From a candidate division TM6 bacterium UASB340 (GTDB lineage Bacteria; Babelota; Babeliae; Babelales; UASB340): DNA of 64,000 nucleotides. A program made the position numbers and the translations under genes. Positions 1 to 64,000 of this stretch are shown here, piece after piece; the stretch's first letter is position 1, and every line of letters begins with the position of its first letter. The notes under the pieces are model-generated. The model was not told the origin of the DNA and did no database searches. It saw only the letters and a list, made by a program, of their open reading frames with translations. The DNA lies in NCBI GenBank assembly GCA_001468925.1, contig LDIX01000003.1, forward strand, positions 3,018 to 67,017, given 5' to 3'.

Positions 1-739
1 AAAATTCAGGAACTGCCAATAATTTCGTAATCTTATATTCTTTAAGTAAGTCTTTTATATAAGAATATGAATGAACATATATAATATGAGCGCTATATTT
101 TTGAGCTAAAAAAAATCCTATCGTTTGTTCAAAAATATGCGTTAATGGCAGAATAGATAAGAATCTTTCTTGCCCAAGTTTTAATGGAACTATTTTAGAT
201 ACAGCAACTACATTTGAAAATATATTTTTATGTGTTAGCGCAACTCCCTTTGGATCGCCAGTAGTTCCCGAGGTATACAAAATTTCCACACAATCACTAT
301 CTTGCAAATCTCTTTGAATAAAATTTTTTTTACTTAATTCATCTATATAATCAGATAAAAATTCAATATATAAACTATCTATTTCTTCGGATAAATCTAA
401 ATTTAAAAATTTACTTTTTATAATAAGTTTTGGCTCTGTTTGTTCTATTATTTTTATTACGATTTCAGAACTACTTTGAATGTTAATTGGAACTAAAATT
501 GATCCATTTAATATAGTTCCCCAATAAACTATTCCCCAATAAGGAGAATTCGGTGCAATAATTAAAACTTTATCACCCTTATTAATATTTAAACTTTGTA
601 AAAATACTGCAAATTTTATAGCCTTTTCATATATTTGTGAATAATTAAAACTGCAGATTCTATATCCAATTTTTTGCGAAAATGCAATTTTTGATCCATG
701 TTTTTTCGCATTGGTTTTCAATATTTGAGTAAGAAGCAT
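1..739 (-). CDS. AMP-dependent acyl-CoA synthetase/ligase (FadD-like), N-terminal part; C-terminus lies beyond the window start
   Basis: Absent from the ORF track because it runs off the window. My minus-strand translation from the ATG at 739 is open to position 1: MLLTQILKTNAKKHGSKIAF...EILYTSGTTGDPKGVALTHKNIF...LPLTHIFEQT. YTSGTTGxPKG is the AMP-binding signature. Confidence 0.85.
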   Translation of the reverse strand, partial: MLLTQILKTNAKKHGSKIAFSQKIGYRICSFNYSQIYEKAIKFAVFLQSLNINKGDKVLIIAPNSPYWGIVYWGTILNGSILVPINIQSSSEIVIKIIEQTEPKLIIKSKFLNLDLSEEIDSLYIEFLSDYIDELSKKNFIQRDLQDSDCVEILYTSGTTGDPKGVALTHKNIFSNVVAVSKIVPLKLGQERFLSILPLTHIFEQTIGFFLAQKYSAHIIYVHSYSYIKDLLKEYKITKLLAVPEF

Positions 740-833
740 CTTAATCCTCTTTATAGAATTTAAATTATTTGTAATATTAAAGATCTGGATAGAATAGAAA
801 TTTTTATAATTAAAAATCAATTACGGAGATATA

Positions 834-2219
834 ATGCGTACAAAAATTAGCCAAATAACACAAAAAGATATTGGCAAAGAATTTAAAATTATGGGCTGGA
901 TTAAATCCTCAAGAATTTCAAAAAATTTCTCTTTTATAGAAATAAATGATGGATCTTGTTTTAATAATTTACAGGTAATTTTAAATTCTGATATACCGGA
1001 ATACGAGTTTATTACATCAAAAATAACAACCGGTGCATCCGTAAGCATTATAGGCGATTTAGTAAAAAGCCAAGGAAAAGAGCAAGCCTTTGAGCTTGTT
1101 GCAAAAAAAATTAATATACTCGGAGAATGTGATCCTGAAAAATATCCTTTACAAAAAAAGAGGCACTCTTTTGAATTTTTAAGAGAAATTGCTCATTTAA
1201 GAGCAAGAACCAATACATTTGGTGCTATTGCAAGAGTTCGAAATACTTTGGCATTTGCAACCCATGAATTTTTTCAACAAAAAGGTTTTTTATACATTAA
1301 TACTCCAATAATTACAGCCGCAGATTGCGAAGGCGCAGGAGAAATGTTCAGAGTTTCAACTCTCGATCCCGAAAATTTACCAAAAACAGATAAAAATAAT
1401 ATTGATTATAAAAAAGACTTTTTTGAAAAACCTGCATATTTAACAGTATCAGGACAACTTGAAGGTGAAACTTATGCCTGCGCACTTTCAGACATTTATA
1501 CTTTTGGACCAACATTCAGAGCAGAAAACTCTAATACATCTAGACATTTGGCCGAATTTTGGATGATAGAGCCTGAAATGGCTTTTGCCGATATTAAAGA
1601 TAATATGAATTGTGCTGAAGATTACATAAAACACTGTATTAAATCTGTTTTAGAAAAATGCCCACAGGACATTGAATTTTTTAATAAATTTATAAGTCCC
1701 GGAGTCATAGATAAATTAAAAAATGTTTTAGCTCAACCGTTTGAACGTCTTGAATATACAAAAGCAATAGAAATACTTAAAAATTCTACTAAAAAATTCG
1801 AATATTCTGTTGAATGGGGAACCGATTTACAATCAGAACATGAAAGATATTTAGCTGAAGAACACTTTAAAAAACCAGTAATTTTATACAACTATCCTGC
1901 TCATATAAAAGCATTTTACATGAGACAAAATGATGATGGTAAAACAGTTGCTGCAATGGATATATTAGTTGCCGGAATTGGTGAAATAATTGGAGGATCT
2001 CAAAGAGAAGAAAGACTTGATATTCTTGAAGCAAAAATGGATAAAATGGAACTTGATAAACAAAGCTATTGGTGGTACTTGGAATTAAGAAAATATGGTA
2101 GCGTACCACATGCCGGCTTTGGGCTTGGTTTTGAAAGACTTGTGCAGTTTGTTACCGGAATGGAAAATATAAGAGATGTTATTCCATACCCAAGATATCC
2201 AGGCCATTGCGATTTTTAA
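834..2219 (+). CDS. asnS: asparagine--tRNA ligase
   Basis: 461-aa ORF with class IIb aaRS layout. It contains [21 protein letters not shown] and the C-terminal GFGLGFERL motif typical of AsnRS. A GGAGA RBS lies upstream. Confidence 0.95.
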
Positions 2220-2231
2220 ATTTTGGGTGTC

Positions 2232-2253
2232 ATCCCGGCCACCGAGCCGGGAT
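2232..2253 (+). terminator. GC-rich hairpin after asnS (ATCCCGGC-caccga-GCCGGGAT)
   Basis: Perfect 8-bp GC-rich stem 13 nt after the asnS stop. It is followed by CCAGTCTTATT rather than a clean T-run. Confidence 0.45.
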
Positions 2254-2389
2254 CCAGTCTTATTAAAACTATAACCCAAAGCTTTCGCATTGGGCTACCA
2301 TAATATCGCATTGCATTCGCAACGCTACTCGAATTTTTATAATTTATATATTTTTTACAAATCCAATATTGGCCTGCCAGCCGACCTGT

Positions 2390-2414
2390 CCGTCGAAGCC
2401 TTGTGCGAAGACGG
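2390..2414 (-). repeat. GC-rich trailer hairpin, copy 1 (RNA sense CCGUC-UUC-GC-ACAAG-GC-UUC-GACGG)
   Basis: Lies in the GC-rich block 2369..2434, 3' of tRNA-Ala(CGC). An outer stem CCAGCC (2377-2382)/GGCTGG (2429-2434) includes the tRNA CCA complement. Confidence 0.6.
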
Positions 2415-2431
2415 AAGCCTCGTGCGTAGGC

Positions 2432-2507
2432 TGGTGGAGATGAGCGGAGTCGAACCGCTGGCCTTTCGCGTGCGATGCGAACGCTCTACCAACTGAGCTA
2501 CACCCCC
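2432..2507 (-). tRNA. tRNA-Ala (anticodon CGC)
   Basis: Manual cloverleaf of the reverse complement GGGGGTGTAGCTCAGTTGGTAGAGCGTTCGCATCGCACGCGAAAGGCCAGCGGTTCGACTCCGCTCATCTCCACCA. G3:U70 Ala identity pair, anticodon loop AT-CGC-AC, GTTCGACTC T-arm, encoded CCA. Confidence 0.9.
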
Positions 2508-2522
2508 GGAAATTATACTTAC

Positions 2523-2558
2523 AAAAAAACCACTGCGCTAACAGTGGTTAAATTTTTT
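2523..2558. terminator. Bidirectional intrinsic terminator (AACCACTG-cgctaa-CAGTGGTT, flanked by an A-run and a T-run)
   Basis: 8-bp stem. On the minus strand it reads AACCACUGUUAGCGCAGUGGUUUUUUU, downstream of tRNA-Ala(UGC). Confidence 0.6.
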
Positions 2559-2594
2559 ATTGGCTTATAAATTTTTTATAGATTGCTGGTCCGC

Positions 2595-2618
2595 CACACA
2601 TAGCCTTGGCGAAGTATG
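2595..2618 (-). repeat. GC-rich trailer hairpin, copy 2 (RNA sense CAUAC-UUC-GCC-AA-GGC-UAU-GUGUG)
   Basis: Starts inside the CCA of tRNA-Ala(UGC). Same architecture as the other copies, with a U-G wobble in the outer stem. Confidence 0.55.
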
Positions 2619-2692
2619 GTGGAGGTAAGCGGATTCGAACCGCTGGCCTTCCGCGTGCAAAGCGGACGCTCTACCAACTGAGCTATACCCCC
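2617..2692 (-). tRNA. tRNA-Ala (anticodon UGC)
   Basis: Reverse complement GGGGGTATAGCTCAGTTGGTAGAGCGTCCGCTTTGCACGCGGAAGGCCAGCGGTTCGAATCCGCTTACCTCCACCA. G3:U70 pair, anticodon loop TT-TGC-AC, encoded CCA. Confidence 0.92.
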
Positions 2693-2717
2693 GAAAATTT
2701 CAAATTTTCTGGCCTGT

Positions 2718-2741
2718 CATACGAAGCTTTAGCGAAGTATG
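2718..2741 (-). repeat. GC-rich trailer hairpin, copy 3 (RNA sense CAUAC-UUC-GC-UAAA-GC-UUC-GUAUG)
   Basis: 24-mer identical to 14350..14373. The first two nt are the CA of the tRNA-Ile CCA end. Confidence 0.65.
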
Positions 2742-2816
2742 GTGGGCCTAAGTAGACTCGAACTACTGACCTCTCCGTTATCAGCGGAGTGCTCTAACCA
2801 ACTGAGCTATAGGCCC
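2740..2816 (-). tRNA. tRNA-Ile (anticodon GAU)
   Basis: Reverse complement GGGCCTATAGCTCAGTTGGTTAGAGCACTCCGCTGATAACGGAGAGGTCAGTAGTTCGAGTCTACTTAGGCCCACCA. Perfect 7-bp acceptor stem, anticodon loop CT-GAT-AA, encoded CCA. Confidence 0.92.
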
Positions 2817-2833
2817 TTATTGCATTTTCTGAA

Positions 2834-2862
2834 ATTATATATGTATTTTAAGACTCTTGCAA
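2834..2862 (-). promoter_or_regulatory. Putative sigma70-type promoter for the tRNA Ile-Ala cluster (TTGCAA-17 nt-TATAAT)
   Basis: The minus strand reads TTGCAAgagtcttaaaatacataTATAATttcagaaaatgcaataaGGGCC. The -10 box ends 17 nt before the tRNA-Ile 5' end. AT-rich background lowers specificity. Confidence 0.45.
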
Positions 2863-2985
2863 CAATTTATTTGATACAAATCAACATAATATAATAAAAA
2901 AATGCTTTATTGACCTAGTTAGCAACTTTTAACTATTATATTTTATGCGTAAGTAATGTAAATACAATTTTCAAGGGAGATAAAA

Positions 2986-3165
2986 ATGAATCCAAATAAT
3001 ATGAATAATAACAAAGGCCCAATTCAAGAAAAACAAAATTTTTTTAAAAGATTAAAAAATATGGCTATAACAACTAAAAATAAATTAAAAATTAGATTTA
3101 AAAATCACTTTCCGATGAGAATTTGGGCTAAAGGAAGTGAAAAACATAAAGGTCCAAAAATTTAA
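2986..3165 (+). CDS. Small basic hypothetical protein (59 aa, not in the ORF track)
   Basis: ATG preceded by AGGGAGA. Translation MNPNNMNNNKGPIQEKQNFFKRLKNMAITTKNKLKIRFKNHFPMRIWAKGSEKHKGPKI. An 11-bp-stem hairpin follows. No family recognised. Confidence 0.35.
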   Translation: MNPNNMNNNKGPIQEKQNFFKRLKNMAITTKNKLKIRFKNHFPMRIWAKGSEKHKGPKI

Positions 3166-3171
3166 ATCATA

Positions 3172-3209
3172 TTAAGCAAAGATTAGGCCTTTAAACCCTC
3201 TTTGCTTAA
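3172..3209 (+). terminator. Hairpin TTAAGCAAAGA-16 nt-TCTTTGCTTAA after the 59-aa ORF
   Basis: Perfect 11-bp inverted repeat 7 nt after the stop. No strong T-run. Confidence 0.35.
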
Positions 3210-3277
3210 TTAACCCAATATTCTATAATAAAAAAGATAATAAAATATATTTAAATTAAATAACTCATTGTATAAAA

Positions 3278-4357
3278 ATGTTAATAGATGAATTAAAAGA
3301 AACTCTTAAAAATTTAGAACCCGATATTAATGCCATAAAACTTTTTTGGCAAAATTCCCAAAATAACGAAAAATTCGAATCATTGGAAAAAGAAATTAAT
3401 CAAGAAAATTTTTGGCAAAATACGAAACGAATCGAAATATCAAAGGAACATCAAAATTTAAAAGCATTAAAAGATAATTTTAATGAAATAATAAATTTAT
3501 ATACTGAAACCATAGAGCTTTTGGACTTATTTGCTCAAAATGAAGAAGAACTTTTAAAATTAAAACCGGAAATAAATAGCTTTGTAAAAAAAGTAACCAA
3601 ATTCAAACTAGAATTATTATTAAATAAACCTGATGATTCAAGTAACTGTTTTTTAAATATCAATTCAGGTGCCGGTGGTACAGAGTCTCAAGACTGGGCA
3701 AATATGCTTTTGCGTATGTATGTAAGATTTTGCGAAAGAGAAAATTTTAAAATTGACGTTTTGGATTACCAAGCAGGTGAAGAAGCCGGTATAAAATCTG
3801 CATCTTTATATATAAAAGGCAAAAATGCTTATGGATTTTTAAAGTGCGAAAATGGAATTCACAGATTGGTACGAATTTCACCCTTCGATGCAAATAAAAG
3901 AAGGCACACCTCTTTTGCTGCCATAAATGTAACTCCTGAAGTTGAAGAAGAAGCAATTAAAATAAATGAAGAAGATTTACGAATTGATACTTACAAATCA
4001 GGTGGAGCCGGGGGACAACATGTAAATAAAACAGAATCTGCGATACGAATTACACATATACCATCGGGAATTGTTGTTCAATGCCAAAGTGAACGCTCAC
4101 AAACTCAGAATAAACAAACTGCGCTAAAAATGCTGATGGCAAAACTTGTTGAAAAACAAAAAGAAGAACAAGATGCAAAAGAAAAATCTGTAGAAAAGAA
4201 AAAAATTGAATGGGGTTCTCAGATACGATCTTACGTTTTACATCCATACAAAATGGTTAAAGATCTAAGAACGGATTATGAATGTCCACAACCGGATTTA
4301 ATTTTGGATGGCGATTTAATGCCTATGATAGAAAAATATTTGGTAAAATTTAATTAA
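3278..4357 (+). CDS. prfB: peptide chain release factor 2
   Basis: SPF tripeptide (RISPFDANKRRHTSF) and GGQ (SGGAGGQHVNKTES). 359 aa in one uninterrupted frame. Confidence 0.93.
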   Translation: MLIDELKETLKNLEPDINAIKLFWQNSQNNEKFESLEKEINQENFWQNTKRIEISKEHQNLKALKDNFNEIINLYTETIELLDLFAQNEEELLKLKPEINSFVKKVTKFKLELLLNKPDDSSNCFLNINSGAGGTESQDWANMLLRMYVRFCERENFKIDVLDYQAGEEAGIKSASLYIKGKNAYGFLKCENGIHRLVRISPFDANKRRHTSFAAINVTPEVEEEAIKINEEDLRIDTYKSGGAGGQHVNKTESAIRITHIPSGIVVQCQSERSQTQNKQTALKMLMAKLVEKQKEEQDAKEKSVEKKKIEWGSQIRSYVLHPYKMVKDLRTDYECPQPDLILDGDLMPMIEKYLVKFN

Positions 4358-4362
4358 ATTAG

Positions 4363-5337
4363 ATGCTAATGCTTTTTAAAAAATTAGAAAACGAATTACA
4401 ATACATTTTCAATAAAAAACCCAAAATTATTTTGGGCCTTTCCGGAGGTCCGGACTCTGTATTTTTGTTTTATTTTCTAAATAAACTACACAAAGAAAAT
4501 AAAATTGAACTAATAGCTGTAAATCTTGATCACGAATGGCGTAAAGAATCAGCACTTGATACTGAATTTTGTAAAAATCTTTGTGAACAAAATAATATAA
4601 AATTTATTGGTAAAAAGGCCAGCGAGCTACAATTAAATTTAAAATTTAACGGATCAATGGAAGATATCGGTCGCAAACTTCGCCAACATCTATTTAAACA
4701 AGTGTTAGTTGAAGAAAATGCACATTATGTAGCACTAGCACATCACATGCAAGATCAGCAAGAAACATTCTTTTGGCGAATTATTAGAGGCACAACATTA
4801 AATGGCCTTACATGCATGAAATATGATGAACCTCCATTTATTAGACCTTTATTAAATATCGAAAAAAAAGATATTTTAGATTATTTAAATAGTAATAATA
4901 TTAAATATTTAATAGATCAAAGTAATAATTCTGATAAATATCTACGTAATAGAATTAGAAAATATGTAATTCCACAGCTTGAACTTGTTGACCCTAGATT
5001 TACACAAAAATTTGCATCTACATTAAAACATCTTCAAGATGAGGAAGATTTTTTAAATAAGCTCACACAAAAAACTTTTGATTTTATTTTCAAATATTCT
5101 GAAGTTCATAAAAAATTTGTGGGCAATTTAAAAGAATTTATCGAGCTTGATTTGGTTTTGCAAAAAAGAGTTTTAATCTATTTATTTAACAAAGAAAAAG
5201 TTAAATTCAATCCAAGTGATAGTTTATTAAACGAAATTTTACGTTTTTTGAAAAATAAAAACGGTGGCAAACATAAAATTAATGAAAATTTTTGTATATT
5301 CAAAAAACAAAATCTATTTGGAACTATAAATAGTTAA
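4363..5337 (+). CDS. tilS: tRNA(Ile)-lysidine synthase
   Basis: N-terminal PP-loop LSGGPDSVFL followed by LDHEWR. Size and layout fit TilS. Confidence 0.85.
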   Translation: MLMLFKKLENELQYIFNKKPKIILGLSGGPDSVFLFYFLNKLHKENKIELIAVNLDHEWRKESALDTEFCKNLCEQNNIKFIGKKASELQLNLKFNGSMEDIGRKLRQHLFKQVLVEENAHYVALAHHMQDQQETFFWRIIRGTTLNGLTCMKYDEPPFIRPLLNIEKKDILDYLNSNNIKYLIDQSNNSDKYLRNRIRKYVIPQLELVDPRFTQKFASTLKHLQDEEDFLNKLTQKTFDFIFKYSEVHKKFVGNLKEFIELDLVLQKRVLIYLFNKEKVKFNPSDSLLNEILRFLKNKNGGKHKINENFCIFKKQNLFGTINS

Positions 5338-5421
5338 TTCAAAATTATATTGATACAAAATTTATATTTCGAATAAACTATTGATCAAAATCAGTTTATC
5401 AAATTTTATAGGGACAAAATT

Positions 5422-6126
5422 ATGTTTAATAATCAAAAAATTATACTATTTTTTTCTTTAAATCTTTATTTAATAACATTAACTGGCACGCCAAAAAATA
5501 TGTTAATTAAACAAAAACCTATATTTGAATTAAAAAGTTTTTATACAGAACTTGAAAAAGATTATTTTAAAGCAAATCCTTGGGATTTTATGGATACTGT
5601 TTTTGTTGATAATTTAGAAAATGCAACAACTTTATATGAAAAACTCCCATTCATAATTGCAAATTTACCATTTATTGCGACACTAACCATATTTGCAGGA
5701 GAAATTATTATCAATGAAACAGCTAATGATACCGCAATGGCTACATTAATATTTGGCTTAATAATATCTATCGCCAGCTCACCATTTTTATCAAAAATAA
5801 CTAAATATTTTACATCAGGTAAAGATTACGAACATAAATTAAACAAAGTTCTTAATTGGTTCATGAAAAATTACAATCCAAATTTGAATTTAAATCCCAA
5901 TAATATAAAACAATTCGTTCCCAAAGAATTGCATAGCTTATTTGACGGTATGTACAAAGAATACTTAACACAGGGAAATAATTTTTTAAAAAGTGAAGCA
6001 ACAGTTTCTATAGTTAGCAGAATTATAGAAAGAATTGTTTATGAAATTAAATCAGAAAAATATAGAACACCACCCAAAATTAAAATAATCAATAGCAACT
6101 ATTTATCATCAACACAGTACTCTTAA
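5422..6126 (+). CDS. Hypothetical membrane protein
   Basis: AGGGA RBS. N-terminal hydrophobic segment and two central TM-like stretches (LPFIIANLPFIATLTIFAG, AMATLIFGLIISIASSPFL). No family recognised. Confidence 0.5.
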   Translation: MFNNQKIILFFSLNLYLITLTGTPKNMLIKQKPIFELKSFYTELEKDYFKANPWDFMDTVFVDNLENATTLYEKLPFIIANLPFIATLTIFAGEIIINETANDTAMATLIFGLIISIASSPFLSKITKYFTSGKDYEHKLNKVLNWFMKNYNPNLNLNPNNIKQFVPKELHSLFDGMYKEYLTQGNNFLKSEATVSIVSRIIERIVYEIKSEKYRTPPKIKIINSNYLSSTQYS

Positions 6127-6223
6127 TATGTATATTAATAATAAAAAACTTAAATAATTTATTTTGCCACTCAAATAAGCTAATATAGAGATTAGTAATA
6201 ATTAATGCTAATTTGGGTAGTAA

Positions 6224-7381
6224 ATGAATAACAATAAAAAAAGTAAATTTAAATTATTTTTATTAATATCTATATTAATTCACTTAATATTGCTACTTAT
6301 TTTATTAACTCATGCATTCAAAAAAACAAGACGAGATTTAACTAAAATATTTTTTGTTAACGATAAAAAAGATTTACCCAAAGAAGAAGAGATTAAAAAA
6401 GCTCTCGAAAAGCTCAAAGAAGAAAAAAATCAAATAAAAAAAGAAGAAGAAAAAAAAGAAATAAAATTAGATGAAAGACCTGCAGCTTTAAAGCCAAGGA
6501 AATCAAACTTTGGAAACACAACATATTTTGATGAAGAGCCACAGTTTGTTCCGCCAATATCTGAAAAAATAGCAGAAAAAGCAGAACAAGAAAAATTCGA
6601 TGTAAAATCCGAAGAAGAAAAAATAATAGAACCTGATAAAATTTTAGAAAAAAAAGAAATAGTCGAAAACAAAGAACAAAAAAAAGAGATAACCCAAACA
6701 GATAAAGAATCTAAGTTTATAGAAAAAAAAGAACAGCAAGCAAAAACAACTCTTGAGCAAGATGCTCAAAAACAGGCTAAGCAAGATATAAAAAAAGAGA
6801 TTCAAGAGATAAAGAAACAAGAAGCAAAGCCAAAAGAAGTTAAAAAACAAGAAATAAAAATCACTCAAAATAAACCAAAAGAATCGCTAGAAAAAAAAGA
6901 AGAACTTAGAAACTTTGGCGTTGCGCTTCAAGATAAAAGCCCTGCACCAAAACCTAAAAAAAGTATATTACAATTAACCAAAGGGTTTTTATACAATAAC
7001 AAAGATGAAGGCCAAGATTGGATTAAACGTGATGGCGATGAAAATAAGCGTCCTGATTTTGAAGATTTAAAGCGCATATCTTATACACAACAAATTGCCT
7101 GGCAATTTCAGCAAGAGTCCGGAATTATTTCTTCACATATGTCATACAGCGAAAGAACGCACTTAATGGACGGATATTGTAATGAACCTAATTTACGCAT
7201 AGTTCTTAACAAAAATGGAAGTATTAAACAACTAGAATTAATAAACAGCTCCGGTTCAGTAAGATATGACGATTATATCGTAAAATGCTTTAAAAATGCC
7301 GCACCATTTCCACCAATACCAAATCATTTTAATAGTGATCAATTTGACCTACCTGTAACAATTATAAATCCATTAAGATAA
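6224..7381 (+). CDS. TonB/TolA-like protein: N-terminal TM anchor, long Lys/Glu-rich linker, TonB-C-like domain
   Basis: TM segment FKLFLLISILIHLILLLILL. The C-terminus LRIVLNKNGSIKQLELINSSGSVRYDDYIVKCFKNAAPFPPIP matches the G-x-V...SSG...D...A...F-P-P pattern of TonB C-terminal domains, judged from memory. Confidence 0.55.
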   Translation: MNNNKKSKFKLFLLISILIHLILLLILLTHAFKKTRRDLTKIFFVNDKKDLPKEEEIKKALEKLKEEKNQIKKEEEKKEIKLDERPAALKPRKSNFGNTTYFDEEPQFVPPISEKIAEKAEQEKFDVKSEEEKIIEPDKILEKKEIVENKEQKKEITQTDKESKFIEKKEQQAKTTLEQDAQKQAKQDIKKEIQEIKKQEAKPKEVKKQEIKITQNKPKESLEKKEELRNFGVALQDKSPAPKPKKSILQLTKGFLYNNKDEGQDWIKRDGDENKRPDFEDLKRISYTQQIAWQFQQESGIISSHMSYSERTHLMDGYCNEPNLRIVLNKNGSIKQLELINSSGSVRYDDYIVKCFKNAAPFPPIPNHFNSDQFDLPVTIINPLR

Positions 7382-7507
7382 TTTCTTTTGACATATGTCT
7401 TTTAGTCTGTTAAAGTCTTCATTGCTTTTAGGCAAATATTCGATCGAAATATGCATACACAGCAATTTTGTAAACGTCATAACGTATAAACAATACGGAG
7501 AATTTTT

Positions 7508-7750
7508 ATGAAAAAAATAATCGCATTAGCATTTGCATTTTCATTCGTAGGAACAATTTCAAATTTAATGGGCATGCAAAGAGTACTTAACCTAAGTACA
7601 CAGGAATGGGAAAATGTTCTTGTCATTAATGAAGATAAAAATTGTAAGCAAGATACCGCAATTAATTTAAATACGGGACAAGTAGTATTTCTTAATGGTA
7701 CCTATTTAAATGATAGCGGAAATACATACACCGATAAATACAACGATTAA
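7508..7750 (+). CDS. Small secreted hypothetical protein (80 aa)
   Basis: ACGGAGAA RBS, signal-peptide-like MKKIIALAFAFSFVGTISNLMG, and a strong terminator downstream. Confidence 0.5.
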   Translation: MKKIIALAFAFSFVGTISNLMGMQRVLNLSTQEWENVLVINEDKNCKQDTAINLNTGQVVFLNGTYLNDSGNTYTDKYND

Positions 7751-7770
7751 GATCAATTTGTAGGTTTAAC

Positions 7771-7833
7771 AAAAAATCAGACATTTAATGCAATTTAAGA
7801 ATATATATGGTTGCATTAAATGTCTGATTTTTT
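7771..7833. terminator. Strong bidirectional terminator (about 18-bp stem ATCAGACATTTAATGCAA/TTGCATTAAATGTCTGAT, flanked by A6 and T6)
   Basis: Perfect long inverted repeat read directly from the sequence. Confidence 0.7.
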
Positions 7834-7865
7834 ATAAATAAATTTTATAAAGAGCTTCGCATTAA

Positions 7866-7934
7866 GATTCTTTTCTAAACAAACAAATAAATGAATTCGA
7901 TTTGCCGGTAACAATTATAAATCAATCGAGATAA
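7866..7934 (+). pseudogene. Relic of the 3' end of a TonB-like paralogue (...INEFDLPVTIINQSR*)
   Basis: The last 12 codons parallel the end of 6224..7381 (QFDLPVTIINPLR*), with synonymous differences (gac/gat, cta/ttg, cct/ccg). An in-frame stop lies 22 codons upstream. Confidence 0.4.
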
Positions 7935-8028
7935 AATTTAACCAATCAAGCATCTACACACAAATAGATCTTTACAAAAAAAACGATTCAAAGTATTTTT
8001 TAATAAAATACAGGAAAAGGGTTTAAAT

Positions 8029-9405
8029 TTGGCAGATGTGGTAATTCTAGGCGCGGGCCTTACAGGTTTATCTACAGCATATCATTTAGAAAAAAATAAT
8101 TTTTTTAATTTTAAAATATTTGAAAAAGAAAATTTGCCAGGTGGTTTATTAAAATCTTTTAAACAAGATGGTTTTACTTTTGATTATACAGGCCATCTAC
8201 TACACATAAGCGATCAATCTTTTTATGATTTTTTAAATGAAACAGCAGGAATAGAAAATTTTTTTATTCAAAATCGCAAATCTTTTGTTTACACACATGA
8301 AAAATTTGTAAATTATCCATTTCAGGCAAATTTATTTGGATTACCTGAAAATATTATATATGAATCTATTGTAGGTTTTATAAATAGAAAAAAACATATT
8401 AAAAATCCAAAAAATTTTTATGATTGGGTGTTAAAATATTTTGGTTCCGGCTTAGGCAAACACTTCTTTTTTCCATACAACACAAAATTATTATCTTATA
8501 ATTTAAAAGAAATATCCCATAGTTGGACCGGAAGATTTGTTCCTCAAACAAATTTAAAAACTATTATTAATTCAGCCATAAAGCCACAAACAGAATCAAG
8601 GATGGGTTATAATAATAAATTTTATTATCCAACTAACGGTGGAATACAATTTTTAATCGATAAATTAAAAAATAAAATCAAAACAAAAATTAATACTAAT
8701 TTTAAAGTAACAAATATAGATTTGAAAAATAAATTATTAATATTTGATAATGGCCACTCAGAAAAATTTAATATTTTAATTTCAACAGCTCCATTAGATA
8801 ATTTATTAAAATTAATAATCGATAAATCAAGCACTAATTTTTCAAACCAGGCAAAAAATTTATTATGCAATTCTGTGATTAATTTTAATTTAGGTTTTAA
8901 TGAAAATAATATTAAAGATAAGCACTGGCTATATTTTCCTGAAAAAAAATATAGCTTTTATCGAATGGGTTTTTGGCAAAATATATGCAAAAATTCTGCA
9001 CCTAAAAATTACAGTTCAATATATGGTGAAACATCATATATACAAAATAAAATAACGAAAAAACAGGTAGATAATTTAACATATAAATCTATAGAACAAG
9101 CTCTAAATTTTTTAAATTTAAAAAAAGAAAATATAGTTACACAAAAAATATTAAATATTGATCATGCTTATGTCATTTATAATAAATGGCGTGAACAAAA
9201 TTTAAAAAAATTACACAATAATTTAAATACTGAATCTATCTATTCAATAGGACGATATGGAGAATGGAAATACTCAAGCATGCAAGAAGCATTTTTAGAT
9301 GGAAAAACTGCAGCAAAAAACATATTAACTGATTTATTATATTCAAACCCACAAAATATTGTGCAAAGGTTAAAAAGTAATGAACAATATAAAAAACTTT
9401 TATGA
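8029..9405 (+). CDS. FAD/NAD(P)-binding oxidoreductase (UDP-galactopyranose mutase / protoporphyrinogen oxidase-like fold)
   Basis: N-terminal VVILGAGLTGLS (GxGxxG) followed by FEKENLPGG. TTG start with a GGAAAAGGG RBS. Substrate unknown. Confidence 0.7.
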   Translation: MADVVILGAGLTGLSTAYHLEKNNFFNFKIFEKENLPGGLLKSFKQDGFTFDYTGHLLHISDQSFYDFLNETAGIENFFIQNRKSFVYTHEKFVNYPFQANLFGLPENIIYESIVGFINRKKHIKNPKNFYDWVLKYFGSGLGKHFFFPYNTKLLSYNLKEISHSWTGRFVPQTNLKTIINSAIKPQTESRMGYNNKFYYPTNGGIQFLIDKLKNKIKTKINTNFKVTNIDLKNKLLIFDNGHSEKFNILISTAPLDNLLKLIIDKSSTNFSNQAKNLLCNSVINFNLGFNENNIKDKHWLYFPEKKYSFYRMGFWQNICKNSAPKNYSSIYGETSYIQNKITKKQVDNLTYKSIEQALNFLNLKKENIVTQKILNIDHAYVIYNKWREQNLKKLHNNLNTESIYSIGRYGEWKYSSMQEAFLDGKTAAKNILTDLLYSNPQNIVQRLKSNEQYKKLL

Positions 9406-10294
9406 AAATATAGATGTTTTGGTTACCGGTGGCGCAGGATTTATAGGATCGCATATAATAAAACAGCTAATATCACTAAACGCTAAAGTTACAGTTCTTG
9501 ATAATTTTTCAACAGGAAATTTAAATAATCTTAAAGATGTAATTTCTAAAGTAAACATAATTTATGGTGACATTACAAATCCATTTACCTGTAAAAAGGC
9601 AACGGAAAATAAAAAAATAGTTTTTCATTTAGCGGCTTTAACATCAGTTGCTTATTCTGTATTATATCCCGAAACTTGCTACAAAATAAATATAACCGGA
9701 ACAAAAAATATTCTCGATGCTTGCAAAATAAATAAAATTTCAAAATTTATATTTTCTTCTTCTGCATCTGTTTATGGAAATAAAAACACTGAATGTAAAG
9801 AAACTGATGAACCAAATCCGGAATCACCATATGCGAAAAGTAAACTGGAAGGTGAAAAGCTTTGTTTTGAATATAATCAAAAATATAATTTAAATACTGC
9901 TATCTTAAGATATTTTAATGTTTACGGTGAAAATCAAAATCCAAATGGTGAATATGCTGCAGTTGTGGCAAAGTTCAAAAATTGCATACAAAATAATACG
10001 CCAATAACAATTTTTGGAACCGGAAAACAAACAAGAGATTTTATTGATGTAAAAGAAGTTGCAAATGCAAATTTACTTATAGCCACAAAAGATAATTTAA
10101 ATAACAAAATTATTAATATTGCAACAGGAAAAAGCATCAGTTTACTAGAATTGATAAATCTATTGGAAGCTGATTTAAACAAAAAAGCTAAATCAATAGA
10201 ATTTTTGCCGTCACGAGCAGGCGACATAATCCATTCAAGTGCCAATTGCCAAAAATACAAAAATATAATAAAAGATAATGTATCTTCATTTTAA
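9380..10294 (+). CDS. NAD-dependent nucleotide-sugar epimerase/dehydratase (extended SDR)
   Basis: VLVTGGAGFIGSH Rossmann motif and the YAKSK (YxxxK) catalytic motif. Overlaps the upstream gene by 26 nt. Confidence 0.85.
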   Translation: MNNIKNFYENIDVLVTGGAGFIGSHIIKQLISLNAKVTVLDNFSTGNLNNLKDVISKVNIIYGDITNPFTCKKATENKKIVFHLAALTSVAYSVLYPETCYKINITGTKNILDACKINKISKFIFSSSASVYGNKNTECKETDEPNPESPYAKSKLEGEKLCFEYNQKYNLNTAILRYFNVYGENQNPNGEYAAVVAKFKNCIQNNTPITIFGTGKQTRDFIDVKEVANANLLIATKDNLNNKIINIATGKSISLLELINLLEADLNKKAKSIEFLPSRAGDIIHSSANCQKYKNIIKDNVSSF

Positions 10295-10381
10295 GCCGAA
10301 GTGGCGGAATTGGCAGACGCGCTAGATTCAGGGTCTAGTCTTTGAAAAAAGGTAGGGGTTCAACTCCCCTCTTCGGCACCA
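10295..10381 (+). tRNA. tRNA-Leu (anticodon CAG)
   Basis: GCCGAAGTGGCGGAATTGGCAGACGCGCTAGATTCAGGGTCTAGTCTTTGAAAAAAGGTAGGGGTTCAACTCCCCTCTTCGGCACCA. Perfect acceptor stem GCCGAAG/CTTCGGC, long variable arm, encoded CCA. It starts the nucleotide after the epimerase TAA. Confidence 0.92.
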
Positions 10382-10396
10382 GTCTTCGCCCTATAG

Positions 10397-10700
10397 CCCA
10401 GCGCATATCCAGCCTTCGCCGAGGCTACGGCGGACAGGCGCACAGGGCTACCTCAAAATCGCCCGCTCATGCAGGCTCAAAAAACAAAAATTTAATATTA
10501 ATTTGCAAGAATTGTATTTTTGTTTTCAAAAAATTTGATAATAAAGCTTTGCATACAAATAGTTACTTTTTATATAAGATTACACAATTAATGTTTGGTT
10601 TATAGAATATTACTTACATATAAAAATAATTATTCATCATAATGTCTCTGAGCCTGCATAAGCAGGCGGCTTTAGGGTAGCCCTGTGCGTATGCACTGGG
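10397..10700. repeat. MITE-like composite element: GC-rich terminal inverted repeats around a 169-bp AT-rich core
   Basis: Arm 10439..10479 matches the reverse complement of arm 10649..10689 at 34/41 positions by my hand alignment. The outer flanks CCCAGCGCATA (10397-) and the reverse complement of 10690-10700 (CCCAGTGCATA) extend the repeat. The left arm carries an extra 31-nt hairpin module. Confidence 0.55.
10410..10433 (+). repeat. GC-rich hairpin, copy 4 (CAGCC-UUC-GCC-GA-GGC-UAC-GGCGG)
   Basis: Near-identical to the tRNA-Ala(UGC) trailer: CCAGCCUUCGCCGAGGCUACGGCGGACAGG versus CCAUACUUCGCCAAGGCUAUGUGUGGCGGACCAG. Confidence 0.55.
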
Positions 10701-10817
10701 AATAATACAAATATGACATACAGGATGTTTGATTTTCCATATTAAACCATTATAATTTATAATAATCTTAGTCTAAAAGACTAAAAAAATTTAAATAAAA
10801 AATTTAGGGTTAAAAAC

Positions 10818-11951
10818 ATGGCAAAAAGAGATTATTACGAAATTTTGGGCGTTTCAAAAACCGCCAATAAAGAAGAAATTAAAAAAGCTTACAGGCAATT
10901 AGCCATAAAATATCATCCGGATAAAAATCCTGATAATAAAGAAGCTGAAGAAAAATTTAAAGAAGCTAGTGAAGCCTATGAAGTTCTTTCAAATGACGAA
11001 AAAAGAAAAAAATATGATCAATTTGGTCATGCCGGAATGCAAGGTGGATCAGATTTCCATGAATATGGAGGATTTGAAGATATTTTTTCAAATTTTGGAG
11101 ATATATTTTCAGATTTATTTGGTGCAAGCGCCGGTGGACGTAAACAACAACGCAGTAAAACCGGACTTACTCCGCAACGCGGCCATGATTTATCATATAA
11201 TATAGAAATAACTTTAACCGAGTCATATTTGGGAACCAAAAAAGATATTTCCATTTACCATCATACAAGTTGTGAAACTTGTAACGGTTCAGGATGTAAA
11301 GCCGGTACAAAACCGGAAAAATGTTCCCATTGTAACGGTACCGGCGCAGTAAATTTCAGGCAAGGCTTTTTTTCATTCGCTCAGCCATGTAATTATTGCA
11401 AAGGCGAAGGATTTACAATTAAATCGCCATGTCCAACATGTAAGGGCCAATCAAGAGTTCAAAAGCGTGACACCCTAACCATAAATATTCCTGCCGGAAT
11501 TTATAATGGTGCAGAATTAAGAGTTAAAGGTCGCGGTGATGCCGGAGTATTTGGTGGAACATCCGGAGATCTTTATCTTCATGTAACGGTACAAGATGAC
11601 AAAAAATTTTGGCGCAAAAATAACGACTTAATAACTTATTTAAATTTAACATATCCACAATTAGTTTTAGGCTGTCAGGTGGAAGTTGAAACTTTAGATG
11701 GTCAAAAACATTTAATTAAAATACCAAAAGGTTGTGCCGTTGGCCAAGAAATTATGTTACCCGGAAAAGGTTTTCCGGTTCCCGGAAGTTTATCCAGAGG
11801 TAACTTAATAATTATTACGAAATGCCACATTCCAACAAAATTACCAGCCAAAGCCAAAGAATTATTGTTAGAATATGCTGAAAAAATTGGTAATGAAACA
11901 AGTGATTCCAAGTCAGGGATTTCAGGATTTTTTAAAAAATTTTTGGGATAA
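10818..11951 (+). CDS. dnaJ: molecular chaperone DnaJ
   Basis: J-domain (YYEILGV...KYHPDKNP), G/F-rich region, four CxxCxGxG zinc-finger repeats, and a C-terminal substrate-binding domain. Confidence 0.95.
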
Positions 11952-11956
11952 AAGAT

Positions 11957-13225
11957 TTAGTGGATGATTGCTTTAAAAAATTCTTCAAATGAAGTCTGGC
12001 CATTATCGACTTTTTTTAAAGCATCATCTTTCATGAATTTCATATTTTTTTTAATTAAAAAATCTTTAATTTGTTTGGTAGAATTTTTTGCAGAAATTAA
12101 ATCTCTAATTTCATCATCAATTTTAAGAAGCTCAAAAATTCCAATTCTACCTTTATAGCCAAGATCAAAACAGTTATTACAACCACAAGGTCTGTTAATT
12201 TTATTTAATTTAAAATTATTTATATTTATATTTTTAAGATTATTTTCTTCTTGTTCAGTTATTAAATCTTCTTTTTTACAACTATTGCAAAGAGATCTAA
12301 CCAATCGTTGAGAAAGAACTCCTGAAAGTGCCGCATTAATTAAAAAGCTATCAACCCCCATGTCAATTAATCTAGTAACCGCAGATACGGTATCATTTGT
12401 ATGTAAAGTGCTAAAAACAAGATGTCCTGTAAGAGCTGCTTCGATTGCTATTTTTGCAGTTTCTTTATCTCTAATTTCACCAATCATTATAACATCGGGA
12501 TCTTGCCTTAAAATTGATCTAAGACCTGTATGAAAATTAAATCCTGCTTTTTCATTTATTTGACTTTGAACAATTCCATCAAGATTATATTCAACCGGAT
12601 CTTCCATTGTAATAATATTTTTTTCACCATCATTAAGATGCGATAAAATAGAATAAAGGGTTGTTGTTTTACCTGATCCTGTAGGTCCGGTGATTAGAAA
12701 AAAACCATATGGTCTGTCTATTAACTTATAAAACTCAGATAATGTAAATTCGTCCATTCCAAGTTTATTTAATTCAATATTATTTTGCGATTTATCTAAA
12801 ATACGCATTACAAGTTTTTCACCATATATTGTGGGAAAAGTTGAAATACGCATATCTATTAAATTATTATCGTTTTGAATATTTTCTGATTTCTTACAAA
12901 TCCGAACTCTAAACTTACCATCTTGAGGAACTCGCTTTTCTGCAATATCAAGATTAGATAAAATTTTTAATCTAGATAATATTGCAGCGCCCAATTCTTT
13001 TTTTATAGCTGTTTGATCGTATAAAATACCATCAATTCGATATCTAATTCTTAGATCATTTTGGCTTTGTTCAAAATGAATATCTGAAGCGCCATAATTT
13101 ATAGCCATCAATAAAATGGAATCCACAATATCTACAATAGATTCGTTATGAATTCCATTTTTTAATTTTTCATCTTTTGATAAAAGATTATAAACAAGAC
13201 TCTCTTCTCTCTCTTTTTCCGCCAC
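11957..13225 (-). CDS. GspE/PilB-family secretion or type IV pilus ATPase, short form lacking the N-terminal domain
   Basis: Walker A GPTGSGKTTT, the MIGEIRD / STLHTN boxes, and a tetracysteine cluster CNSC...CGCNNC. 422 aa, GTG start. Confidence 0.85.
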   Translation of the reverse strand: MAEKEREESLVYNLLSKDEKLKNGIHNESIVDIVDSILLMAINYGASDIHFEQSQNDLRIRYRIDGILYDQTAIKKELGAAILSRLKILSNLDIAEKRVPQDGKFRVRICKKSENIQNDNNLIDMRISTFPTIYGEKLVMRILDKSQNNIELNKLGMDEFTLSEFYKLIDRPYGFFLITGPTGSGKTTTLYSILSHLNDGEKNIITMEDPVEYNLDGIVQSQINEKAGFNFHTGLRSILRQDPDVIMIGEIRDKETAKIAIEAALTGHLVFSTLHTNDTVSAVTRLIDMGVDSFLINAALSGVLSQRLVRSLCNSCKKEDLITEQEENNLKNININNFKLNKINRPCGCNNCFDLGYKGRIGIFELLKIDDEIRDLISAKNSTKQIKDFLIKKNMKFMKDDALKKVDNGQTSFEEFFKAIIH

Positions 13226-13230
13226 TAAAA

Positions 13231-13638
13231 TTATCCTAATTTATAACCAACCAAAAATCCAACCAAACCTGCAATAAATTTTATCAAGTTTGTTTTTATC
13301 CAATCAAAAATTGAATTTAAAATAACACCAAAATCTGAAGCTGGATCAAAACCCAAAAATACATTTAATGCAAGCCAATCTATTGTCAAAATTTTATTAT
13401 ATTCAAGTATTAAAATAACAGCCATAGCTGTAAGAATTGTAAAAAAAACAAATTTGAAATATTTTTTAAATAAAAAACCAAAAGCAAATCCTATACCAAA
13501 ATAAATAGCACCTTCAATGGCCTGTGCTGAAGATCCACCTATATCTTCCGACCATTTTTTTATATCAATCTTTTCCCAAACAGATTTCAACCAGTTCATG
13601 AAAACTTCAAATTTACCGGGAACAATTTGCTCTTCCAT
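13231..13638 (-). CDS. Small integral membrane protein, possibly FUN14-like
   Basis: GGAGAG RBS. GIGFAFGFLFKKYFKFVFFTILTAMAVILILEYNKILTIDW resembles the FUN14 pattern as I remember it. The family call is tentative. Confidence 0.45.
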   Translation of the reverse strand: MEEQIVPGKFEVFMNWLKSVWEKIDIKKWSEDIGGSSAQAIEGAIYFGIGFAFGFLFKKYFKFVFFTILTAMAVILILEYNKILTIDWLALNVFLGFDPASDFGVILNSIFDWIKTNLIKFIAGLVGFLVGYKLG

Positions 13639-13780
13639 AAATACTCTCCATGCAAAAATTTTTAATTTAAACTACACATAAATTTAAAATTAATGTAACA
13701 AAATTTAATTTAAAAGCACTAGAGAAATAAAAAAAATAAAAAATTGCGTACTTAAAGCCATCTCGATATTAATTTTACAA

Positions 13781-13822
13781 AAAAAAAGTTGCAGGACTTT
13801 TTTAATTTCCTGCAACTTTTTA
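13781..13822 (-). terminator. Intrinsic terminator after hup (GTTGCAGG-13 nt-CCTGCAAC plus a U-run on the minus strand)
   Basis: 8-bp stem about 30 nt downstream of the hup stop, followed by a T-run in the transcribed sense. Confidence 0.65.
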
Positions 13823-13852
13823 ATACACATTTTATTTATGTATATTTAAGAC

Positions 13853-14128
13853 TTAAGCTTTTACTAAATCTTTTAGTTTTTTGCCAGCCTTAAATTTTGG
13901 AACATTCTTTGAAGGAATTTGCATTTTCTTACCTGTTGCTGGATTAATACCTGTTCTTGCTTTTCTCTTCATTACAGAGAATGTACCGAAACCTGTAAGA
14001 ACTACAGATTTCTTTTTCTTAAGTGACTTTTCAATAGCATCAATGAATGCTTCTAAAGCATCCTTACATGATGTTTTCGATAGCTTTGTAGCTTTTGACA
14101 TTGCATCTATCAAAGCGGCTTTATTCAT
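13853..14128 (-). CDS. hup: DNA-binding protein HU
   Basis: 91 aa: MNKAALIDAMSK...GFGTFSVMKRKARTGINPATGKKMQIPSKNVPKFKAGKKLK. This is the canonical HU arm motif. AGGAG RBS. Confidence 0.92.
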   Translation of the reverse strand: MNKAALIDAMSKATKLSKTSCKDALEAFIDAIEKSLKKKKSVVLTGFGTFSVMKRKARTGINPATGKKMQIPSKNVPKFKAGKKLKDLVKA

Positions 14129-14273
14129 ATATGAACTCCTAAAAATTCATTGGAGAATATATCTTACATATCAACACAAAACACACAAAACAACACAAAC
14201 GTTTTTGTAGATATATCTCTGATGTTTATTTATAATTAAAATTTTTGTCAAGATTTTTGTAAAATTTATTTAA

Positions 14274-14302
14274 CCCTACTACGCTATTCGAGCTACAAAG
14301 GG
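14274..14302 (+). repeat. GC-rich hairpin, copy 6, plus-sense (CCCU-AC-UAC-GC-UAUUCGA-GC-UAC-AA-AGGG)
   Basis: Same layout of stem, 3x3 internal loop, GC clamp and loop. It is immediately followed by CATACTTCGCG (14303-), a half-copy of the trailer motif. Confidence 0.4.
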
Positions 14303-14349
14303 CATACTTCGCGCTCAACTTATTTAAATATCACTTTTTCTGGCCATGC

Positions 14350-14373
14350 CATACGAAGCTTTAGCGAAGTATG
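14350..14373 (-). repeat. GC-rich trailer hairpin, copy 5 (identical 24-mer to 2718..2741)
   Basis: CATACGAAGCTTTAGCGAAGTATG abuts and overlaps the CCA of tRNA-Leu(UAA). Confidence 0.65.
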
Positions 14374-14459
14374 GTGCCGAGGGCCGGAGTCGAACCGGCA
14401 CAGGTTTAAAACCCGAGGGATTTTAAGTCCCTTGCGTCTACCAATTCCGCCACCACGGC
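14372..14459 (-). tRNA. tRNA-Leu (anticodon UAA)
   Basis: Reverse complement GCCGTGGTGGCGGAATTGGTAGACGCAAGGGACTTAAAATCCCTCGGGTTTTAAACCTGTGCCGGTTCGACTCCGGCCCTCGGCACCA. Class II long variable arm, anticodon loop CT-TAA-AA. One U-U mismatch in the acceptor stem. Confidence 0.85.
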
Positions 14460-14529
14460 ACACATTAAACACTTAATATTATGTATATTTTTTCAATATT
14501 AGCAACATTTTTTTTAAAAAAGTGAAGAC

Positions 14530-14603
14530 TGGAGGCGGCACCCGGAATTGAACCGGGGATAACGGTTTTGCAGACCGCTGCCTTACCACTTGGCTATGCC
14601 GCC
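14530..14603 (-). tRNA. tRNA-Cys (anticodon GCA)
   Basis: Reverse complement GGCGGCATAGCCAAGTGGTAAGGCAGCGGTCTGCAAAACCGTTATCCCCGGTTCAATTCCGGGTGCCGCCTCCA. Perfect acceptor stem, U73 discriminator (a Cys identity element), encoded CCA. It starts the nucleotide after the miaB TAA. Confidence 0.92.
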
Positions 14604-15971
14604 TTAACACTTATCTATCAAAGATCCGGTTAAATTTGTCGCACCCGCAGTTTCTATGTTAACGTCAACAAAAGAATTTATCAATTCATAGTCGCCATTA
14701 AATAAAACTGTATGATTTCCTGCCGATCTTGCTAAAAGCATACCATTAACTGCCGGTTTTTCAACTAAACATTTTAAAGTATGCCCAATGTAGGCTTCAT
14801 TTTTATTTTTAGCTATATCTATTTGGACTTTCTGTAGATAATCCAGACGTACTTGCTTCTCTTGATAACTAAGATTATCTTGCATTAACGCAGCTTTTGT
14901 ATATTTGCGCGGCGAAAATATATATGAGTAAACATTATCAAAATTAACAGTTTTAATAAGTTCTACAGTTGCAATAAAATCTTGTTCATTTTCACCTGGA
15001 AAGCCCACAATTATATCTGTCGAAATAGTCGCTTTTGGCAAATACTTTTTAATCCAATCTATCTGTTGCAAATATTTTTCTACGGTATAAGATCTATTCA
15101 TAAGCTCTAAAATTTTATTTGATCCCGACTGCACCGGATGGTGTACAAAACCACAAATTTTATCTTGATGTTCAGCCATAACTTTAATTACATCCAATGT
15201 CATATCTTTTGGATTAGGACTCATAAATCGTATCCAAAAGTTTCCAGGCAATATGGCTACTTTTTTTAGTAACCCGGCAAAATTTATTTCTGTTTCAGGA
15301 CATTTGTATGAATTAACATTTTGCCCCAATAAAATAATTTCTTTAGCTCCAATAGAAATATCAAATTTTATTTTTTCTAAAATGTCACTTGCCAAATAAC
15401 TGATTTCTCTACCTCTGGTAAAAGGCACAATACAATATGTACAAAAATTATTACATCCGGTCATTATATTTATAAAAGATTGTATTGAGTGTTTATTTTC
15501 AACTTTAAGACCACCCAATTTTAAATTGAAATTTTTAAATTTAGAAATATTTGTATCTTTATTTAAAACAACAGGTTCAGTTAATTTGTTTATTTGTTTA
15601 CTAGTCTGCATAGACATAATTAGATCTAAAAGCTTTTGTTGTAATAAATTTTTATCATCTCTAGCACCGTTAACAAATGTTATAAATGGAAATCTTGAAT
15701 AAAAATCTTTCTTTTTATAACTTGCTATACAACCAACTATAACTATTTTAAAAAAAATATTTTGTTTTCTAAGCTTTGCAAGCCGACCAATATATGAATA
15801 AATTTTTTGTTCAGCTTTATCTCTAATGGCACATGTATTTATAATAATTATATCTGCAGATTCTTGTGTGAAAACTTGTTCACAATCCAAATCTTTTAAA
15901 AAATTGGCAATTGCTTGAGAATCTGCAACATTTGCTTGGCAACCGTATGTTTGTATAAAAAATTTAATCAT
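14604..15971 (-). CDS. miaB: tRNA methylthiotransferase (MiaB family)
   Basis: N-terminal MTTase domain (FIQTYGCQANVADS), radical-SAM CNNFCTYC, C-terminal TRAM-like domain. Confidence 0.85.
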   Translation of the reverse strand: MIKFFIQTYGCQANVADSQAIANFLKDLDCEQVFTQESADIIIINTCAIRDKAEQKIYSYIGRLAKLRKQNIFFKIVIVGCIASYKKKDFYSRFPFITFVNGARDDKNLLQQKLLDLIMSMQTSKQINKLTEPVVLNKDTNISKFKNFNLKLGGLKVENKHSIQSFINIMTGCNNFCTYCIVPFTRGREISYLASDILEKIKFDISIGAKEIILLGQNVNSYKCPETEINFAGLLKKVAILPGNFWIRFMSPNPKDMTLDVIKVMAEHQDKICGFVHHPVQSGSNKILELMNRSYTVEKYLQQIDWIKKYLPKATISTDIIVGFPGENEQDFIATVELIKTVNFDNVYSYIFSPRKYTKAALMQDNLSYQEKQVRLDYLQKVQIDIAKNKNEAYIGHTLKCLVEKPAVNGMLLARSAGNHTVLFNGDYELINSFVDVNIETAGATNLTGSLIDKC

Positions 15972-16049
15972 AATTATAATTTTAAAATTTAAAATTTAGT
16001 TTTAGTTATTTTAATATTTAATAAACACCCCAAACTCTGTGTTTATTAT

Positions 16050-16083
16050 AGACAAAAGAAAAGAGGCAGTAAAATACTGCCCC
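16050..16083 (-). terminator. Intrinsic terminator after the 16109 gene (GGCAGTA-aaa-TACTGCC plus a U-rich tail)
   Basis: The minus strand reads GGGGCAGUAUUUUACUGCCUCUUUUCUUUUG, 25 nt after the stop. Confidence 0.5.
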
Positions 16084-16108
16084 AATTAACTAACAAAACT
16101 CACTTAAC

Positions 16109-16936
16109 TTAATTTAAATTAAATTCAATATATTGTGCATTTTCAATAATTTCATCTTTACTTAATCCCGACTTTTTTATACGCTCACTTGTGATTAATT
16201 TATTTAAAGATGTTCTAGAAAACAATGCTCTATGAATGTCGTCACCCATAGATATTGCTATTCCTTCTAATTTATAAAAATAATAAAACCAAATCTCATT
16301 TAATGTATTAGTATCGATTATATTTGAATGACAATTTCCAACCATATCTTCGATTATAAAATCAACCAAATCTTCAAGAGAACTATCGTCTTTTTTAAAT
16401 TTTTCATAATTTATTACAAACAACTGACAAAAAGTCACAAATAATGGATCTATAGCTCCAAAACTTGTATATTCTTTTTTAGCAATTTGTAAAACTTTTT
16501 CATTCAACTCTTCTATGTCTGTTCCATAATATTCATCATCTGCAAAAACTTGAGTAAATTCTTCTTTATTAAAATCTATTTTTTCAAAATTTTCATTTTC
16601 AGATTCAGAATTATAATTCTCAGGCTCACCCAAATCTTGGCCATAAAAAGTTTTACTTCTTTGTATTTTCCCAAATTTTGTTTTATTTGTTTGCAAATAA
16701 TCTTTTTCAACATCATCAGAAGATGATTCACTAAATTCATTTTTTTCTTCAGGAAGCTCACAAGATTCTACAAGCAGATTTATTCTTTTTTTATAATCTT
16801 GCGACGGTGTTGATTTCCTACCTGTTTCTGCTTTACGCTTTTCAAGTTTTTTTCTCATCATAGAATAGCTGTCTGTTGAAATAAAAAGACTTACAGCTAC
16901 TGCTAATAAAATTATTTTTTTATTTAAAATATTCAT
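16109..16936 (-). CDS. Secreted hypothetical protein, acidic (275 aa from the second ATG)
   Basis: Signal-peptide-like MNILNKKIILLAVAVSLFISTDSYS. Leader AATAAATGGAGATTTTTATGAA is shared with neighbouring genes. The track start at 16948 is an in-frame alternative. Confidence 0.55.
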   Translation of the reverse strand: MNILNKKIILLAVAVSLFISTDSYSMMRKKLEKRKAETGRKSTPSQDYKKRINLLVESCELPEEKNEFSESSSDDVEKDYLQTNKTKFGKIQRSKTFYGQDLGEPENYNSESENENFEKIDFNKEEFTQVFADDEYYGTDIEELNEKVLQIAKKEYTSFGAIDPLFVTFCQLFVINYEKFKKDDSSLEDLVDFIIEDMVGNCHSNIIDTNTLNEIWFYYFYKLEGIAISMGDDIHRALFSRTSLNKLITSERIKKSGLSKDEIIENAQYIEFNLN

Positions 16937-17057
16937 AAAAATCTCCATTTATTAATTTAATTAATTTTAAAAATTAATCAGAATCACTATCTTTACTAAA
17001 TTTTTTATACTGCTAAAAACCAAATATTAGTATTTTTTCACAGTTGTTTAAAAGAAA

Positions 17058-17450
17058 CTATTGATTTTCAGAATCTTTATTTTCCAATTCTTTATTCATA
17101 TCTTCTTTTATTTTATTAAACATATCCAAAAAATTTTTACATTCTTCAGGACATTCTTCATCATCACTTAATGAAAATTCATTGCCATACTCTGGCCATG
17201 TTTTATTTAAATCTTGTTTATCTGTTTTATAAAAAGTTTTTTTACGATTTTCAATTTCATCAATATCTATACTTTCTTTGAGTCTACTATTTTTAACAAT
17301 TTTACCAATATTACTTATTTTTTTTCTGCGTTCAAAATTTTGATTTTCATTTTCAGAATTGTTCATTGCACAAATTATAGAAAAAGTAAAAAATTCCAAA
17401 AAGATAAATCCAAATATTTTTTTATTAAATTTGATAAAATACCCCACCAA
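17058..17450 (-). CDS. Small secreted Lys/Glu/Asn-rich hypothetical protein, paralogue of 17468..17830
   Basis: Hydrophobic N-terminus KKIFGFIFLEFFTFSIICA. IDEIENRKKTFYK parallels IDEILNRKNRFGK in the neighbour. The start is uncertain: TTG at 17450 or GTG at 17447, and ATC at 17435 occupies the position where the paralogues have ATG. Confidence 0.45.
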   Translation of the reverse strand: MVGYFIKFNKKIFGFIFLEFFTFSIICAMNNSENENQNFERRKKISNIGKIVKNSRLKESIDIDEIENRKKTFYKTDKQDLNKTWPEYGNEFSLSDDEECPEECKNFLDMFNKIKEDMNKELENKDSENQ

Positions 17451-17467
17451 GCTTTAAGTTAATTTTT

Positions 17468-17830
17468 TTAATTTTTCCATTTTTTTACTTTTTTAGGATC
17501 AAGCAGTTCAGGATCAAAAGACTCTTCTTTTTTACCAAATCTATTTTTTCTATTTAAAATCTCATCTATAGTAGTTTTTGGTTTTTGCTCATCTTGAACA
17601 CTTTCAAACCTACTTTTTTTTGTTTTGTTATTTTTTTCATTAGTTTTATCTTCAATAGTTTTTTCTTCAGTTTCAGTATTCAATCTATAAAATGATTCAA
17701 ATTTTTTTTGTTTCTCTTCCCATTTTTTACTTATTTTTAGTAATTCTTTCATACTATCCATAGCAAAAGCATTGCCATAAATAGCTAGCCCAAAGACAAA
17801 AAAAACTATTTTTATATTTAAAATTTTCAT
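17468..17830 (-). CDS. Small secreted Lys/Glu-rich hypothetical protein
   Basis: Leader ATAAATGGGGGTTTTATGAAA. Signal peptide MKILNIKIVFFVFGLAIYGNAFA. Confidence 0.5.
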   Translation of the reverse strand: MKILNIKIVFFVFGLAIYGNAFAMDSMKELLKISKKWEEKQKKFESFYRLNTETEEKTIEDKTNEKNNKTKKSRFESVQDEQKPKTTIDEILNRKNRFGKKEESFDPELLDPKKVKKWKN

Positions 17831-17855
17831 AAAACCCCCATTTATATTTTTTAAT

Positions 17856-18722
17856 TTAATCATTTAATTGAATAATATTTCTTATATTTATTAAACGTGG
17901 CAAAATATTTATTCTCGTATTTGAAATATCTATTCGTCTAACATTCCTTAAATTCCACGGTATAAATTCCAAATTTCTGTTATCTGACAAATCCAAAGAT
18001 TGTAATGTATTAATATTTTCCAACACTTCCAAAGAGTTATCATGCTGCATAAATATTCTATTTCTAAAATTTCTATTAAAATAATATAAATTATTATTAG
18101 ATAAATTTATTCTTATCAATCCGTTTAATTCATCAAAATTTTCAGGTAAATATGTTATTCTATTTCCACTTAAATCAAGATTCTGTAACCCACGTCTAAT
18201 TAAACGCTGAATATACGGAACCAAAATTTCCAGCTGTCTTGAATTTAAATTAAAATTTGAAAGATTTAATAACCTTGCACCCTGATCATATCGCTCTATT
18301 ACCAGAGCTACATTATCTAAATAATCTATATCTAAATTCTGCATAATCCAATTTAAAGATGAATACCAATTACCTTGAAATCTAAACCACCAGGTATTCC
18401 AAGTAAAAGATAATCCACGATTACCCGGCAATACATTTTGTTGATATTCATCTGAGAAAAAAACCAATCTTGCCAAATCTTGATCTGTAAAATTAATGCG
18501 CTCTGGAGCTATAAGCCCAAAGTCGAATAGATCTGGAGTAACATTGATTTGTCCCAAAAAAGCTTGTCTCTGTTCTAAATTAAACGCTCTTTGTTGCTCT
18601 CTTCGCTCTAAAAGTTCTGTTGCAGTTATAAAACCGTTATTAAGATTATTAAGCGCTGATAAATTTAATATGCAAAAAAAGCCTAAAATAAAAAATTTCA
18701 CTTTTTTATCAAAAAATTTCAT
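17856..18722 (-). CDS. Secreted leucine-rich-repeat (LRR) protein
   Basis: Signal peptide MKFFDKKVKFFILGFFCILNLSA. Repeats of the LxxLxLxxNxL type (LQNLDLSGNRITYLPENF, LIRINLSNNNLYYF, LQSLDLSDNRNLEFIP). Confidence 0.8.
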   Translation of the reverse strand: MKFFDKKVKFFILGFFCILNLSALNNLNNGFITATELLERREQQRAFNLEQRQAFLGQINVTPDLFDFGLIAPERINFTDQDLARLVFFSDEYQQNVLPGNRGLSFTWNTWWFRFQGNWYSSLNWIMQNLDIDYLDNVALVIERYDQGARLLNLSNFNLNSRQLEILVPYIQRLIRRGLQNLDLSGNRITYLPENFDELNGLIRINLSNNNLYYFNRNFRNRIFMQHDNSLEVLENINTLQSLDLSDNRNLEFIPWNLRNVRRIDISNTRINILPRLINIRNIIQLND

Positions 18723-18866
18723 AAAATCTCCATTTATATTTATTTATATTTAACTAAATTAAACACTAAGTAAATTATGACACATAAGAAAACATTTACA
18801 AATGGAAATAAGTAATAGCCTAAAAACAGTATTTTTAGGTGAAAAAACACGTTTTTTACTTAAAAA

Positions 18867-19151
18867 TCAATCAAATGATCGCATTAAATCCATTAATTCA
18901 TATGATTCCGATTCAGTTTTTAGACCGGATTGTTTGGATTTTATTTTTTTAAAATTAGGAATAGATAAAGATCTTTTAATTTCATCTAATTCTTTTTTAC
19001 TCATATTTTCGAATATTTTTTTAAGTATTGTGGCTTCATTATCGTCTGGATTATTTATGACACTTTTTGAACGATCCATACAATTTGACCTAAAACCAAC
19101 AAAAATCGCTAAAAATGCATAAAAATATATAGTTTTTATTAAAATTTTCAT
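18867..19151 (-). CDS. Small secreted hypothetical protein (94 aa from the internal ATG)
   Basis: GGAGTTTTATGAAAATT leader. Signal-like MKILIKTIYFYAFLAIFVGFRSNC. The track start at 19235 adds 28 unlikely residues. Confidence 0.45.
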   Translation of the reverse strand: MKILIKTIYFYAFLAIFVGFRSNCMDRSKSVINNPDDNEATILKKIFENMSKKELDEIKRSLSIPNFKKIKSKQSGLKTESESYELMDLMRSFD

Positions 19152-19284
19152 AAAACTCCAAAATTTTTGTGTGTTTATTTTCAAGAAATACCAAAAAACG
19201 AACTTATATGGTACGTTTTTTTGCAAAAAAATCAATATTTTTTATACTTAGAAAATATAAAAAAATTATAAATAAGAGGTAAAA

Positions 19285-20415
19285 ATGGCAATTCAAGCAG
19301 GTTTAGTTGGGCTTCCAAATGTTGGTAAATCAACACTTTTTAATGCACTTACAAAAGCAGGCATTCCTGCAGAAAATTATCCATTTTGTACAATAGACCC
19401 ACACATTGCAATAACAAATGTACCTGATAAAAGATTGGAAAAATTGGCACAAATATTTGGTTCTCAAAAAATCATACCTACCAGTGTGCAATTTTGTGAT
19501 ATTGCAGGACTTGTAAAAGGTGCTGCAACAGGTGAAGGGCTTGGAAACCAGTTTTTATCAAATATTATGGGGGTAGATCTAATAATTCATGTATTGCGTT
19601 GTTTTGAAGATAAAAATGTAATGCATGTTCACGATCACCTTGATCCAATAGATGATTTTGAAGTAATTACTTCCGAATTAATGTTAAAAGATTTAGAATC
19701 GTTAGAAAAAAAAGAAGAAAAATTGAACGCTTTATTAAAAAGTGCAAAAAATAAAAATTTCACACCGGCACAAGTAAAAGAGCTTGAGCAGGAACTTGAG
19801 TTAGTCTTAAAAATTAAAAAATTTATAGGCTCAGGAGATTTTTACGCAGTTCAAAAAACCGTAAAAGAATATGCTCTAAATAATATAAAAACAGTAGATC
19901 TTTTAAGTGCAAAAAATTTTATAATAGTTGCAAATATTTCTGAAGATGATTTACAGAACAAAAACTATCTAAATAATGAATATTATAAAAAATTAGTAGA
20001 AAAATTTGGCGCCGATAAAGTTATAGCAATATCTGCAAAAATTGAATCTGAGCTATCTTTATTATCAGATGAAGATAAAAAAGAAATGCTTGAATCTTTA
20101 GATATTGAAGAATCCGGTCTTGATAAAATTATAAGACTTACTTATAAAAATTTAGGTTTAATTACATTTTTTACATGTGGGCCAAAAGAAGCTCACGCTT
20201 GGAGTTTGCGTCAAAATACAAAAGTCCCTCAAGCTGCCGGAGAAATTCATTCTGATTTGGAAAGAGGCTTTATTTGCGCTGTTGTTTATAATTACACAGA
20301 TATTGTAGAAGCAGGAAGTGAAGCTAAACTTCGAGATACCGGTAAAATGCGTACAGAAGGTAAAGATTATATTGTAAAAGATGGCGACTTGCTTTTAATA
20401 AGATTTAACGTTTAA
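19285..20415 (+). CDS. ychF: ribosome-binding ATPase YchF
   Basis: G1 motif GLPNVGKSTLFNA, a coiled-coil insertion, and a C-terminal TGS-type domain ending DGDLLLIRFNV. Confidence 0.92.
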   Translation: MAIQAGLVGLPNVGKSTLFNALTKAGIPAENYPFCTIDPHIAITNVPDKRLEKLAQIFGSQKIIPTSVQFCDIAGLVKGAATGEGLGNQFLSNIMGVDLIIHVLRCFEDKNVMHVHDHLDPIDDFEVITSELMLKDLESLEKKEEKLNALLKSAKNKNFTPAQVKELEQELELVLKIKKFIGSGDFYAVQKTVKEYALNNIKTVDLLSAKNFIIVANISEDDLQNKNYLNNEYYKKLVEKFGADKVIAISAKIESELSLLSDEDKKEMLESLDIEESGLDKIIRLTYKNLGLITFFTCGPKEAHAWSLRQNTKVPQAAGEIHSDLERGFICAVVYNYTDIVEAGSEAKLRDTGKMRTEGKDYIVKDGDLLLIRFNV

Positions 20416-22301
20416 GAATTTAAACTTTCCCATAGAGCTAAATTTTCGTTTAGCTCTTTTTCTATTTTATTCATGCTATCAAAAGTACTTTTATATTCCT
20501 GAGAACCGTATTCTAAATTTTCAAATTTTTTGGTTAATTCTTCAAGCTCTTTTTCAAGTTTATCTATTTTAGATTCTAAATTTCTAATTTTTTTTCTTTT
20601 TTCATAATCTGCAATACCTGAATTACTGTTTAAATTACGAACTAACAAATTTTGAGAAGCTTTTTTTACTTTAGATTCAATAACTTGAGCGTCATGTAAA
20701 ATCTCTTTTTGAGCATTCTTTTGAACCAAAAAAGCGTCGTAATTTCCTTTATATTTATAGCTGGAATCTTGTTTTAATTCTATTATCGAAGTTGCCAAAT
20801 TATTTAAAAAATCTCGATCATGAGAAACAAATAAAATAGTTCCCGAATAATCTTTTAGAACTTGTAATAAAACTTCTTTGGATTGAATATCCAAGTGGTT
20901 TGTTGGCTCGTCTAAAATTAAAAAATTGGCATCTGCTAATAAAACTTTTACCATTGCCACTCTGTTTTTTTCGCCGCCACTAAGCACAGAAATATATTTT
21001 TCAACATCTTCACCTGAAAACAAAAAGGCTCCGAGATAAGCTCTAACTTTTTGTCTTTGCTCTGTAGTCTTGCAAGCAGACTCGACTTCAGTCAAAATAT
21101 CATTTTTAGGATTTAAAGATTTATTTTGATCTTGTTCAAAAAATGCCGGAAAAGTATTATATCCAAACTCAAATGAACCTGAATCTGCTTTTAATTTTGA
21201 CATAATTACATTTAATAAAGTTGATTTACCTTGTCCATTTGGAGCTACAATTGCAACCTTTTCGCCTCTTTCAATTTCAAATGAAACATTTTCAAATATT
21301 TTTTTCTCACCAAAATATTTTGATAATTTTTTTACAATCAAACCTATTTTTCCGCTTTTTTTTATTTCACCAAAATTTATTCGAACGGTTTTTTGTCCCG
21401 GTTCAAGTTTTATAATTTCAATTTTTTCTAACGCCTTTAACTTGCTTTGCGCCATACTGGATTTTGTGGCACTTGCTCTGAACCGATCGATAACGGCCAT
21501 TTCTTTTTTCAAAAATTTTTGTTGCTCTATATATTTTTTTTCTAAAAGCTCTTCTCTTTCTTTTTTTTGAATCAAGTAGCTTGAATAATTTCCAGTATAT
21601 ATATTAAGTTTTCCAAGTGATAGTTCATAAATTTGTGTACATAATTTATCTAAAAAATATTTATCATGAGAAACGAGCATAAATCCAAAATTTGAATTTT
21701 TTAAGAAGCTTAAAAACCAATCTTTAGCTGTCAAATCCAAATGATTTGTAGGTTCATCAAGTAAATAAAAGTCAGCTTTTTGCAGTAATAGTTTTGCCAA
21801 AACCAAACGCATTTTCCAACCGACAGATAGAGTTGAGACTGAATTTTCAAGATCTTTTTCTAAAAATCCCAAACCTAATAAAATATTTTTGGATTCAAGA
21901 ATCTTTTTTTGATAATCAAATTCATCAAGTTTATGGTGTAACTCGGCATAACGCTCAACTATTTTTGTATCGTTATTTTCAAGTTGTTTTTCTAATTCCC
22001 AAAATTCATAAATTAAATCGCCAAGATTATTATTAAAACTGTTAATACATTCAATTAATATTGATTTTTCAGAAACCAAGACAACGTTTTGTGGCAAATA
22101 TGCAACTTTTTTATCTTTTTGTGTTTCTATAAAACCGGAATCAAAACCTGATTGACCGGATATTATTGAAAGTAATGTCGTTTTACCGGCACCATTTCGT
22201 CCGACAAGGCCTATTCGCTGGTCTGTATTTAATGTAAACGAAATATTATCAAATATTACCTGTGAACCAAAATTTAAATTTAAATCTTTTGCAATAAACA
22301 T
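20412..22301 (-). CDS. ABC-F family ATPase (two ABC cassettes, no TM domain, C-terminal coiled coil)
   Basis: Walker A motifs GRNGAGKTT and APNGQGKST, signatures LSVGW/LSGGE, and a Lys/Glu-rich C-terminal tail as in Uup/YheS-type ABC-F proteins. Shares TTAA with the ychF stop. Confidence 0.88.
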   Translation of the reverse strand: MFIAKDLNLNFGSQVIFDNISFTLNTDQRIGLVGRNGAGKTTLLSIISGQSGFDSGFIETQKDKKVAYLPQNVVLVSEKSILIECINSFNNNLGDLIYEFWELEKQLENNDTKIVERYAELHHKLDEFDYQKKILESKNILLGLGFLEKDLENSVSTLSVGWKMRLVLAKLLLQKADFYLLDEPTNHLDLTAKDWFLSFLKNSNFGFMLVSHDKYFLDKLCTQIYELSLGKLNIYTGNYSSYLIQKKEREELLEKKYIEQQKFLKKEMAVIDRFRASATKSSMAQSKLKALEKIEIIKLEPGQKTVRINFGEIKKSGKIGLIVKKLSKYFGEKKIFENVSFEIERGEKVAIVAPNGQGKSTLLNVIMSKLKADSGSFEFGYNTFPAFFEQDQNKSLNPKNDILTEVESACKTTEQRQKVRAYLGAFLFSGEDVEKYISVLSGGEKNRVAMVKVLLADANFLILDEPTNHLDIQSKEVLLQVLKDYSGTILFVSHDRDFLNNLATSIIELKQDSSYKYKGNYDAFLVQKNAQKEILHDAQVIESKVKKASQNLLVRNLNSNSGIADYEKRKKIRNLESKIDKLEKELEELTKKFENLEYGSQEYKSTFDSMNKIEKELNENLALWESLNS

Positions 22302-22310
22302 TAAAAGCCT

Positions 22311-23456
22311 TTATACAGCAATCCCACGTTTTTTAAGACTCTTTTGAGAATAAAAGATTCTTTTACTTTGTTCAAGCGCCTCTTTTTGCAAAAGATAATA
22401 AAAAAACTCACGATCAGGGCCTTTAACAACTGCAGCTTCATGAGCTTGAGCTAAAACTACCGGATAACCCATCCCCTTTTCAACCTGATCAAGAGCAATA
22501 GATGCAATAAAATCAAGTTTACTACTATCATTTACAATCCATGAAAAAGTTTCAACACGAATAATCTCTTTTTCCGTATTTAAATAAAAAAAACATGGTT
22601 TTAGATGTTCCGGATAAGAATCTACAATTTTAGATTTACTAAAAAAAATAGTTGATCGATAATTTTTTGGTAAAAAAAATTTTGTAACCTGTGAATCTAT
22701 TAAACTATCAACAACTTTACATGGAAAATCGTTATAAATCCTGTGACATGATATGCATTCTGCATAATCGAATCGACACAATCCAAGCTTTATAAGATTT
22801 ACAAGCTCACGACTTTTTGGAAAACTTATAACTCCTGCAATTAGCTTATTTTGTTCATAAAATTTATTTAAAATATTTATATATAAATTCAAAAAAAAAT
22901 TTTTAACTTCATCTACTTTGCCTTCCAACGGCCAAAAAATTACAGTTCCATCAACTAATGATAAATCAATATTGTTTTCTACTGACAACTCAAGTAAACG
23001 CGAAAGCTCTAATTCTTCACGCTTAAAATCTACCAAATCTTGAGAAAAAGAAATTTTCTCATTTTTATCAATAAGCTTTTGTGTTAAAAAAAGTTTAGGT
23101 TCTGAATAAAATTTAACTTCACTTTTGTCAGAATATTTTATACTACACCCACCAATATTTATTAAAAAGCATCCGGCTCCGGATATGTTTCTGTCAGGAT
23201 ATATTTGGGATCCATCGATTGCAATAACAGAATAATCTGTTTCAATTTTATTAACCTTAAAAATATTAGATAAATTATTTTGCCAAGATGGCAACAGAAA
23301 ACTACTTTTTGATAACTCAACCTTTTCTTTAAAATTATCTTGATTGGATATTTTGTCCCAAGTTTTTTGTGCTATATCAGACTCATAAGCCAAATTGGGA
23401 AAAAGCTTTTCTGAAACTTTTTTAAATTCTATTAAAAGACTATTTTTATTAAGCAT
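22311..23456 (-). CDS. NurA-like nuclease domain protein (tentative)
   Basis: VIAIDGSQIYPD and LSLVDGTVIFWP resemble the two Asp-bearing DGS/DGT motifs of NurA. The C-terminal GYPVVLAQAHEAAVV resembles the YP..L..A(D/H) motif. Both judged from memory. Confidence 0.45.
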   Translation of the reverse strand: MLNKNSLLIEFKKVSEKLFPNLAYESDIAQKTWDKISNQDNFKEKVELSKSSFLLPSWQNNLSNIFKVNKIETDYSVIAIDGSQIYPDRNISGAGCFLINIGGCSIKYSDKSEVKFYSEPKLFLTQKLIDKNEKISFSQDLVDFKREELELSRLLELSVENNIDLSLVDGTVIFWPLEGKVDEVKNFFLNLYINILNKFYEQNKLIAGVISFPKSRELVNLIKLGLCRFDYAECISCHRIYNDFPCKVVDSLIDSQVTKFFLPKNYRSTIFFSKSKIVDSYPEHLKPCFFYLNTEKEIIRVETFSWIVNDSSKLDFIASIALDQVEKGMGYPVVLAQAHEAAVVKGPDREFFYYLLQKEALEQSKRIFYSQKSLKKRGIAV

Positions 23457-23469
23457 AAAAACACCTAAA

Positions 23470-23513
23470 ATAATTAAGGGATGTCACAAGTTAATGTAAC
23501 ATCCCTTAATTAT
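23470..23513 (-). terminator. Hairpin ATAATTAAGGGATGT-14 nt-ACATCCCTTAATTAT after the 23542 gene
   Basis: Perfect 15-bp inverted repeat between two co-directional genes. Confidence 0.55.
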
Positions 23514-23541
23514 TTGTCTTTAATAAAATAATTTTTTAGAA

Positions 23542-24078
23542 TTATTCAGATTTATTTTTTAATGAATCAATTTTCTCAGTTAATTCATCAATCTTATCTG
23601 ATAATTTATCAAGTTTATTTTCTATATTTTCAATTTTTTCATTTGTAACGTTAGATTTTCCACCCTCAACAGTAACTTCTTCATACTTAATTGTTGTCTT
23701 TTCATCTTGAGTATTAGAATCTTCTTCTTCAACCTGAGGTATAGTATCTTTCTTTATTAACTCATCAACAGCCTTTTCAGATTCTTTTAAATCTTGAGTT
23801 TTCAACTCTTGAGTTGCTAATTCAGAAGTAGTATCGGGCTGAGCTTCTTTTACATCAGCAAAAACATCCACAGATTTTTGATCAACCGAAACATCACCAA
23901 AATTAATTTCCGGCGCTTTATCTATATCTTGATCTATCTCTTGAGCCAGATCAACTGCACTATTAATCGTAGCAGTCTCATCCGGTTGAGTTATATCTGC
24001 AACTTGTGATTTTGCACTAAAATCAAGAGTGCCAAAAACAAACAGTAACATAAAAATATTTTTACTAATCTTATTCAT
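23542..24078 (-). CDS. Secreted acidic protein with a C-terminal coiled coil
   Basis: GGGGAG RBS, signal peptide MNKISKNIFMLLFVFGTLDFSA, Asp/Glu/Gln/Thr-rich body, and a heptad-like tail NIENKLDKLSDKIDELTEKIDSLK. Confidence 0.55.
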   Translation of the reverse strand: MNKISKNIFMLLFVFGTLDFSAKSQVADITQPDETATINSAVDLAQEIDQDIDKAPEINFGDVSVDQKSVDVFADVKEAQPDTTSELATQELKTQDLKESEKAVDELIKKDTIPQVEEEDSNTQDEKTTIKYEEVTVEGGKSNVTNEKIENIENKLDKLSDKIDELTEKIDSLKNKSE

Positions 24079-24193
24079 AGAATACTCCCCAATAAAATTT
24101 AAAAATAGTATAATATCTAAATACAGTATATTACAAATAGAATTATATTTGCAATATAAATAATAAAAAAACTATATTTTTTAAAAAAAATAG

Positions 24194-24829
24194 CTAATTT
24201 TGATTGTTTCGATAGATAAAAAATTGACCCAAAAACACTAAATTTACCAAAATTCCACGAAAATTGTTCACAATTAGAGGTATTGGTATATTCAAAAGAA
24301 AATTTGCCGAAATTTCACAAAAATTAGCGCTAAGAGATATTAAAATAAAATAAAAACTAAAACCATGTACTGACTTATTTCTGTAAATTTTAAATATTTG
24401 CGGTAATTTTTTCCAAAAGCCAATTCCCACAGGAATCCATCCAATTAAATATGCATAGGAATAAAATTTAAAATATATTAAGTAACCAATAAAAAACAAA
24501 ATAAATATATTTAAAATAAAAATAGAAAAAAATTTTATTTCTTTATCCAAATTATTCTGAGAATATTTAAATCGTTGAAATATAATAAAGCTAACTAAAA
24601 ACGTATAGATTATATTAATTATTTTATAACCAATTGGTAAATTGTTTGCAAAGCTATAAATAAGATAAAAATAACCGGAATTTAGTAATGTCAAAATAAA
24701 AACAGTACTAAGACCATTTGTAGATTTTATTTTATAATTCAATAAAATTTGTGGTATAAGACTCGAAATAAAAAATAAATTAGAAACAATAATTAAAAAA
24801 TTTGCTAAAAATATTTTGTTTAAAAGCAT
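24194..24829 (-). CDS. 7-TM PQ-loop repeat transporter, paralogue 1
   Basis: Two PQ-loop motifs: LIPQILLNYKIKSTNGLS and KLPQIFKIYRNKSVHGFS. About 7 hydrophobic segments. Confidence 0.8.
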   Translation of the reverse strand: MLLNKIFLANFLIIVSNLFFISSLIPQILLNYKIKSTNGLSTVFILTLLNSGYFYLIYSFANNLPIGYKIINIIYTFLVSFIIFQRFKYSQNNLDKEIKFFSIFILNIFILFFIGYLIYFKFYSYAYLIGWIPVGIGFWKKLPQIFKIYRNKSVHGFSFYFILISLSANFCEISANFLLNIPIPLIVNNFRGILVNLVFLGQFFIYRNNQN

Positions 24830-24831
24830 GC

Positions 24832-25524
24832 TTAATCTTGCTTAACTTCCAAAGGTAATAATTCCGGTTTATCTAAAATATAGTTGTGTCTAAATTTATA
24901 ATTCCAAAATTGAAAAATAAATATGAAATATACTAACACACCTCTGGATGCAATCAAGTGCGTTTGCAATGGAAGATTCAATAAATATGCAGCAAACCAA
25001 TCAATCATATTTCCAATTCCTACAAAAGATACTAAAAAAAAGCTAAACCCTTCGACAGATTTAGTCCTTTGTATCTTTAATAACTGAGGAATTTGATAGA
25101 CTGACCATATTATAACCAAAGCCCAACCAATGATATGCCCGGCAATAATTGGGTTTAAATTTAAAATAAAAGATACAAAAATTAAAAATAAAAAATTATA
25201 TAAATACATATTTTTTATTTTAGTATTCAAACTATCGCGACCATATAAAAATCTTTGATAAACCAAAATAGATATTACAAATAATGCCAAAGTCGATCTA
25301 ATTTTATAAGCTAAATGAAAATTTAAAGAGAACATGTATAAAACATTAAAAACATAACCGTCAAAATAAAACATTATATAGAGGTCACTCAAGCCTCTTA
25401 TTGATTTATTTTTGTAATTTAAATAAACCTGAGGCCAAACAGCAAGAACAAAGAAAATATTGACAACCCAGGTGATTATGGTTGTCAATAATGAAGCGTT
25501 AGTCACTTTGGCCCCCCAAGACAA
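24832..25524 (-). CDS. 7-TM PQ-loop repeat transporter, paralogue 2
   Basis: VWPQVYLNYKNKSIRGLS and QIPQLLKIQRTKSVEGFS. TTG start with an AGGGAAG RBS. Its stop is 2 nt before the paralogue 1 ATG. Confidence 0.8.
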   Translation of the reverse strand: MSWGAKVTNASLLTTIITWVVNIFFVLAVWPQVYLNYKNKSIRGLSDLYIMFYFDGYVFNVLYMFSLNFHLAYKIRSTLALFVISILVYQRFLYGRDSLNTKIKNMYLYNFLFLIFVSFILNLNPIIAGHIIGWALVIIWSVYQIPQLLKIQRTKSVEGFSFFLVSFVGIGNMIDWFAAYLLNLPLQTHLIASRGVLVYFIFIFQFWNYKFRHNYILDKPELLPLEVKQD

Positions 25525-25646
25525 CTTTTACTTCCCTAAAAATTTTCCCCCTCACAATGGTAGTATAAAATTTATCCATATTTAAAAACAAGTTTTTTTA
25601 TTTTTTAATATTTTACTTTTAAATAAATGGTTTTTAGTAATTTTAA

Positions 25647-26246
25647 TTATTTAAATTTAATAAACTGTAACAAATAAATCAAATATACAAAAATACCATT
25701 TAAATTATTCAGATAAGTTTGCGGCGGTAACCCCAAAAAAAGAGCTACTATAAATTCAACAAAATTACCAAAACCAATCATAGAAACCAATCCAAAGCTT
25801 AGACCTTTTATAGATCTATTTTGATAATTTTTAAATAATTGAGGAATTTGATAAATTGCCCAAATCAGCATCATTATCCAACCGGAAGCATGTCCAACAA
25901 AAAAACTATTTTTTATAGATAAAAATAATAAAAATATAAAAAACAAAATACTAAATATAAAGAAAATTTTAAAACCTATATCTTTTGATTCAGAATAATA
26001 AAATCTTTGAAAAACTAATGTTAAAACAGCAAAAAATGCAAGCGGCACCATAATCTTATGAGCTAGCGGCAAATTAAGACAAAAAACATAAAACATGTAA
26101 AAACTGTAACCGTAAAAATAGCCTATAAATAAAAAATCGCTCAAACCTTTGGTTGATTTTCGATTAAAATTAAGCCTAATTTGAGGCAAAAGCCCAAAAA
26201 AGAATATGATTTGTGCTATCCATGGAAAAAAATTATTAAAATTCAT
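25647..26246 (-). CDS. 7-TM PQ-loop repeat transporter, paralogue 3
   Basis: LLPQIRLNFNRKSTKGLS and QIPQLFKNYQNRSIKGLS. I mapped seven hydrophobic segments by eye. Confidence 0.8.
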   Translation of the reverse strand: MNFNNFFPWIAQIIFFFGLLPQIRLNFNRKSTKGLSDFLFIGYFYGYSFYMFYVFCLNLPLAHKIMVPLAFFAVLTLVFQRFYYSESKDIGFKIFFIFSILFFIFLLFLSIKNSFFVGHASGWIMMLIWAIYQIPQLFKNYQNRSIKGLSFGLVSMIGFGNFVEFIVALFLGLPPQTYLNNLNGIFVYLIYLLQFIKFK

Positions 26247-26253
26247 AAAGCTC

Positions 26254-26481
26254 TCATACTTTTTCTAAATATTTTTTGTAAATATTTTTCAACAAAATCA
26301 AACTATTTAAATCTACAAACTCTTCGTCACTATGAATACCTCCCCCAATGGGGTCCATTATTATACATGGAAAATTCTTTTGAGTAAAAAATCTTCCATC
26401 TGAAGCCGTATTACAGTTTATAATATCTATATTACTGCGTAAAATATCCGTAATTTTTAGATTAAAATTATCGAGTTTACG
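26254..26481 (-). pseudogene. 3'-terminal remnant of an M20-family (DapE/ArgE-like) peptidase gene
   Basis: Minus-frame translation RKLDNFNLKITDILRSNIDIINCNTASDGRFFTQKNFPCIIMDPIGGGIHSDEEFVDLNSLILLKNIYKKYLEKV*. TSDGRF...GP...IH..(N/D)E.V....L pattern of M20 C-termini, from memory. No start codon or N-terminal part; an in-frame stop lies at 26482-26484. Confidence 0.55.
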
Positions 26482-26591
26482 TTATCTTATCAAATTCAGT
26501 TCAAATTTTAGTTATTAATTACTGCAAAAATTACATCTATCACTTTTTTATTAAATTTTAATCGATTTTTATTACTTTTTAATAAATCCAA

Positions 26592-26632
26592 TTGACAAAT
26601 ACTCTTAATGGGTTATGAATATATATTCATAA
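26592..26632 (+). promoter_or_regulatory. Putative promoter (TTGACA-16 nt-TATGAA) overlapped by the perfect 20-bp palindrome TTATGAATATATATTCATAA (26613..26632)
   Basis: Read directly from the sequence. The palindrome overlaps the -10 region about 50 nt upstream of the DUF5320 start, which is the geometry of a repressor operator. Confidence 0.45.
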
Positions 26633-26680
26633 TAAAAGTAGGTCAATATATTATTAACCAATAATTTAGAAGGTAAAAAT

Positions 26681-26902
26681 ATGCCAAAATTTGATGGAAC
26701 AGGGCCAAGAGGTTTAGGATCAGGAACAGGAAGAGGTCATGGTATGTGCAATAATAATGCCAGAAGAGGTCAAGGTTTCGGATTCGGTAGGGGACGAGGT
26801 CTTGGTCAAGTAGACAATTCAGAAATAGAAGACATTAAACTTAAGAATCAAAAATTAGAACAAGAAATAGAAATTTTGAAAAACATTTTAAGTTCAAAAT
26901 AA
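26681..26902 (+). CDS. DUF5320-family small Gly/Arg-rich protein with a C-terminal coiled coil
   Basis: MPKFDGTGPRGLGSGTGRGHGMCNN...GQGFGFGRGRGLGQ followed by IEDIKLKNQKLEQEIEILKNIL. The N-terminal MPxxDGTGPxGxGxxTGRGxGxC pattern matches DUF5320 as I remember it. Confidence 0.7.
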   Translation: MPKFDGTGPRGLGSGTGRGHGMCNNNARRGQGFGFGRGRGLGQVDNSEIEDIKLKNQKLEQEIEILKNILSSK

Positions 26903-26903
26903 A

Positions 26904-27179
26904 ATGGCAAGACCAAAAAAAATAAGGTTATTAAGGGGTATTCCAAAAGTTAAATATTTCAAACCCAAAGGAATACCTCTTAGCATATTGGAAGAAGTAT
27001 GCTTAACTCATGATGAATTTGAAGCCATAAAACTTTATCACGTAAAAAATTTACAACAAATTCAGGCCGCGCAACAAATGAATATATCACAACCAACATT
27101 TGCCAGAACACTTTGTTATGCCCATAAAAAAATAGCCAATGCGTTAGTTAACGGATTGGCTATTAAAATTGAGATCTAA
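26904..27179 (+). CDS. DUF134 (UPF0251) predicted HTH DNA-binding protein
   Basis: MARPKKIRLLRGIPKVKYFKPKGIPLSILEEVCLTHDEFEAIKLYHVKNLQQIQAAQQMNISQPTFARTLCYAHKKIANALVNG is collinear with the DUF134 consensus (YFKP.GIP...LEEV.LT.DE.EA.RL...). The start lies 1 nt after the upstream stop. Confidence 0.75.
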   Translation: MARPKKIRLLRGIPKVKYFKPKGIPLSILEEVCLTHDEFEAIKLYHVKNLQQIQAAQQMNISQPTFARTLCYAHKKIANALVNGLAIKIEI

Positions 27180-27191
27180 TTGTAAACAAAA

Positions 27192-28148
27192 TTACAATAT
27201 TTTTTTTACAAATTTTAAAGAAATCGCCGCGAATTGAACTTGAATAATAAATGCAACTGATATGATAAGGGCCGAAATACCGGCATTGGGTCCAAAAGTA
27301 GTCATTGCAATAGCAAGAGCAATTGAAAGATTTCTCATAACAGATCCATAAATTAATGCGGAACCATCATATTTATCAAAAAACATTTTTGCCGCAAAAA
27401 AACTTATCATAAAATTAATTATATAAAACAATATTACAGGTACAATAATTTTAATTAATAATTCAGGATGCATATATATAATTTTAGATTTTAAAGCTAT
27501 TGCAACAAAAACAATTCCTAAAACACCCAAGATCGATACCGAAGATATTTTTGGTATAAAATTTTTATTAAATTTTTCTTTATCAAATGATTTAAGTAAA
27601 AAATATTTTGTTAATTGACCTAAAATTAATGGTAAAAATATAACTAAAAAAATCTGTTTAAAAATTATAACAAGAGAAAATTCTACAGCTGTACCCATAA
27701 AAAATTTTATATAAAATGGAGTTGCAATAGAACCTAACAAAAGGCCAATCAATGTCATAATAACTGACGCATTTATATTACCATTGGCAAAACCGGTCCA
27801 TGTTATTGTCATACCGCTTGTTGGCAAAAGTGCAGATAAAAATAATCCCAAGAAAAGCATATTCTGATCTTTAAAAAATAAAAATCCCAAACCATATGCA
27901 ACTATAGGAATTATCAAAAAATTTATAATTTGAGTTATTATATGCAATTTATAATTTTTAATATTTAAAAGTTGCATAAAATCCAAATCTATCATCATTG
28001 GAAATATCATTAAAAAAGTAAACGGCATTATTAAATTCGACAAAAAATTTGATGAAAAAATTAAACCATAAATAAACCCAAGTAACATGCTTACCGTTAT
28101 TGCCATACTTAAGTTTTTCTTAACGCTAAACAAAACTTTTAAAAACAT
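27192..28148 (-). CDS. BART-superfamily membrane transporter (BASS/SBF-like or ACR3-like), about 10 TM
   Basis: LPTSGMTITWTGFANGNINASVIMTLIGLLLG aligns with the BASS motif (P...T..A.G(D/N)(V/I)..SV.MT....LL). ATG at 28148 follows a GGTGGGG RBS. The track TTG start at 28163 is an alternative. Confidence 0.65.
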   Translation of the reverse strand: MFLKVLFSVKKNLSMAITVSMLLGFIYGLIFSSNFLSNLIMPFTFLMIFPMMIDLDFMQLLNIKNYKLHIITQIINFLIIPIVAYGLGFLFFKDQNMLFLGLFLSALLPTSGMTITWTGFANGNINASVIMTLIGLLLGSIATPFYIKFFMGTAVEFSLVIIFKQIFLVIFLPLILGQLTKYFLLKSFDKEKFNKNFIPKISSVSILGVLGIVFVAIALKSKIIYMHPELLIKIIVPVILFYIINFMISFFAAKMFFDKYDGSALIYGSVMRNLSIALAIAMTTFGPNAGISALIISVAFIIQVQFAAISLKFVKKIL

Positions 28149-28169
28149 AACACACCCCACCAAGAAAAT

Positions 28170-28196
28170 TTGGGCCAGGAGTAAATCCTGGCCAAT
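28170..28196 (-). terminator. Intrinsic terminator after pepA (GGCCAGGA-gtaaa-TCCTGGCC)
   Basis: The minus strand reads UUGGCCAGGAUUUACUCCUGGCCCAAAUUUUCUU, about 30 nt after the pepA stop. Confidence 0.6.
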
Positions 28197-28222
28197 ATTA
28201 ATAAATCTTTAAAAAATATCTG

Positions 28223-29758
28223 TTATTTACTTTTATTATAATTTAAAACAAATTCAGAAAGCAGTCTAACGCCTGCACCCGAAGCGCCCTTTCCAATATA
28301 ACTAACACCGGGAACTCCATCTGCAGTTCCTGCAATATCCAAATGGGCCCATTTTGATTTTTCTACAAAATTTTTCAAAAACCAAGAAGCTGTAATTGTT
28401 CCGGCTTTGTAATTTGCAGCACCTGTATTTGCGATATCTGCAACTTCAGATTTGATGGCATCTTTAAAGTCTTCATCCATAGGCAGCGGCCAAACTCTAT
28501 CTCCTGTAACAAGACCAACAGCCTGAAGTTTTGTACCAATATCATCATTTCTAGTCATAAGGCCCGTAAAAAAATGTCCCAAAGCATAAAGACAGGCACC
28601 TGTCAAAGTTGCAATATCTATAATCACTTCCGGATTATAAAATTTTTCTGCATAAGAAAGAGCATCTGCCAAAATTAATCGACCTTCAGCATCAGTATTT
28701 TTTATTTCAGCCGTTTTGCCGTTTAAAAATCTAATAATATCATCTTGCCTGCAAGCTTTACCACTTGGCATATTTTCAACAAGCGGTGTAATTGCAACAA
28801 CATGAACATTCGGTTTTAATTGCGCAATAATTTTCATAGCACCATAAACAGCTGCGGCTCCGGACATATCAAATTTCATTCCGGTCATATAATCCGAAGG
28901 TTTTAAACTTATTCCACCGGAATCAAATGTTACGCCTTTTCCAACAAGTGCAATCGTTGGTATATCTTTTTTATCAGAGTTATATTCTAAAACAACAAAC
29001 TGAGGTTCATTGTCTGACCCTGAGCTTACAGCCAAAAATCCACCCATTGAAAGTTTTTCAGCATCTTTTTTTTCTAAAACTTTACATTCCAAATCGTATT
29101 CATCTGCTAAATTTTTTGCTTCTTGCGCTAAAGCTTTAGGCGTTAAATAATTTGCGGGTAAATCTGCTAAATTTCTTGTAAAATTTGTAGCATTACCAAT
29201 TACAATACCTTCCTGCAATCCAATTGCAAAAGTTTGTTCTTGTTTAGCCCCAACATAAAGTAAAAGTTTTCCTGTAAAGCCTGCTTCATTAATTTTATCG
29301 GATTTAAATTTTATAAATTCATAGTCAGCCATAATTGCCGCAATAACAATTTGTCTTATTAGTCTATCTCGTATGAGACCAAATGGTTTATCATCTTCAG
29401 GCAAACAAATTACCGTATCTTTAATTTCTAACTCTTTTAATTTTAAAACAATCGATCCAATTGCTCGCCTTAGATTTTCAAGTTCATAATTCCAAGCAGT
29501 ATCCAATTTACCTAGACCAACAAAAATTAATTGAATTAATTTATTATCTTTATTTGCAGTCAAAACGAATAAATCGCCTTTTTTTCCGGTAAATTTATGT
29601 TTTTTCAAAATTTCTCTTAAATTTGGATAAAAATCTTTTTCAATACGCTCAAAATCACTTTGCAAATTAATTGAATAAAGACCTTCTTTTAATAAAAAAA
29701 CATAACCTTCAACTTGGTTTTCCCAAAATTTTTTTTCTGTAATTTGAATCTCAAACAT
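28223..29758 (-). CDS. pepA: leucyl aminopeptidase (M17)
   Basis: M17 signature NTDAEGRL (IKNTDAEGRLILADAL), plus VGKGVTFDSGG and DMSGAAAV metal-ligand regions. Confidence 0.93.
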   Translation of the reverse strand: MFEIQITEKKFWENQVEGYVFLLKEGLYSINLQSDFERIEKDFYPNLREILKKHKFTGKKGDLFVLTANKDNKLIQLIFVGLGKLDTAWNYELENLRRAIGSIVLKLKELEIKDTVICLPEDDKPFGLIRDRLIRQIVIAAIMADYEFIKFKSDKINEAGFTGKLLLYVGAKQEQTFAIGLQEGIVIGNATNFTRNLADLPANYLTPKALAQEAKNLADEYDLECKVLEKKDAEKLSMGGFLAVSSGSDNEPQFVVLEYNSDKKDIPTIALVGKGVTFDSGGISLKPSDYMTGMKFDMSGAAAVYGAMKIIAQLKPNVHVVAITPLVENMPSGKACRQDDIIRFLNGKTAEIKNTDAEGRLILADALSYAEKFYNPEVIIDIATLTGACLYALGHFFTGLMTRNDDIGTKLQAVGLVTGDRVWPLPMDEDFKDAIKSEVADIANTGAANYKAGTITASWFLKNFVEKSKWAHLDIAGTADGVPGVSYIGKGASGAGVRLLSEFVLNYNKSK

Positions 29759-29773
29759 ATTTTTTACCCCGTT

Positions 29774-30157
29774 TTAATTTTTTTTAAATGCCGCTTTTAA
29801 AGCCTCTAATGACAGTAAAGCACACTTAATTCTATTTGGTCCCAATGGAATACCAACAAGTTTTACAATATCATCTTTTCCAATATTTAATATTTCTTCA
29901 GGTGTTTTTCCAATGCAACTTTGTAACAACATTGATGCCGATGCCTGGCTCACAACGCATCCTGAACCTGAAAAGCCTAACTCTTTTATTTTTAATTGAT
30001 CTGAATTTTTATTTTCAAATTTTCCCTCAATCAAAATACTATCTCCACAAGATGGATTCTGTTGTCCGCTTGAAAAATCAGGATTTTCAATTGTTTTTCG
30101 ATATTTAGAATTTTTAAAATGCTCCATCAATTTTTCTTGATAAACATTATCACTCAT
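29774..30157 (-). CDS. sufU: Fe-S cluster assembly scaffold, SufU/IscU-type
   Basis: NPSCGDSI, GSGCVVSQASASM and IKCALLSLEAL are the three conserved Cys regions of SufU-type scaffolds. Directly downstream of sufS. Confidence 0.85.
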   Translation of the reverse strand: MSDNVYQEKLMEHFKNSKYRKTIENPDFSSGQQNPSCGDSILIEGKFENKNSDQLKIKELGFSGSGCVVSQASASMLLQSCIGKTPEEILNIGKDDIVKLVGIPLGPNRIKCALLSLEALKAAFKKN

Positions 30158-30160
30158 TTT

Positions 30161-31396
30161 TTACTTTCTAAAAAAATTTACAGTCTCATTTAATTTATCT
30201 AAAAAAATTTCAACATCTTGCACTGTGTTATAAATATAAAAACTTGCTCGCACTGATGATTGTAAATTAAGCATATTTGCCAAAGGTTGTGCACAATGAT
30301 GTCCACTGCGAACTGAAATATTAAGGCCTCCTAAAAAACCACTAATATCATGTGCATGAATATCCGGCAAAGAAAAACTTACCAGATGCCCACTTTTTTT
30401 GATTTGCTCAATATTACCCCAAATTTTCATATCTTTTATTTTTAATAAGCCATCAATTAACATAGAAGATAAATATGCCGTATGTTTTTCAAATTCTTTA
30501 AAATCAACATTTTCATTTAAATATTTCACAGCAGCACCAAGACCTATCGCTTGAGATATTGCCGGAGTTCCGGCTTCAAATTTATATGGAGCTTCCTTCC
30601 AAATTACATCATTAAAAGATGCTGCTTGTACCATTGAGCCACCAACTTTGTATGGTTCTACTTTATTATGCAAACTTTTATTTATATACAAAATACCTAT
30701 ACCTGTAGGGCCTAACATTTTGTGCCCGGATAGTACTAAAAAATCTATATTTAATTTTTTTACGTCTATTTTTTTGTATGGTGCAAGCTGAGAAGCATCA
30801 AGTAGAACCAATGCCCCAATATCATGTGCTGCGGATATAATATTTTCAAGTTGATTTTCTTTCCAGATTTCACCAAGCACATTGGAGCTTGCAGAAATTG
30901 AAACAAGTTTTATTTTATCAGACCAAAAATTAGCTTCCGGTAATTTAATAAAAAAAGTATCTTTATCCAATTCTAAAAACTTTAATTTAGCACCACTATT
31001 TTTACAAATTCTTAACCATGGCAAAAAATTTGCATGATGCTCAACTTGTGTTGTAACAATATAATCGTTTTTTTCTATATTTTGTCTTGCCCATGCATCA
31101 GCAATAAAATTTACACCTTCGGTTGTACCGGATGTAAAAATTATTTCTTCATTTTCTGCATTTAAAAATTTTGCAATTATTTCTCTTGAATTTTCAAAAA
31201 AACAAGTTGAGGTTTCCCCCAACTCATGAATCGATCTATGTACATTTGAATTATAGTTTTCATAAAAATCTACCATAGATTGAATAACAGATCGTGGTTT
31301 TTGAGTTGTTGCTGCATTATCTAAATAAACAAGATTTTTTTTATTTTGAAAAATTGGAAAATCTTTTTTTAGCAATTTTGCATCAAACTTAACCAT
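30161..31396 (-). CDS. sufS: cysteine desulfurase (group II, SufS-like)
   Basis: PLP-lysine motif LSGHKMLGPTGIG and catalytic Cys in RSGHHCAQP. AGGAGA RBS. Confidence 0.9.
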   Translation of the reverse strand: MVKFDAKLLKKDFPIFQNKKNLVYLDNAATTQKPRSVIQSMVDFYENYNSNVHRSIHELGETSTCFFENSREIIAKFLNAENEEIIFTSGTTEGVNFIADAWARQNIEKNDYIVTTQVEHHANFLPWLRICKNSGAKLKFLELDKDTFFIKLPEANFWSDKIKLVSISASSNVLGEIWKENQLENIISAAHDIGALVLLDASQLAPYKKIDVKKLNIDFLVLSGHKMLGPTGIGILYINKSLHNKVEPYKVGGSMVQAASFNDVIWKEAPYKFEAGTPAISQAIGLGAAVKYLNENVDFKEFEKHTAYLSSMLIDGLLKIKDMKIWGNIEQIKKSGHLVSFSLPDIHAHDISGFLGGLNISVRSGHHCAQPLANMLNLQSSVRASFYIYNTVQDVEIFLDKLNETVNFFRK

Positions 31397-31407
31397 CTTT
31401 CTCCTAA

Positions 31408-31596
31408 TTAATTATTAAACATATCGCTAAAATTTTTTCCCAGTTTTCCGGAATTATCTTCAACGAATATTTGGTAGGGCTTTGTTTCTTCAATTTCAGC
31501 ACTAACAAACTCTTCATCCAATAAAAACAAAAACAAAAATAGTGATACTTTTTTAATTTTATATAAAAAAACAAAACTATGATATTCGCGTTCCAT
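31408..31596 (-). CDS. Possible small hypothetical protein (62 aa), doubtful
   Basis: Fills the 180-nt gap between metG and sufS on the same strand. Hydrophobic stretch VSLFLFLFLL then an acidic tail. Its start overlaps the metG 3' end. No RBS or family support. Confidence 0.25.
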   Translation of the reverse strand: MEREYHSFVFLYKIKKVSLFLFLFLLDEEFVSAEIEETKPYQIFVEDNSGKLGKNFSDMFNN

Positions 31597-33520
31597 TTTC
31601 TATTTTCTCCATTACCGTTACCATTTGCATTTTATCACTTTCGTCTTTTGCAAACAGCATCATACCCTGTGATTCCATTCCCATAAGTTTTCTTGGCTTT
31701 AAGTTTTCAACGTATATACCTTGTTTTCCAACAAGATCTTGAGGTTTAAAATATTGTGCAACTCCGGAAAGAACTTGTCTTTTTCCAAATTTGCCCATAT
31801 CGACTAAAAGCTTTAATAGCTTTTCAGAACCACTAACAGGCTCACATTCCAAAATAGTCCCCACAACTAATTTTACTTTTGCAAAGTCATCGATGGTTAT
31901 AAAATCATCTACTACATTTGTCTCCTCTTTTTTCAAAAGATCAGACTTATTGGTATCCACCGTACCCTCCGGTCTTATAAATAACTGTCCATCCAATTTT
32001 TTCAAAACGAATTTTTTATTCCAAATATTTGATCTTAAATCAATTTCATAATTATTATTCAAATCAAAATTATGTCCAATAGAAGTCAAAAGTTCTTCCA
32101 TTTTTTTAGGCATTACAGGCCATAAAAGAATACCTATTGAGTATAAACTATGTAATACGGCATAAATAACTTCTACAAATAATTCCTTATTTTGCTTGAC
32201 TAAAGCCCAAGGCTTTTGATCATGGAAAAAAGCATTAACATCTGAAATAAATTTCCATAGCTCAGAAAGAGCTACATGAAAATTATAATGATTCATTTCA
32301 TCGGAAAATATTCTAAAAGCTTCTTCACATCTAGTTTTTAATGTTATAGTCTTTGCTTCTAAAACATCCGGTGCCATAACTTGAGTAAAATTATTATTTA
32401 AAGCTAATGTTAAAGTTCTATTTAAAAGATTTCCCAGATTATTTGCCAAATCTGAAGCAATTCTATTTTCAAGATCTTTTATGTCAAAATGGCCATCCTG
32501 ATTTATTGGCATCTGACGCAATAAATAATATCTAATTTGTTCAACACCATATAATTTTGCAAGTTCAACAGGATCTGCTGCATTACCCATAGATTTGGAC
32601 ATTTTTGCACCATCGGTCAAAATATAACCATGAACCAAAAGTTTTTTAGGTAAAGCAATATTGGCAGACATCAAAAAAGAAGGCCAATATACTGCATGAA
32701 ATCTAACAATATCTTTTGCCATAACTTGCAAATCTGCAGGCCAAAATTGATTAAATAAATTTTCATCTTCTTTTTTATCGGAGCCAAATCCAATAGCACT
32801 GATATAATTTGTTAATGCATCTGTCCAAACATATGCCGTATGTGTAGAATCCCAAGGTAATTGAATACCCCATTTAATATTTTTTCTTGAAATACTTAAA
32901 TCCTTTAATCCAGATTTAACAAAAGAAATTACTTCGTTTAATTTTTCTTTAGGTGTTATAAAATTAGGATTTTTTTCATAAAATTCCAACAGTCTGTCCT
33001 GATAAGCTGAAAGTCTGAAAAAATAACTTTCTTCTTGAAGCTCTTTTAATTTTCTATTGCATGATGGACAAAGATAACAACCGTCAGAATCTTTTTTTAT
33101 TTCAGGATTTATTGTTACATATGTTTCACACGGAACGCAATACCAGCCGGAATATGTAGATTTATAAATATCACCATTTTCATACATAATATTTAAAATC
33201 TTTATAACGGCTTGTTCATGTTTTTTATCTGTTGTTCTTATGAATTGATCATATTCAAGTTCGAATAATTGCCATACGTTTTTAAACGCAGGGATCATGG
33301 TATCAACAAATTTTTTAGGCTCTAAATTATTTTTTAAAGAGGCTTCTTCTATTTTTTGCCCATGCTCATCGGTCCCTGTAAGAAAATATGTTTTTTTGCC
33401 TAAAATTTTATTCCAACGAGAAACCGTATCCGCAATTAAAGTAGAATACAAAGTTCCAATATGCGGCTTACTATTAACGTAATAAATTGGAGTTGTTACA
33501 TAAAATTTATTTTTATTCAT
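31577..33520 (-). CDS. metG: methionine--tRNA ligase with a C-terminal tRNA-binding (Trbp111/EMAPII-like) domain
   Basis: HIGH-type motif (SKPHIGTLYS), KMSKS (GAKMSKSMGN), zinc-knuckle CVPCETY...CPSCN, and a C-terminal KLVVGTILECEPVSGSEKLLKLLVDMG OB-fold. Confidence 0.95.
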   Translation of the reverse strand: MNKNKFYVTTPIYYVNSKPHIGTLYSTLIADTVSRWNKILGKKTYFLTGTDEHGQKIEEASLKNNLEPKKFVDTMIPAFKNVWQLFELEYDQFIRTTDKKHEQAVIKILNIMYENGDIYKSTYSGWYCVPCETYVTINPEIKKDSDGCYLCPSCNRKLKELQEESYFFRLSAYQDRLLEFYEKNPNFITPKEKLNEVISFVKSGLKDLSISRKNIKWGIQLPWDSTHTAYVWTDALTNYISAIGFGSDKKEDENLFNQFWPADLQVMAKDIVRFHAVYWPSFLMSANIALPKKLLVHGYILTDGAKMSKSMGNAADPVELAKLYGVEQIRYYLLRQMPINQDGHFDIKDLENRIASDLANNLGNLLNRTLTLALNNNFTQVMAPDVLEAKTITLKTRCEEAFRIFSDEMNHYNFHVALSELWKFISDVNAFFHDQKPWALVKQNKELFVEVIYAVLHSLYSIGILLWPVMPKKMEELLTSIGHNFDLNNNYEIDLRSNIWNKKFVLKKLDGQLFIRPEGTVDTNKSDLLKKEETNVVDDFITIDDFAKVKLVVGTILECEPVSGSEKLLKLLVDMGKFGKRQVLSGVAQYFKPQDLVGKQGIYVENLKPRKLMGMESQGMMLFAKDESDKMQMVTVMEKIENGTRIS

Positions 33521-33521
33521 T

Positions 33522-34712
33522 TTATTTTATCCATTTAAAAAATCTGTTTAAACGAACAGATTTTGTCCAAAAATCTATTGGATGTTTTAGCAACTCAAAA
33601 ATCCACAATGCTTCTTCACTATCGACAGAATAGATGATAAAACTTGCTCTGCCATGAATTAATTTTTCATCAAGAAGGCCCCAAAACCTACTATCTCTGC
33701 TATTTTTACGACTATCACCCATAACCCAATAATTACCCTGGGGAATTGTAATTGGTCCAAACTCATCAACACTATGGCCAGACTGATCATACTCATACTC
33801 AGGAGAATATGCATATTTTAAAAATGGAGTATTATCAGCTCGTCTTATTACATTTTTAGAATCCATATTATAAAAAGGCTGATTGGATAAAGATTTAGAT
33901 GGATCATATGTATAATTAACAATTTTAAGAGTCTTTCTTAAAAAACTTGGCACAACAAACGGACCGAATGATTCAAACGGAATTAATCCTGTTGATTTTA
34001 TAAGACGTATCAATGGATATGGATTAACATAAAATGATTCATCAAGTTTTTCACCATTACGATATATTACAGTTTTACCGTCTTCAATTCTACCCTCAAT
34101 TGTATCACCAGGTATTGCTATAACTCTTTTTACCCAATTATCCGGACCGGAACCAAGGCCTAAGAGTGAAATTGGAAATCCTATATATTTTTGCCAAAAA
34201 TAATTAATACTATTTGATTTATCATATATAAATTCAGGATTATCAAAAATTACACAATCTCCACGATTTACTTTATTGAAAAAATAAATCATTTTATTTC
34301 CCCAAATCCTATCACCAACCAAAATTGTTTTTTCAGCAGAACCGGTTGGAACATGATAAAGACCAAAAATATATGTGCGTAATACAAAAACCAACGCCCC
34401 AGCAAAAACTATCGATTCTATCCACTGTCTCCAAATTGGTTTTGTAATATCGTGCAGTTTTTTATATATTTTTTTAAACTCTTTTATTTTTTTCTTTAAT
34501 GTAACCTTTACAGGTTCACCTTCAACTGTTGATACAAATTCTTCATCTATCTCTTTTGATAAAGCCTCAACTTTTTCAAACAAATTTAATGCATTTTTAT
34601 GTAATTCCAAATCACTTTTTAATGCAAATTTTTTAATAACATTTTTATAATAATCTTTTTTTTCTTTAAATTTTATATTAATTTTGTCAAAATTTTCTTT
34701 CAAATTGTTCAT
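33522..34712 (-). CDS. lepB: signal peptidase I (S26) with a long N-terminal extension
   Basis: Boxes GSAEKTILVGD (Ser), VKRVIAIPGDTI (Lys) and GDSRKNSRDSRFWG. I prefer the ATG at 34712 (AGGAA RBS just after the potD TAG). The track GTG start at 34754 would overlap potD. Confidence 0.85.
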   Translation of the reverse strand: MNNLKENFDKINIKFKEKKDYYKNVIKKFALKSDLELHKNALNLFEKVEALSKEIDEEFVSTVEGEPVKVTLKKKIKEFKKIYKKLHDITKPIWRQWIESIVFAGALVFVLRTYIFGLYHVPTGSAEKTILVGDRIWGNKMIYFFNKVNRGDCVIFDNPEFIYDKSNSINYFWQKYIGFPISLLGLGSGPDNWVKRVIAIPGDTIEGRIEDGKTVIYRNGEKLDESFYVNPYPLIRLIKSTGLIPFESFGPFVVPSFLRKTLKIVNYTYDPSKSLSNQPFYNMDSKNVIRRADNTPFLKYAYSPEYEYDQSGHSVDEFGPITIPQGNYWVMGDSRKNSRDSRFWGLLDEKLIHGRASFIIYSVDSEEALWIFELLKHPIDFWTKSVRLNRFFKWIK

Positions 34713-34720
34713 TTCAATTC

Positions 34721-35833
34721 CTATCTTTTTTTTGTAAGCTGAACTTCCAGCCACATATCATCAATTTTTTTCATATCCATCTCATTATCCAATAAATATA
34801 ACTTGGCAAAAGTTTTATCATCCGGATAAAACGAATTATTTTTTAAAAATCTTGGATTTGCTAGCTTGTAAGCTAATTCATTTGATGGATTGTAACCATA
34901 CTTTTCACTATTATAAAAAATAATATCTTTAGATATTAAATAGTCTATAAATTTATGAACCAAATCAATTTTATTACTTTCTTTTGGAATTACCAAATTA
35001 TCAATCAATAAAATAGACCCTTGATCAGGAATCACATAATCATACTTATCACTTAATTCCAAAACTTTTTTTGCAAATGCACTTGACGTAACTGCCAATG
35101 GCACCACATCAGAAAATAAATAATATTGCAAACTTGAGAGCATATAAATTTCAACCCATTCTTTTTGATTTGTAAGAATATTTTTTATTTTTTCCAACTC
35201 CGAATGAGTTAGCTTATCAGTTCGACTAAGTAAATAAATAGCAGCCAACATAAAAGCTTCTTTGGAACTATCTATCATACATATTTTAAATTTCAAATCA
35301 TTTGGCTTATTAAAAATAATGTCCCAATTTATATTAAAATTTCTACACTTTTCTTTATTAAAAACTATACCGTCAGTGGACCAAAAATATGGGATGGAAT
35401 ATGAATTGTTTTTATCAAAATATTTTCCAATTAAACGTTTATCCAAATATTTAAAATTAGATATTTTTTTCGTATCAATTTTTGCTAAAAGATCTTGCTG
35501 AACAAGCAATTCAACCCAACTATCTGAAGGAGTTATTAAATCATAACCCTTTCCACGACTAATTTTAAATTTAGCGTAAAGCTCTTCATTTGTATCAAAA
35601 TATTTTAAATTTATCTTAATACCGGTTTGTTTTTCAAAATCATGTGCCGTTTCAGGCGAAATCATATCGGTAAATGTATATACATTAATTACATTATCTC
35701 TTTTAGAAAACAAATTTAAAAAATTTGGCAAATAAAGAAAAAATGCAAATATAAAAATATATACAAAAATTATTATAAATTTATTTAAATGCTTTAAAAA
35801 AAAATTTTTATTAATATTTTCTTTATTATTCAT
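34721..35833 (-). CDS. potD: spermidine/putrescine ABC transporter substrate-binding protein
   Basis: Fourth gene of the potABCD-order operon. N-terminal anchor, PotD/PotF-like body (YDLITPSDSWV, IPYFWSTDGIVFN). The ATG at 35833 overlaps the potC stop (ATGAATAA). Confidence 0.8.
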   Translation of the reverse strand: MNNKENINKNFFLKHLNKFIIIFVYIFIFAFFLYLPNFLNLFSKRDNVINVYTFTDMISPETAHDFEKQTGIKINLKYFDTNEELYAKFKISRGKGYDLITPSDSWVELLVQQDLLAKIDTKKISNFKYLDKRLIGKYFDKNNSYSIPYFWSTDGIVFNKEKCRNFNINWDIIFNKPNDLKFKICMIDSSKEAFMLAAIYLLSRTDKLTHSELEKIKNILTNQKEWVEIYMLSSLQYYLFSDVVPLAVTSSAFAKKVLELSDKYDYVIPDQGSILLIDNLVIPKESNKIDLVHKFIDYLISKDIIFYNSEKYGYNPSNELAYKLANPRFLKNNSFYPDDKTFAKLYLLDNEMDMKKIDDMWLEVQLTKKR

Positions 35834-36629
35834 TTGATACAACCTTATCAACAACTTTAAAATAAGATAAAAGTAAAATAAGAATGCTACTTACCAAAAG
35901 TAATAAAGTTGATACTGCATTAATCGTTGGATCAACCCAGGTTTTAATCATGGAGTAAACATATACCGATAAAGTTTGCACCGTTGGACTTGAGCAAAAG
36001 AAAGAAATTAAAAAATCATCCAAAGAAAGTGTAAAAACAAGTAAACCTGAAGCAACAAATGCGGGTACCAACAATGGAAAAATAACGTGTAAAAAAGTTT
36101 GAACATAACCTGCACCCAAATCTAAAGAAGCTTCAGTTAGTTCAGGATCCAATTCTTTAAAACGCGCTCTTACAATTGGAACAACAAAACCTAATCCTAT
36201 TATGGTGTGTCCTACAATTAAACTACCAAATCCAAGTGGTATCTTTAGAAACACAAATAAGCTTAAAACACTTACTGCCAAAATTATTTCAGGTAAAATT
36301 ATTCCGGAATTAAAAAGATTACTTAACAAATCTATATTTAACCATCTACCGGATATTACAAAAAAAGTTCCAAGTACCAAACTTAAAATTGTTGCGCAAA
36401 TAGCAACAATTAAAGACACCCCTAAAGCTTGCCAAATCTCCGGAGAATCAAATAATTTTTGGTACCATTTTATAGAAAAACCGGTCCATTCAATTGAAAC
36501 TGAAGAACTATTAAAAGAAAAAAGTATAAGAATAAATATTGGCAAATACAAAAACGAATAAGCCATCACAACTAATAATGGGCTAAAATATCTAGAAATC
36601 TTTCTTTTTCCTAAAACCATATTAACCAA
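35826..36629 (-). CDS. potC: spermidine/putrescine ABC transporter permease
   Basis: Six-TM MetI-like permease with the EAA-type loop TEASLDLGAGYVQTFLHVIFP. Start is TTG at 36629 or ATG at 36620. Confidence 0.85.
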   Translation of the reverse strand: MVNMVLGKRKISRYFSPLLVVMAYSFLYLPIFILILFSFNSSSVSIEWTGFSIKWYQKLFDSPEIWQALGVSLIVAICATILSLVLGTFFVISGRWLNIDLLSNLFNSGIILPEIILAVSVLSLFVFLKIPLGFGSLIVGHTIIGLGFVVPIVRARFKELDPELTEASLDLGAGYVQTFLHVIFPLLVPAFVASGLLVFTLSLDDFLISFFCSSPTVQTLSVYVYSMIKTWVDPTINAVSTLLLLVSSILILLLSYFKVVDKVVSNE

Positions 36630-36632
36630 TCT

Positions 36633-37493
36633 TTATTTATTTTTCATAATTTTTTTTACAATTCGAAGCAATATCAATGAAAAAATTAAAGCACAGGTCA
36701 AAGCAATTACTCCAAAAACAGTAATAGCTGCACCTGACTTCCAATCCCTTGATATCAAAAATTTTTCAACTATTATACTTCCCCAATATATTTTTTTTCC
36801 CCCGCCCAATAAATCCGGTATTGCAAATTCACCAAAAGCCGGAATCAAAACCAATAAAAATCCTGTAAAAACTCCCGGCATAGAAACGGGAAATATGACA
36901 CGCATAAATGTCTGAAATTTATTAGCACCAAGATCGTGCGAAGCTTCTATTAATCTTTTATCCATTTTTTCAAGTACCGTATAAATTGGAAAAATCATAA
37001 ACGGTAAAAAACAATATGCCATACCAACCTGAACGGCAAAATAATTGTTTAATAGATGTGTAGAGTCTTTAAATAATCCAAAAAATTTAAATATTATACT
37101 AAATAAACCATCTTTTTTAAGCAAAAAAAACCATGCATAAACTTGAACAATAAAGCTTGTCCATGCAGGTAATATCAATGAAAATAAAAATAACGATTTA
37201 TATTTTTTTACTTTTAAAGAGATAAAATAGGCAACAGGGTATGCAAATAAAAAAGTTATAAATGCCGTTGAAAAAGCTAAAAATAAAGAATTGAAAATAA
37301 CACTAAAATATAATTGGTTAAAAATCTCTTTATAAGCTAAAAATGACAGTCGTATAATATTATCAAATTCAACAAAACTATTTAAAATTAAAACACTTAA
37401 TGGCAAATATAAAAATAAAATTTGCCATATCAACGCCGGTGTAACAAAAATAAACGGTAAATCTGCAACAGAAAAGTTTTTAAAAATTTTCAT
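36633..37493 (-). CDS. potB: spermidine/putrescine ABC transporter permease
   Basis: MetI-like permease with the EAA loop IEASHDLGANKFQTFMRVIFP. Confidence 0.85.
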   Translation of the reverse strand: MKIFKNFSVADLPFIFVTPALIWQILFLYLPLSVLILNSFVEFDNIIRLSFLAYKEIFNQLYFSVIFNSLFLAFSTAFITFLFAYPVAYFISLKVKKYKSLFLFSLILPAWTSFIVQVYAWFFLLKKDGLFSIIFKFFGLFKDSTHLLNNYFAVQVGMAYCFLPFMIFPIYTVLEKMDKRLIEASHDLGANKFQTFMRVIFPVSMPGVFTGFLLVLIPAFGEFAIPDLLGGGKKIYWGSIIVEKFLISRDWKSGAAITVFGVIALTCALIFSLILLRIVKKIMKNK

Positions 37494-37502
37494 ATTTTCA
37501 AA

Positions 37503-38594
37503 CTATCCCTGTAAAAGAACTATATTTTCTTTTTGAAAGTAAAGATTTACATTATCGTCATAATCAATAACTTCCTGCGGAAAATGTTCTTCATTTTGTT
37601 CAAAAACCATTAATTTTTTACCGTTTTTCAACATAACGCTATATTGAGTAGATCGACCATAATAAATAATATTATCAACTCGGCCAATTAGATGATTTGA
37701 AAATCCATTAATTTCTTTTTTACTTATATATATTTTTTCAGGTCTAATACTTAAAAATAAATTGCATCCCGAAATCATCCAATTTTTTTTAGACGGAGCA
37801 AAAACAAAAATATTTCCAAGACCCTTGACCTCAACCATTTGTTGATTGTCTATTTCTATTAATTTACCGGCAATAATATTTGTATTACCAACAAAATTTG
37901 CAACAAATCTTGATACCGGAAATTCATATATTTGTTTTGGAGTTCCAATTTGTTCAATGTGACCATCATTATTCATAATTGCCATTTTATCGGCAACAGT
38001 TAAAGCTTCCGATTGATCATGCGTTACATAAACAAATGTCGTTTTAAGTTTATCCTGCAATTCTATAAGTTCTATTAATAATTTTTCTTTTAATTTTTGA
38101 TCCAATGCTGCAAGAGGCTCATCCAACAATAAAACCTCAGGTTGACTTATAATTGCTCTAGCCAAAGCTACTCGCTGCTGCTGACCACCTGACAAGCTAT
38201 TTATATTTTTATTATCAAAGCCTAATAAATGAACCATCTTTAAAGCATCATAAACTTTATCTCTTACAAATATTTCTTTTTCTCTTCTTATGCGTAGACT
38301 ATAGGCAACGTTTTCAAAAACAGAAAGATGGGGGAATAAAGCATACTGTTGAAAAACAGTATTTATTCTTCTTTTATAAATTGGCTGATGTGTAATCTCC
38401 TGATCACCCAAATAGATCTTTCCCGAATCAACCGATTCAAGCCCGGCAATCAAACGCAATATTGTAGTTTTACCGCACCCCGAAGGTCCAAGTAAAGCAA
38501 AAAACTTTCCGGTAGGAATTTCCAAACTTAATCCGGAAATTATTTCTTCACCCTCAAATGTCTTACTAACATTTTCCAAACGAATTTGCCTCAT
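37503..38594 (-). CDS. potA: spermidine/putrescine ABC transporter ATP-binding protein
   Basis: Walker A GPSGCGKTT, signature LSGGQQQRVALAR, Walker B LLLDEP, and a C-terminal TOBE-like regulatory domain. AGAGGGA RBS. Confidence 0.9.
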   Translation of the reverse strand: MRQIRLENVSKTFEGEEIISGLSLEIPTGKFFALLGPSGCGKTTILRLIAGLESVDSGKIYLGDQEITHQPIYKRRINTVFQQYALFPHLSVFENVAYSLRIRREKEIFVRDKVYDALKMVHLLGFDNKNINSLSGGQQQRVALARAIISQPEVLLLDEPLAALDQKLKEKLLIELIELQDKLKTTFVYVTHDQSEALTVADKMAIMNNDGHIEQIGTPKQIYEFPVSRFVANFVGNTNIIAGKLIEIDNQQMVEVKGLGNIFVFAPSKKNWMISGCNLFLSIRPEKIYISKKEINGFSNHLIGRVDNIIYYGRSTQYSVMLKNGKKLMVFEQNEEHFPQEVIDYDDNVNLYFQKENIVLLQG

Positions 38595-38729
38595 CCAAAA
38601 GTCCCTCTACAATAATCACAAAACACAAAATAAAGATAAAGCCAAATAGTTTAAACAAATATAACAAATATCATTAAATCACAATTAAGTGCAAGTTTAA
38701 ACTTTTTTAAAAACTTTTTATAAAATAAA

Positions 38730-39410
38730 CTACTTTTTAGTATTTTTGTCTCTTTTGGCAAATATCATTGGAACAACTATGTCAGATAAAGTACATGGAG
38801 CCAAAACCACAAAAATTAATAAAATAAAAACAAATCCTATTTGATTATACCAATTTGAAAATCCAAAACTAACCAAATACAAAATAGATGCCATTGCACT
38901 TACAAATATGTGTAAAAAATGAAACCCCTGAGAATAAAAAAGATGTTTATTTGAATCATGATCAGCCATTAACCATCCATTAAGCATACCGGCAAAAACG
39001 AATGGTAACACTCTTGATAATTTTTTTACAAAACACCAGTGAAAAGACATATCAACACCAAGTAATCTTCCCGAAAAATATGGTAATATCATATCTGAAA
39101 GAGTACAGAAAAATGCCGGTGCTAAAAAACCTATAATTATTGCCAACATTTTATTTTTTGAATAACGTCTGAAAGTTAAAACCGTTCCTGTTGCAGCAAA
39201 TAAAAGATGCAAATAATGAAAATTATGAAATAAACGGTATGCCCCAAGCTTATTTTCTGCAGGATTTACGTAATATAAAAAACTAAGAACAACCATCGAC
39301 ATAGCTACAGAAAAAATTGCTATTGGCAAATGACAAACAATTTCATCTATTATCGTATTATGACGTTCTAATTGACCTTTTTCGCAATTATTTTCTGATT
39401 CACAACACAT
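38730..39410 (-). CDS. Hypothetical His-rich integral membrane protein with a Cys-rich N-terminus (possible metal-related transporter)
   Basis: N-terminus MCCESENNCEKGQLERHN. TM helices carry HNFHYLHLL and HFLHIFVSA. GAGGGG RBS. No family recognised with confidence. Confidence 0.5.
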   Translation of the reverse strand: MCCESENNCEKGQLERHNTIIDEIVCHLPIAIFSVAMSMVVLSFLYYVNPAENKLGAYRLFHNFHYLHLLFAATGTVLTFRRYSKNKMLAIIIGFLAPAFFCTLSDMILPYFSGRLLGVDMSFHWCFVKKLSRVLPFVFAGMLNGWLMADHDSNKHLFYSQGFHFLHIFVSAMASILYLVSFGFSNWYNQIGFVFILLIFVVLAPCTLSDIVVPMIFAKRDKNTKK

Positions 39411-39493
39411 TTTTTACCCCTCAATTTTAAATTTAACAAAAACCAGTAAAAATTTATTATAAACTATTTATTTACAAATTAAAGAAGTTCAGC

Positions 39494-42316
39494 CTAAAAA
39501 ACCTCTCCCAATGTTAGATACCATGAATAATTTGTATCATCAGGTAATAAATGTTTCCATTTAAAGCCCAGATCAAATCTAATTGAACCTATTGGAGTTT
39601 TATATCTTAATCCAAAACCGGTAGATGGATACCATTTTCCCCTAAAACCTGCAAAACCTGTCTGACTTAAAGCGCCAATATCCTGAAAAATTACACCGTG
39701 AAGTAATTTATATACCGGGAATCTTAACTCTAAATTGGCATTAAACATTCCACTACCACCCTGTATTGTATATTTTTTCTTTATTTTTCCATGTTCATCA
39801 ACATACTCTTCAACTCCATACGGCGGAATAGCATCTTTTTCATACCCTCTAACTGTAAAAGGTCCACCCAAAAAAAATCTTTGCGATGGCTGAATTGTAT
39901 TAAATGTAGAATTAAATATATACCCTAAACGAATTCTTAATGCTCCAATAATATCTTTGTAAAACGGCACAAAGAAAGAATGCTCAGTTGTTAATTTACC
40001 AATAGGCTTACCTTCACATTCGGGTATCATAAACCTAAAAGATGCAAAATTAATTGAACCTTTTTTTATATCAAGATGATCATTAATTTTTTCTACCACA
40101 AAACTTGGATTTATAAAAAAATACGGTAAAGTCTGATTTATTAGATGTCTATCCAAATTAATATTGCCACGAACTTTTTCCGTTCTAACCCATTCATTTC
40201 CAATTCCAAATCGCCAAAAATAATCCCTCTTAAACTCGTTATTAATACCAACTAAAATTCCATTTTCAATAGACTGATATGCAGATTGACTATTTTCTAC
40301 TTCAACAGGATTAATACTTTTATTTGAATAAACTTTTAATTTACCAATTACGCGAGAATCATCAAAATTTATTCCAAATGGCGATAACATTTTGTATTCA
40401 AAATCAAACTTTCTTTCAAATCGAGTTAGATCGACATTTAATGTAAATTTATCCAAATTATTTGTAGGATTATTAAAAATTAAGGAAGTTCCTACTCTAT
40501 ATGTTGATGCTTTTTTAAATAAAAAGTTTTTATTTGTTAAAAAATAACCAAATCTAAAAGCCGCTTCTATCGGTTCTTTATCTATTAATGTCAAATTTAT
40601 CGGAACAAATCCGGTGTCTCGACTTAGAGCTATTTCATTTGGTTCTATTTGAACCATTTTAAATAAATCTAATTTTTTTAAATTTTTACGAGTTAAATCC
40701 ATATTAAAAGAATCCCAAATATCACCTTCTTTAAATTTCAATTCTTTTAGAATTTTTTTAAAAGAAACTTTTGAATTTCCACGCAAATATGTAGGTCCAA
40801 ACTTAATTTGTGTGCCAAGATTTATTTTCCAAATCAAATTTATCTTAGTTTTTTTATCAACTAAAACTTCTTGCAATATTGGTTCTACAAGTGCATACCA
40901 ATACCCGAGTTTTTGCATTTTCTTTAAAATAAAATTTTTTTGTTCAAGTAACCAATAATAATCAAATGGCTTTAAATCTTGATCTGACAATTTTTGATAT
41001 TTATCAAAAAATTTTTTTGATAAAAAATTCAAATCCGGAATAATCTTAATATTTCCCAAGAAACGTTGCTCTCCCTTATTAATCGTTATTATAATATTAC
41101 AACTATTTTCTTTTGTATTTTTTTTAAAACTTTTATCTAAAATTTTAAAATCCCAGAATCCATTTTTTAAAAATCGATTTGTTAATTTATTTATAAATTG
41201 ATTTAACAAATTTTCGTCAAAAATTTTATTTTCCAATTCTTTAAAAATATCGGCTTCTTTTATTAAATTGTTTTCTAAATCTTTTACTAAAATATTGTTT
41301 ATAATTATTGGTAAATTTTCATTTATATTAAATAGAAAAGATCCGTCTTTTTGTTTTTTATAAAAAATTACGCTATCCCAATAACCTTTTTTATAATAAT
41401 TATCAAAAAGTTCCTGCGCTATAATTTCAGGTGTAAAAAACCACGATGGGTAATCTGTTCCTAAAAAATTTTGTCGTATATATTTTTCAGAAAAATTTTT
41501 ATTACCGGCAAATTCTAATTTTTGCTTTTTACCTAAATTAATATTAAAAATTAAGTCTAAAAAATTATTTTTTTTATAAATATTTTTTTTTATAATTATT
41601 TTGGGTTTAACAAAACCTAAAAATTTTAAATAATTTAAAAACTTTCTTGTACTCTTGGTTATATTTTCCTTTGTTGCAACCTTTTTGTTTAAATTTTTAA
41701 ATATTTTTGTCTGAAAAAAATTTGTAATTAATATAGTTTCATTCTCTGTACAAATATTTGGTGACAAATCAAAATTTATATTATTAATAAAAAATTTTTT
41801 ATTTCTTTTAATTTTTATATAAACAGATATTGTTTTATCTTTATTATAAACTAATTCGTCTTTTACAATACAATCGTAATACCCTTTAAATTTTAAATAT
41901 TCTATAATTTTATTTATTGCTAAACGATGTAAATCAATATCAAAATAATCGCCGGATTGCATTTTATAAAAGGCAGAATAATCATGTTTACCAAATAAAA
42001 CACCAATAATATAAATCTTTTTAAAAATCCAATTACCTTTTAAAGAAAAATGCACATGTTTACCATTATTCAAATTATCTGTTTTTATAATTATTTTTTC
42101 AAACCTACCTTTGGATTTTAAAATTTTTTTTGCATTTTTTATTTCTAAATCAGAAATAAAAGAATTTTGCTTCAATTTTGTAAGATATAAAAATTCGTAG
42201 TTAGAAAAATTTACATCAGAATCAAATGTTAATTTCTCCAGGAAAAATTTTTTTTCAGAATTACAGAAGAAATAAATTAAAAAATTTAATATAAAAAACT
42301 TAATCTTTAGATGCAT
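39494..42316 (-). CDS. bamA: outer membrane protein assembly factor BamA (Omp85 family), long form of 940 aa
   Basis: Signal sequence, long POTRA-like N-terminal region, and a C-terminal Omp85 barrel (RFFLGGPFTVRGY, GLRYKTPIGSIRFDLG) ending in the aromatic ...TLGEVF. Confidence 0.85.
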   Translation of the reverse strand: MHLKIKFFILNFLIYFFCNSEKKFFLEKLTFDSDVNFSNYEFLYLTKLKQNSFISDLEIKNAKKILKSKGRFEKIIIKTDNLNNGKHVHFSLKGNWIFKKIYIIGVLFGKHDYSAFYKMQSGDYFDIDLHRLAINKIIEYLKFKGYYDCIVKDELVYNKDKTISVYIKIKRNKKFFINNINFDLSPNICTENETILITNFFQTKIFKNLNKKVATKENITKSTRKFLNYLKFLGFVKPKIIIKKNIYKKNNFLDLIFNINLGKKQKLEFAGNKNFSEKYIRQNFLGTDYPSWFFTPEIIAQELFDNYYKKGYWDSVIFYKKQKDGSFLFNINENLPIIINNILVKDLENNLIKEADIFKELENKIFDENLLNQFINKLTNRFLKNGFWDFKILDKSFKKNTKENSCNIIITINKGEQRFLGNIKIIPDLNFLSKKFFDKYQKLSDQDLKPFDYYWLLEQKNFILKKMQKLGYWYALVEPILQEVLVDKKTKINLIWKINLGTQIKFGPTYLRGNSKVSFKKILKELKFKEGDIWDSFNMDLTRKNLKKLDLFKMVQIEPNEIALSRDTGFVPINLTLIDKEPIEAAFRFGYFLTNKNFLFKKASTYRVGTSLIFNNPTNNLDKFTLNVDLTRFERKFDFEYKMLSPFGINFDDSRVIGKLKVYSNKSINPVEVENSQSAYQSIENGILVGINNEFKRDYFWRFGIGNEWVRTEKVRGNINLDRHLINQTLPYFFINPSFVVEKINDHLDIKKGSINFASFRFMIPECEGKPIGKLTTEHSFFVPFYKDIIGALRIRLGYIFNSTFNTIQPSQRFFLGGPFTVRGYEKDAIPPYGVEEYVDEHGKIKKKYTIQGGSGMFNANLELRFPVYKLLHGVIFQDIGALSQTGFAGFRGKWYPSTGFGLRYKTPIGSIRFDLGFKWKHLLPDDTNYSWYLTLGEVF

Positions 42317-42349
42317 ACAATAAACAATAGCTTAAATTTTGAGAAAATA

Positions 42350-42405
42350 AAAAACTCTTGCTCATAATAATATCTTTAAAATTAATGAACAAGAGTAAAT
42401 TTTTT
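42350..42405 (-). terminator. Terminator after acyP (12-bp stem ACTCTTGCTCAT/ATGAACAAGAGT with one mismatch, then a U-run on the minus strand)
   Basis: Inverted repeat read directly from the sequence. It lies between the acyP stop and the bamA start. Confidence 0.5.
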
Positions 42406-42415
42406 TATAAAAAAT

Positions 42416-42718
42416 TTATAAATTATCCCCAATAACCCGAAATACCCCGCGAAAATCTCTTTCAGTTTGCATAGGTTCTATAAGAACATCATCAACTTTT
42501 GACTTGGGACTACCCTGGTAAACAAAATCTAATAAGTCATCTAACTTATCCTGCCCACCACAAACAAATATAATAACAGATCCATCATGCTGATTCTGAA
42601 TGGTTCCTTCAATCATAAGTTTTTCAGCATGGTTTTTTATAAAATGTCTATATCCGACAGCTTGAACCTTACCTATGACTCGTATTTTTACACACCTCTT
42701 CATTTTACAACCTTTCAT
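42416..42718 (-). CDS. acyP: acylphosphatase
   Basis: VIGKVQAVGYRHF matches acylphosphatase signature 1 (V.G.VQGV.FR). About 95-100 aa. The start could be the second ATG at 42703. Confidence 0.85.
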   Translation of the reverse strand: MKGCKMKRCVKIRVIGKVQAVGYRHFIKNHAEKLMIEGTIQNQHDGSVIIFVCGGQDKLDDLLDFVYQGSPKSKVDDVLIEPMQTERDFRGVFRVIGDNL

Positions 42719-42786
42719 ATCTCTTTTTTATCATACGTTTAGTGGGGTAAATTTATCAAATTAAAATTTATAAAGTCAAAATATTT

Positions 42787-43956
42787 TTATAACTGAGAAA
42801 AATCTCTGTACAGATCAAGATGTTTTTCGATCATATAATTTTTATGAAATCCGGATAAATTATCTTTATAATTTGCAGCAGACAAATATTCAGAATTATT
42901 ATTTATATAAAATTTTATTTTTTCACTAAGCAATTTCCAATTTTGAGATTCAACCAAAAAACCATTTTTATTGTCAAATATTACTTCAGGTATTCCTGAA
43001 ATATTATATGATATAACCGGCAATTTTGATAACCTAGCTTCAATTATTGCACATGGTAAACCTTCCCATAGAGAAGTCATAACAAACAAATGCCATTTTT
43101 TTACGATACTTGCAACATTAGATTGCCAACCAAGTAACTTAACGTTCTTTTTCAAATCATTTTGATTTATAAAATTTTCTAATTCAGGGCGTAAAACACC
43201 ATCCCCAACAATTTCTAAAAAGATTTTATCTTTTTTTTCAGGCAAATCTTTTAAAAGTTTTTTAAACGCCCTTAGTAAATCTATTAAATTTTTCTGAGGT
43301 TTAAAGCAAGAAACGGTACCTATAACAAAATTATCGTTTTCGATATTTTTTACAGATTTTGCCGGAATATAAAATGTATCATAATCAACTGCAGCTCGAA
43401 TTATCAAAGTTTTTTTTTTGAAAAATGGTAAATATTTAGAACCAAACTTTAGATCATAATTCGAAACACAAACAAATTTAGTAGTAATAAATGCAGTAAA
43501 AAATTCAGCTAAATAAATAGAAATCCAATATATTTTATTTTGATAATCATGAAAACCAAAGCCATGCACAGTATGAACTATATTTTTTATACCGGCAAAA
43601 AAAGCAGCCCAACGCCCCAAAATTCCGGCTTTTGTACTGTGAGTATGAACTATCAAATCCGAATGATTTTTTCTATTTTTTTTGATTAATTTTATAAGTT
43701 TAAAAAATAAATAAATATCTTTAAAAATATTTTTCAAACCAACTTCACGCTTAAATTCAGGTAGAAGATAAACAGAATCAAAATTTTTAACTTCACTAAC
43801 TAATGGACCATCTTCACCTGAAATCAACCCGGCAAAGCCTCCATTCTTTTTAACTCCATCAAAAAGAGATAAGCAAACCTTTTGCGCACCACCAAGTTCA
43901 AGTTTTGTTATAATAAACAAAACATTTACTTTTTTATCGTACAATATCAAATCCAA
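42787..43956 (-). CDS. GT-B glycosyltransferase (GT4-like)
   Basis: N-terminal KLELGGAQK and HTHSTKAG. C-terminal SLWEGLPCAIIEARLSKLPVISYNISGIPEVI is typical of GT4 enzymes. TTG start 2 nt after the upstream stop. Confidence 0.8.
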   Translation of the reverse strand: MDLILYDKKVNVLFIITKLELGGAQKVCLSLFDGVKKNGGFAGLISGEDGPLVSEVKNFDSVYLLPEFKREVGLKNIFKDIYLFFKLIKLIKKNRKNHSDLIVHTHSTKAGILGRWAAFFAGIKNIVHTVHGFGFHDYQNKIYWISIYLAEFFTAFITTKFVCVSNYDLKFGSKYLPFFKKKTLIIRAAVDYDTFYIPAKSVKNIENDNFVIGTVSCFKPQKNLIDLLRAFKKLLKDLPEKKDKIFLEIVGDGVLRPELENFINQNDLKKNVKLLGWQSNVASIVKKWHLFVMTSLWEGLPCAIIEARLSKLPVISYNISGIPEVIFDNKNGFLVESQNWKLLSEKIKFYINNNSEYLSAANYKDNLSGFHKNYMIEKHLDLYRDFSQL

Positions 43957-43958
43957 TC

Positions 43959-45236
43959 TTAAAAATTTAATCCAACTTGTCCACCAAAAGTATACAAATC
44001 AATTACACGTTTTCCTGCTATTGGTAATTTTGCAAATAAGCTAATTTGAGGTTTTACTTTATAATTACTATCTTGCTTAAATAAATCACAATTTATTTGG
44101 AAAATAACATTTTGATAACTCCATTCTTGATATCTTTGAGCCGTGTTTATAATAGTGTAATCAAAATTATTGGATTTAGCAGTCAAATCATCTGAGTCAT
44201 GTCTAAAAAAATTATATGCCAATTTTGCAGTAAAATAATTTGCAAAACGCTTTTGCATATATAAATTAAATTTCCAAATCATACCCGGACTTCTTGTCGC
44301 TTCACCTTTATACAAAAGTAAAAAATCAGTTTGATTTGAATTGGTTTTTAATCTTCTAATTTTTGTATCATCAAGCGAAAAAAGCATTTCAAATTCCAAT
44401 CCGGCTCTAAATTCACGAATAAAAGTTAAATCTATTCCTGCAGCAAATGGAATTCCCCATGAGCCGTCATTGCCAATTGGCATATCCAAAATTTTATTTT
44501 CATCTGCCTGGTGGCCTGTAGGAATAGTAAGTCCCAATCTAAAATTAAGCCTTACATTTTTTAAATGTTCTTTTGCTTGTTTGTAATCCATGTACCACCA
44601 TAATTGCGCTACCAAATCAGAAAGAACAAAATGTTCAAATCCGGTCAAATCCAGACCATCACCTAAATTTTTTACATTATTAAAAATATCGTCTGTTAAA
44701 TGTTTGTGCACATCTAAATCTGCAGACAGGACTTCTTTAGTTTGATCAGTCCACGATACATTGCTAAGTTTTGCATGCGTAAACGGTACATGAAAATATA
44801 GATCAAAATTTCCGGGTATTGTTTCTATAGGCAATTTATAACGAGTTTGAATATTTATATTTTCTTGAGAATATCTTCCACCCAAATCAAAATGACCACG
44901 AATTCCATCATCTGTTGATGGATTATATGCCGGTATAAGTAAATTTGCCAAATCATAAATATCGGAATCTTTTTCAGCGCCCATAAGCATTGCTAGACTT
45001 GATTCTGTAGAATTATAAATTTTTAACAAATCACGTTTATGTTCATTCAAATCTCTGGATTTGGTAGAATCACCAACCTCAATATTAAATGACAGTTGCA
45101 ATTTTTTATCTTTACAATCTGGCAACCTCCAATTTATATCATATGGTGAATAGAAGTTTGTCGGAGTTATCGTAAAAACAAAATTATTTATACTTAATCC
45201 AAACAATATAAAAAATATAATATTTAAACGTTTCAT
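43959..45236 (-). CDS. Putative outer-membrane beta-barrel protein (425 aa)
   Basis: Signal peptide MKRLNIIFFILFGLSINNFVFT, alternating amphipathic strands, and the C-terminal ...FGGQVGLNF ending in Phe as in OMP barrels. No family assigned. Confidence 0.55.
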   Translation of the reverse strand: MKRLNIIFFILFGLSINNFVFTITPTNFYSPYDINWRLPDCKDKKLQLSFNIEVGDSTKSRDLNEHKRDLLKIYNSTESSLAMLMGAEKDSDIYDLANLLIPAYNPSTDDGIRGHFDLGGRYSQENINIQTRYKLPIETIPGNFDLYFHVPFTHAKLSNVSWTDQTKEVLSADLDVHKHLTDDIFNNVKNLGDGLDLTGFEHFVLSDLVAQLWWYMDYKQAKEHLKNVRLNFRLGLTIPTGHQADENKILDMPIGNDGSWGIPFAAGIDLTFIREFRAGLEFEMLFSLDDTKIRRLKTNSNQTDFLLLYKGEATRSPGMIWKFNLYMQKRFANYFTAKLAYNFFRHDSDDLTAKSNNFDYTIINTAQRYQEWSYQNVIFQINCDLFKQDSNYKVKPQISLFAKLPIAGKRVIDLYTFGGQVGLNF

Positions 45237-45268
45237 TATAATTTTACCTTTATTTTACTATGAAGTTT

Positions 45269-48160
45269 TTATTCATTAACTCTAATACCCCAATCTCCGG
45301 GAACAATCCAAGCACCGGATACCGTATTTAAAACCATTGCACCAGCATTATAAGAAGTACTTTCCAAATTCAAATTAATAGAAGCTTCAAATGCACGAAC
45401 ATTTCTTTGATTAGCTTGCATTCTAATCATTTTTAAATATTCAGTATTACCCAAATGTTTAGGCATTGTTGTAAATCCCATAGCACCATCAGTAATAAAA
45501 TTAGTTCTCAATTCACCTTGCGAATAAAAATAATCGGTTCCGGAATTTTCATTTATAGCTGTTATTACACCATCTTTTACATCAAATCTGTAAATTGTAG
45601 CCAAATTTAAAGAAAGATCTGCTGAAAGCGCATATAAGTTACCATTGGTTGTATATCCACCCTTTTGAATATCAATAAAACTTAAATGCGAAACAGGGGT
45701 AGAAAATAAAGAACCGGAATTTAATGAAACTTTTGTCCATACAGGAGTTTTATTTTCATCGGTATCATTTATAGCATTTGAATAAAATAAACCCTGAGTT
45801 GTTGCAACCAATAATCTTGTATCATTAACCTCACGTTTAAAACAAATCATATCAAGCAAATATCCTGGTGGCGGAGTAAGAGTTTTTTCATCCAAAGAGC
45901 TATTTGCAACATCTTTAAATTTTTCTTTATCCATCACAAATCTATAAATATTATCAAGAGTCATAACATAAAAATATGTACCGTTTGAATCGCCTACAAC
46001 TTTTCTAACCTGCGAAAAATTACCGATTTCTTTAAAGTCCCATGATGCCACTGTAGCCAAATCAACAGCAGCAGATCCAACTTGTCCATCCCAACCAGAA
46101 CCATCACTATTTCTAAGTACTGCCAATCCGTTAAATCCGCCAACAAATAACCAACCCTTTTCATCTTCTTGAGATCTTGAAACATCAGCACAACAAATAG
46201 GTCCCAAGTTATTAAGTGCAGTATCCTCAAACACATAAACATTTGTATCTTTTACAAATTGATCTTGTGTTGGAGTAAAAGCACCTCCGGCTGTTGCAGC
46301 TCCTGTTTTTATTAATACAACTTTTTTATAACCAAGTGCGGCCATAAAAGAAATCTTATCAGCTGCAGCTGTTCGTGCAATACTTTTAGTATTTTCATCA
46401 AAATTAAATATCTGGTGTACTCCGGCATTTGTTTGCAAAAATTCATCATTTAATAATTTTACCAGGCCATTTCCCATAAGGCCTGAATTTGCAGAACCTT
46501 TACCCCATTGGGTAACTTTTACAGTATTTTTATCACCGGACCCATCTTGTGTTAAGTACCAAAAATTGGCATTCATTATATCAAAACCGGATCCATAAAC
46601 TTTGTCTATATTTCCCATTACCCTCTGCCATGGTGTCCAAGCTCTTATGTAACCGTTTAAATCAAATATTGGATTACTTCTAAAAATTCCTGATTCATGA
46701 TTAACTGCAGATCTATCGGAAGCCACGCAAACATAAACAGCGTCATTTACTATAAATAAATCTGTAACATTATCTGTTGTTTGAATTGGCAAATCACCTG
46801 CACCAATGGTTGAAATTACCGCATCGGCACCTGAACTCAACGGCATTCCGGCATTATTTTGAACAATTAAATCTTTATTATTTTTGTCAGCAATTTTACC
46901 AATATTTTGGGCATCAACAGCTGTTCCATCACTTTTTTTAGATCCAAGAATTGGCAAGGCATAAATTTTATTTTTTATTTGAGAAACATCTGAAGAAATA
47001 GAACTATTAACAATTAAATAATTTTTATTGGTACTTGTAACCATAGTTTTTAATTTGTATGTATCAGCATGAACAGCTGTTGCAACAGTACTACTGTAAA
47101 ATCCAAAAATATTATTTGTTAAATCCGCATTAAATAAATTTTTGTCCAAAGTAACAGCTGGCTCAATGGTTAATTTATTACTGTCAAAACGCCCAACCAA
47201 TATTGAAACATCGCCTCCGGAAAGTGCATCATTTTCACGCGTTGCGCCAACAATTCCAATAAATAATCTTTGTAAATTTGAATCAAAATACATATCACCA
47301 AAACTAACAGTATTTCCGGCAGCTTGTTCAATTGCAAAAAGATCATCTGCCGTTATTTTCAATTGAACGGCTTTATTGCCATCGGTTCCATCTTGAGCAT
47401 TAACAGGTTGCAATTTACTATCTTTTTGTATTAATACCGCAAAGCCCCCATCGCCTGAGCCAAAATTAGCTGCATTTTGTTTTACAGCAGCAACTATTTT
47501 ATCCGATGTTGCAGCAAGGCCAACTACACCGGCTGTAGAATTTCCCGCGGCATCGTTTATCTGGTCAGTATTTGTTTTTACAGAACTTCCATCTGCAATA
47601 TTATCTATTAAACAAACAAGTTTTTGTGCATCAAAATTTGTACCATCAACTATAGTTGAATCTTGTAGAGTAACAACCGGATTACGTGATTGCAAAGTTA
47701 AAAGATCCACTCTTTTATCATAAACAGGATTTGTCTTTTTTACTAAAGCATCATTTTCTTTTATTCCATTTAGATATGCAGTACTTGCAGCTAAAGGTAT
47801 AAAACTTAAACTATTTGAATCTTGAATAGAACCTCTAATAAGTTTTACTCGAACAACAGCAGAAGATGACGGCAATGCAGAATCCGCTCCCAAATAAAAA
47901 TAATCAGCCCCGACAAAAGCAGTTTTTGCATAATTAACATCATCATCTATTTTTGCCAAATATCTGGTTATTTTTCCATCTTCGTCAGTTTTTTCCAAAG
48001 ACAGTAATGCTCTATATTCTTTAAATTCTTTAGGTAACTCTATCTTATCTTTTTCTTGATCCGTTATGGTAAACCTATTTATAACTAAATCTAAAGAAGC
48101 AAAAACATGACATGAAAAAATCGTGCTAATAATCAGAATAAATATATTACGCAACTTCAC
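45269..48160 (-). CDS. Large secreted/surface hypothetical protein (963 aa)
   Basis: GTG start with an AAGGAT RBS. Signal peptide MKLRNIFILIISTIFSCHVFA. Gly/Ser/Thr/Asn/Asp-rich beta-type composition. No C-terminal barrel signature and no family recognised. Confidence 0.6.
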   Translation of the reverse strand: MKLRNIFILIISTIFSCHVFASLDLVINRFTITDQEKDKIELPKEFKEYRALLSLEKTDEDGKITRYLAKIDDDVNYAKTAFVGADYFYLGADSALPSSSAVVRVKLIRGSIQDSNSLSFIPLAASTAYLNGIKENDALVKKTNPVYDKRVDLLTLQSRNPVVTLQDSTIVDGTNFDAQKLVCLIDNIADGSSVKTNTDQINDAAGNSTAGVVGLAATSDKIVAAVKQNAANFGSGDGGFAVLIQKDSKLQPVNAQDGTDGNKAVQLKITADDLFAIEQAAGNTVSFGDMYFDSNLQRLFIGIVGATRENDALSGGDVSILVGRFDSNKLTIEPAVTLDKNLFNADLTNNIFGFYSSTVATAVHADTYKLKTMVTSTNKNYLIVNSSISSDVSQIKNKIYALPILGSKKSDGTAVDAQNIGKIADKNNKDLIVQNNAGMPLSSGADAVISTIGAGDLPIQTTDNVTDLFIVNDAVYVCVASDRSAVNHESGIFRSNPIFDLNGYIRAWTPWQRVMGNIDKVYGSGFDIMNANFWYLTQDGSGDKNTVKVTQWGKGSANSGLMGNGLVKLLNDEFLQTNAGVHQIFNFDENTKSIARTAAADKISFMAALGYKKVVLIKTGAATAGGAFTPTQDQFVKDTNVYVFEDTALNNLGPICCADVSRSQEDEKGWLFVGGFNGLAVLRNSDGSGWDGQVGSAAVDLATVASWDFKEIGNFSQVRKVVGDSNGTYFYVMTLDNIYRFVMDKEKFKDVANSSLDEKTLTPPPGYLLDMICFKREVNDTRLLVATTQGLFYSNAINDTDENKTPVWTKVSLNSGSLFSTPVSHLSFIDIQKGGYTTNGNLYALSADLSLNLATIYRFDVKDGVITAINENSGTDYFYSQGELRTNFITDGAMGFTTMPKHLGNTEYLKMIRMQANQRNVRAFEASINLNLESTSYNAGAMVLNTVSGAWIVPGDWGIRVNE

Positions 48161-48252
48161 AGCTAATCCTTTTTTTTAAATTTTATACAAATCAATTTAT
48201 TAAAAAGATATAGTAATATAACTTTTTGTTTAGCTCAATTTAAAATAAAAAA

Positions 48253-49815
48253 TTACTTAGATAAATAGTAAATTTTTATTCCAAATAATTTTTTAGTTTT
48301 ATAAAGTATTACAAATGCAGCTAAAGCAATGGACATTGTAATTATCCAAAACCCCTGAGCATTTCTAAAAAAATCATAATATTTCGTATATTTTAATAAA
48401 TAAAAAAATGTTTTATATAAAATTGAACTAAATATAAAAACTGAAGAAATTTGCAAGCCATATTTAATTAAAAAATTAAAATAATTGGCAAAATAAAATT
48501 TAAATCTATATTTTCTATATAAAAAATAAAAATAAAATAAAGTCAAAGCTATACCGGAAATAGTTGTCGATGCCGCAATACCAAATACTCCAAAATAAAT
48601 CATACCAACAACATTTAATCCAAAGTTTATAAAAGTTGCAATTACAAGTGCAATTGTTGGACTTACAGTATCATGCATAGCATAAAAAACATTAACCAAT
48701 ATTTTATTTAGTGCATAAAAAACTATTCCTACTGAATAAAGTATAAGCAACCATTTTGCTATTAAGGCATTTTCTAAAGATGTAACATTACCAAACATTA
48801 AAATTGTAAAAATTTCTTCAGATACAAATATTAAAAAAATTGTTGCAGGCAATAAAAGCCAAGTAATAATTTTTGTTGTCTCTAAAATATGAAAATTTAA
48901 TCTTTTTGGCGCATAAGAAGCACATCTTGAAAAATGTGGTAACAAAATTGTTGCAAAACTAACTGCAAAAATTCCTATCGGCATATTCATAAATCTTCCG
49001 GCATAATGAAGCATGGAAAGACTTCCTGCATTTAAAAACGATGCAATTGCTGTATCGATAAAAAGATTAATTTCTATAATACTTACACCTAAAAGACTTG
49101 GAATAAATTTAGATAATACGGATTTTAAAGCAGCATAAGATTTATCAGTTATTACACCAAACTTAAAATTATATTTAAAATAAACATATAAGTGCATTAA
49201 AAAAACAATAAGAGATGATAACAAAACACCAAAACATACGGTTGATACAGAAAATTTAAAATATAGTGCACCAAATAAAAATGCTATAAATATAATATTA
49301 TTAACTACGGGACCAAATGCCGGAATAAATACATGATTAACTGAATTTAAAGCTCCTGCAAGTAATGCACTCCCTGAAAAGAAAAAAATCATAGGAAATA
49401 AAATTCTTAAAAACGGTATTGCATACTTAAGTTGCTCTTGTGAAAAACCCGGTGCCGCAAAATATAATACTTGTCTTGGATAAATTGCAACAAGCGCAAT
49501 CATTATAAGTACAATTCCCTCAAAAAATAAAAAGCTTAATGTCATTAAACCATTTGCCTGCTTTTCATCTTTTTCTCTAACTTTTCGCACAAAAACAGGA
49601 ATAAATGCTGCTGAAAGAGATCCTTCTGCAAAAATTCGTCTTAAAAAACTTGGAATTTTTAATGCAGTTAAAAACGCATCTGAAATCGCACCAACACCTA
49701 AAATACGAGCAACCAACATTTCTCGAATAATTCCAAAAATACGACTAAAAAAAGTTAATGTTCCAAACTGTGCAGTTTTTTTCAAAATAGCTTTTTTTGT
49801 TAAATTAAAACTCAT
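48253..49815 (-). CDS. murJ: lipid II flippase MurJ (MviN)
   Basis: N-terminal TLTFFSRIFGIIREMLVARILGVGAISDAFLTALKIPSFLRRIFAEGSLSAAFIPVF is the canonical MurJ motif. About 14 TM. Confidence 0.9.
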   Translation of the reverse strand: MSFNLTKKAILKKTAQFGTLTFFSRIFGIIREMLVARILGVGAISDAFLTALKIPSFLRRIFAEGSLSAAFIPVFVRKVREKDEKQANGLMTLSFLFFEGIVLIMIALVAIYPRQVLYFAAPGFSQEQLKYAIPFLRILFPMIFFFSGSALLAGALNSVNHVFIPAFGPVVNNIIFIAFLFGALYFKFSVSTVCFGVLLSSLIVFLMHLYVYFKYNFKFGVITDKSYAALKSVLSKFIPSLLGVSIIEINLFIDTAIASFLNAGSLSMLHYAGRFMNMPIGIFAVSFATILLPHFSRCASYAPKRLNFHILETTKIITWLLLPATIFLIFVSEEIFTILMFGNVTSLENALIAKWLLILYSVGIVFYALNKILVNVFYAMHDTVSPTIALVIATFINFGLNVVGMIYFGVFGIAASTTISGIALTLFYFYFLYRKYRFKFYFANYFNFLIKYGLQISSVFIFSSILYKTFFYLLKYTKYYDFFRNAQGFWIITMSIALAAFVILYKTKKLFGIKIYYLSK

Positions 49816-50486
49816 TGTAATATTCCATCTTTCAATGTTAAAATTTTATCCATTCTTTCATAAACAGCTTTATCATGGGAACAAATAATTAATCCCATTC
49901 CAAATTCTTTTCGACACAAAAGTAAAAGATCGGTAATGATTTGGGCATTTTTAGCATCCAAGTCACCCGTTGGTTCATCAGCAAGCAAAAATTTCGGTTC
50001 ATTAAAAATAGCTCTTAAGATAGAAACTCTTTGCAGCTGTCCACCGGAGAGTTGCGTTGGATAACTATCAAATTTATCCTCAAGTCCAACTTTATTTAAC
50101 AAGAATTCTGCTTTTTGTACAGATTCTTTTTTTGTTTTACCTGCAATTAATCCTGGTAAAATTATATTTTCAATTACAGAAAGTTCTTTTATTAGATAGT
50201 GAAATTGAAAAACAAAACCAAAATTACTATTTAAAAAAAGCTCTTTTTGTTTTTGATTAAGGTCAAAAATATTTTTTTGTCCCCAAAAAATTTGACCTTT
50301 TGTAGGAAAATCAAGACCACCTAAAATATGTATCAAAGTTGATTTTCCACTACCTGAAGCACCTGTTATTGCATAGGTGTTTCCGGTTTGAAATTCAAAA
50401 TTTATTCCATTCAATACATTTAATTCTTTTTCTCCTGACCAAAAACTTTTAAATATATCTTTAACCTGCAAATTTAAATTTTCCAC
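49812..50486 (-). CDS. ABC transporter ATP-binding protein (LolD/MacB/FtsE-like)
   Basis: Walker A GASGSGKST, signature LSGGQLQRVSILRA, Walker B LLADEPTGDLD. GTG start with an AGAGGAA RBS. ATGA overlap with murJ. No permease gene adjacent. Confidence 0.8.
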   Translation of the reverse strand: MENLNLQVKDIFKSFWSGEKELNVLNGINFEFQTGNTYAITGASGSGKSTLIHILGGLDFPTKGQIFWGQKNIFDLNQKQKELFLNSNFGFVFQFHYLIKELSVIENIILPGLIAGKTKKESVQKAEFLLNKVGLEDKFDSYPTQLSGGQLQRVSILRAIFNEPKFLLADEPTGDLDAKNAQIITDLLLLCRKEFGMGLIICSHDKAVYERMDKILTLKDGILQ

Positions 50487-50590
50487 AACTATTCCTCTCT
50501 ATTTATGTCCTAATTTTAAACAAATTATAAAAGATCAAAAACATTACGAACCTCGATTTTAAAAACTAAATTCGGTTAATATCAATATTA

Positions 50591-50620
50591 TTGAATTATA
50601 CCAAATTTTTTTTTTATAAT
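50591..50620 (+). promoter_or_regulatory. Putative sigma70-type promoter upstream of lon (TTGAAT-18 nt-TATAAT)
   Basis: Read directly from the sequence. AT-rich context makes this weakly specific. Confidence 0.3.
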
Positions 50621-50675
50621 GCATTTGTAAACACAGGGGAAGTTTAGGGGAAAAAAATTGGTGGGAGGGGCACAA

Positions 50676-53024
50676 ATGAAGAAAACAAACAAAAAGCAAC
50701 TACAGGAAAAAATTCCTAATTTAATACCGATCATTCCTACGATCGATGTAGTTGTTTTTCCCAACATGGTCGTACCTCTTTTAATTTTAGATGAAAAAAT
50801 TATAGAGGGAATAAATAAATCTCTTGATGGGGATAAAAAAGTTTTACTTTTGGCTGCAAAACAGCCGGAAAATAGTTCCGGTCCAATAGGCGTTGAAGAC
50901 CTATATAAAGTCGGAACAATTGCAAATATAATGCGTACTATGCAATTACCGGATGGCGGAATAAAAATTCTCGCACAAGGTATTGCAAAAGCGGAAGTTG
51001 AAGAAATAGAACAAGATGAAACCTCTTTATATGCATTAATAAATCCTATAGATATTGATACGGATAAAGAAGATCAAAACAAACTTATAACATTACAAAG
51101 AAAAATAATAGCTCTTGTCGAACAACTTTCTGCAACAGGCAAAATATTTGGCCCAGATTTTCAAATATTACTCTCTCAAATGGAAGAACCTGAACGAGTT
51201 GCCGAATTTATAATTTCACATTTAACAATGACGGTTACTCAAGCTCAAGAACTTTTAGAAAAAAAATCGATGATCGAAACGTTTGAATCTATATATGATC
51301 AATTAACAAATGAAATAGAAATAAGTAAAGTTCAAGATAATATTCAAAATAATACAAGAGAATCAATAAATAAATCTCAAAGAGAATATTTTTTGAGAGA
51401 ACAATTAAAAAGTATTCATAAAGAACTGGGTGATGAAGTTGAATCCGATATAGAAGAAATGAAATCTAAAATTGCAACTCTTCCAATGGAACAAGAAGCA
51501 AAAGAAGAAGCAACAAGACAATTACGAAGATTGGAAAGAACAAGCCCGGATTCGATGGAGTCAACAGTTTTAAGAAATCATATTGAATGGATAATAAATT
51601 TACCTTGGGGTGTTTACACCAAAGACGATATTGATATAGCAAGGGCAAAAAAAATTTTAGATGAAGATCATTACGGACTTGAAGTTATAAAAGATAGATT
51701 GTTAGACTTTTTATCCGTAAGAGCATTAAAAGATGATTGTAATACGCCAATATTATGCTTCTCAGGCCCTCCAGGTGTTGGAAAGACATCTTTAGGAAAA
51801 TCAATAGCCAAAGCACTTGGAAGAAAATTTATAAGATTATCTCTTGGCGGAGTTCATGATGAATCGGAAATTCGCGGACACAGAAGAACCTATGTCGGCG
51901 CATTACCGGGAAGATTTATTCAAGCAATAAAAAAAGCCGGTAGCATGAACCCATTAATAATGATTGATGAAATAGATAAAATTGGTCAATCACAAAAAGG
52001 CGACCCTTCCGCCGCATTACTTGAGGTTCTAGATCCGGAACAGAACAACACCTTTTATGACAATTACATGGGAATACATTTTGACTTATCAAAAACACTT
52101 TTTATAACAACAGCTAATGATCTATCTAATATTCCCGGCCCCCTAAGAGATCGAATGGAAATAATACAACTTCCCGGATACACACATGAAGAAAAGATTG
52201 AGATAGCTAAAAGACATTTAATAAATAAAGCCATAGAAAAATCAGGCTTAATTGATAAAGGTTTTAGTATTGCAGATTCAGTTATTACAGAAATAGTTAT
52301 GGGATACACAAGAGAATCAGGCGTTCGAGAACTTGAACGATTTGTAACAAAATTATGTTCAAAATTCGCCAGAGCTTTGGTTGAAACTAAAAAAGGAATC
52401 ACTTTTGATTCCGAATCTTTAAGAAAATATTTAGGACCAAAAAGAATTTTAGACGAAGATAGTAATCACATAAATAAAATTGGTGTAACTAACGGACTTG
52501 CATGGACTCCATATGGAGGAGAGGTTCTTCAGGTAGAAGCTGTATTAATGCGCGGTAACGGTAGACTGCTACTCACGGGTCAACTTGGTGACGTGATGAA
52601 AGAATCTGCTCAAGCTGCAGTAACATATGCAAAAGCTCATGGAGATATGTTCGGTATAAATATGGAACTTTTTGAAAAATATGATTTACATATACATTTA
52701 CCGGCAGGTGCAATTCCTAAAGACGGACCTTCGGCCGGCATAACTCTTTTATCATCGATACTTTCAGCATACACAGGACAAGCTGTAGATGCAGACTTTG
52801 CTATGACCGGAGAGCTCAATTTACAAGGTAACGTTTTACCTATTGGTGGATTAAAGGAAAAGATACTTGCAGCAAAAAGACGTGGACTTAAAAACATCAT
52901 TTTACCTAAATCAAACAGAAATGATCTGGAAGAAAATGATGAGAAAATATATAACGGTATAAACGTTTTCTGGGTAGATGATGCAAAAGATGTTTTAGAT
53001 AAAGTTTTGGTAAAAAAGATATAG
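50676..53024 (+). CDS. lon: ATP-dependent Lon protease
   Basis: LON N-domain, AAA+ Walker A GPPGVGKTSLGKS, and protease Ser in DGPSAGITLL. The ATG at 50676 follows a GGGAGGGG RBS. The track TTG at 50658 is less likely. Confidence 0.95.
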   Translation: MKKTNKKQLQEKIPNLIPIIPTIDVVVFPNMVVPLLILDEKIIEGINKSLDGDKKVLLLAAKQPENSSGPIGVEDLYKVGTIANIMRTMQLPDGGIKILAQGIAKAEVEEIEQDETSLYALINPIDIDTDKEDQNKLITLQRKIIALVEQLSATGKIFGPDFQILLSQMEEPERVAEFIISHLTMTVTQAQELLEKKSMIETFESIYDQLTNEIEISKVQDNIQNNTRESINKSQREYFLREQLKSIHKELGDEVESDIEEMKSKIATLPMEQEAKEEATRQLRRLERTSPDSMESTVLRNHIEWIINLPWGVYTKDDIDIARAKKILDEDHYGLEVIKDRLLDFLSVRALKDDCNTPILCFSGPPGVGKTSLGKSIAKALGRKFIRLSLGGVHDESEIRGHRRTYVGALPGRFIQAIKKAGSMNPLIMIDEIDKIGQSQKGDPSAALLEVLDPEQNNTFYDNYMGIHFDLSKTLFITTANDLSNIPGPLRDRMEIIQLPGYTHEEKIEIAKRHLINKAIEKSGLIDKGFSIADSVITEIVMGYTRESGVRELERFVTKLCSKFARALVETKKGITFDSESLRKYLGPKRILDEDSNHINKIGVTNGLAWTPYGGEVLQVEAVLMRGNGRLLLTGQLGDVMKESAQAAVTYAKAHGDMFGINMELFEKYDLHIHLPAGAIPKDGPSAGITLLSSILSAYTGQAVDADFAMTGELNLQGNVLPIGGLKEKILAAKRRGLKNIILPKSNRNDLEENDEKIYNGINVFWVDDAKDVLDKVLVKKI

Positions 53025-53047
53025 TAAAACTCCTAATCGACACAAGT

Positions 53048-53080
53048 AAAAGAACCGAGCTATAAACAGCCCGGCTCTTT
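53048..53080. terminator. Bidirectional terminator between lon and the convergent lipase gene
   Basis: AAAGAACCGAGC-tataaaca-GCCCGGCTCTTT, 10 of 12 positions paired, followed by T-rich sequence. Confidence 0.55.
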
Positions 53081-53093
53081 TACTTTATTACAA

Positions 53094-55391
53094 TTATTGT
53101 TCTTTTTGTTTCTCATCTGCTACCGTAGGTAAAACTGGTTGTACTTTTTTAAATACACTTTCTACCTTACGTTTTATAGCAGCAATAATCGCATCTTTAT
53201 TTTGATTAATTGCATACTGCATAATTCCAGATAATAAATTAAAGTTTTCTTTTGTATACGCAAAAATATACGTTGAACAAAATCCAGATTTAGTTTCTTT
53301 TTCAGGATCAAAATTAGAATTAAATTTATCATTTTTTAGTAAACCGCAATAGATTACCGTTGGCACATCTGCATCTTTCAAATTTTCAAGAATAAGAACC
53401 GGATTTTGACGAAGAGCTTCAATATTTTTATTATTTTCTTTTTGTTTATCAATTTCCGGAAATTTAAAATTATGATGTTCACACCATTTTTTTAAATTTC
53501 TAACCGGATTAACATTTCTACTTAAACCTTCAGGATCGGCATCACATAAAAATATTACATGCGGTTTTCGTCTTATATATGGAGATAATGGAAATCCTGA
53601 AATTTCACCTGCATCAACAAGCTGAAAATTTTCTAAATTTTTAACGCTCGAAAGATTTGGATTGTCCATATTTTTTACAGGATTAAAAACTATTGCCGGC
53701 CAAACTCTATTTTCATCCAAACCAGTTGGATCAACAAATTTATTAAATATTTTTTTTGCTTTTTCAGGCCAACCTCTTACACCAAGATTTTTTCTTATTG
53801 TTAATGCAAAGGCGGACCCAAATGTACCCATATAAAAACCAATTCGTTCTTCTCTAGAATAATCAATCGCCTTACCCTTATTAAATTTTCTACCAAATGC
53901 CCAAGTGGGAACATAAAAATCAAGTTTATTCGCTCCAATTTGATAAGGTGTAAATTCAAACCAATAATCTCTATCTCCGGGATTTATAGCGGTTAATATT
54001 GGCATTGGCATTTTACCGTCTTTTAGACTCTCTGCTAAATCTGATAAATATGTATGTTTATCGGCTCTCCAAAATTTATTTTCAAGAACTTCTCCATAAA
54101 AATCAATAAAATTTACTGATTTACCATATAATTTTTTAACAATCAAATTTTCAAGAATTATATTCGGATCAAAAATACCAAGCCATAAATTATGCTCCGT
54201 TTTTTCTTGAACAAACTTTTTCTGTTCTAAAGGATTTTTACCATAATAAATCCATGGACACAGATACCATGTTGATCCAGAAATACCTGAGCTATATGTT
54301 ATTAAATCCAACAACCCGGTCTCTTCCAATCCGGCATAAAAACCCGCATTTGCAATCATAGCTCTATAACCGCCACCGCTACTTGCTACAGTAACAATAA
54401 AATCTTTATCTATGTTTATTGAAGAATCCAATTTTAGTAATTTTTTTATCCCATCTTTAACAATAACCTGTCGTTTTTTTAAAAATTCACTTTCTTCTTT
54501 ACATAATTCCGGACCAACAGAAACTTGTGCCTCCCGAGAATCCATTTTAATCGTTTTTCTTAACGAATCGACCAAACTATTAATTGCACTCGAAATCACA
54601 GTAGCTGCAGCCATAACTTCTTTACTACGATATGAATTTAATTTTCCATTATCATCCACAGCTATATAAAAATCATCACCCATTCCAACGCCAATACCAG
54701 CATTTATAGTATTCTGAACACTTCGTTTATCTAACTCATCCTTTATCTCTTTCTTTGTTTCTGAAAAAAATAATTTTCTTTCAGATAATGGTTTTAATTT
54801 TGGTAGATCAAACATAACATTTTTATTAGGTGCAATCTCTTTGACATCACTAGATCGCTTTGCAGTTGCTCCGGTTTTATAATATGTAGCAGCATAAAGA
54901 GGAGAATCCGTTTCATTGTAAACTATAATTGATTTAGCGTTATCAGCATAAGCACTTTTGCCTAATTTATCTGAAAAATTTTCTGCTAACTTAGTTTCGC
55001 CCTTTTTGTTTGTTGTAAATATTTTTCTGCGTAAATTACCACCTATAAATCCAATTTCTATAGTTGTCACTTTATCATTTTCTATAGAAATATTATCTGA
55101 CCAAATACGTTTTTCTAATAAAGATCCGTCTTTTATATCAAAAGCTTCAACCGAAAGATCTGAGATATCTCTTGCGGCTAAGCCTTTTCTTCCTGTAGAA
55201 ATAACACGACTAGATTCACCGGGTTTATTAAGTGTAATAGATTTCCAGTCTTCACCTGACGGCTTATAATTTATTATTAATTTATAATTATTTGTAACGT
55301 TGTGAAACTTAACACCCTCTTGCGCAAAAATAGTTTGTACAAAAATTGCTGCCCAAATCCAACATAAGATTAATTTATTTTTAAATATCAT
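53094..55391 (-). CDS. Secreted cytosolic-PLA2-type (PLA2_B / group IV-like) phospholipase with novel N-terminal domains
   Basis: Signal peptide MIFKNKLILCWIWAAIFVQTIFA. Catalytic-domain landmarks in order: LCKEESEFLKKRQ, SGGGYRAM (GGGxR), GISGSTWY (GxSGS), WFEFTPYQIG, GTFGSAFA, VDAGEISG (DxG). A GGAGA RBS precedes the ATG at 55391. Confidence 0.8.
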   Translation of the reverse strand: MIFKNKLILCWIWAAIFVQTIFAQEGVKFHNVTNNYKLIINYKPSGEDWKSITLNKPGESSRVISTGRKGLAARDISDLSVEAFDIKDGSLLEKRIWSDNISIENDKVTTIEIGFIGGNLRRKIFTTNKKGETKLAENFSDKLGKSAYADNAKSIIVYNETDSPLYAATYYKTGATAKRSSDVKEIAPNKNVMFDLPKLKPLSERKLFFSETKKEIKDELDKRSVQNTINAGIGVGMGDDFYIAVDDNGKLNSYRSKEVMAAATVISSAINSLVDSLRKTIKMDSREAQVSVGPELCKEESEFLKKRQVIVKDGIKKLLKLDSSINIDKDFIVTVASSGGGYRAMIANAGFYAGLEETGLLDLITYSSGISGSTWYLCPWIYYGKNPLEQKKFVQEKTEHNLWLGIFDPNIILENLIVKKLYGKSVNFIDFYGEVLENKFWRADKHTYLSDLAESLKDGKMPMPILTAINPGDRDYWFEFTPYQIGANKLDFYVPTWAFGRKFNKGKAIDYSREERIGFYMGTFGSAFALTIRKNLGVRGWPEKAKKIFNKFVDPTGLDENRVWPAIVFNPVKNMDNPNLSSVKNLENFQLVDAGEISGFPLSPYIRRKPHVIFLCDADPEGLSRNVNPVRNLKKWCEHHNFKFPEIDKQKENNKNIEALRQNPVLILENLKDADVPTVIYCGLLKNDKFNSNFDPEKETKSGFCSTYIFAYTKENFNLLSGIMQYAINQNKDAIIAAIKRKVESVFKKVQPVLPTVADEKQKEQ

Positions 55392-55408
55392 GAATTTCTC
55401 CAAAATTT

Positions 55409-57169
55409 TTATTTTTTATTCGAATCTTGTTTAAAAAAATCTTTATTTATTCCAAAAAAGCCAGGCCTTCTCGCATCAAAACGACTTTTATTTTCAGAAA
55501 ATTTAAAATCATCAAAATTTATATTTAAATTAGGGTTATGAAATTTTTCTATTGCTGTCGAATTAAGATAATTAATAATTTGCATAGAATTGCCAAGATG
55601 TACTTGATCCAGATTTATCATATTTGGGAATCGACCTTTCATAAATCCGGAACCTTGAAACCCATTTTTGTAAAAATGTTTTATAAGTTTAAACAAAATA
55701 TCTTGATTTATTACTTCATAATCAAGATCAAAATATAATTTTACATTTCTGAATGCTTTAATAAATTCAGATTCTGCATTTCGCCAATTTAATTTACTTA
55801 AATCCGACCAATCTTTTTTAGACCAATCTATTTTTTTTATTCCTTCCGATATAAAATGAGATGCACGTTCCAATAATTCTCCCGGAAATAAATTTATTCC
55901 AAACAAATATCTCATTTCAGGATTTGCCAGTTTTTTTGTTTCAGATCGCTCTGAATAAAGTTTATCTTTCAAATCTATAATGCCATACATATTTGATTTT
56001 TGAATTTTAAACTGATCAAAAGCATAATCAGTTTCATCACCACTGGTCCAAACAACAACTCTTTTACCATTTTCTTTCATCCAATTAATCGTTGGCCATT
56101 CGCCCTTTTTTTCAAAAATATTCCAATCTGATGGTTTTAAAACCATATTGCCAATACCTGAAGCTATAATAGATTTATCTGTTGATTCTTTATCGATATA
56201 ACTTTCAAGTTCTATACATAAAATTTCATTTGGATTTTTATCTAAAAGAGATTTTAATATTCTTAAACTTTCTTGAAATGTCATAGTAACATATTTTTGA
56301 TATTTATCTGTTTTAAAAGTATCATATGCTCTTTTAATAAAATTAATAAGACTAAATTCACCATCAAATCTTAATATCGGACCAAGCTTACATTCACCAT
56401 GGCAAAGTTTTACTTCTACCGGACGCTCACTTCTCTTTATATGAACATTTTTGCCAGGTTCTGTTGGGTAGCAATCAAGCAAAAAACATCTTACACCCAT
56501 ATCAAATTGCTTTTCTAAAGAATAATATTGCTGATTATAAAATCTATAACCATAGGCATAAGAAGAAAAAGAATTATGTGACGCTAAAAGCGTAATTTTA
56601 TCCAAACTTAAACTTGGATCCGGCAACTCCCATTTATCAAGATCAATAGATTTATTAATGTGTTTAAAGCTACCATTAAATAATGAATCTGCCAAAATAT
56701 TTAAATGCGTTAACTTTGAAATAGCTCCATAATGTTGTAAATAATCTTCTTTAACTTTATCTTTAATTACAACCTTTCTTGCTAAAATTAATTTATTGTT
56801 AAGTCGCTTGTCTATTTCTATTTTATCATCGTTTTTCATAGTAAAATAAACTTCTGTTGTTTTTCCATTTTCAATAGAAATATTTGTAGACCAAAGTCCA
56901 ATATCAATAGGCGCATAATCTTGTGCTCCAAATATGGAAACAACCATATCAGCAATATCGGCAGAACCTAAGCCTTTTTTAACAGTTAATATACCTCCAC
57001 TATCTTTTCGTGGATTTAGTTTTACAATTTTCCAATCATCCAGTCCGGATATTTTGTAGCTTATATTTAAGATATAATTATCTGTTTCATTATGAAATCT
57101 AACATTACCGACATCTGCAAAAATATTTATCGAAAAAAAAAGAACTAAAATTAACAATATTTTTTTCAT
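55409..57169 (-). CDS. Secreted PI-PLC X-domain-like phosphodiesterase sharing its N-terminal module with the neighbouring lipase
   Basis: Signal peptide MKKILLILVLFFSINIFA. LLASHNSF, FYNQQ, MGVRCFLLDCY, KLCHGEC and NPNEILCIELESYI resemble plant/protist PI-PLC-X-only proteins, from memory. A TAGGAGAT RBS precedes the ATG at 57169. Confidence 0.65.
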   Translation of the reverse strand: MKKILLILVLFFSINIFADVGNVRFHNETDNYILNISYKISGLDDWKIVKLNPRKDSGGILTVKKGLGSADIADMVVSIFGAQDYAPIDIGLWSTNISIENGKTTEVYFTMKNDDKIEIDKRLNNKLILARKVVIKDKVKEDYLQHYGAISKLTHLNILADSLFNGSFKHINKSIDLDKWELPDPSLSLDKITLLASHNSFSSYAYGYRFYNQQYYSLEKQFDMGVRCFLLDCYPTEPGKNVHIKRSERPVEVKLCHGECKLGPILRFDGEFSLINFIKRAYDTFKTDKYQKYVTMTFQESLRILKSLLDKNPNEILCIELESYIDKESTDKSIIASGIGNMVLKPSDWNIFEKKGEWPTINWMKENGKRVVVWTSGDETDYAFDQFKIQKSNMYGIIDLKDKLYSERSETKKLANPEMRYLFGINLFPGELLERASHFISEGIKKIDWSKKDWSDLSKLNWRNAESEFIKAFRNVKLYFDLDYEVINQDILFKLIKHFYKNGFQGSGFMKGRFPNMINLDQVHLGNSMQIINYLNSTAIEKFHNPNLNINFDDFKFSENKSRFDARRPGFFGINKDFFKQDSNKK

Positions 57170-57366
57170 AAAAACATCTCCTATCAAAAATTTATTAACC
57201 CATTAAAAAAACTTTTGGGGATTTTAAAATATTTAAATAATAAAAAGCAATATATTTTTTAAAAAATAATTTTCATGATTAATATTTTAAAATTTGCATT
57301 TAAATAAAACTCTAATCTAAAATTAAAAGTATAAAAATTTTAAAATATTAAGCTTGGGGAATTTAT

Positions 57367-58485
57367 ATGAAAAAAATATTAACGATAGGCGGTTCAACGC
57401 AAGACATCTATCTTAGATATGATGGTGCCGATTATATGACAATTAACCAAAAATCATGTGAATCAAAATATATTCTTTTAAAATCAGGCGACAAAATAGA
57501 AGTTGATAATATTTTATATTTTACCGGTGGAGGCGCTACCAATTCCGCCGTATCTTTTAAAAGACTGGGTTTTGATGTTTCATGTTTTACAAAAATAGGC
57601 ACCGATCAAGCCGGTCAACAAGTTATAGATGATTTAACAAGTGAAAATATAAATTGCAAAAGTATAATAAAAACAAAAGAAATTCAAACCGGAACATCAT
57701 TTGTCATACATACTACATCAAAAGAAAGAACCATATTTGCTTATCGCGGTGCAAACGGTTTTATAAAAAAAAGTGAAATACCGTTTGATGTTATGAAAAA
57801 ATCTGACCAGATATATATTACATCGCTAAGCCATCATTCTTCGCAAATTTTGCCTGAAATAGTAAAATTCGCACATAAAAATAAAATTAAAGTAGCAATT
57901 AACCCGGGTATAAGCCAATTAGCACATGGAACATTAAAATTAAAAGAATCTTTAAAATATATAAACACTTTGATTATGAACAGCGATGAAGCAAAATCAT
58001 TTATGATCGCGCTAATAGAAAATGATAAAATATATAAAGAAATTTTAAAAGAATCCAAATGTGAAAACGTTTGTATACAAGATAATTTAATTAAACCTGT
58101 GTTACTGGAAAAACCAATATTGCATCAAGATTACTATTTTAGTATTCGAAAATTTTTTAAAGAAACACTAAAAATGGGTCCTGAAATTGTTGTAATCACA
58201 GATGGCGCCAATGGAGTTTACGCTGCATACAAAAATAAAATATATTTTCACCCAAGCATAAAAACTCAAATAACAGATACATTGGGTGCAGGCGATGCTT
58301 TTGGGTCATGTTTTGTAGCAAGTTTACTTTCGGGTAAAAATATAAAGCAAGCTCTGTTTAACGGCATTACAAACAGCTCATCAGTTATAGAAAAAATGGG
58401 AGCAAAACCGGGGCTTTTAACAAAAAAACAACTCAATTCAAAAAAAATAAATTTAAAATTAATTAAAGAGTTCAATCTTGATTAA
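57367..58485 (+). CDS. PfkB-family carbohydrate/nucleoside kinase with an internal insertion
   Basis: FTGGGATNSAV and the PfkB signature-2-like DTLGAGDAFGS. At 372 aa it is about 50-60 aa longer than typical ribokinases. Confidence 0.8.
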   Translation: MKKILTIGGSTQDIYLRYDGADYMTINQKSCESKYILLKSGDKIEVDNILYFTGGGATNSAVSFKRLGFDVSCFTKIGTDQAGQQVIDDLTSENINCKSIIKTKEIQTGTSFVIHTTSKERTIFAYRGANGFIKKSEIPFDVMKKSDQIYITSLSHHSSQILPEIVKFAHKNKIKVAINPGISQLAHGTLKLKESLKYINTLIMNSDEAKSFMIALIENDKIYKEILKESKCENVCIQDNLIKPVLLEKPILHQDYYFSIRKFFKETLKMGPEIVVITDGANGVYAAYKNKIYFHPSIKTQITDTLGAGDAFGSCFVASLLSGKNIKQALFNGITNSSSVIEKMGAKPGLLTKKQLNSKKINLKLIKEFNLD

Positions 58486-59422
58486 AATAAATTTATTTTC
58501 AAAGAAAATATTGCTAATTAAAATACAAGAAAAAACTATAATCATATCGCAATTAATAGATCAAAATGATAAATACAAATTATTTAACACCCAAAAAATA
58601 GCTTTAGATAATTTAGAAACTTTAGATAATAAATTATTTAACTTCTCGCAAATATTTTTAATCGTAAAAACTTACTTAAATTATTTTAAAATAAAAAAAG
58701 CAAAAGCTATAATAACTTTGGAAAAAGCGCCAACAGATTTAATGCTTTTACAAATAGTTTTACTTATATCTAAAACCGGTTTAAAAATTGCAAAAATTAT
58801 AAATTTGAACAATTTAACGAAAGACGATAATATGCTTAACTTTTTAAATAAAAAAGAAATTGATAATAATCTTGATTTTTTCAAACAATTTGAAAAACCA
58901 AATAAAAAAATTAATATTTTTTATTTTTTTATAATTTTATTATTTACGAGCATTGAAATAATTTTTTTTTCAGAGACTTTAAAACAAAAAAATATTTCAA
59001 TTAAAAATCTTGAAACACAAATAAACACTATTTCACTTCAAACGCAAACAATAAAAAAAGAATTAAAAATCAAACAAGATTTAACTGCCAAAAACGAAAT
59101 TTTGGCAAAAAATATAAAAAAAATAGAACTGCATAAAATCAAAAACCAAAAATTATACTCAATTTTATCGAGCTTACCCCAAATACTTCCAAAACAAACT
59201 AAATTAACAAAAATAGCTTTTGATAAAAATGCTAAACATAAAAAACAACTATTGCTTTTAGGCCAAAGCTTAAAACAAGAAGAAATCTCTATTTTTGCCC
59301 AAAATTTGGAAAAAAATATAAATTTTAAAAAAGTAAAACTATTAAATATACAAAAAGAAAAAAAAGCTGCCCTGGAATCAGTTTATAATTTCAAAATCAA
59401 TTGTCTTATAAAAAGTCAATAA
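58478..59422 (+). CDS. Hypothetical bitopic membrane protein with a coiled coil (weak PilN-like flavour)
   Basis: TTG start overlapping the kinase stop by 8 nt. Central TM INIFYFFIILLFTSIEIIFF followed by a Lys/Gln/Ile-rich heptad region. The N-terminal KINLF is only vaguely like the PilN INLLP motif. Confidence 0.4.
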   Translation: MIKINLFSKKILLIKIQEKTIIISQLIDQNDKYKLFNTQKIALDNLETLDNKLFNFSQIFLIVKTYLNYFKIKKAKAIITLEKAPTDLMLLQIVLLISKTGLKIAKIINLNNLTKDDNMLNFLNKKEIDNNLDFFKQFEKPNKKINIFYFFIILLFTSIEIIFFSETLKQKNISIKNLETQINTISLQTQTIKKELKIKQDLTAKNEILAKNIKKIELHKIKNQKLYSILSSLPQILPKQTKLTKIAFDKNAKHKKQLLLLGQSLKQEEISIFAQNLEKNINFKKVKLLNIQKEKKAALESVYNFKINCLIKSQ

Positions 59423-59562
59423 AACACTGCCCGCCATTGCATTAGAAATAATTATCTGGTACAATCTTTTGTATTGTTTTATATATATGTTTAACCCATT
59501 AACCATCAATAAACAGTATCTATAATAAAAAATGTTTTTGATGTTACGTAAGGATCGATTAG

Positions 59563-61377
59563 ATGCAAAATAATTCTAACGAAGAATTAATATCTCCTCT
59601 TCTTAATACAGAGCTTCTTGATGAAACATTTCAATTAAATGAAAAAGAACTTGAAGATCTCTCTGCGCTTTATAAAGAAACTTTACACAATTTTGAAGTT
59701 GGTAAAATAATTAAAGGCAGAATTTTACATAAAGAAAATAACGGTGTAACAATAAGTATTGACTATAAGTCAGACGGTTTTATACCAAGTTATGAATTTT
59801 CTGAAATTGAGCTTAAAAGACTTAATGTCAATGATGAAATAGACGTTATATTGGATCGCGTTGAAGATGAATTCGGAAACGTTGTTCTTTCTTATCAAAA
59901 AGCCAAGGCTATAAAGGCTTGGGAAATTATTGCCAATTTGGCTGAAAAAGACGAACCTGTAACCGGTGTTGTAACACACAAGGTTAAGGGCGGACTTAGC
60001 GTTGACATTGGAATTCCTGCTTTCTTGCCAGGTTCACAGATAGACACACAAAGAATTACAAATTTTGATCAATTTGTAGGTCAAGAAGTTACCGGTAAGA
60101 TCTTAAAAGTAAATAAAAAACGCGGCAATGTCATAATGTCCAGACGTAAATATCTTGAAGAACAAAGACAAGTTGATAAGAAAAAAGCTCTTGAAAATAT
60201 CGAAATTGGCCAAGTTATTCAGGGTATCGTCAAAAACATTACAAGTTATGGTGTATTTGTTGACGTTGGTGGAATTGATGGTCTTTTACACATTACAGAT
60301 ATGTCATGGGGACGAATTACACACCCTAGCGAAATGCTAAAAATTGGCGATGAAGTAACTGTAAAAGTTCTTTCTTTCGATAAAGAATTTGAAAAAATAT
60401 CCCTTGGTATTAAACAATTATTTGATAATCCATGGGCAGAAATCGATAAAAAATATCCAGTTGCAAGTATTATTAAGGGTAGAATTTCAAGTATTACCGA
60501 CTACGGCCTATTTGTAGAAGTAGAAAAAGGCGTTGAAGGTCTTGTACACATATCTGAAATTTCATGGACTGAAAGAATTACAAATCTTTCGAAACATTAC
60601 AATGTTAACGATCAAATAGAAGTTAAAGTTGTAGCTCTTGATAAAGACAATAGAAGAATGTCTTTAAGTATTAAACAATTGAGTCAAGATCCTTGGAAAG
60701 AAGTTGCCGATAAATTCAAAGTTGACGATAAAATTAAGGGCAAAATCACAAACATCACAGATTTTGGTATTTTTGTTCAATTACTTGAAGGTGTTGACGG
60801 ACTTGTTCATATTTCCGATATATCATGGACAAACCATCTAAATCATCCAAGTGAAAAATACAAAAAAGGTGATGAAGTTGAAGCCTTGGTTTTAGCTGTA
60901 GACAGTGAAAATAAAAAAGTATCTTTGGGAATTAAACAACTTGGACAAGATCCTTGGACAAATATAGAAACCAACCATCCTGTCGGAAGTGAAGTTGAAG
61001 GTAGAGTTTCCAAAATCACAAATTTTGGAGCCTTTATAAAACTTGATTCAGGAATTGAAGGTCTTATACATATTTCAGAAATGGCTGATAATGACGTTGA
61101 AAAAGTCGAAGACATATTAAAGGTCGGCGACGTAAAAAAATTCAAAGTTGTTAAAGTCAATGAAGAAGAAAAGAAGCTTGGCTTAAGCTTAAGAACTACA
61201 AGTAAACAACCTAAAGAATCTGCAAAAGGTCATAAGGAAGCTTCAGCTCCAAAAGCAAGACGTAGTGGATCTAAAGTTAGCGAATCAGATGAACAAGTAA
61301 AAACACAAGAAGATACAAAACGACCAAAATCTGCATTACAACAAGCTTTAGAAGCACATATGAATAAAGACAAATAA
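59563..61377 (+). CDS. rpsA: 30S ribosomal protein S1 (six S1/OB repeats plus a basic C-terminal tail)
   Basis: Six repeats of the G.V..I..FG.FV.L..G..GL.HIS pattern (for example GIVKNITSYGVFVDVGGIDGLLHITDMSW). AAGGA RBS. Confidence 0.95.
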   Translation: MQNNSNEELISPLLNTELLDETFQLNEKELEDLSALYKETLHNFEVGKIIKGRILHKENNGVTISIDYKSDGFIPSYEFSEIELKRLNVNDEIDVILDRVEDEFGNVVLSYQKAKAIKAWEIIANLAEKDEPVTGVVTHKVKGGLSVDIGIPAFLPGSQIDTQRITNFDQFVGQEVTGKILKVNKKRGNVIMSRRKYLEEQRQVDKKKALENIEIGQVIQGIVKNITSYGVFVDVGGIDGLLHITDMSWGRITHPSEMLKIGDEVTVKVLSFDKEFEKISLGIKQLFDNPWAEIDKKYPVASIIKGRISSITDYGLFVEVEKGVEGLVHISEISWTERITNLSKHYNVNDQIEVKVVALDKDNRRMSLSIKQLSQDPWKEVADKFKVDDKIKGKITNITDFGIFVQLLEGVDGLVHISDISWTNHLNHPSEKYKKGDEVEALVLAVDSENKKVSLGIKQLGQDPWTNIETNHPVGSEVEGRVSKITNFGAFIKLDSGIEGLIHISEMADNDVEKVEDILKVGDVKKFKVVKVNEEEKKLGLSLRTTSKQPKESAKGHKEASAPKARRSGSKVSESDEQVKTQEDTKRPKSALQQALEAHMNKDK

Positions 61378-61401
61378 AGTAATTATTTAGCATAATTTAT
61401 A

Positions 61402-61440
61402 ATAACCCGCCATAGTATTTTCTACGGCGGGTTATTATTT
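61402..61440 (+). terminator. Intrinsic terminator after rpsA (ATAACCCGCC-14 nt-GGCGGGTTAT plus a T-rich tail)
   Basis: Perfect 10-bp stem 25 nt after the stop. Confidence 0.7.
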
Positions 61441-61461
61441 AAAATTCGAAAGAAAAAAAAT

Positions 61462-61869
61462 ATGGAAAAAACTTTTGCAATTATAAAACCTGATGCAGTA
61501 AAAGCAAAAAATGCAGGTAAAATTATAGATAGAATTGAAAAAGAAGGCTTTTCTATTTTAGGTATGAAAAAAATTCAACTAACCCAAAATCAAGCTGAAG
61601 CATTTTATGCCGTGCATAAAGAAAGAAGTTTTTTTCCGGAACTTGTAAAATTCATGATCTCGGGACCGGTTATTGTTATGGCTCTGCAAAAAGAAAATGC
61701 CATTAAAGCTTGGCGCGATTTAATGGGTGATACTGATCCTGCAAAAGCATCTGAAAACAGTATTAGAAATCTTTATGGTACAAATAAAGGCGAAAATGCA
61801 ACTCACGGTTCCGATGCACCGGAAACTGCTCAAGTTGAAATCAAATTCTTTTTTCCTGAATTAGCTTAG
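61462..61869 (+). CDS. ndk: nucleoside-diphosphate kinase
   Basis: TFAIIKPDAV..., catalytic His in NATHGSD, 135 aa. Confidence 0.95.
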   Translation: MEKTFAIIKPDAVKAKNAGKIIDRIEKEGFSILGMKKIQLTQNQAEAFYAVHKERSFFPELVKFMISGPVIVMALQKENAIKAWRDLMGDTDPAKASENSIRNLYGTNKGENATHGSDAPETAQVEIKFFFPELA

Positions 61870-61882
61870 TTTTTCAAAATTT

Positions 61883-61917
61883 AAAAGGGCCCTAAATAAT
61901 TTTAGGGCCCTTTTTTT
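61883..61917. terminator. Strong bidirectional terminator (AAAAGGGCCCTAAA-taat-TTTAGGGCCCTTTTTTT)
   Basis: Perfect GC-cored stem flanked by A and T runs, between the convergent ndk and the 61950 gene. Confidence 0.8.
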
Positions 61918-61949
61918 GTATTCAAAATTAAAATCTAATTAAACTATTT

Positions 61950-62660
61950 TTAATTTTCATTATCAGTAAAATATGGGGTATCACTTTGTAATTTATTTTT
62001 AAATATTTCATTTGAAGTCGAACTTGAACCCGAATCTGAATATTCAGAGTAATAATCAGACTCTTCACTTAAATCAATAGTCTTGCTGACAGGAAATCCT
62101 AATTTTTCAATTAAAGATATAAATTCCACCATAGCATTATTCTTAGTTTCAGTACCATTTATATAATCAAAATAATCAAAAGTAACCTCTTTTATACAAT
62201 TTTTTTTAATCAAATCATGAAATTCTTTAAAAAAAATTTTTATTTTTCCCCCTAATTCTAAATCATTATCTTCAGTTTCATTAAATTTTTTACCCACTTC
62301 TTGTATATTATTAAATATATTTAAAACCTCTTTTTTAGATAAATAAGCAAAAATAGTTCCTTCTTCGAATATTTTATCTATTCTATCTAAGACATCTGTT
62401 TGTAACTTAATATTTTCGAAAATTTTAACTAAAAAATCCAATTTATTATTCGACGCTTTTTCAAAATATTCATCCCCAAATTTTAATAAAAATTTAGCAG
62501 TTAAATATATTTTAATAGAATCAACAAAAACATCTTTATTTTGGTTTAATAAAAATTTTTTAATACCCAAAGCCTCAATAGCTTCTTGCAAAGGCGACAT
62601 ATTATATAAATCTGAAAATAAAAAAAGAGAAATAAATAAAATAGAAATAAACTTTTTCAT
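61950..62660 (-). CDS. Secreted hypothetical protein with an acidic Ser/Asp/Glu/Tyr-rich tail
   Basis: AAGGAGG RBS, signal peptide MKKFISILFISLFLFSDLYN, and the tail LSEESDYYSEYSDSGSSSTSNE. Confidence 0.55.
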   Translation of the reverse strand: MKKFISILFISLFLFSDLYNMSPLQEAIEALGIKKFLLNQNKDVFVDSIKIYLTAKFLLKFGDEYFEKASNNKLDFLVKIFENIKLQTDVLDRIDKIFEEGTIFAYLSKKEVLNIFNNIQEVGKKFNETEDNDLELGGKIKIFFKEFHDLIKKNCIKEVTFDYFDYINGTETKNNAMVEFISLIEKLGFPVSKTIDLSEESDYYSEYSDSGSSSTSNEIFKNKLQSDTPYFTDNEN

Positions 62661-62765
62661 ATGCCTCCTTTAAAAATAAATAATATAACTTTTGTTAATC
62701 TATAAAAATAAACGTTGTTTTTCAATAAAAGAATTTTTAATTTAATCTAAGTCTTAAATACAAAA

Positions 62766-62790
62766 TAAGCCCGGTGATTTACCGGGCTTA
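62766..62790 (-). terminator. Intrinsic terminator after the 62814 gene (TAAGCCCGG-tgattta-CCGGGCTTA)
   Basis: 9-bp GC-rich stem. The minus strand continues with AUUUUG. Confidence 0.6.
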
Positions 62791-62813
62791 TAGAATAAAA
62801 AAATAACTATTTA

Positions 62814-63428
62814 TTAATCGCTAAAAGATTCGTCTTCAAAAGATGATGAATCTTCAGAAATAGCCTCTTGCAGTGCATTTTCATAAAAATAATTAAACAT
62901 TGTTTTACTATTTAAAATAATTTCAGATAATTTAATTTGATCATCATCTGTTAATTCTAAATCAGGAAAAAGATTAAATATCATTTTTATAAAAGCACTT
63001 GGTAAATTATCAGAAGCAAAATATTTTTCAATTTCAGATTCTGTAAATTCACAATTTAAAAGTTCATTTAATAACTTATGTTTAAAAAATCCAATCTTCT
63101 GATCCTCATTACACAAAATATCAAAGCCAAAACACCAAGCTTTTTCTATTTCAATATCATAATTTTCGTATTTTTTAGCAAAATATTCAATAAAAACGTT
63201 ATCCGAAATTGAACATCCAAAATCGTTAAGAAAACTATTCAAATCTTGAGCACAAATACGAATATAATAAGAATAAATTGTATTCAAATGAAATTCTTTT
63301 GCATTTTTTTCTTTATTTTCATAAAATTCAAGCTTGCTCATAATATCTTGTTCAAGATCTTTTGAATTCATAGCCTGAACCTGATATAAAAAAGTCACCA
63401 ATAAAATAATAGAAAAAAGCTTTTTCAT
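62814..63428 (-). CDS. Secreted hypothetical protein with an acidic Ser/Asp/Glu tail
   Basis: AAAGGA RBS, signal peptide MKKLFSIILLVTFLYQVQA, and the tail AISEDSSSFEDESFSD. Confidence 0.55.
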   Translation of the reverse strand: MKKLFSIILLVTFLYQVQAMNSKDLEQDIMSKLEFYENKEKNAKEFHLNTIYSYYIRICAQDLNSFLNDFGCSISDNVFIEYFAKKYENYDIEIEKAWCFGFDILCNEDQKIGFFKHKLLNELLNCEFTESEIEKYFASDNLPSAFIKMIFNLFPDLELTDDDQIKLSEIILNSKTMFNYFYENALQEAISEDSSSFEDESFSD

Positions 63429-63450
63429 TACAATCCTTTCACAAAAAATT

Positions 63451-64000
63451 TCAACTAATCTCCGGAGTTTTTTTAGACTTCACCCAATAATCAAGATCAA
63501 TAAGATATTTTAATAACTCTTCAAGTTGAGAAAATCTTATAGAGTTTGGACCGTCACAAAGTGCATGCTCAGGATTGTCATGAACTTCCATAAATACACC
63601 CGAAATACCTTGAGCAACAGCCGAAATAGCCAAAGGTGCAGCAAAACGTCTATCGCCACCTGACGAACAACCATTAGCACTAGGCATCTGTACAGAATGG
63701 GTAGCATCAAAGACTACCGGATGCCCAAAACGTTTCATAATTTCAAAATTTCTATAGTCTACAATCAAATTATTGTAGCCAAAAGAATAACCTCGTTCAC
63801 ATGCCCAAATTTTTTTATTTCCGGTCGAAGTAACTTTTTCTAAAACCGATTTCATATTTTCAGGGGCTAAGAATTGTCCCTTTTTTACATTAATAAACTT
63901 ACCGGTTTTTCCGGCAGCCAAAAGTAAATCTGTCTGTCTGCATAAAAATGCAGGAATTTGCAAAACATCCACAACTGATGCCACTTCATTTACTTGACTT
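63451..64000 (-). CDS. kdsA: 2-dehydro-3-deoxyphosphooctonate aldolase (KDO-8-P synthase), C-terminal part; N-terminus lies beyond the window end
   Basis: VVDVLQIPAFLCRQTDLLLAAGKTGKFINVKKGQF...FDATHSVQ...GGDRRF...GVFMEVHDNPEHALCDGPN is collinear with KdsA. The frame stays open to position 64000. TGA stop. Confidence 0.92.
   Translation of the reverse strand, partial: SQVNEVASVVDVLQIPAFLCRQTDLLLAAGKTGKFINVKKGQFLAPENMKSVLEKVTSTGNKKIWACERGYSFGYNNLIVDYRNFEIMKRFGHPVVFDATHSVQMPSANGCSSGGDRRFAAPLAISAVAQGISGVFMEVHDNPEHALCDGPNSIRFSQLEELLKYLIDLDYWVKSKKTPEIS

Follow-up and report, generated by a model that had tools for sequence, protein, structure and literature searches.

The best match to the helix-turn-helix of the DUF134 protein studied here, both in sequence and in fold, is the N-terminal DNA-binding domain of B. 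subtilis DeoR (SorC family; PDB 7bhy, 8r7y). A dimer of this domain binds ATTGAACAAAATTTCAAT, with the core TGAA-N6-TTCA (PMC11229326), and the predicted DUF134 operator shows the same core with the same spacing. The recognition helices are also alike (ISRPTVSR in DeoR, ISQPTFAR in the DUF134 protein), and the base-contacting R39 of DeoR (PMC11229326) aligns with the invariant R68 of DUF134. However, DeoR carries a sugar-phosphate effector domain of about 250 aa and works as a tetramer, on a bipartite operator of 39 bp, whereas the DUF134 protein has 91 aa, lacks an effector domain, is paired with a DUF5320 protein, and has additional beta-strands at both termini as well as an N-terminal arm that is basic. 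When compared with the SorC/DeoR architecture, the N-terminal sigma-70 region 4-type HTH was found, but not the C-terminal sugar-phosphate effector domain; judged by its domains, the protein resembles the DNA-binding part of DeoR and is not a member of the SorC/DeoR family.

Small autoregulated repressors with a palindromic operator over their promoter are also found in the ArsR/SmtB family (CadC/CzrA type). ArsR-like/P-type ATPase operons are preceded by the same 16-mer, ATGAATATATATTCAT, as DUF134 operons, and metal-handling genes are associated with both systems. In contrast to DUF134, ArsR proteins are winged helices (HTH_5) that sense the metal within the same polypeptide, while any sensing in the DUF134 system would presumably fall to DUF5320 or to Cys-rich tails present as fusions; no HTH_5 match was found by Pfam in either the DUF5320 or the DUF134 protein. 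A third likeness is to region 4 of ECF sigma factors, which has the same three-helix fold (Foldseek probability of about 1.0, with weak Pfam and NCBIfam matches) but works as a monomer on the -35 element within RNA polymerase. The DUF134 protein differs in that region 2 is absent and in that its symmetric palindrome lies at the -10/start position.

DUF134 (UPF0251) ranks among the oldest Pfam families that are still uncharacterised, and full-text literature searches returned no functional study of DUF134/UPF0251, of DUF5320 or of the operator sequence. In larger genomes, the operons headed by the DUF134 operator encode the same protein types as the ORP clusters of anaerobes, such as the orp operons of Desulfovibrio vulgaris (PMC6345978), where expression of the cluster depends on sigma-54 together with OrpR, an enhancer-binding protein. 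No ORP-type genes were found in the 64-kb stretch of Dependentiae (TM6) DNA analysed here (the window, with a GC content of 28.6%).

The DUF5320-DUF134 pair and its promoter

The block at 26482-28200 had been described, in a sequence-only reading, as a DUF5320/DUF134 two-gene module, and its positions and both family assignments were all borne out, the latter by the profile searches that had been suggested. The first ORF, of 73 aa (26681-26902, + strand), scored 43.6 bits against Pfam PF17253 (cut-off 27; E 6.8e-11). The second, of 91 aa (26904-27179, + strand) and separated from the first by 1 nt, scored 72.4 bits against PF02001 (cut-off 27; E 4.8e-20), covering profile positions 5-90 of 98. 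With the NCBIfam equivalog PRK04217, the DUF134 protein reached 52.2 bits against a cut-off of 115, which by these scores puts it in the PF02001 family and outside the equivalog.

Upstream of the pair, a Shine-Dalgarno-like AGAAGGT can be read at 26668..26674 (+), 7 nt 5' of the DUF5320 ATG, and the TTGACA-16 nt-TATGAA promoter claimed before has the hexamers and the spacing described. The -35 hexamer TTGACA (26592-26597, +) recurs in 13 other bacterial loci. The candidate -10 TATGAA (26614-26619, +), placed by its spacing to TTGACA, is weak (4/6); its final T is missing, and it was rejected by the promoter scan, which is itself uninformative in such AT-rich DNA (16 consensus sites in the window versus 14.6 expected). 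This hexamer lies within the left arm of the predicted operator TTATGAATATATATTCATAA, the perfect 20-bp palindrome reported at 26613-26632 and indeed present there, which would be the site of a DUF134 dimer. Its core, defined by cross-genome conservation, is the 7-2-7 motif TGAATA-NN-TATTCA (26616-26629).

In the DUF5320 protein, a Gly/Arg-rich linker lies between an N-terminal motif that includes Cys23 and a heptad helix at the C-terminus, the motif and the helix being the elements expected of a family member. The motif reads MPxFDGTGPxGxGxxTGRGxGxC, with Ser in place of the usual second Pro of the family form MPxxDxTGPxGxGPxTGRGxGxC. A word-indexed search for homologues returned only 2 proteins. 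A set of 64 homologues showed Cys at position 23 in 53 of them and its absence in about one sixth. The two genes are adjacent in 25 of the 53 operator loci described below, and P0067, P0050, P0216, P0332 and P0350 are fusions in which the DUF5320 motif stands at the N- or the C-terminal end of DUF134; in L120 a NifX-like domain is fused to DUF5320. The two-gene module holds as a conserved pair with natural fusions, in which DUF5320 probably serves as the partner or as a sensor subunit.

The DUF134 protein shows a sigma-70 region 4/DeoR-type HTH with a basic N-terminal arm and the recognition helix ISQPTFAR (residues 61-68), and the family-invariant residues S62, Q63, P64, T65 and R68 are all present. 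Its AlphaFold2 model has a pLDDT of 92.8. In the PDB, 7bhy came first both in the sequence comparison (E 5e-5) and in the fold comparison (rmsd 0.7, with 45% identity over 40 residues). At 50% identity, the family comprises about 3,200 clusters (E <= 1e-10). Its members occur in methanogens, sulfate reducers, Clostridia, CPR bacteria, DPANN and Asgard archaea, as well as in 186 plasmids, mostly enterobacterial. A single-sequence AlphaFold2 model of P0072, a DUF134 protein with a Cys-rich tail, gave a mean pLDDT of 52, reaching about 80 only in the C-terminal 35 residues or so, and was set aside.

Operator conservation and variants of the recognition helix

By itself, the palindrome is not significant, as one perfect 20-bp palindrome was observed in the window versus 0.46 expected in Markov-1 random sequences; its significance comes from its conservation across genomes and not from its rarity. 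The 16-mer ATGAATATATATTCAT gave 120 exact genome matches, of which 53 are directly followed, at less than about 120 nt and in the correct orientation, by a gene for DUF5320, for DUF134 or for both, and for 6 further matches a DUF134 gene was located within about 1 kb. The hosts include DPANN archaea, methanogens, Asgard archaea, CPR bacteria, Babeliales and deltaproteobacteria. Among the complete genomes with the site are those of Methanobrevibacter acididurans (CP166991), Methanobacterium sp. ACI-7 (CP166866) and Syntrophorhabdus aromaticivorans. The sequence is not unique to DUF134: exact copies of the 16-mer were also found 0-80 nt 5' of an ArsR-like gene in 11 ArsR/P-type-ATPase loci of Firmicutes, and 4 loci have one near TetR-like genes. 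Within the window, no further operator sites beyond chance were detected.

The analysis was also carried out in the reverse direction, on 80 metagenome loci picked by DUF134 protein similarity alone, 75 of which were testable. The motif aTGAATA-NN-TATTCAt (up to 3 mismatches, within 200 nt 5') was present in 50 of these 75 loci, in contrast to 9 of 279 control windows, with most sites centred 32-41 nt (about 35) 5' of the first ATG. About one third of the protein-selected loci showed no recognisable site, many of them corresponding to truncated contigs or to DUF134 genes inside longer operons. In addition, 15 DUF134 loci without an adjacent DUF5320 gene did carry the site (e.g., in Methanobrevibacter and Syntrophorhabdus), and by these loci DUF5320 is dispensable for its presence.

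In bacterial loci, TTGACA is found 11-22 nt 5' of the TGAATA half-site (13 loci besides the window), and in archaeal loci about 5 nt separate the end of the BRE/TATA element from the palindrome, several of the mRNAs being leaderless, with the start codon only 1-3 nt after the palindrome in several loci. As read from these spacings, the site overlaps the bacterial -10/transcription start and lies just downstream of the archaeal TATA box. The predicted cognate palindrome of DUF134 overlaps the promoter of its own gene and is conserved together with the protein.

Where subfamilies differ in the recognition helix, the palindrome found at this position differs too. The helix [IV]SQ[PS]T[FL]xR goes with TGAATA..TATTCA, and a handful of variant loci provide the comparison: VHQSTFQR with ATGCAT(A/T)A(A/T)AATGCAT (L165, L207), ISRATFQR with ATGTGCATATGCTCAT (L183), VSRSTLGR with ATGGGCATATGCCCAT (L208), and VSRQTLAN with TTGGCATATGCCAC and ATGGCATATGCTAT in E. 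coli and Proteus plasmids. Locus L170 was dropped from this series, as its CCGAAGTGCACTTCGG is terminator-like and directly follows an upstream stop codon. From these pairs we predict a recognition code involving Q63 and R68, in which the change from Q to R accompanies that from A-rich to G-rich half-sites. Because of this covariation, and of the homology with the DNA-binding domain of DeoR, DUF134 itself is likely the binder of the palindrome. Autoregulation through the palindrome, previously suggested for this protein, is strongly backed at the level of comparative sequence data by the cross-domain conservation, the covariation and the DeoR homology.

The transporter and the M20 remnant beside the pair

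A transporter of 323 aa belonging to the SBF/BASS superfamily is encoded at 27192-28163 (- strand), with 97.5 bits on SBF PF01758 (cut-off 24.3; E 1e-27). Its convergent orientation and the 12 nt between its end and the DUF134 stop codon are as reported before. With the ACR3 arsenite efflux equivalog TIGR00832, it scored 96 bits against a cut-off of 282.8. Its convergent orientation implies that it is not co-transcribed with the pair. The 3' end of the DUF134 gene contains an inverted repeat of 16 bp with 94% complementarity (27131..27164, -), which is followed on the minus strand by a T7 run (A7 at 27118-27124 on the + strand) and may be the intrinsic terminator of the transporter transcript. 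The block ends on the right, as had been noticed, at the intrinsic terminator of pepA, a hairpin at 28173-28193 (-). In the 95%-pepA relative L212 (SRR6470797), a gene 71% identical to the transporter comes after pepA. Of about 140 other loci, a single one has an SBF homologue near the DUF5320/DUF134 pair. Both this rarity and the convergent orientation speak against the transporter as a member of the module, as formerly proposed; on gene context, it is a neighbour of the pair and not a demonstrated part of it.

To the left of the block, the last 75 codons plus the stop of an ArgE/DapE-type M20 peptidase gene are found at 26254-26481 (- strand), in agreement with the truncated gene noted before. 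The alignable part corresponds only to the final 70 residues or so of ArgE/DapE-type models (positions 375-442 of 446 in NCBIfam PRK08554, E 3.7e-9), and neither a start codon nor the 5' portion of the gene exists; this sequence is a C-terminal pseudogene remnant and does not belong to the module. A cassette that destroyed the M20 gene on insertion had been proposed, along with a comparison of the site among relatives. This comparison goes against it: TM6 GW2011_GWF2_28_16 (L211) has a homologous remnant at 10268-10363, beside the PQ-loop gene, and three unrelated genes at the position expected for the module, and the relative L209 lacks both remnant and module. The remnant, as judged from the relative that shares it, is old, and it either came before the module or has no connection with it. 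In addition, the block showed no compositional (GC) anomaly, and at its flanks direct or inverted repeats did not rise above the noise of AT-rich DNA.

Proposed autoregulation, rival explanations and operon partners

Building on the observed family membership, operator conservation, helix-operator covariation, fold and position of the operator relative to promoters, we consider it likely that the locus is a self-contained autoregulatory DUF5320-DUF134 module of a TM6 genome, with DUF134 as autorepressor. The pair would be transcribed as one operon from the TTGACA promoter, and aTGAATA-NN-TATTCAt at 26613-26632 is the predicted site of a DUF134 dimer, in which each ISQPTFAR helix, with its invariant Q63 and R68, would read one TGAATA half-site. 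Bound DUF134 would then block RNA polymerase and repress the operon; repression is favoured over activation, as the operator overlaps the -10 in bacteria and directly follows the TATA box in archaea. DUF5320, translationally coupled to DUF134, would carry the signal as the partner subunit, possibly metal, Fe-S or thiol-redox status perceived via Cys23.

A different binder would change this picture. If the palindrome were an ArsR/SmtB-type (CadC/CzrA-like) operator for a metal-sensing winged-helix repressor encoded elsewhere, DUF134 would be its target, and this could account for the identical 16-mer in front of ArsR-like genes followed by P-type ATPases in the 11 Firmicutes loci. TGAA-N6-TTCA is the core of ArsR/SmtB 12-2-12 operators too, and an ArsR-Trx-ArsP set is encoded in the same operon in L176 and L199 and 5 kb upstream in L003. 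However, a trans-acting ArsR leaves unexplained that the palindrome changes with the DUF134 recognition helix, an ArsR-like gene is near only 8 of 140 DUF134 loci with no such ORF within the 64-kb window, and the closest structural homologue of DUF134 binds the same core motif, all of which makes this reading improbable. Binding by the Gly/Arg-rich DUF5320 instead, or action of the palindrome as a hairpin in the RNA 5' leader, is scarcely credible in our view. DUF5320 is RGG-like, and the motif scan of a study on archaeal G-quadruplexes flagged both the DUF5320 and the DUF134 proteins of M. mazei for an RG-type nucleic-acid-binding motif (PMC7565180), but the 15 loci mentioned above keep site and DUF134 with no adjacent DUF5320. 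Moreover, a loopless, all-A/T stem of 10 bp makes a poor RNA hairpin, and the full palindrome cannot be in the transcript of those archaeal loci in which the TATA box and the start codon hug it so closely.

Two small translationally coupled genes behind a palindromic operator might also be a selfish or mobile module of the toxin-antitoxin kind, arrived with the transporter as an accessory cassette. The gap between pepA and the PQ-loop gene does differ among relatives, DUF134 is present on plasmids, and its 60-67% identity between TM6, CPR bacteria and DPANN archaea suggests horizontal spread. Nevertheless, PADLOC and phage searches gave 0 matches each, leading us to reject a defence-system or phage origin of the pair; no type II toxin-antitoxin or defence domain was detected by PADLOC or Pfam, the latter giving only the two DUFs; plasmid DUF134 genes are paired with NifB/NifX-family genes and not with toxins; and DUF134 is often alone or at the head of long metal/cluster operons. 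Together with the lack of repeats and of compositional anomaly and with the history of the M20 remnant, this makes such a module very unlikely. As for a chance feature of AT-rich intergenic DNA, for which the near-random palindrome count in the window could be invoked, the comparative data already contradict it, as dozens of unrelated bacterial and archaeal lineages keep the same sequence 5' of genes of this one family, and we give the chance reading practically no weight.

Under the favoured autorepressor reading, DUF134 acquires a concrete, testable prediction, that is, a defined operator, a recognition code and autorepression at the promoter. Operators conserved nearly base for base across bacterial sigma-70 and archaeal TATA promoters are rare, and this one would be a useful model of one repressor working with both transcription machineries. 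The larger genomes point to a candidate regulon of ORP-type cluster proteins, metal transporters and ferritin-like proteins: there, the operator heads operons with NifX/orange-protein-like cluster carriers and MinD-type ATPases with two [4Fe-4S] motifs, and also with metal transporters, ferritin-like proteins and Mrp/NBP35. More tentatively, and leaning somewhat against it ourselves, we raise the possibility that DUF134 and DUF5320 form a previously unrecognised regulatory system common to Bacteria and Archaea. In it, a minimal repressor resembling the DNA-binding domain of DeoR would act on the near-invariant operator TGAATA-NN-TATTCA, and metal, Fe-S or redox sensing would reside either in a second subunit, a Gly/Arg-rich coiled coil with a Cys, or in a CxCPxC tail present as a fusion. 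ORP-type metallocluster carriers, and metal transporters too, would have had this system as their ancestral regulator, both in anaerobes and in ultra-small symbionts (CPR, DPANN, TM6). No NifX-, MinD-, YibE/F-, CDF- or CcdA-like genes were detected within the 64-kb window, and only the putatively autoregulated pair is visible in this reduced genome. Finally, the E. coli and Proteus plasmid versions, in which DUF134 accompanies the NifB/NifX-family gene, make the system testable in a standard host.

Organization of the DUF5320–DUF134 locus

All the elements that the sequence-only reading described at this locus were present in the window, whose overall GC content is 28.6%. On the minus strand, three tandem PQ-loop genes (24194-26246) are followed by an M20 remnant of 75 codons (26254-26481), which aligns only to the C-terminal ~70 residues of M20 peptidases of the ArgE/DapE type. 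Next comes an AT-rich spacer of 200 nt (26482-26680) containing a TTGACA hexamer (26592-26597) and, at 26613-26632, the perfect palindrome TTATGAATATATATTCATAA. The genes encoding DUF5320 (26681-26902, 73 aa) and DUF134 (26904-27179, 91 aa) follow on the plus strand, the stop codon of the former 1 nt before the start of the latter, and Pfam supports both assignments (E 6.8e-11 and 4.8e-20, respectively). Convergent to the pair, an SBF-family transporter gene (27192-28163, minus strand; PF01758, E 1e-27) lies 12 nt from the DUF134 stop, followed by the pepA terminator hairpin (28173-28193, minus strand) and pepA itself (28223-29758, minus strand). The top NCBIfam model for the transporter was ACR3, yet it is not a true ACR3, as it scored 96 bits versus a cut-off of 282.8. 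In addition, a 16-bp inverted repeat (27131-27164) within the 3' coding region of DUF134, with T7 after it on the minus strand, looks like a putative terminator of the transporter gene; the Babeliales contig L001 has a shorter version of it, the product of codons for a conserved KKIANAI peptide.

The pair and the transporter had been proposed to form a cassette whose insertion destroyed the M20 gene. Homologues of pepA place the organism in Dependentiae/TM6. Relatives retain the order metG-sufS-nifU-pepA ... PQ-loop-NurA, with varying content between pepA and the PQ-loop genes, and this gap is a variable spot. In the window it holds the SBF transporter, DUF134, DUF5320, and the M20 remnant; in L212 (pepA identity 95%), an SBF transporter (71% aa identity) at which the contig ends; in L209 (pepA identity 82%), just 358 nt without remnant or module; and in L211, from TM6 GW2011_GWF2_28_16 (pepA identity 82%), three unrelated genes, beyond which a homologous M20 remnant (...GRFFTEKNIPCIIMNPIGGNIHSDNEYVSL...) directly adjoins the PQ-loop gene. 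Because this homologous remnant stands beside unrelated genes, the remnant either predates the DUF134 module or is unconnected with it, and no destruction of the M20 gene by the module is evident. Neither a GC anomaly nor flanking repeats were detected at the window module. Membership of the transporter in a cassette was not borne out either, since an SBF homologue was found near only one other DUF134 locus (L193), where it is divergent.

The M20 C-terminal remnant of L211 (10268-10363) keeps 75% identity over 32 aa, though a pseudogene fragment, and may persist owing to overlap with the promoter region of the PQ-loop gene. Where the window has three PQ-loop paralogues (211, 230, and 199 aa), L209 has one copy and L211 two; the family is therefore expanding locally.

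Conservation of the palindrome and its promoter position

By itself, the window palindrome is statistically unremarkable, with one perfect 20-mer palindrome observed versus a mean of 0.46 in composition-matched Markov-1 random sequences. The same sequence was found just upstream of the DUF5320–DUF134 pair in the earliest relatives collected, namely L001, the higher-GC locus L003, and L006/L007. A scan for the exact 16-mer ATGAATATATATTCAT, with each of 185,579 species represented by a single genome, yielded at least 120 loci, which were examined with HMMs built from the collected family sequences. Among the 120 matches listed, 53 were located less than ~120 nt upstream of a family gene in the correct orientation (DUF5320 + DUF134 in 25, DUF134 only in 15, DUF5320 first in 13), and six further listed loci had DUF134 within ~1 kb downstream. 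The hosts of the listed matches included archaea (Aenigmatarchaeota, Woesearchaeota, Pacearchaeota, Micrarchaeota, Nanoarchaeota, Methanobrevibacter, Methanobacterium, Methanosarcinales, Thermococci, and Asgard archaea) and bacteria (Patescibacteria, Babeliales, and deltaproteobacteria).

The reverse analysis was carried out on 80 metagenome loci picked by DUF134 protein patterns alone, 75 of them with usable upstream DNA. In 50 of these 75 loci, the 200 nt preceding the first gene contained a site that differed from the 16-mer at no more than 3 positions, compared with 9 of 279 control windows from the same loci. The centre of the site mostly lay 32-41 nt upstream of the start codon of DUF5320, and the consensus was aTGAATA-NN-TATTCAt, where only the central bases and the outermost base vary.

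No second operator site beyond chance was detected in the 64-kb window. Elsewhere, two copies 36-240 nt apart were found in L032 (7791, 7827), L118 (4868, 4936), L103 (1332, 1570), L204 (3354, 3390), and L128 (976, 1086); L033 and L058 are also among the loci with a doubled operator or extra half-site, and in Methanobrevibacter the complete site is followed by an additional half-site, TTATGAATATATATTCATAATAAATATATATTCATAATG. Such arrangements suggest cooperative or higher-order binding.

Regarding the promoter, TTGACA is located 11-22 nt before the TGAATA half-site in 14 bacterial loci, with the -10 hexamer on the left arm or centre of the palindrome; in the window 18 nt separate the two, and TATGAA and ATGAAT, the sole -10 candidates, are both weak. 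Among the archaea, 39 loci have a BRE/TATA element (AAAnnTTTAAATA) whose end is ~5 nt upstream of the palindrome; in several of them the start codon lies 1-3 nt past the palindrome, so the mRNAs are leaderless.

DUF134 as the predicted binder

DUF134 likely binds the palindrome, as it is the constant partner of the site, its recognition helix covaries with the operator, and it resembles a DeoR domain with the same core motif. Sites without DUF5320 were found in Methanobrevibacter, Methanosarcinales, Syntrophorhabdus, and other loci. Every DUF134 reached via the palindrome, among the matches listed, carries the helix [IV]SQ[PS]T[FL]xR, with S62, Q63, P64, T65, and R68 invariant in an alignment of 65 close homologues, and this helix goes with TGAATA..TATTCA in the window and most loci. 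Subfamilies with variant helices showed a different palindrome at an unchanged promoter position: VHQSTFQR with ATGCATAATAATGCAT / ATGCATTATAATGCAT (L165, L207), ISRATFQR with ATGTGCATATGCTCAT (L183), VSRSTLGR with ATGGGCATATGCCCAT (L208), and VSRQTLAN with TTGGCATATGCCAC / ATGGCATATGCTAT (plasmid loci L213 and L214). The change of the helix Gln to Arg accompanies that of the half-site from A-rich to G-rich. The best match of DUF134, both by sequence (E 5e-5) and by fold (45% identity over 40 residues, rmsd 0.7, with an AlphaFold2 model of pLDDT 92.8 as query), was 7bhy, the B. subtilis DeoR DNA-binding domain on its operator ATTGAACAAAATTTCAAT (PMC11229326). The base-contacting R39 of DeoR (PMC11229326) aligns with the invariant R68, and the DeoR operator, TGAA-N6-TTCA, is identical in core and spacing to the window palindrome.

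In bacteria and archaea alike, the transcription start region would lie beneath a bound DUF134 dimer, a classical repressor geometry, and DUF134 probably represses its own operon. The autoregulation through the palindrome that had been proposed is strongly backed by the conserved site, the helix covariation, and the DeoR homology, while repression as its direction is what we infer from the geometry.

The main rival is a trans-acting ArsR-type repressor, since the identical 16-mer precedes ArsR-like genes (0-80 nt upstream), followed by P-type ATPases, in at least 11 Firmicutes loci; it also lies near TetR-like genes in 4 loci among the matches listed. However, the palindrome covaries with the DUF134 helix, DUF134 is homologous to DeoR, and ArsR genes are rare near DUF134 (8 of 140 loci) and absent from the window. 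A toxin-antitoxin-like or mobile module is unlikely, given that neither PADLOC nor phage matches nor toxin-like domains were found and that DUF134 often heads long operons, whereas a role of the palindrome at the RNA level is opposed by the archaeal promoter geometry.

ATGAATATATATTCAT was seen before ArsR-family genes and P-type ATPases (cad-like operons) in L019, L044, L060, L063, L073, L083, L089, L090, L108, and L116, from Firmicutes and others; the TGAA-N6-TTCA palindrome appears to be used by two unrelated HTH families. The TetR-family genes, 20-200 nt downstream of the 16-mer, belong to L039, L057, L086, and L122 (Desulfotignum, delta-proteobacterial and Bacteroidales MAGs), with a ~690-aa membrane Fe-S protein adjoining them in L039, L057, and L122; these loci may belong to the regulon as well, or the motif may have a third user in them. 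Finally, a single operon of L207 contains a canonical TGAATA site (757) before DUF5320 and ATGCATTATAATGCAT (1063-1078) before a DUF134 with helix VHQSTFQR; within this single organism, DUF134 proteins of two specificity classes may be cross-wired.

Operator-linked genes and the proposed DUF5320 partner

Downstream of the site, the same operons encode Nitro_FeMo-Co (NifX / orange-protein-like) proteins, MinD-type ATPases with two [4Fe-4S] motifs, Mrp/NBP35 proteins, Cation_efflux and YibE/F transporters, a Trx-domain CcdA-like membrane protein, ArsR + Trx_3 + ArsP sets, EncFtn-like ferritin, a DtxR-like repressor, and radical-SAM and ARMT1-like proteins, the same set of proteins as in the 'ORP' clusters of anaerobes (PMC6345978). 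In enterobacterial plasmids a NifB/NifX-family gene follows DUF134, a combination found on 186 plasmids, mostly of Klebsiella, Citrobacter, and Escherichia, with their own TGGCATATGCCA-type palindrome ~50 nt upstream (for example, L213, E. coli NZ_CP147085.1, 79227-80110, and L214, Proteus NZ_CP063316.1). These partner genes are absent from the 64-kb window, where the module is visible only as the autoregulated pair. Proteins of CPR bacteria and DPANN archaea, 60-67% identical to the window DUF134, are at least as close to it as those of other Babeliales (63%), suggesting that ultra-small or symbiotic lineages have exchanged it horizontally.

Full-text literature searches turned up neither functional studies of DUF134, UPF0251, or DUF5320 nor any reference to the operator. 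Among 1.84 billion representatives, a DUF134 profile search recovered 3,182 clusters at E <= 1e-10. Small HTH repressors that regulate themselves through a palindromic operator are an ordinary kind of system; new are the predicted repressor role for a long-known but uncharacterized family, the nearly base-for-base conservation of its operator between Bacteria and Archaea, and the separate Gly/Arg-rich partner, DUF5320.

The 64 non-redundant DUF5320 homologues have in common the motif MPxxDxTGPxGxGPxTGRGxGxC (53 have Cys23), followed by a Gly/Arg/aromatic-rich stretch and a charged heptad helix. The motif is fused to the DUF134 N-terminus in three collected proteins (P0067, P0050, P0216) and to its C-terminus, before a CxCPxCG...C...CPxCG tail, in two others (P0332, P0350); Gly/Arg- and Cys-rich tails of like kind occur in DUF134 proteins P0072, P0080, and P0081 and in one CDF transporter, and L120 shows a NifX-like domain fused to DUF5320. 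These natural fusions argue that DUF5320 and DUF134 act together and suggest, as a hypothesis, that DUF5320 or the tails supply a Cys-based ligand-binding or redox function; DUF5320 as a metal, Fe-S, or redox-sensing partner is a tentative proposal. A tail of the form GPGGxCxCPxCG-x(7-10)-PC-x(3-4)-KCPxCG, at the C-terminus of the CDF cation-efflux protein of L075 (3801-4847) and of many DUF134 proteins (P0072, P0080, P0081, P0295), is a shared module that probably binds metal.

Follow-up and report, generated by a model that had tools for sequence, protein, structure and literature searches.

In the window, that is, the whole stretch of 64,000 nucleotides analysed here, two adjacent genes encode a PLC-like phosphodiesterase (p2) and a PLA2_B lipase (p1) that carry the same N-terminal module behind predicted signal peptides. 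The explanation towards which we lean, by a modest degree, is that the two are exported as a pair and positioned by the module to attack host phospholipids. Both enzymes belong to known enzyme kinds; the module is a domain that has been undescribed so far.

The two genes lie on the minus strand, as do all features given below, with p2 first and p1 second. In the list of open reading frames both run from upstream TTG codons (53094..55403 and 55409..57187). The ATG codons at 55391 (p1) and 57169 (p2) are the better choice of start: a Shine-Dalgarno motif precedes each of them: GGAG at 55398-55401 with a 6-nt spacer for p1, and AGGAG at 57178-57182 with an 8-nt spacer for p2. Read in this way, p2 (55409..57169; defined by the ORF, AGGAG and orthologues) encodes 586 amino acids comprising a signal peptide, the module and the PLC-like phosphodiesterase, and p1 (53094..55391; defined by the ORF, Pfam, homologues and 1CJY) encodes 765 amino acids comprising a signal peptide, the module, a 'pre-PLA2' domain and the PLA2_B lipase. 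The p2 stop codon, TAA at 55409-55411, is followed by an intergenic spacer of 17 nt (55392..55408), the gap originally predicted, which holds the p1 Shine-Dalgarno motif; no terminator-like site was found between the genes. The pair most likely forms a two-gene operon. The PLC-PLA2 tandem is found again at another locus (L005), with a gap of 11 nt, and in P0002 the two are fused into a single polypeptide, PLA2 in frame behind PLC. The operon with its 17-nt gap, the second tandem and the fusion together support a functional link between p1 and p2.

The catalytic domain of p1 (residues 286-750; 53142..54536) matched Pfam PLA2_B (PF01735) with E=3.2e-29 and 102 bits (cutoff 23) and human cPLA2α (1CJY) with E=3.8e-34, its SGGGYRAM and GISGSTWY aligning with SGGGFRAM and GLSGSTWY of 1CJY. 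All of the motifs from which the original prediction had recognised a cPLA2-like lipase are present and in the order given: LCKEESEFLKKRQ at residue 296, GGGYR at 339, GISGS at 369, WFEFTPYQIG at 477, GTFGSAFA at 522 and VDAGE at 592. Arg343, the nucleophile Ser371 (in GISGS) and Asp593 (in VDAG) are invariant across 20 sequences, and a Pfam search of p1 found no C2 domain. Judged by its sequence, p1 is clearly a true Ser-Asp lipase of the cPLA2/PLA2_B type that lacks C2, as had been predicted. Ahead of the catalytic domain lies the pre-PLA2 domain (residues 150-285; 54537..54944), defined by an HMM of homologues. Of about 110 PLA2_B homologues, about 48 were found to have it directly behind the signal peptide, and it represents what members of the Dependentiae PLA2_B clade natively carry at their N-terminus. 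It has no detectable relationship to the N-terminal module (hhalign 5.8%).

The PLC-like catalytic region of p2 (residues 125-551; 55517..56797) was delimited by invariant columns, sub-threshold PF00388 and precomputed PF26146/PF26178 matches. Here, too, the motifs quoted earlier are all present: LLASHNSF at residue 194, FYNQQ at 210, MGVRCFLLDCY at 224, KLCHGEC at 254 and NPNEILCIELESYI at 312. Alignment columns show His198, Asn199, Arg227, Asp232, His257, Glu320 and Glu322 to be invariant in the family. The PI-PLC-X assignment stands in so far as PF00388 hits the same region of every family member (E=0.003-0.045), P0116 matches PF16670 (E=6e-5), and precomputed matches to PF26146 'PI-PLC_X' and PF26178 'Rv2075c_cat' occur in the family, reaching E≤1e-5 in P0113 and P0114. 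It is weak, however, because for p2 itself PF00388 remains below the cutoff (E=0.03; 14.4 bits against 23.1), no sequence relative was found in the PDB, and the AF2 model is of low confidence (pLDDT 45). In that model the invariant residues sit at the ends of predicted β-strands. The only Foldseek matches with probability above 0.5, both weak, were PLCγ2 and PLCζ. We suggest that p2 is probably a TIM barrel with His198 and His257 as the acid/base pair, together with Asn199, Arg227, Asp232 and Glu320/322, and is presumably an active enzyme. Not all members of the family need be enzymes, since P0119 no longer has the catalytic histidines. The family comprises about eight known sequences, all from MAGs or metagenomes and the named ones from Dependentiae/TM6; the p2 orthologues P0112-P0115 and P0002 show 41-72% identity, and all p2 homologues begin with a similar signal-peptide start. 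The proposed kinship with X-domain-only PI-PLC-like proteins of plants and protists found no support among these homologues.

Alignment of the two N-termini confirmed that the shared module is real. By BLASTP p1 and p2 are 46% identical over 102 amino acids (E=3e-18), the similarity beginning already within the signal peptide, and the Smith-Waterman score of the modules was 184 versus 29.2±5.3 (maximum 63) in 2000 shuffles (z=29). The module spans residues 25-119 of p1 (55035..55319; from BLASTP, shuffles and AF2) and residues 21-116 of p2 (56822..57109; from the module tree and the module HMM, i-E 7e-31), where it is of the PLC-proximal 'type b'. The p1 module was modelled by AF2 at pLDDT 92.9 with seven strands, and is confidently predicted to be a β-sandwich of about 95 residues; its conserved positions are mostly structural in appearance. 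The original prediction did not recognise this module, and neither do the databases: it matched nothing in Pfam or the PDB, and Foldseek returned no structure at E<1e-3, C2, PLAT and CBM included, so the fold does not point to any function.

The module had been thought private to the pair. It is not, because about 18 other Dependentiae protein clusters bear it: an exhaustive HMM search of 1.84 billion representatives gave 24 matches, of which about 18 are genuine. The window itself holds only the two copies. In these MAG clusters the module stands just after the signal peptide, its first copy starting at residue 21-29 in every genuine member, and is present in one to four tandem copies; membrane-anchored arrays were also seen. 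What follows it varies and includes another PLA2, a dead PLC, unknown payloads, catalytically dead or non-enzymatic ones (for example, P0119 and P0121) and, in some cases, nothing further, as in stand-alone proteins of 150 amino acids. Every close relative of p2 has the module, which is absent only from the distant P0116. Module trees (95 columns, neighbour joining only) resolved two subtypes, with bootstraps of 97% and 80%; the p2 module clades with P0002, P0114 and P0113b (89%), and that of p1 groups with the PLC-proximal type (80%). The varied payloads and the tree bear out the proposal that the module was grafted onto different catalytic domains, and it represents an uncatalogued, lineage-restricted family shuffled among about 18 predicted exported protein families. 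The PLA2 of p1 forms a clade with P0002 and P0126 (bootstrap 100%), and three related genomes couple PLA2 to the module differently: with a signal peptide of its own and a PLC-type module in this window, likewise with its own signal peptide but a different subtype in L005, and through the PLC fusion in P0002. The module is an addition to a PLA2 whose clade-typical N-terminus is the pre-PLA2 domain, and the trees suggest that PLA2 joined the PLC locus once and was then coupled to the module in three ways.

Such a distribution might also be expected of an export or sorting tag, a folded N-terminal domain that a machinery for outer-membrane translocation or vesicle loading would recognise in the periplasm and that, by a logic analogous to the T9SS C-terminal domain, would mark a cargo regulon including both lipases. 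The constant position directly behind the signal peptide whatever the payload, the lack of relationship among payloads, the three separate couplings to PLA2, as though delivery depended on the module, and a PilN-like gene adjoining the locus all speak for a tag. We nevertheless regard it as unlikely: arrays of two to four copies, internal copies and stand-alone proteins suit binding or spacer domains better than sorting tags, about 42 further Dependentiae species have a PLA2-clade protein with a signal peptide and without any module, and no dedicated machinery was found nearby. Secreted hydrolases, too, typically have their propeptides right behind the leader, and processing could take place at the basic linker that follows the module (LRRK, KRL); on this view the module would be a pro-domain, acting as an intramolecular chaperone or as an inhibitor, and the lipases would stay inactive until it is cleaved off after export. 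Stand-alone and multi-copy forms do not fit this role, nor do modules on non-enzymatic or dead payloads, and we consider it very unlikely.

The original prediction further held that both catalytic domains probably came from a eukaryotic host and were joined to a private bacterial domain as a modular effector pair, which we take here as a recent acquisition specific to this genome. PLA2_B is indeed overwhelmingly eukaryotic, the next matches of p1 beyond the Dependentiae clade are fungi and vertebrates, its catalytic motifs are near-identical to those of cPLA2α, and the sole non-trivial fold hints for p2 are the eukaryotic PLCs noted above. In the PLA2_B tree, however, the bacterial sequences form one clade with 100% support, clearly apart from those of fungi and vertebrates; every named member is from Dependentiae/TM6, and the clade covers at least 43 species-level genomes, 24-40% identical to p1. 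Nor is the locus an island: it sits in a conserved housekeeping block in which the order PfkB, lipase slot, Lon-ABC-MurJ is common to L001, L003 and L004, the p2 orthologues with known flanks occupying the same slot between PfkB and Lon, and GC content is uniform. The deep clade and conserved synteny contradict a recent transfer of PLA2_B. For the PLC-like family, homologue searches detected no eukaryotic member, and nothing supports a eukaryotic origin of a gene with about eight homologues. As the module is not private either, the recent-acquisition scenario is highly improbable. Any eukaryote-derived transfer of PLA2_B must have been ancient, and not from the current host, because the one old clade extends across so many Dependentiae species; for PLA2_B only, such an ancient transfer into Dependentiae is plausible. 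Labels of p1/p2 orthologues are Candidatus Dependentiae, Babeliales or TM6, and among 43 other PLA2-bearing species, the fusion genome excepted, neither a PLC gene nor the module was found within 6 kb of the PLA2.

The window belongs to a bacterium of the phylum Dependentiae (TM6), whose cultured members are obligate intracellular parasites of protists. Both leaders, read by eye, have the Sec-type look that had been predicted, with Lys residues, a hydrophobic run and IFA: residues 1-23 of p1 (55323..55391), MIFKNKLILCWIWAAIFVQTIFA ahead of QEG, and residues 1-18 of p2 (57116..57169), MKKILLILVLFFSINIFA ahead of DVG; neither has a lipobox. To call the pair secreted effectors was an overstatement, since the cell is diderm (the window encodes BamA) and a signal peptide alone guarantees delivery to the periplasm only; no outer-membrane export route for p1 or p2 was identified. 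Dependentiae rely on Sec export and encode numerous proteins with signal peptides; they have no lipid synthesis and must process host lipids (PMC6561590). Together with the default periplasmic delivery and the surrounding envelope and housekeeping genes (MurJ, LolD-like ABC, Lon), this makes action on lipids of the bacterium itself compatible with the locus: the enzymes might turn over or remodel periplasmic phospholipids or process imported host lipid, with the module as a scaffold or spacer and without direct attack on host membranes. The lipase genes, however, evolve much faster than their surroundings, being 43-47% identical to their orthologues as compared with 65-84% for the housekeeping neighbours in L001, L003 and L004; the PLC-like gene is present in a handful of genomes only, and architecture differs between close relatives. 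These features are typical of host-interaction genes rather than of core envelope functions, and we consider an own-envelope role quite improbable. In the reading we favour, the operon would make Sec-exported phospholipid hydrolases, p1 acting as a serine lipase through the Ser371/Asp593 dyad, Arg343 of GGGxR and an oxyanion hole. After export the module may bind or position the proteins outside the cytoplasm and so bring both enzymes to one membrane surface, most likely a host vacuolar or organelle membrane, possibly by way of vesicles or the surface of the bacterium. With PLC removing head groups there and PLA2 removing acyl chains, the two could cooperate in host phospholipid breakdown, leading to membrane rupture, lipid scavenging or both.

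Known systems share parts of this design. The p1 catalytic domain is collinear with cPLA2α (1CJY) and fungal lysophospholipase/PLB (PF01735) through GGGxR, GxSGS and DxG. Unlike these cytosolic enzymes or secreted fungal PLBs, p1 is bacterial, predicted to be Sec-exported and without C2, belongs to a separate Dependentiae clade and has a clade-specific pre-PLA2 domain and the β-sandwich module ahead of the catalytic domain. The p2 family shares weak matches with the PLC-like phosphodiesterase TIM-barrel superfamily (PLCδ/γ/ζ, PF16670, PF26146, PF26178), and the motif order SHN, GxRxxxLDC, CHG, IELE is that of the PI-PLC X-box; we take these motifs to parallel SSHNTY, GCRCxELDCWDG, HG and SLENH of PLCδ, only the second having been aligned in the analysis. 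Unlike the superfamily, p2 scores under the PF00388 and PF16670 thresholds, has a catalytic region of about 430 amino acids with a variable coiled-coil insertion and, in GVRCFLLDC, has Leu at the position of the PLCδ Ca2+ ligand Glu341. Lipases with an accessory β-sandwich membrane-binding domain include cPLA2, with its C2, and Clostridium perfringens alpha-toxin, with its PLAT-like domain. p1 and p2 similarly combine a catalytic lipase domain with a small all-β domain; unlike C2 and PLAT, the module is N-terminal, forms tandem arrays and is also found on non-lipase payloads, it has no evident Ca2+-binding loop signature, and its Foldseek matches include no C2 or PLAT structure. Cooperating phospholipases of intracellular bacteria are exemplified by PlcA (PI-PLC) and PlcB of Listeria, and patatin-like effectors by ExoU and VipD, which have Ser-Asp dyad chemistry in common with cPLA2. 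Like PlcA/PlcB, p1 and p2 are predicted exported phospholipases with complementary bond specificities, for which we infer host membranes as the target; unlike ExoU and VipD, p1 is a true PLA2_B and not a patatin, and the pair carries Sec leaders in place of T3SS/T4SS delivery. What further distinguishes p1 and p2, whose function is predicted, from these phospholipases of intracellular bacteria is their physical coupling, by operon or fusion, and the targeting-like module that they have in common.

The two genes of the pair lie on the minus strand, the first encoding the PLC-like protein p2 (P0111; 586 aa; 55409-57169) and the second the PLA2_B lipase p1 (765 aa; 53094-55391). A mechanical ORF list starts both reading frames at upstream TTG codons. 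The ATG starts chosen in the original prediction stand at Shine-Dalgarno distance from an AGGAG at 57178-57182 (p2) and a GGAG at 55398-55401 (p1), which bears them out, and every motif quoted for the two ORFs was found again in collinear positions. Both N-termini, read by eye, have the layout of a Sec signal peptide (Lys-rich, then hydrophobic, then IFA at the cleavage point) without a lipobox. Since the stop codon of p2 and the start of p1 are 17 nt apart, and a scan found no terminator-like site between them, the pair is best read as a putative operon, divergent from the PfkB kinase gene and convergent with lon. Promoter and terminator scans of the locus gave signals no better than those of shuffles, and neither p1 nor p2 had matches in NCBIfam or PHROGs.

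We found that p1 matches the Pfam family PLA2_B (PF01735) over residues 333-617 (E=3.2e-29; 102.2 bits, the cutoff being 23), and human cPLA2α (1CJY) with E=3.8e-34. Its SGGGYRAM and GISGSTWY segments align with SGGGFRAM and GLSGSTWY of 1CJY, which bear Arg200 and the nucleophile Ser228. R343, S371 and D593-x-G595 of p1 are invariant across an alignment of 20 bacterial homologues; Asp593 was equated with Asp549 of cPLA2α by motif and spacing rather than from the printed HMMER alignment. A Pfam search of p1 found no C2 domain. The proposed identity of p1, a cPLA2-type lipase without C2, thus holds, with the catalytic residues in register: p1 is a new member of the PLA2_B/cPLA2-type lipase family, a known kind of enzyme, and its predicted activity is acyl-ester hydrolysis of (lyso)phospholipids. 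A further, separate domain of p1 (pre-PLA2; residues 150-285; 54537-54944, minus strand) is also present among P0003-P0075, homologous proteins found by search. Nothing in Pfam matches it. In about 48 Dependentiae PLA2_B proteins it is the domain next to the leader, and it can be repeated in tandem, with up to three copies in P0047 and P0061.

The N-terminal module common to p1 and p2 is 46% identical between them over 102 residues (E=3e-18). Its Smith-Waterman score of 184 compares with 29±5 in shuffles (z=29), confirming that the two proteins open with a common, previously unrecognized domain. The module HMM finds it at residues 26-119 of p1 (i-E 6e-26) and 21-116 of p2 (i-E 7e-31). AlphaFold2, supplied with an alignment of eight copies, modelled a seven-strand all-beta sandwich with high confidence (pLDDT 92.9, pTM 0.83), and Foldseek searches with this model matched no known family. 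Against PDB and BFVD there was no match at E<1e-3, the best E values being 4.6e-3 (PDB) and 2.6e-3 (BFVD), with TM≤0.59, to generic Ig/FN3/CBM-like sandwiches; neither C2 nor PLAT domains were among the matches. The module profile gave nothing meaningful against the sequences of PDB chains. We also considered a PEGA-like domain (hhalign 16.5% over 19 columns) and descent of the module and pre-PLA2 from one domain as diverged copies (hhalign 5.8%), and rejected both. Since, in addition, no Pfam family recurred across the eight copies, the module is an uncatalogued domain.

It is, however, not private to this pair, as had been supposed. An exhaustive scan of 1.84 billion cluster representatives with the module HMM (E<1e-3) returned 24 proteins, and about 18 clusters were left once repeat-protein artefacts were removed (the multi-repeat matches P0122, P0125, P0132-P0134 and P0136 were taken as spurious). 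All the named ones are from Dependentiae/TM6. In all of the approximately 18 clusters the first module begins at residue 21-29, directly behind the leader. What follows varies: a PLC-like domain behind one or two modules, a PLC-like domain that has probably lost catalysis (P0119), another PLA2_B (P0126), or an unassigned 360-aa domain (P0120). In other proteins, two to four modules in an array precede a transmembrane or coiled-coil region (P0117/118, P0121/123/129-131 and P0127/128), and P0124 and P0135 are stand-alone module proteins of about 150 aa. The C-terminal payload of P0120/P0138 (MAG ABIF12_02415; residues ~130-483, about 360 aa) has no Pfam match, and the same MAG also encodes an ordinary PLA2, P0005 (ABIF12_03570). 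A bootstrapped neighbour-joining tree of the modules resolved two subtypes: type a (97% support; P0113a, P0115a, P0120, P0124 and P0126) and the PLC-proximal type b (80% support; p2, P0002, P0114, P0113b, P0115b, P0119 and p1).

The assignment of p2 as a PI-PLC-X protein fared less well. The score of p2 on PF00388 (PI-PLC-X) was 14.4 bits (E=0.03), below the cutoff of 23.1; all six of its relatives likewise scored below threshold, at 13.8-17.5 bits (E 0.003-0.045), on the same part of the model, and a consensus sequence of the family scored no better than single members. P0116, a distant PLC-like relative without the module, reached E=6e-5 on the Ca2+-dependent PI-PLC family PF16670. In the database's precomputed annotations, p2 has PF26146 'PI-PLC_X' and PF26178 'Rv2075c_cat' (strength not given). 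Both are unmarked (E≤1e-5) for P0113; for P0114, PF26178 is unmarked (E≤1e-5) and PF26146 weak; P0002 and P0115 have the two as weak or faint entries. Neither model appears in any local hmmscan output, that for P0113 and P0114 at E≤10 included. The residues invariant in the family, H198/N199 (SHNS), R227/D232 (GVRCFLLDC), H257 (LCHG) and E320/E322 (IELE), sit at the ends of predicted beta-strands in an AlphaFold2 model of low confidence (pLDDT 45, six-sequence alignment). With this model Foldseek returned nothing at E<0.05; only PLCγ2 and PLCζ exceeded a probability of 0.5, neither significantly. An hhalign comparison of the family with an approximate PLCδ1 X-box covered 16 columns, one strand, with a probability of 8.9%, and searches of PDB chain sequences with the PLC-like profile and with P0116 gave nothing meaningful. 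A DUF5718 match on p2 (E=0.006) did not recur across module copies and was dismissed as chance. Taken together, the PLC-like motifs and the consistency of the weak matches make it quite probable that p2 belongs to the PLC-like phosphodiesterase superfamily; the narrower assignment to PI-PLC-X has the sub-threshold PF00388 score against it.

The PLC-like family is tiny, with about eight sequences among 5.8 billion, all from MAG or metagenome assemblies. The named ones are all Dependentiae/TM6, and nothing links p2 to the X-domain-only proteins of plants and protists to which it had been likened. Between ERSExKK and KYLxAINLFPG of the family alignment (columns ~640-685), P0113, P0114, P0115 and P0002 have a Lys-, Glu- and Leu-rich insertion whose length varies from about 25 to 43 aa; p2 and P0112 lack it. 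P0119/P0137 (KKP24498.1, candidate division TM6 bacterium GW2011_GWF2_28_16) joins a module to a PLC-like domain in which SHN is replaced by ARN and CHG is missing; P0119 is probably a catalytically dead PLC-like paralogue, that is, a pseudoenzyme.

Four genomes, those of the window and of the contigs L001, L003 and L004, share a syntenic slot flanked by pfkB and lon-ABC-murJ, and its content differs among them. L004 has a PLC-like gene with two modules; L003 has one with two modules and pentapeptide repeats; L001 has a single 1233-aa fusion (P0002) of signal peptide, module, PLC, pre-PLA2 and PLA2; and the window has PLC and PLA2 as separate genes. On a fifth contig, L005 (4.3 kb, with the flanks beyond its ends), the PLC gene (P0114) is followed after 11 nt by that for a PLA2 (P0126), which has a leader of its own and a module of type a. 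The L003 protein (P0115; L003 2188-4890, GCA_014728525.1) has a Lys/Glu-rich N-terminal extension before its two modules and its C-terminal pentapeptide-repeat region. At 7123-7702 of L004, flanked by the PLC-like gene and lon, the place that the PLA2 gene has in the window is taken by two short ORFs of 79 and 81 aa; they match nothing in Pfam and neither the module nor the PLC HMM. At 45269-48160 of the window (minus strand) lies the gene for a 963-aa protein that has a signal peptide and matches nothing in Pfam. It is kept at 54-57% identity, syntenic downstream of murJ, in L001, L003 and L004; these three have a Ser/Thr kinase gene between murJ and the 963-aa gene that is absent from the window, where the gap is 93 nt. 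Beside the operon, a PilN-like gene (58478-59422, plus strand) adjoins pfkB and is 32-36% identical in relatives. The window further holds six tRNA genes (Ala-CGC, Ala-UGC, Ile-GAU, Leu-CAG, Leu-UAA and Cys-GCA), at 2432-2816 (minus), 10295-10381 (plus) and 14372-14603 (minus); in its order, the Ile-GAU/Ala-UGC pair is reminiscent of the spacer in an rRNA operon.

About 48 of some 110 bacterial PLA2_B homologues have the leader followed by the pre-PLA2 domain, without the module. The PLC-linked PLA2s (p1, the C-terminal half of P0002, and P0126) form a clade with 100% support, sister to the ordinary PLA2s, and of 43 species genomes with a PLA2, the fusion genome is the sole one in which a PLC gene or module lies within 6 kb of it. 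From this it follows that PLA2 entered the PLC locus once. It then obtained the module in three ways: as a type-b copy in the window, as a type-a copy in L005 and by fusion in P0002. The type-b copy in p1 is nearest to that of its neighbour p2. Recent tandem duplication of the 5′ ends at the DNA level was considered and rejected, since about 350 nt of AT-rich sequence are no more than 65.8% identical. The transfers of the module between payloads are real domain shuffling, and the three routes of supply suggest selection for coupling PLA2 to the module and to PLC.

The original prediction also had the catalytic domains probably taken from a eukaryotic host. For PLA2_B, recent acquisition is refuted by the criterion which that prediction itself had set: in a limited neighbour-joining tree the bacterial sequences form one clade with 100% support, whose members are 24-40% identical to p1 and come from at least 43 species-level genomes that carry the labels Dependentiae, Babeliales, TM6 or 'uncultured'; the GC content stays uniform (about 28-30%); and the lipase locus sits inside conserved housekeeping synteny. 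The nearest relatives outside the bacterial clade are from Mucoromycota and Glomeromycota fungi and the vertebrate cPLA2s. An ancient eukaryote-to-Dependentiae transfer of PLA2_B is plausible, the direction not being readable from this tree. For the PLC-like gene, no eukaryotic connection could be demonstrated.

Dependentiae are widespread parasites of protists with almost no cultured members. Those in culture are obligately intracellular, rely on Sec for export, lack lipid synthesis and presumably draw on the lipids of the host (PMC6561590). Identity to orthologues is 43-47% for the lipase genes and 65-84% for the flanking genes; such fast divergence is typical of host-interaction proteins. 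Since the module occurs in tandem arrays, membrane-anchored arrays and stand-alone forms, we favour a role as an extracytoplasmic binding or positioning domain, which would bring the head-group-cleaving and acyl-cleaving enzymes together on a target membrane. Alternatively, the module could be a sorting tag, or the substrates of p1 and p2 could be lipids of the bacterium itself or imported ones. The presence of BamA/Omp85, encoded with POTRA repeats at 39494-42316 (minus strand), shows that the cell is diderm, and a leader therefore does not assure export past the periplasm. On a bolder reading, Dependentiae would have a delivery or host-targeting system of their own with the module as its 'address label', the PLC-PLA2 pair would be a dedicated two-step membrane-demolition device and the PLA2 an ancient capture of a eukaryotic cPLA2-type gene, a combination that we regard as rather unlikely as a whole. 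Were the address-label reading true, every protein with a signal peptide and module would be an exported host-interaction factor, giving the first sequence-based handle on effectors of an almost uncultured phylum, and the PLC-PLA2 operon or fusion would serve vacuole escape or lipid harvesting.

No Dependentiae virulence factor is known to have been defined experimentally, and phospholipases are not described in the genome papers that we located. The cPLA2-type lipase clade is phylum-wide and, outside eukaryotes, was seen only in Dependentiae in the present searches; it bears on how lipid-auxotrophic bacteria break or harvest membranes and on ancient gene flow between eukaryotes and bacteria. 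The very rare PLC-like family is repeatedly tied to the lipase, in an operon or as a fusion, and the two are accordingly predicted to cooperate. The module marks a set of exported proteins and is shuffled between payloads in close genomes, making it a candidate Pfam family and a tractable case for modular effector evolution. Overall, the observation of a paired locus stands, and its interpretation stands for the PLA2 and the common module and fails for the module's privacy and the recent host origin. Both enzymes are new members of familiar kinds; what sets the locus apart is the module with its shuffling, a variation on what is known that involves no new principle. The canonical group IVA cPLA2 carries an N-terminal Ca2+-dependent C2 domain; p1, in contrast, has the module and pre-PLA2 at its N-terminus, with pre-PLA2 in the place that C2 occupies in cPLA2.
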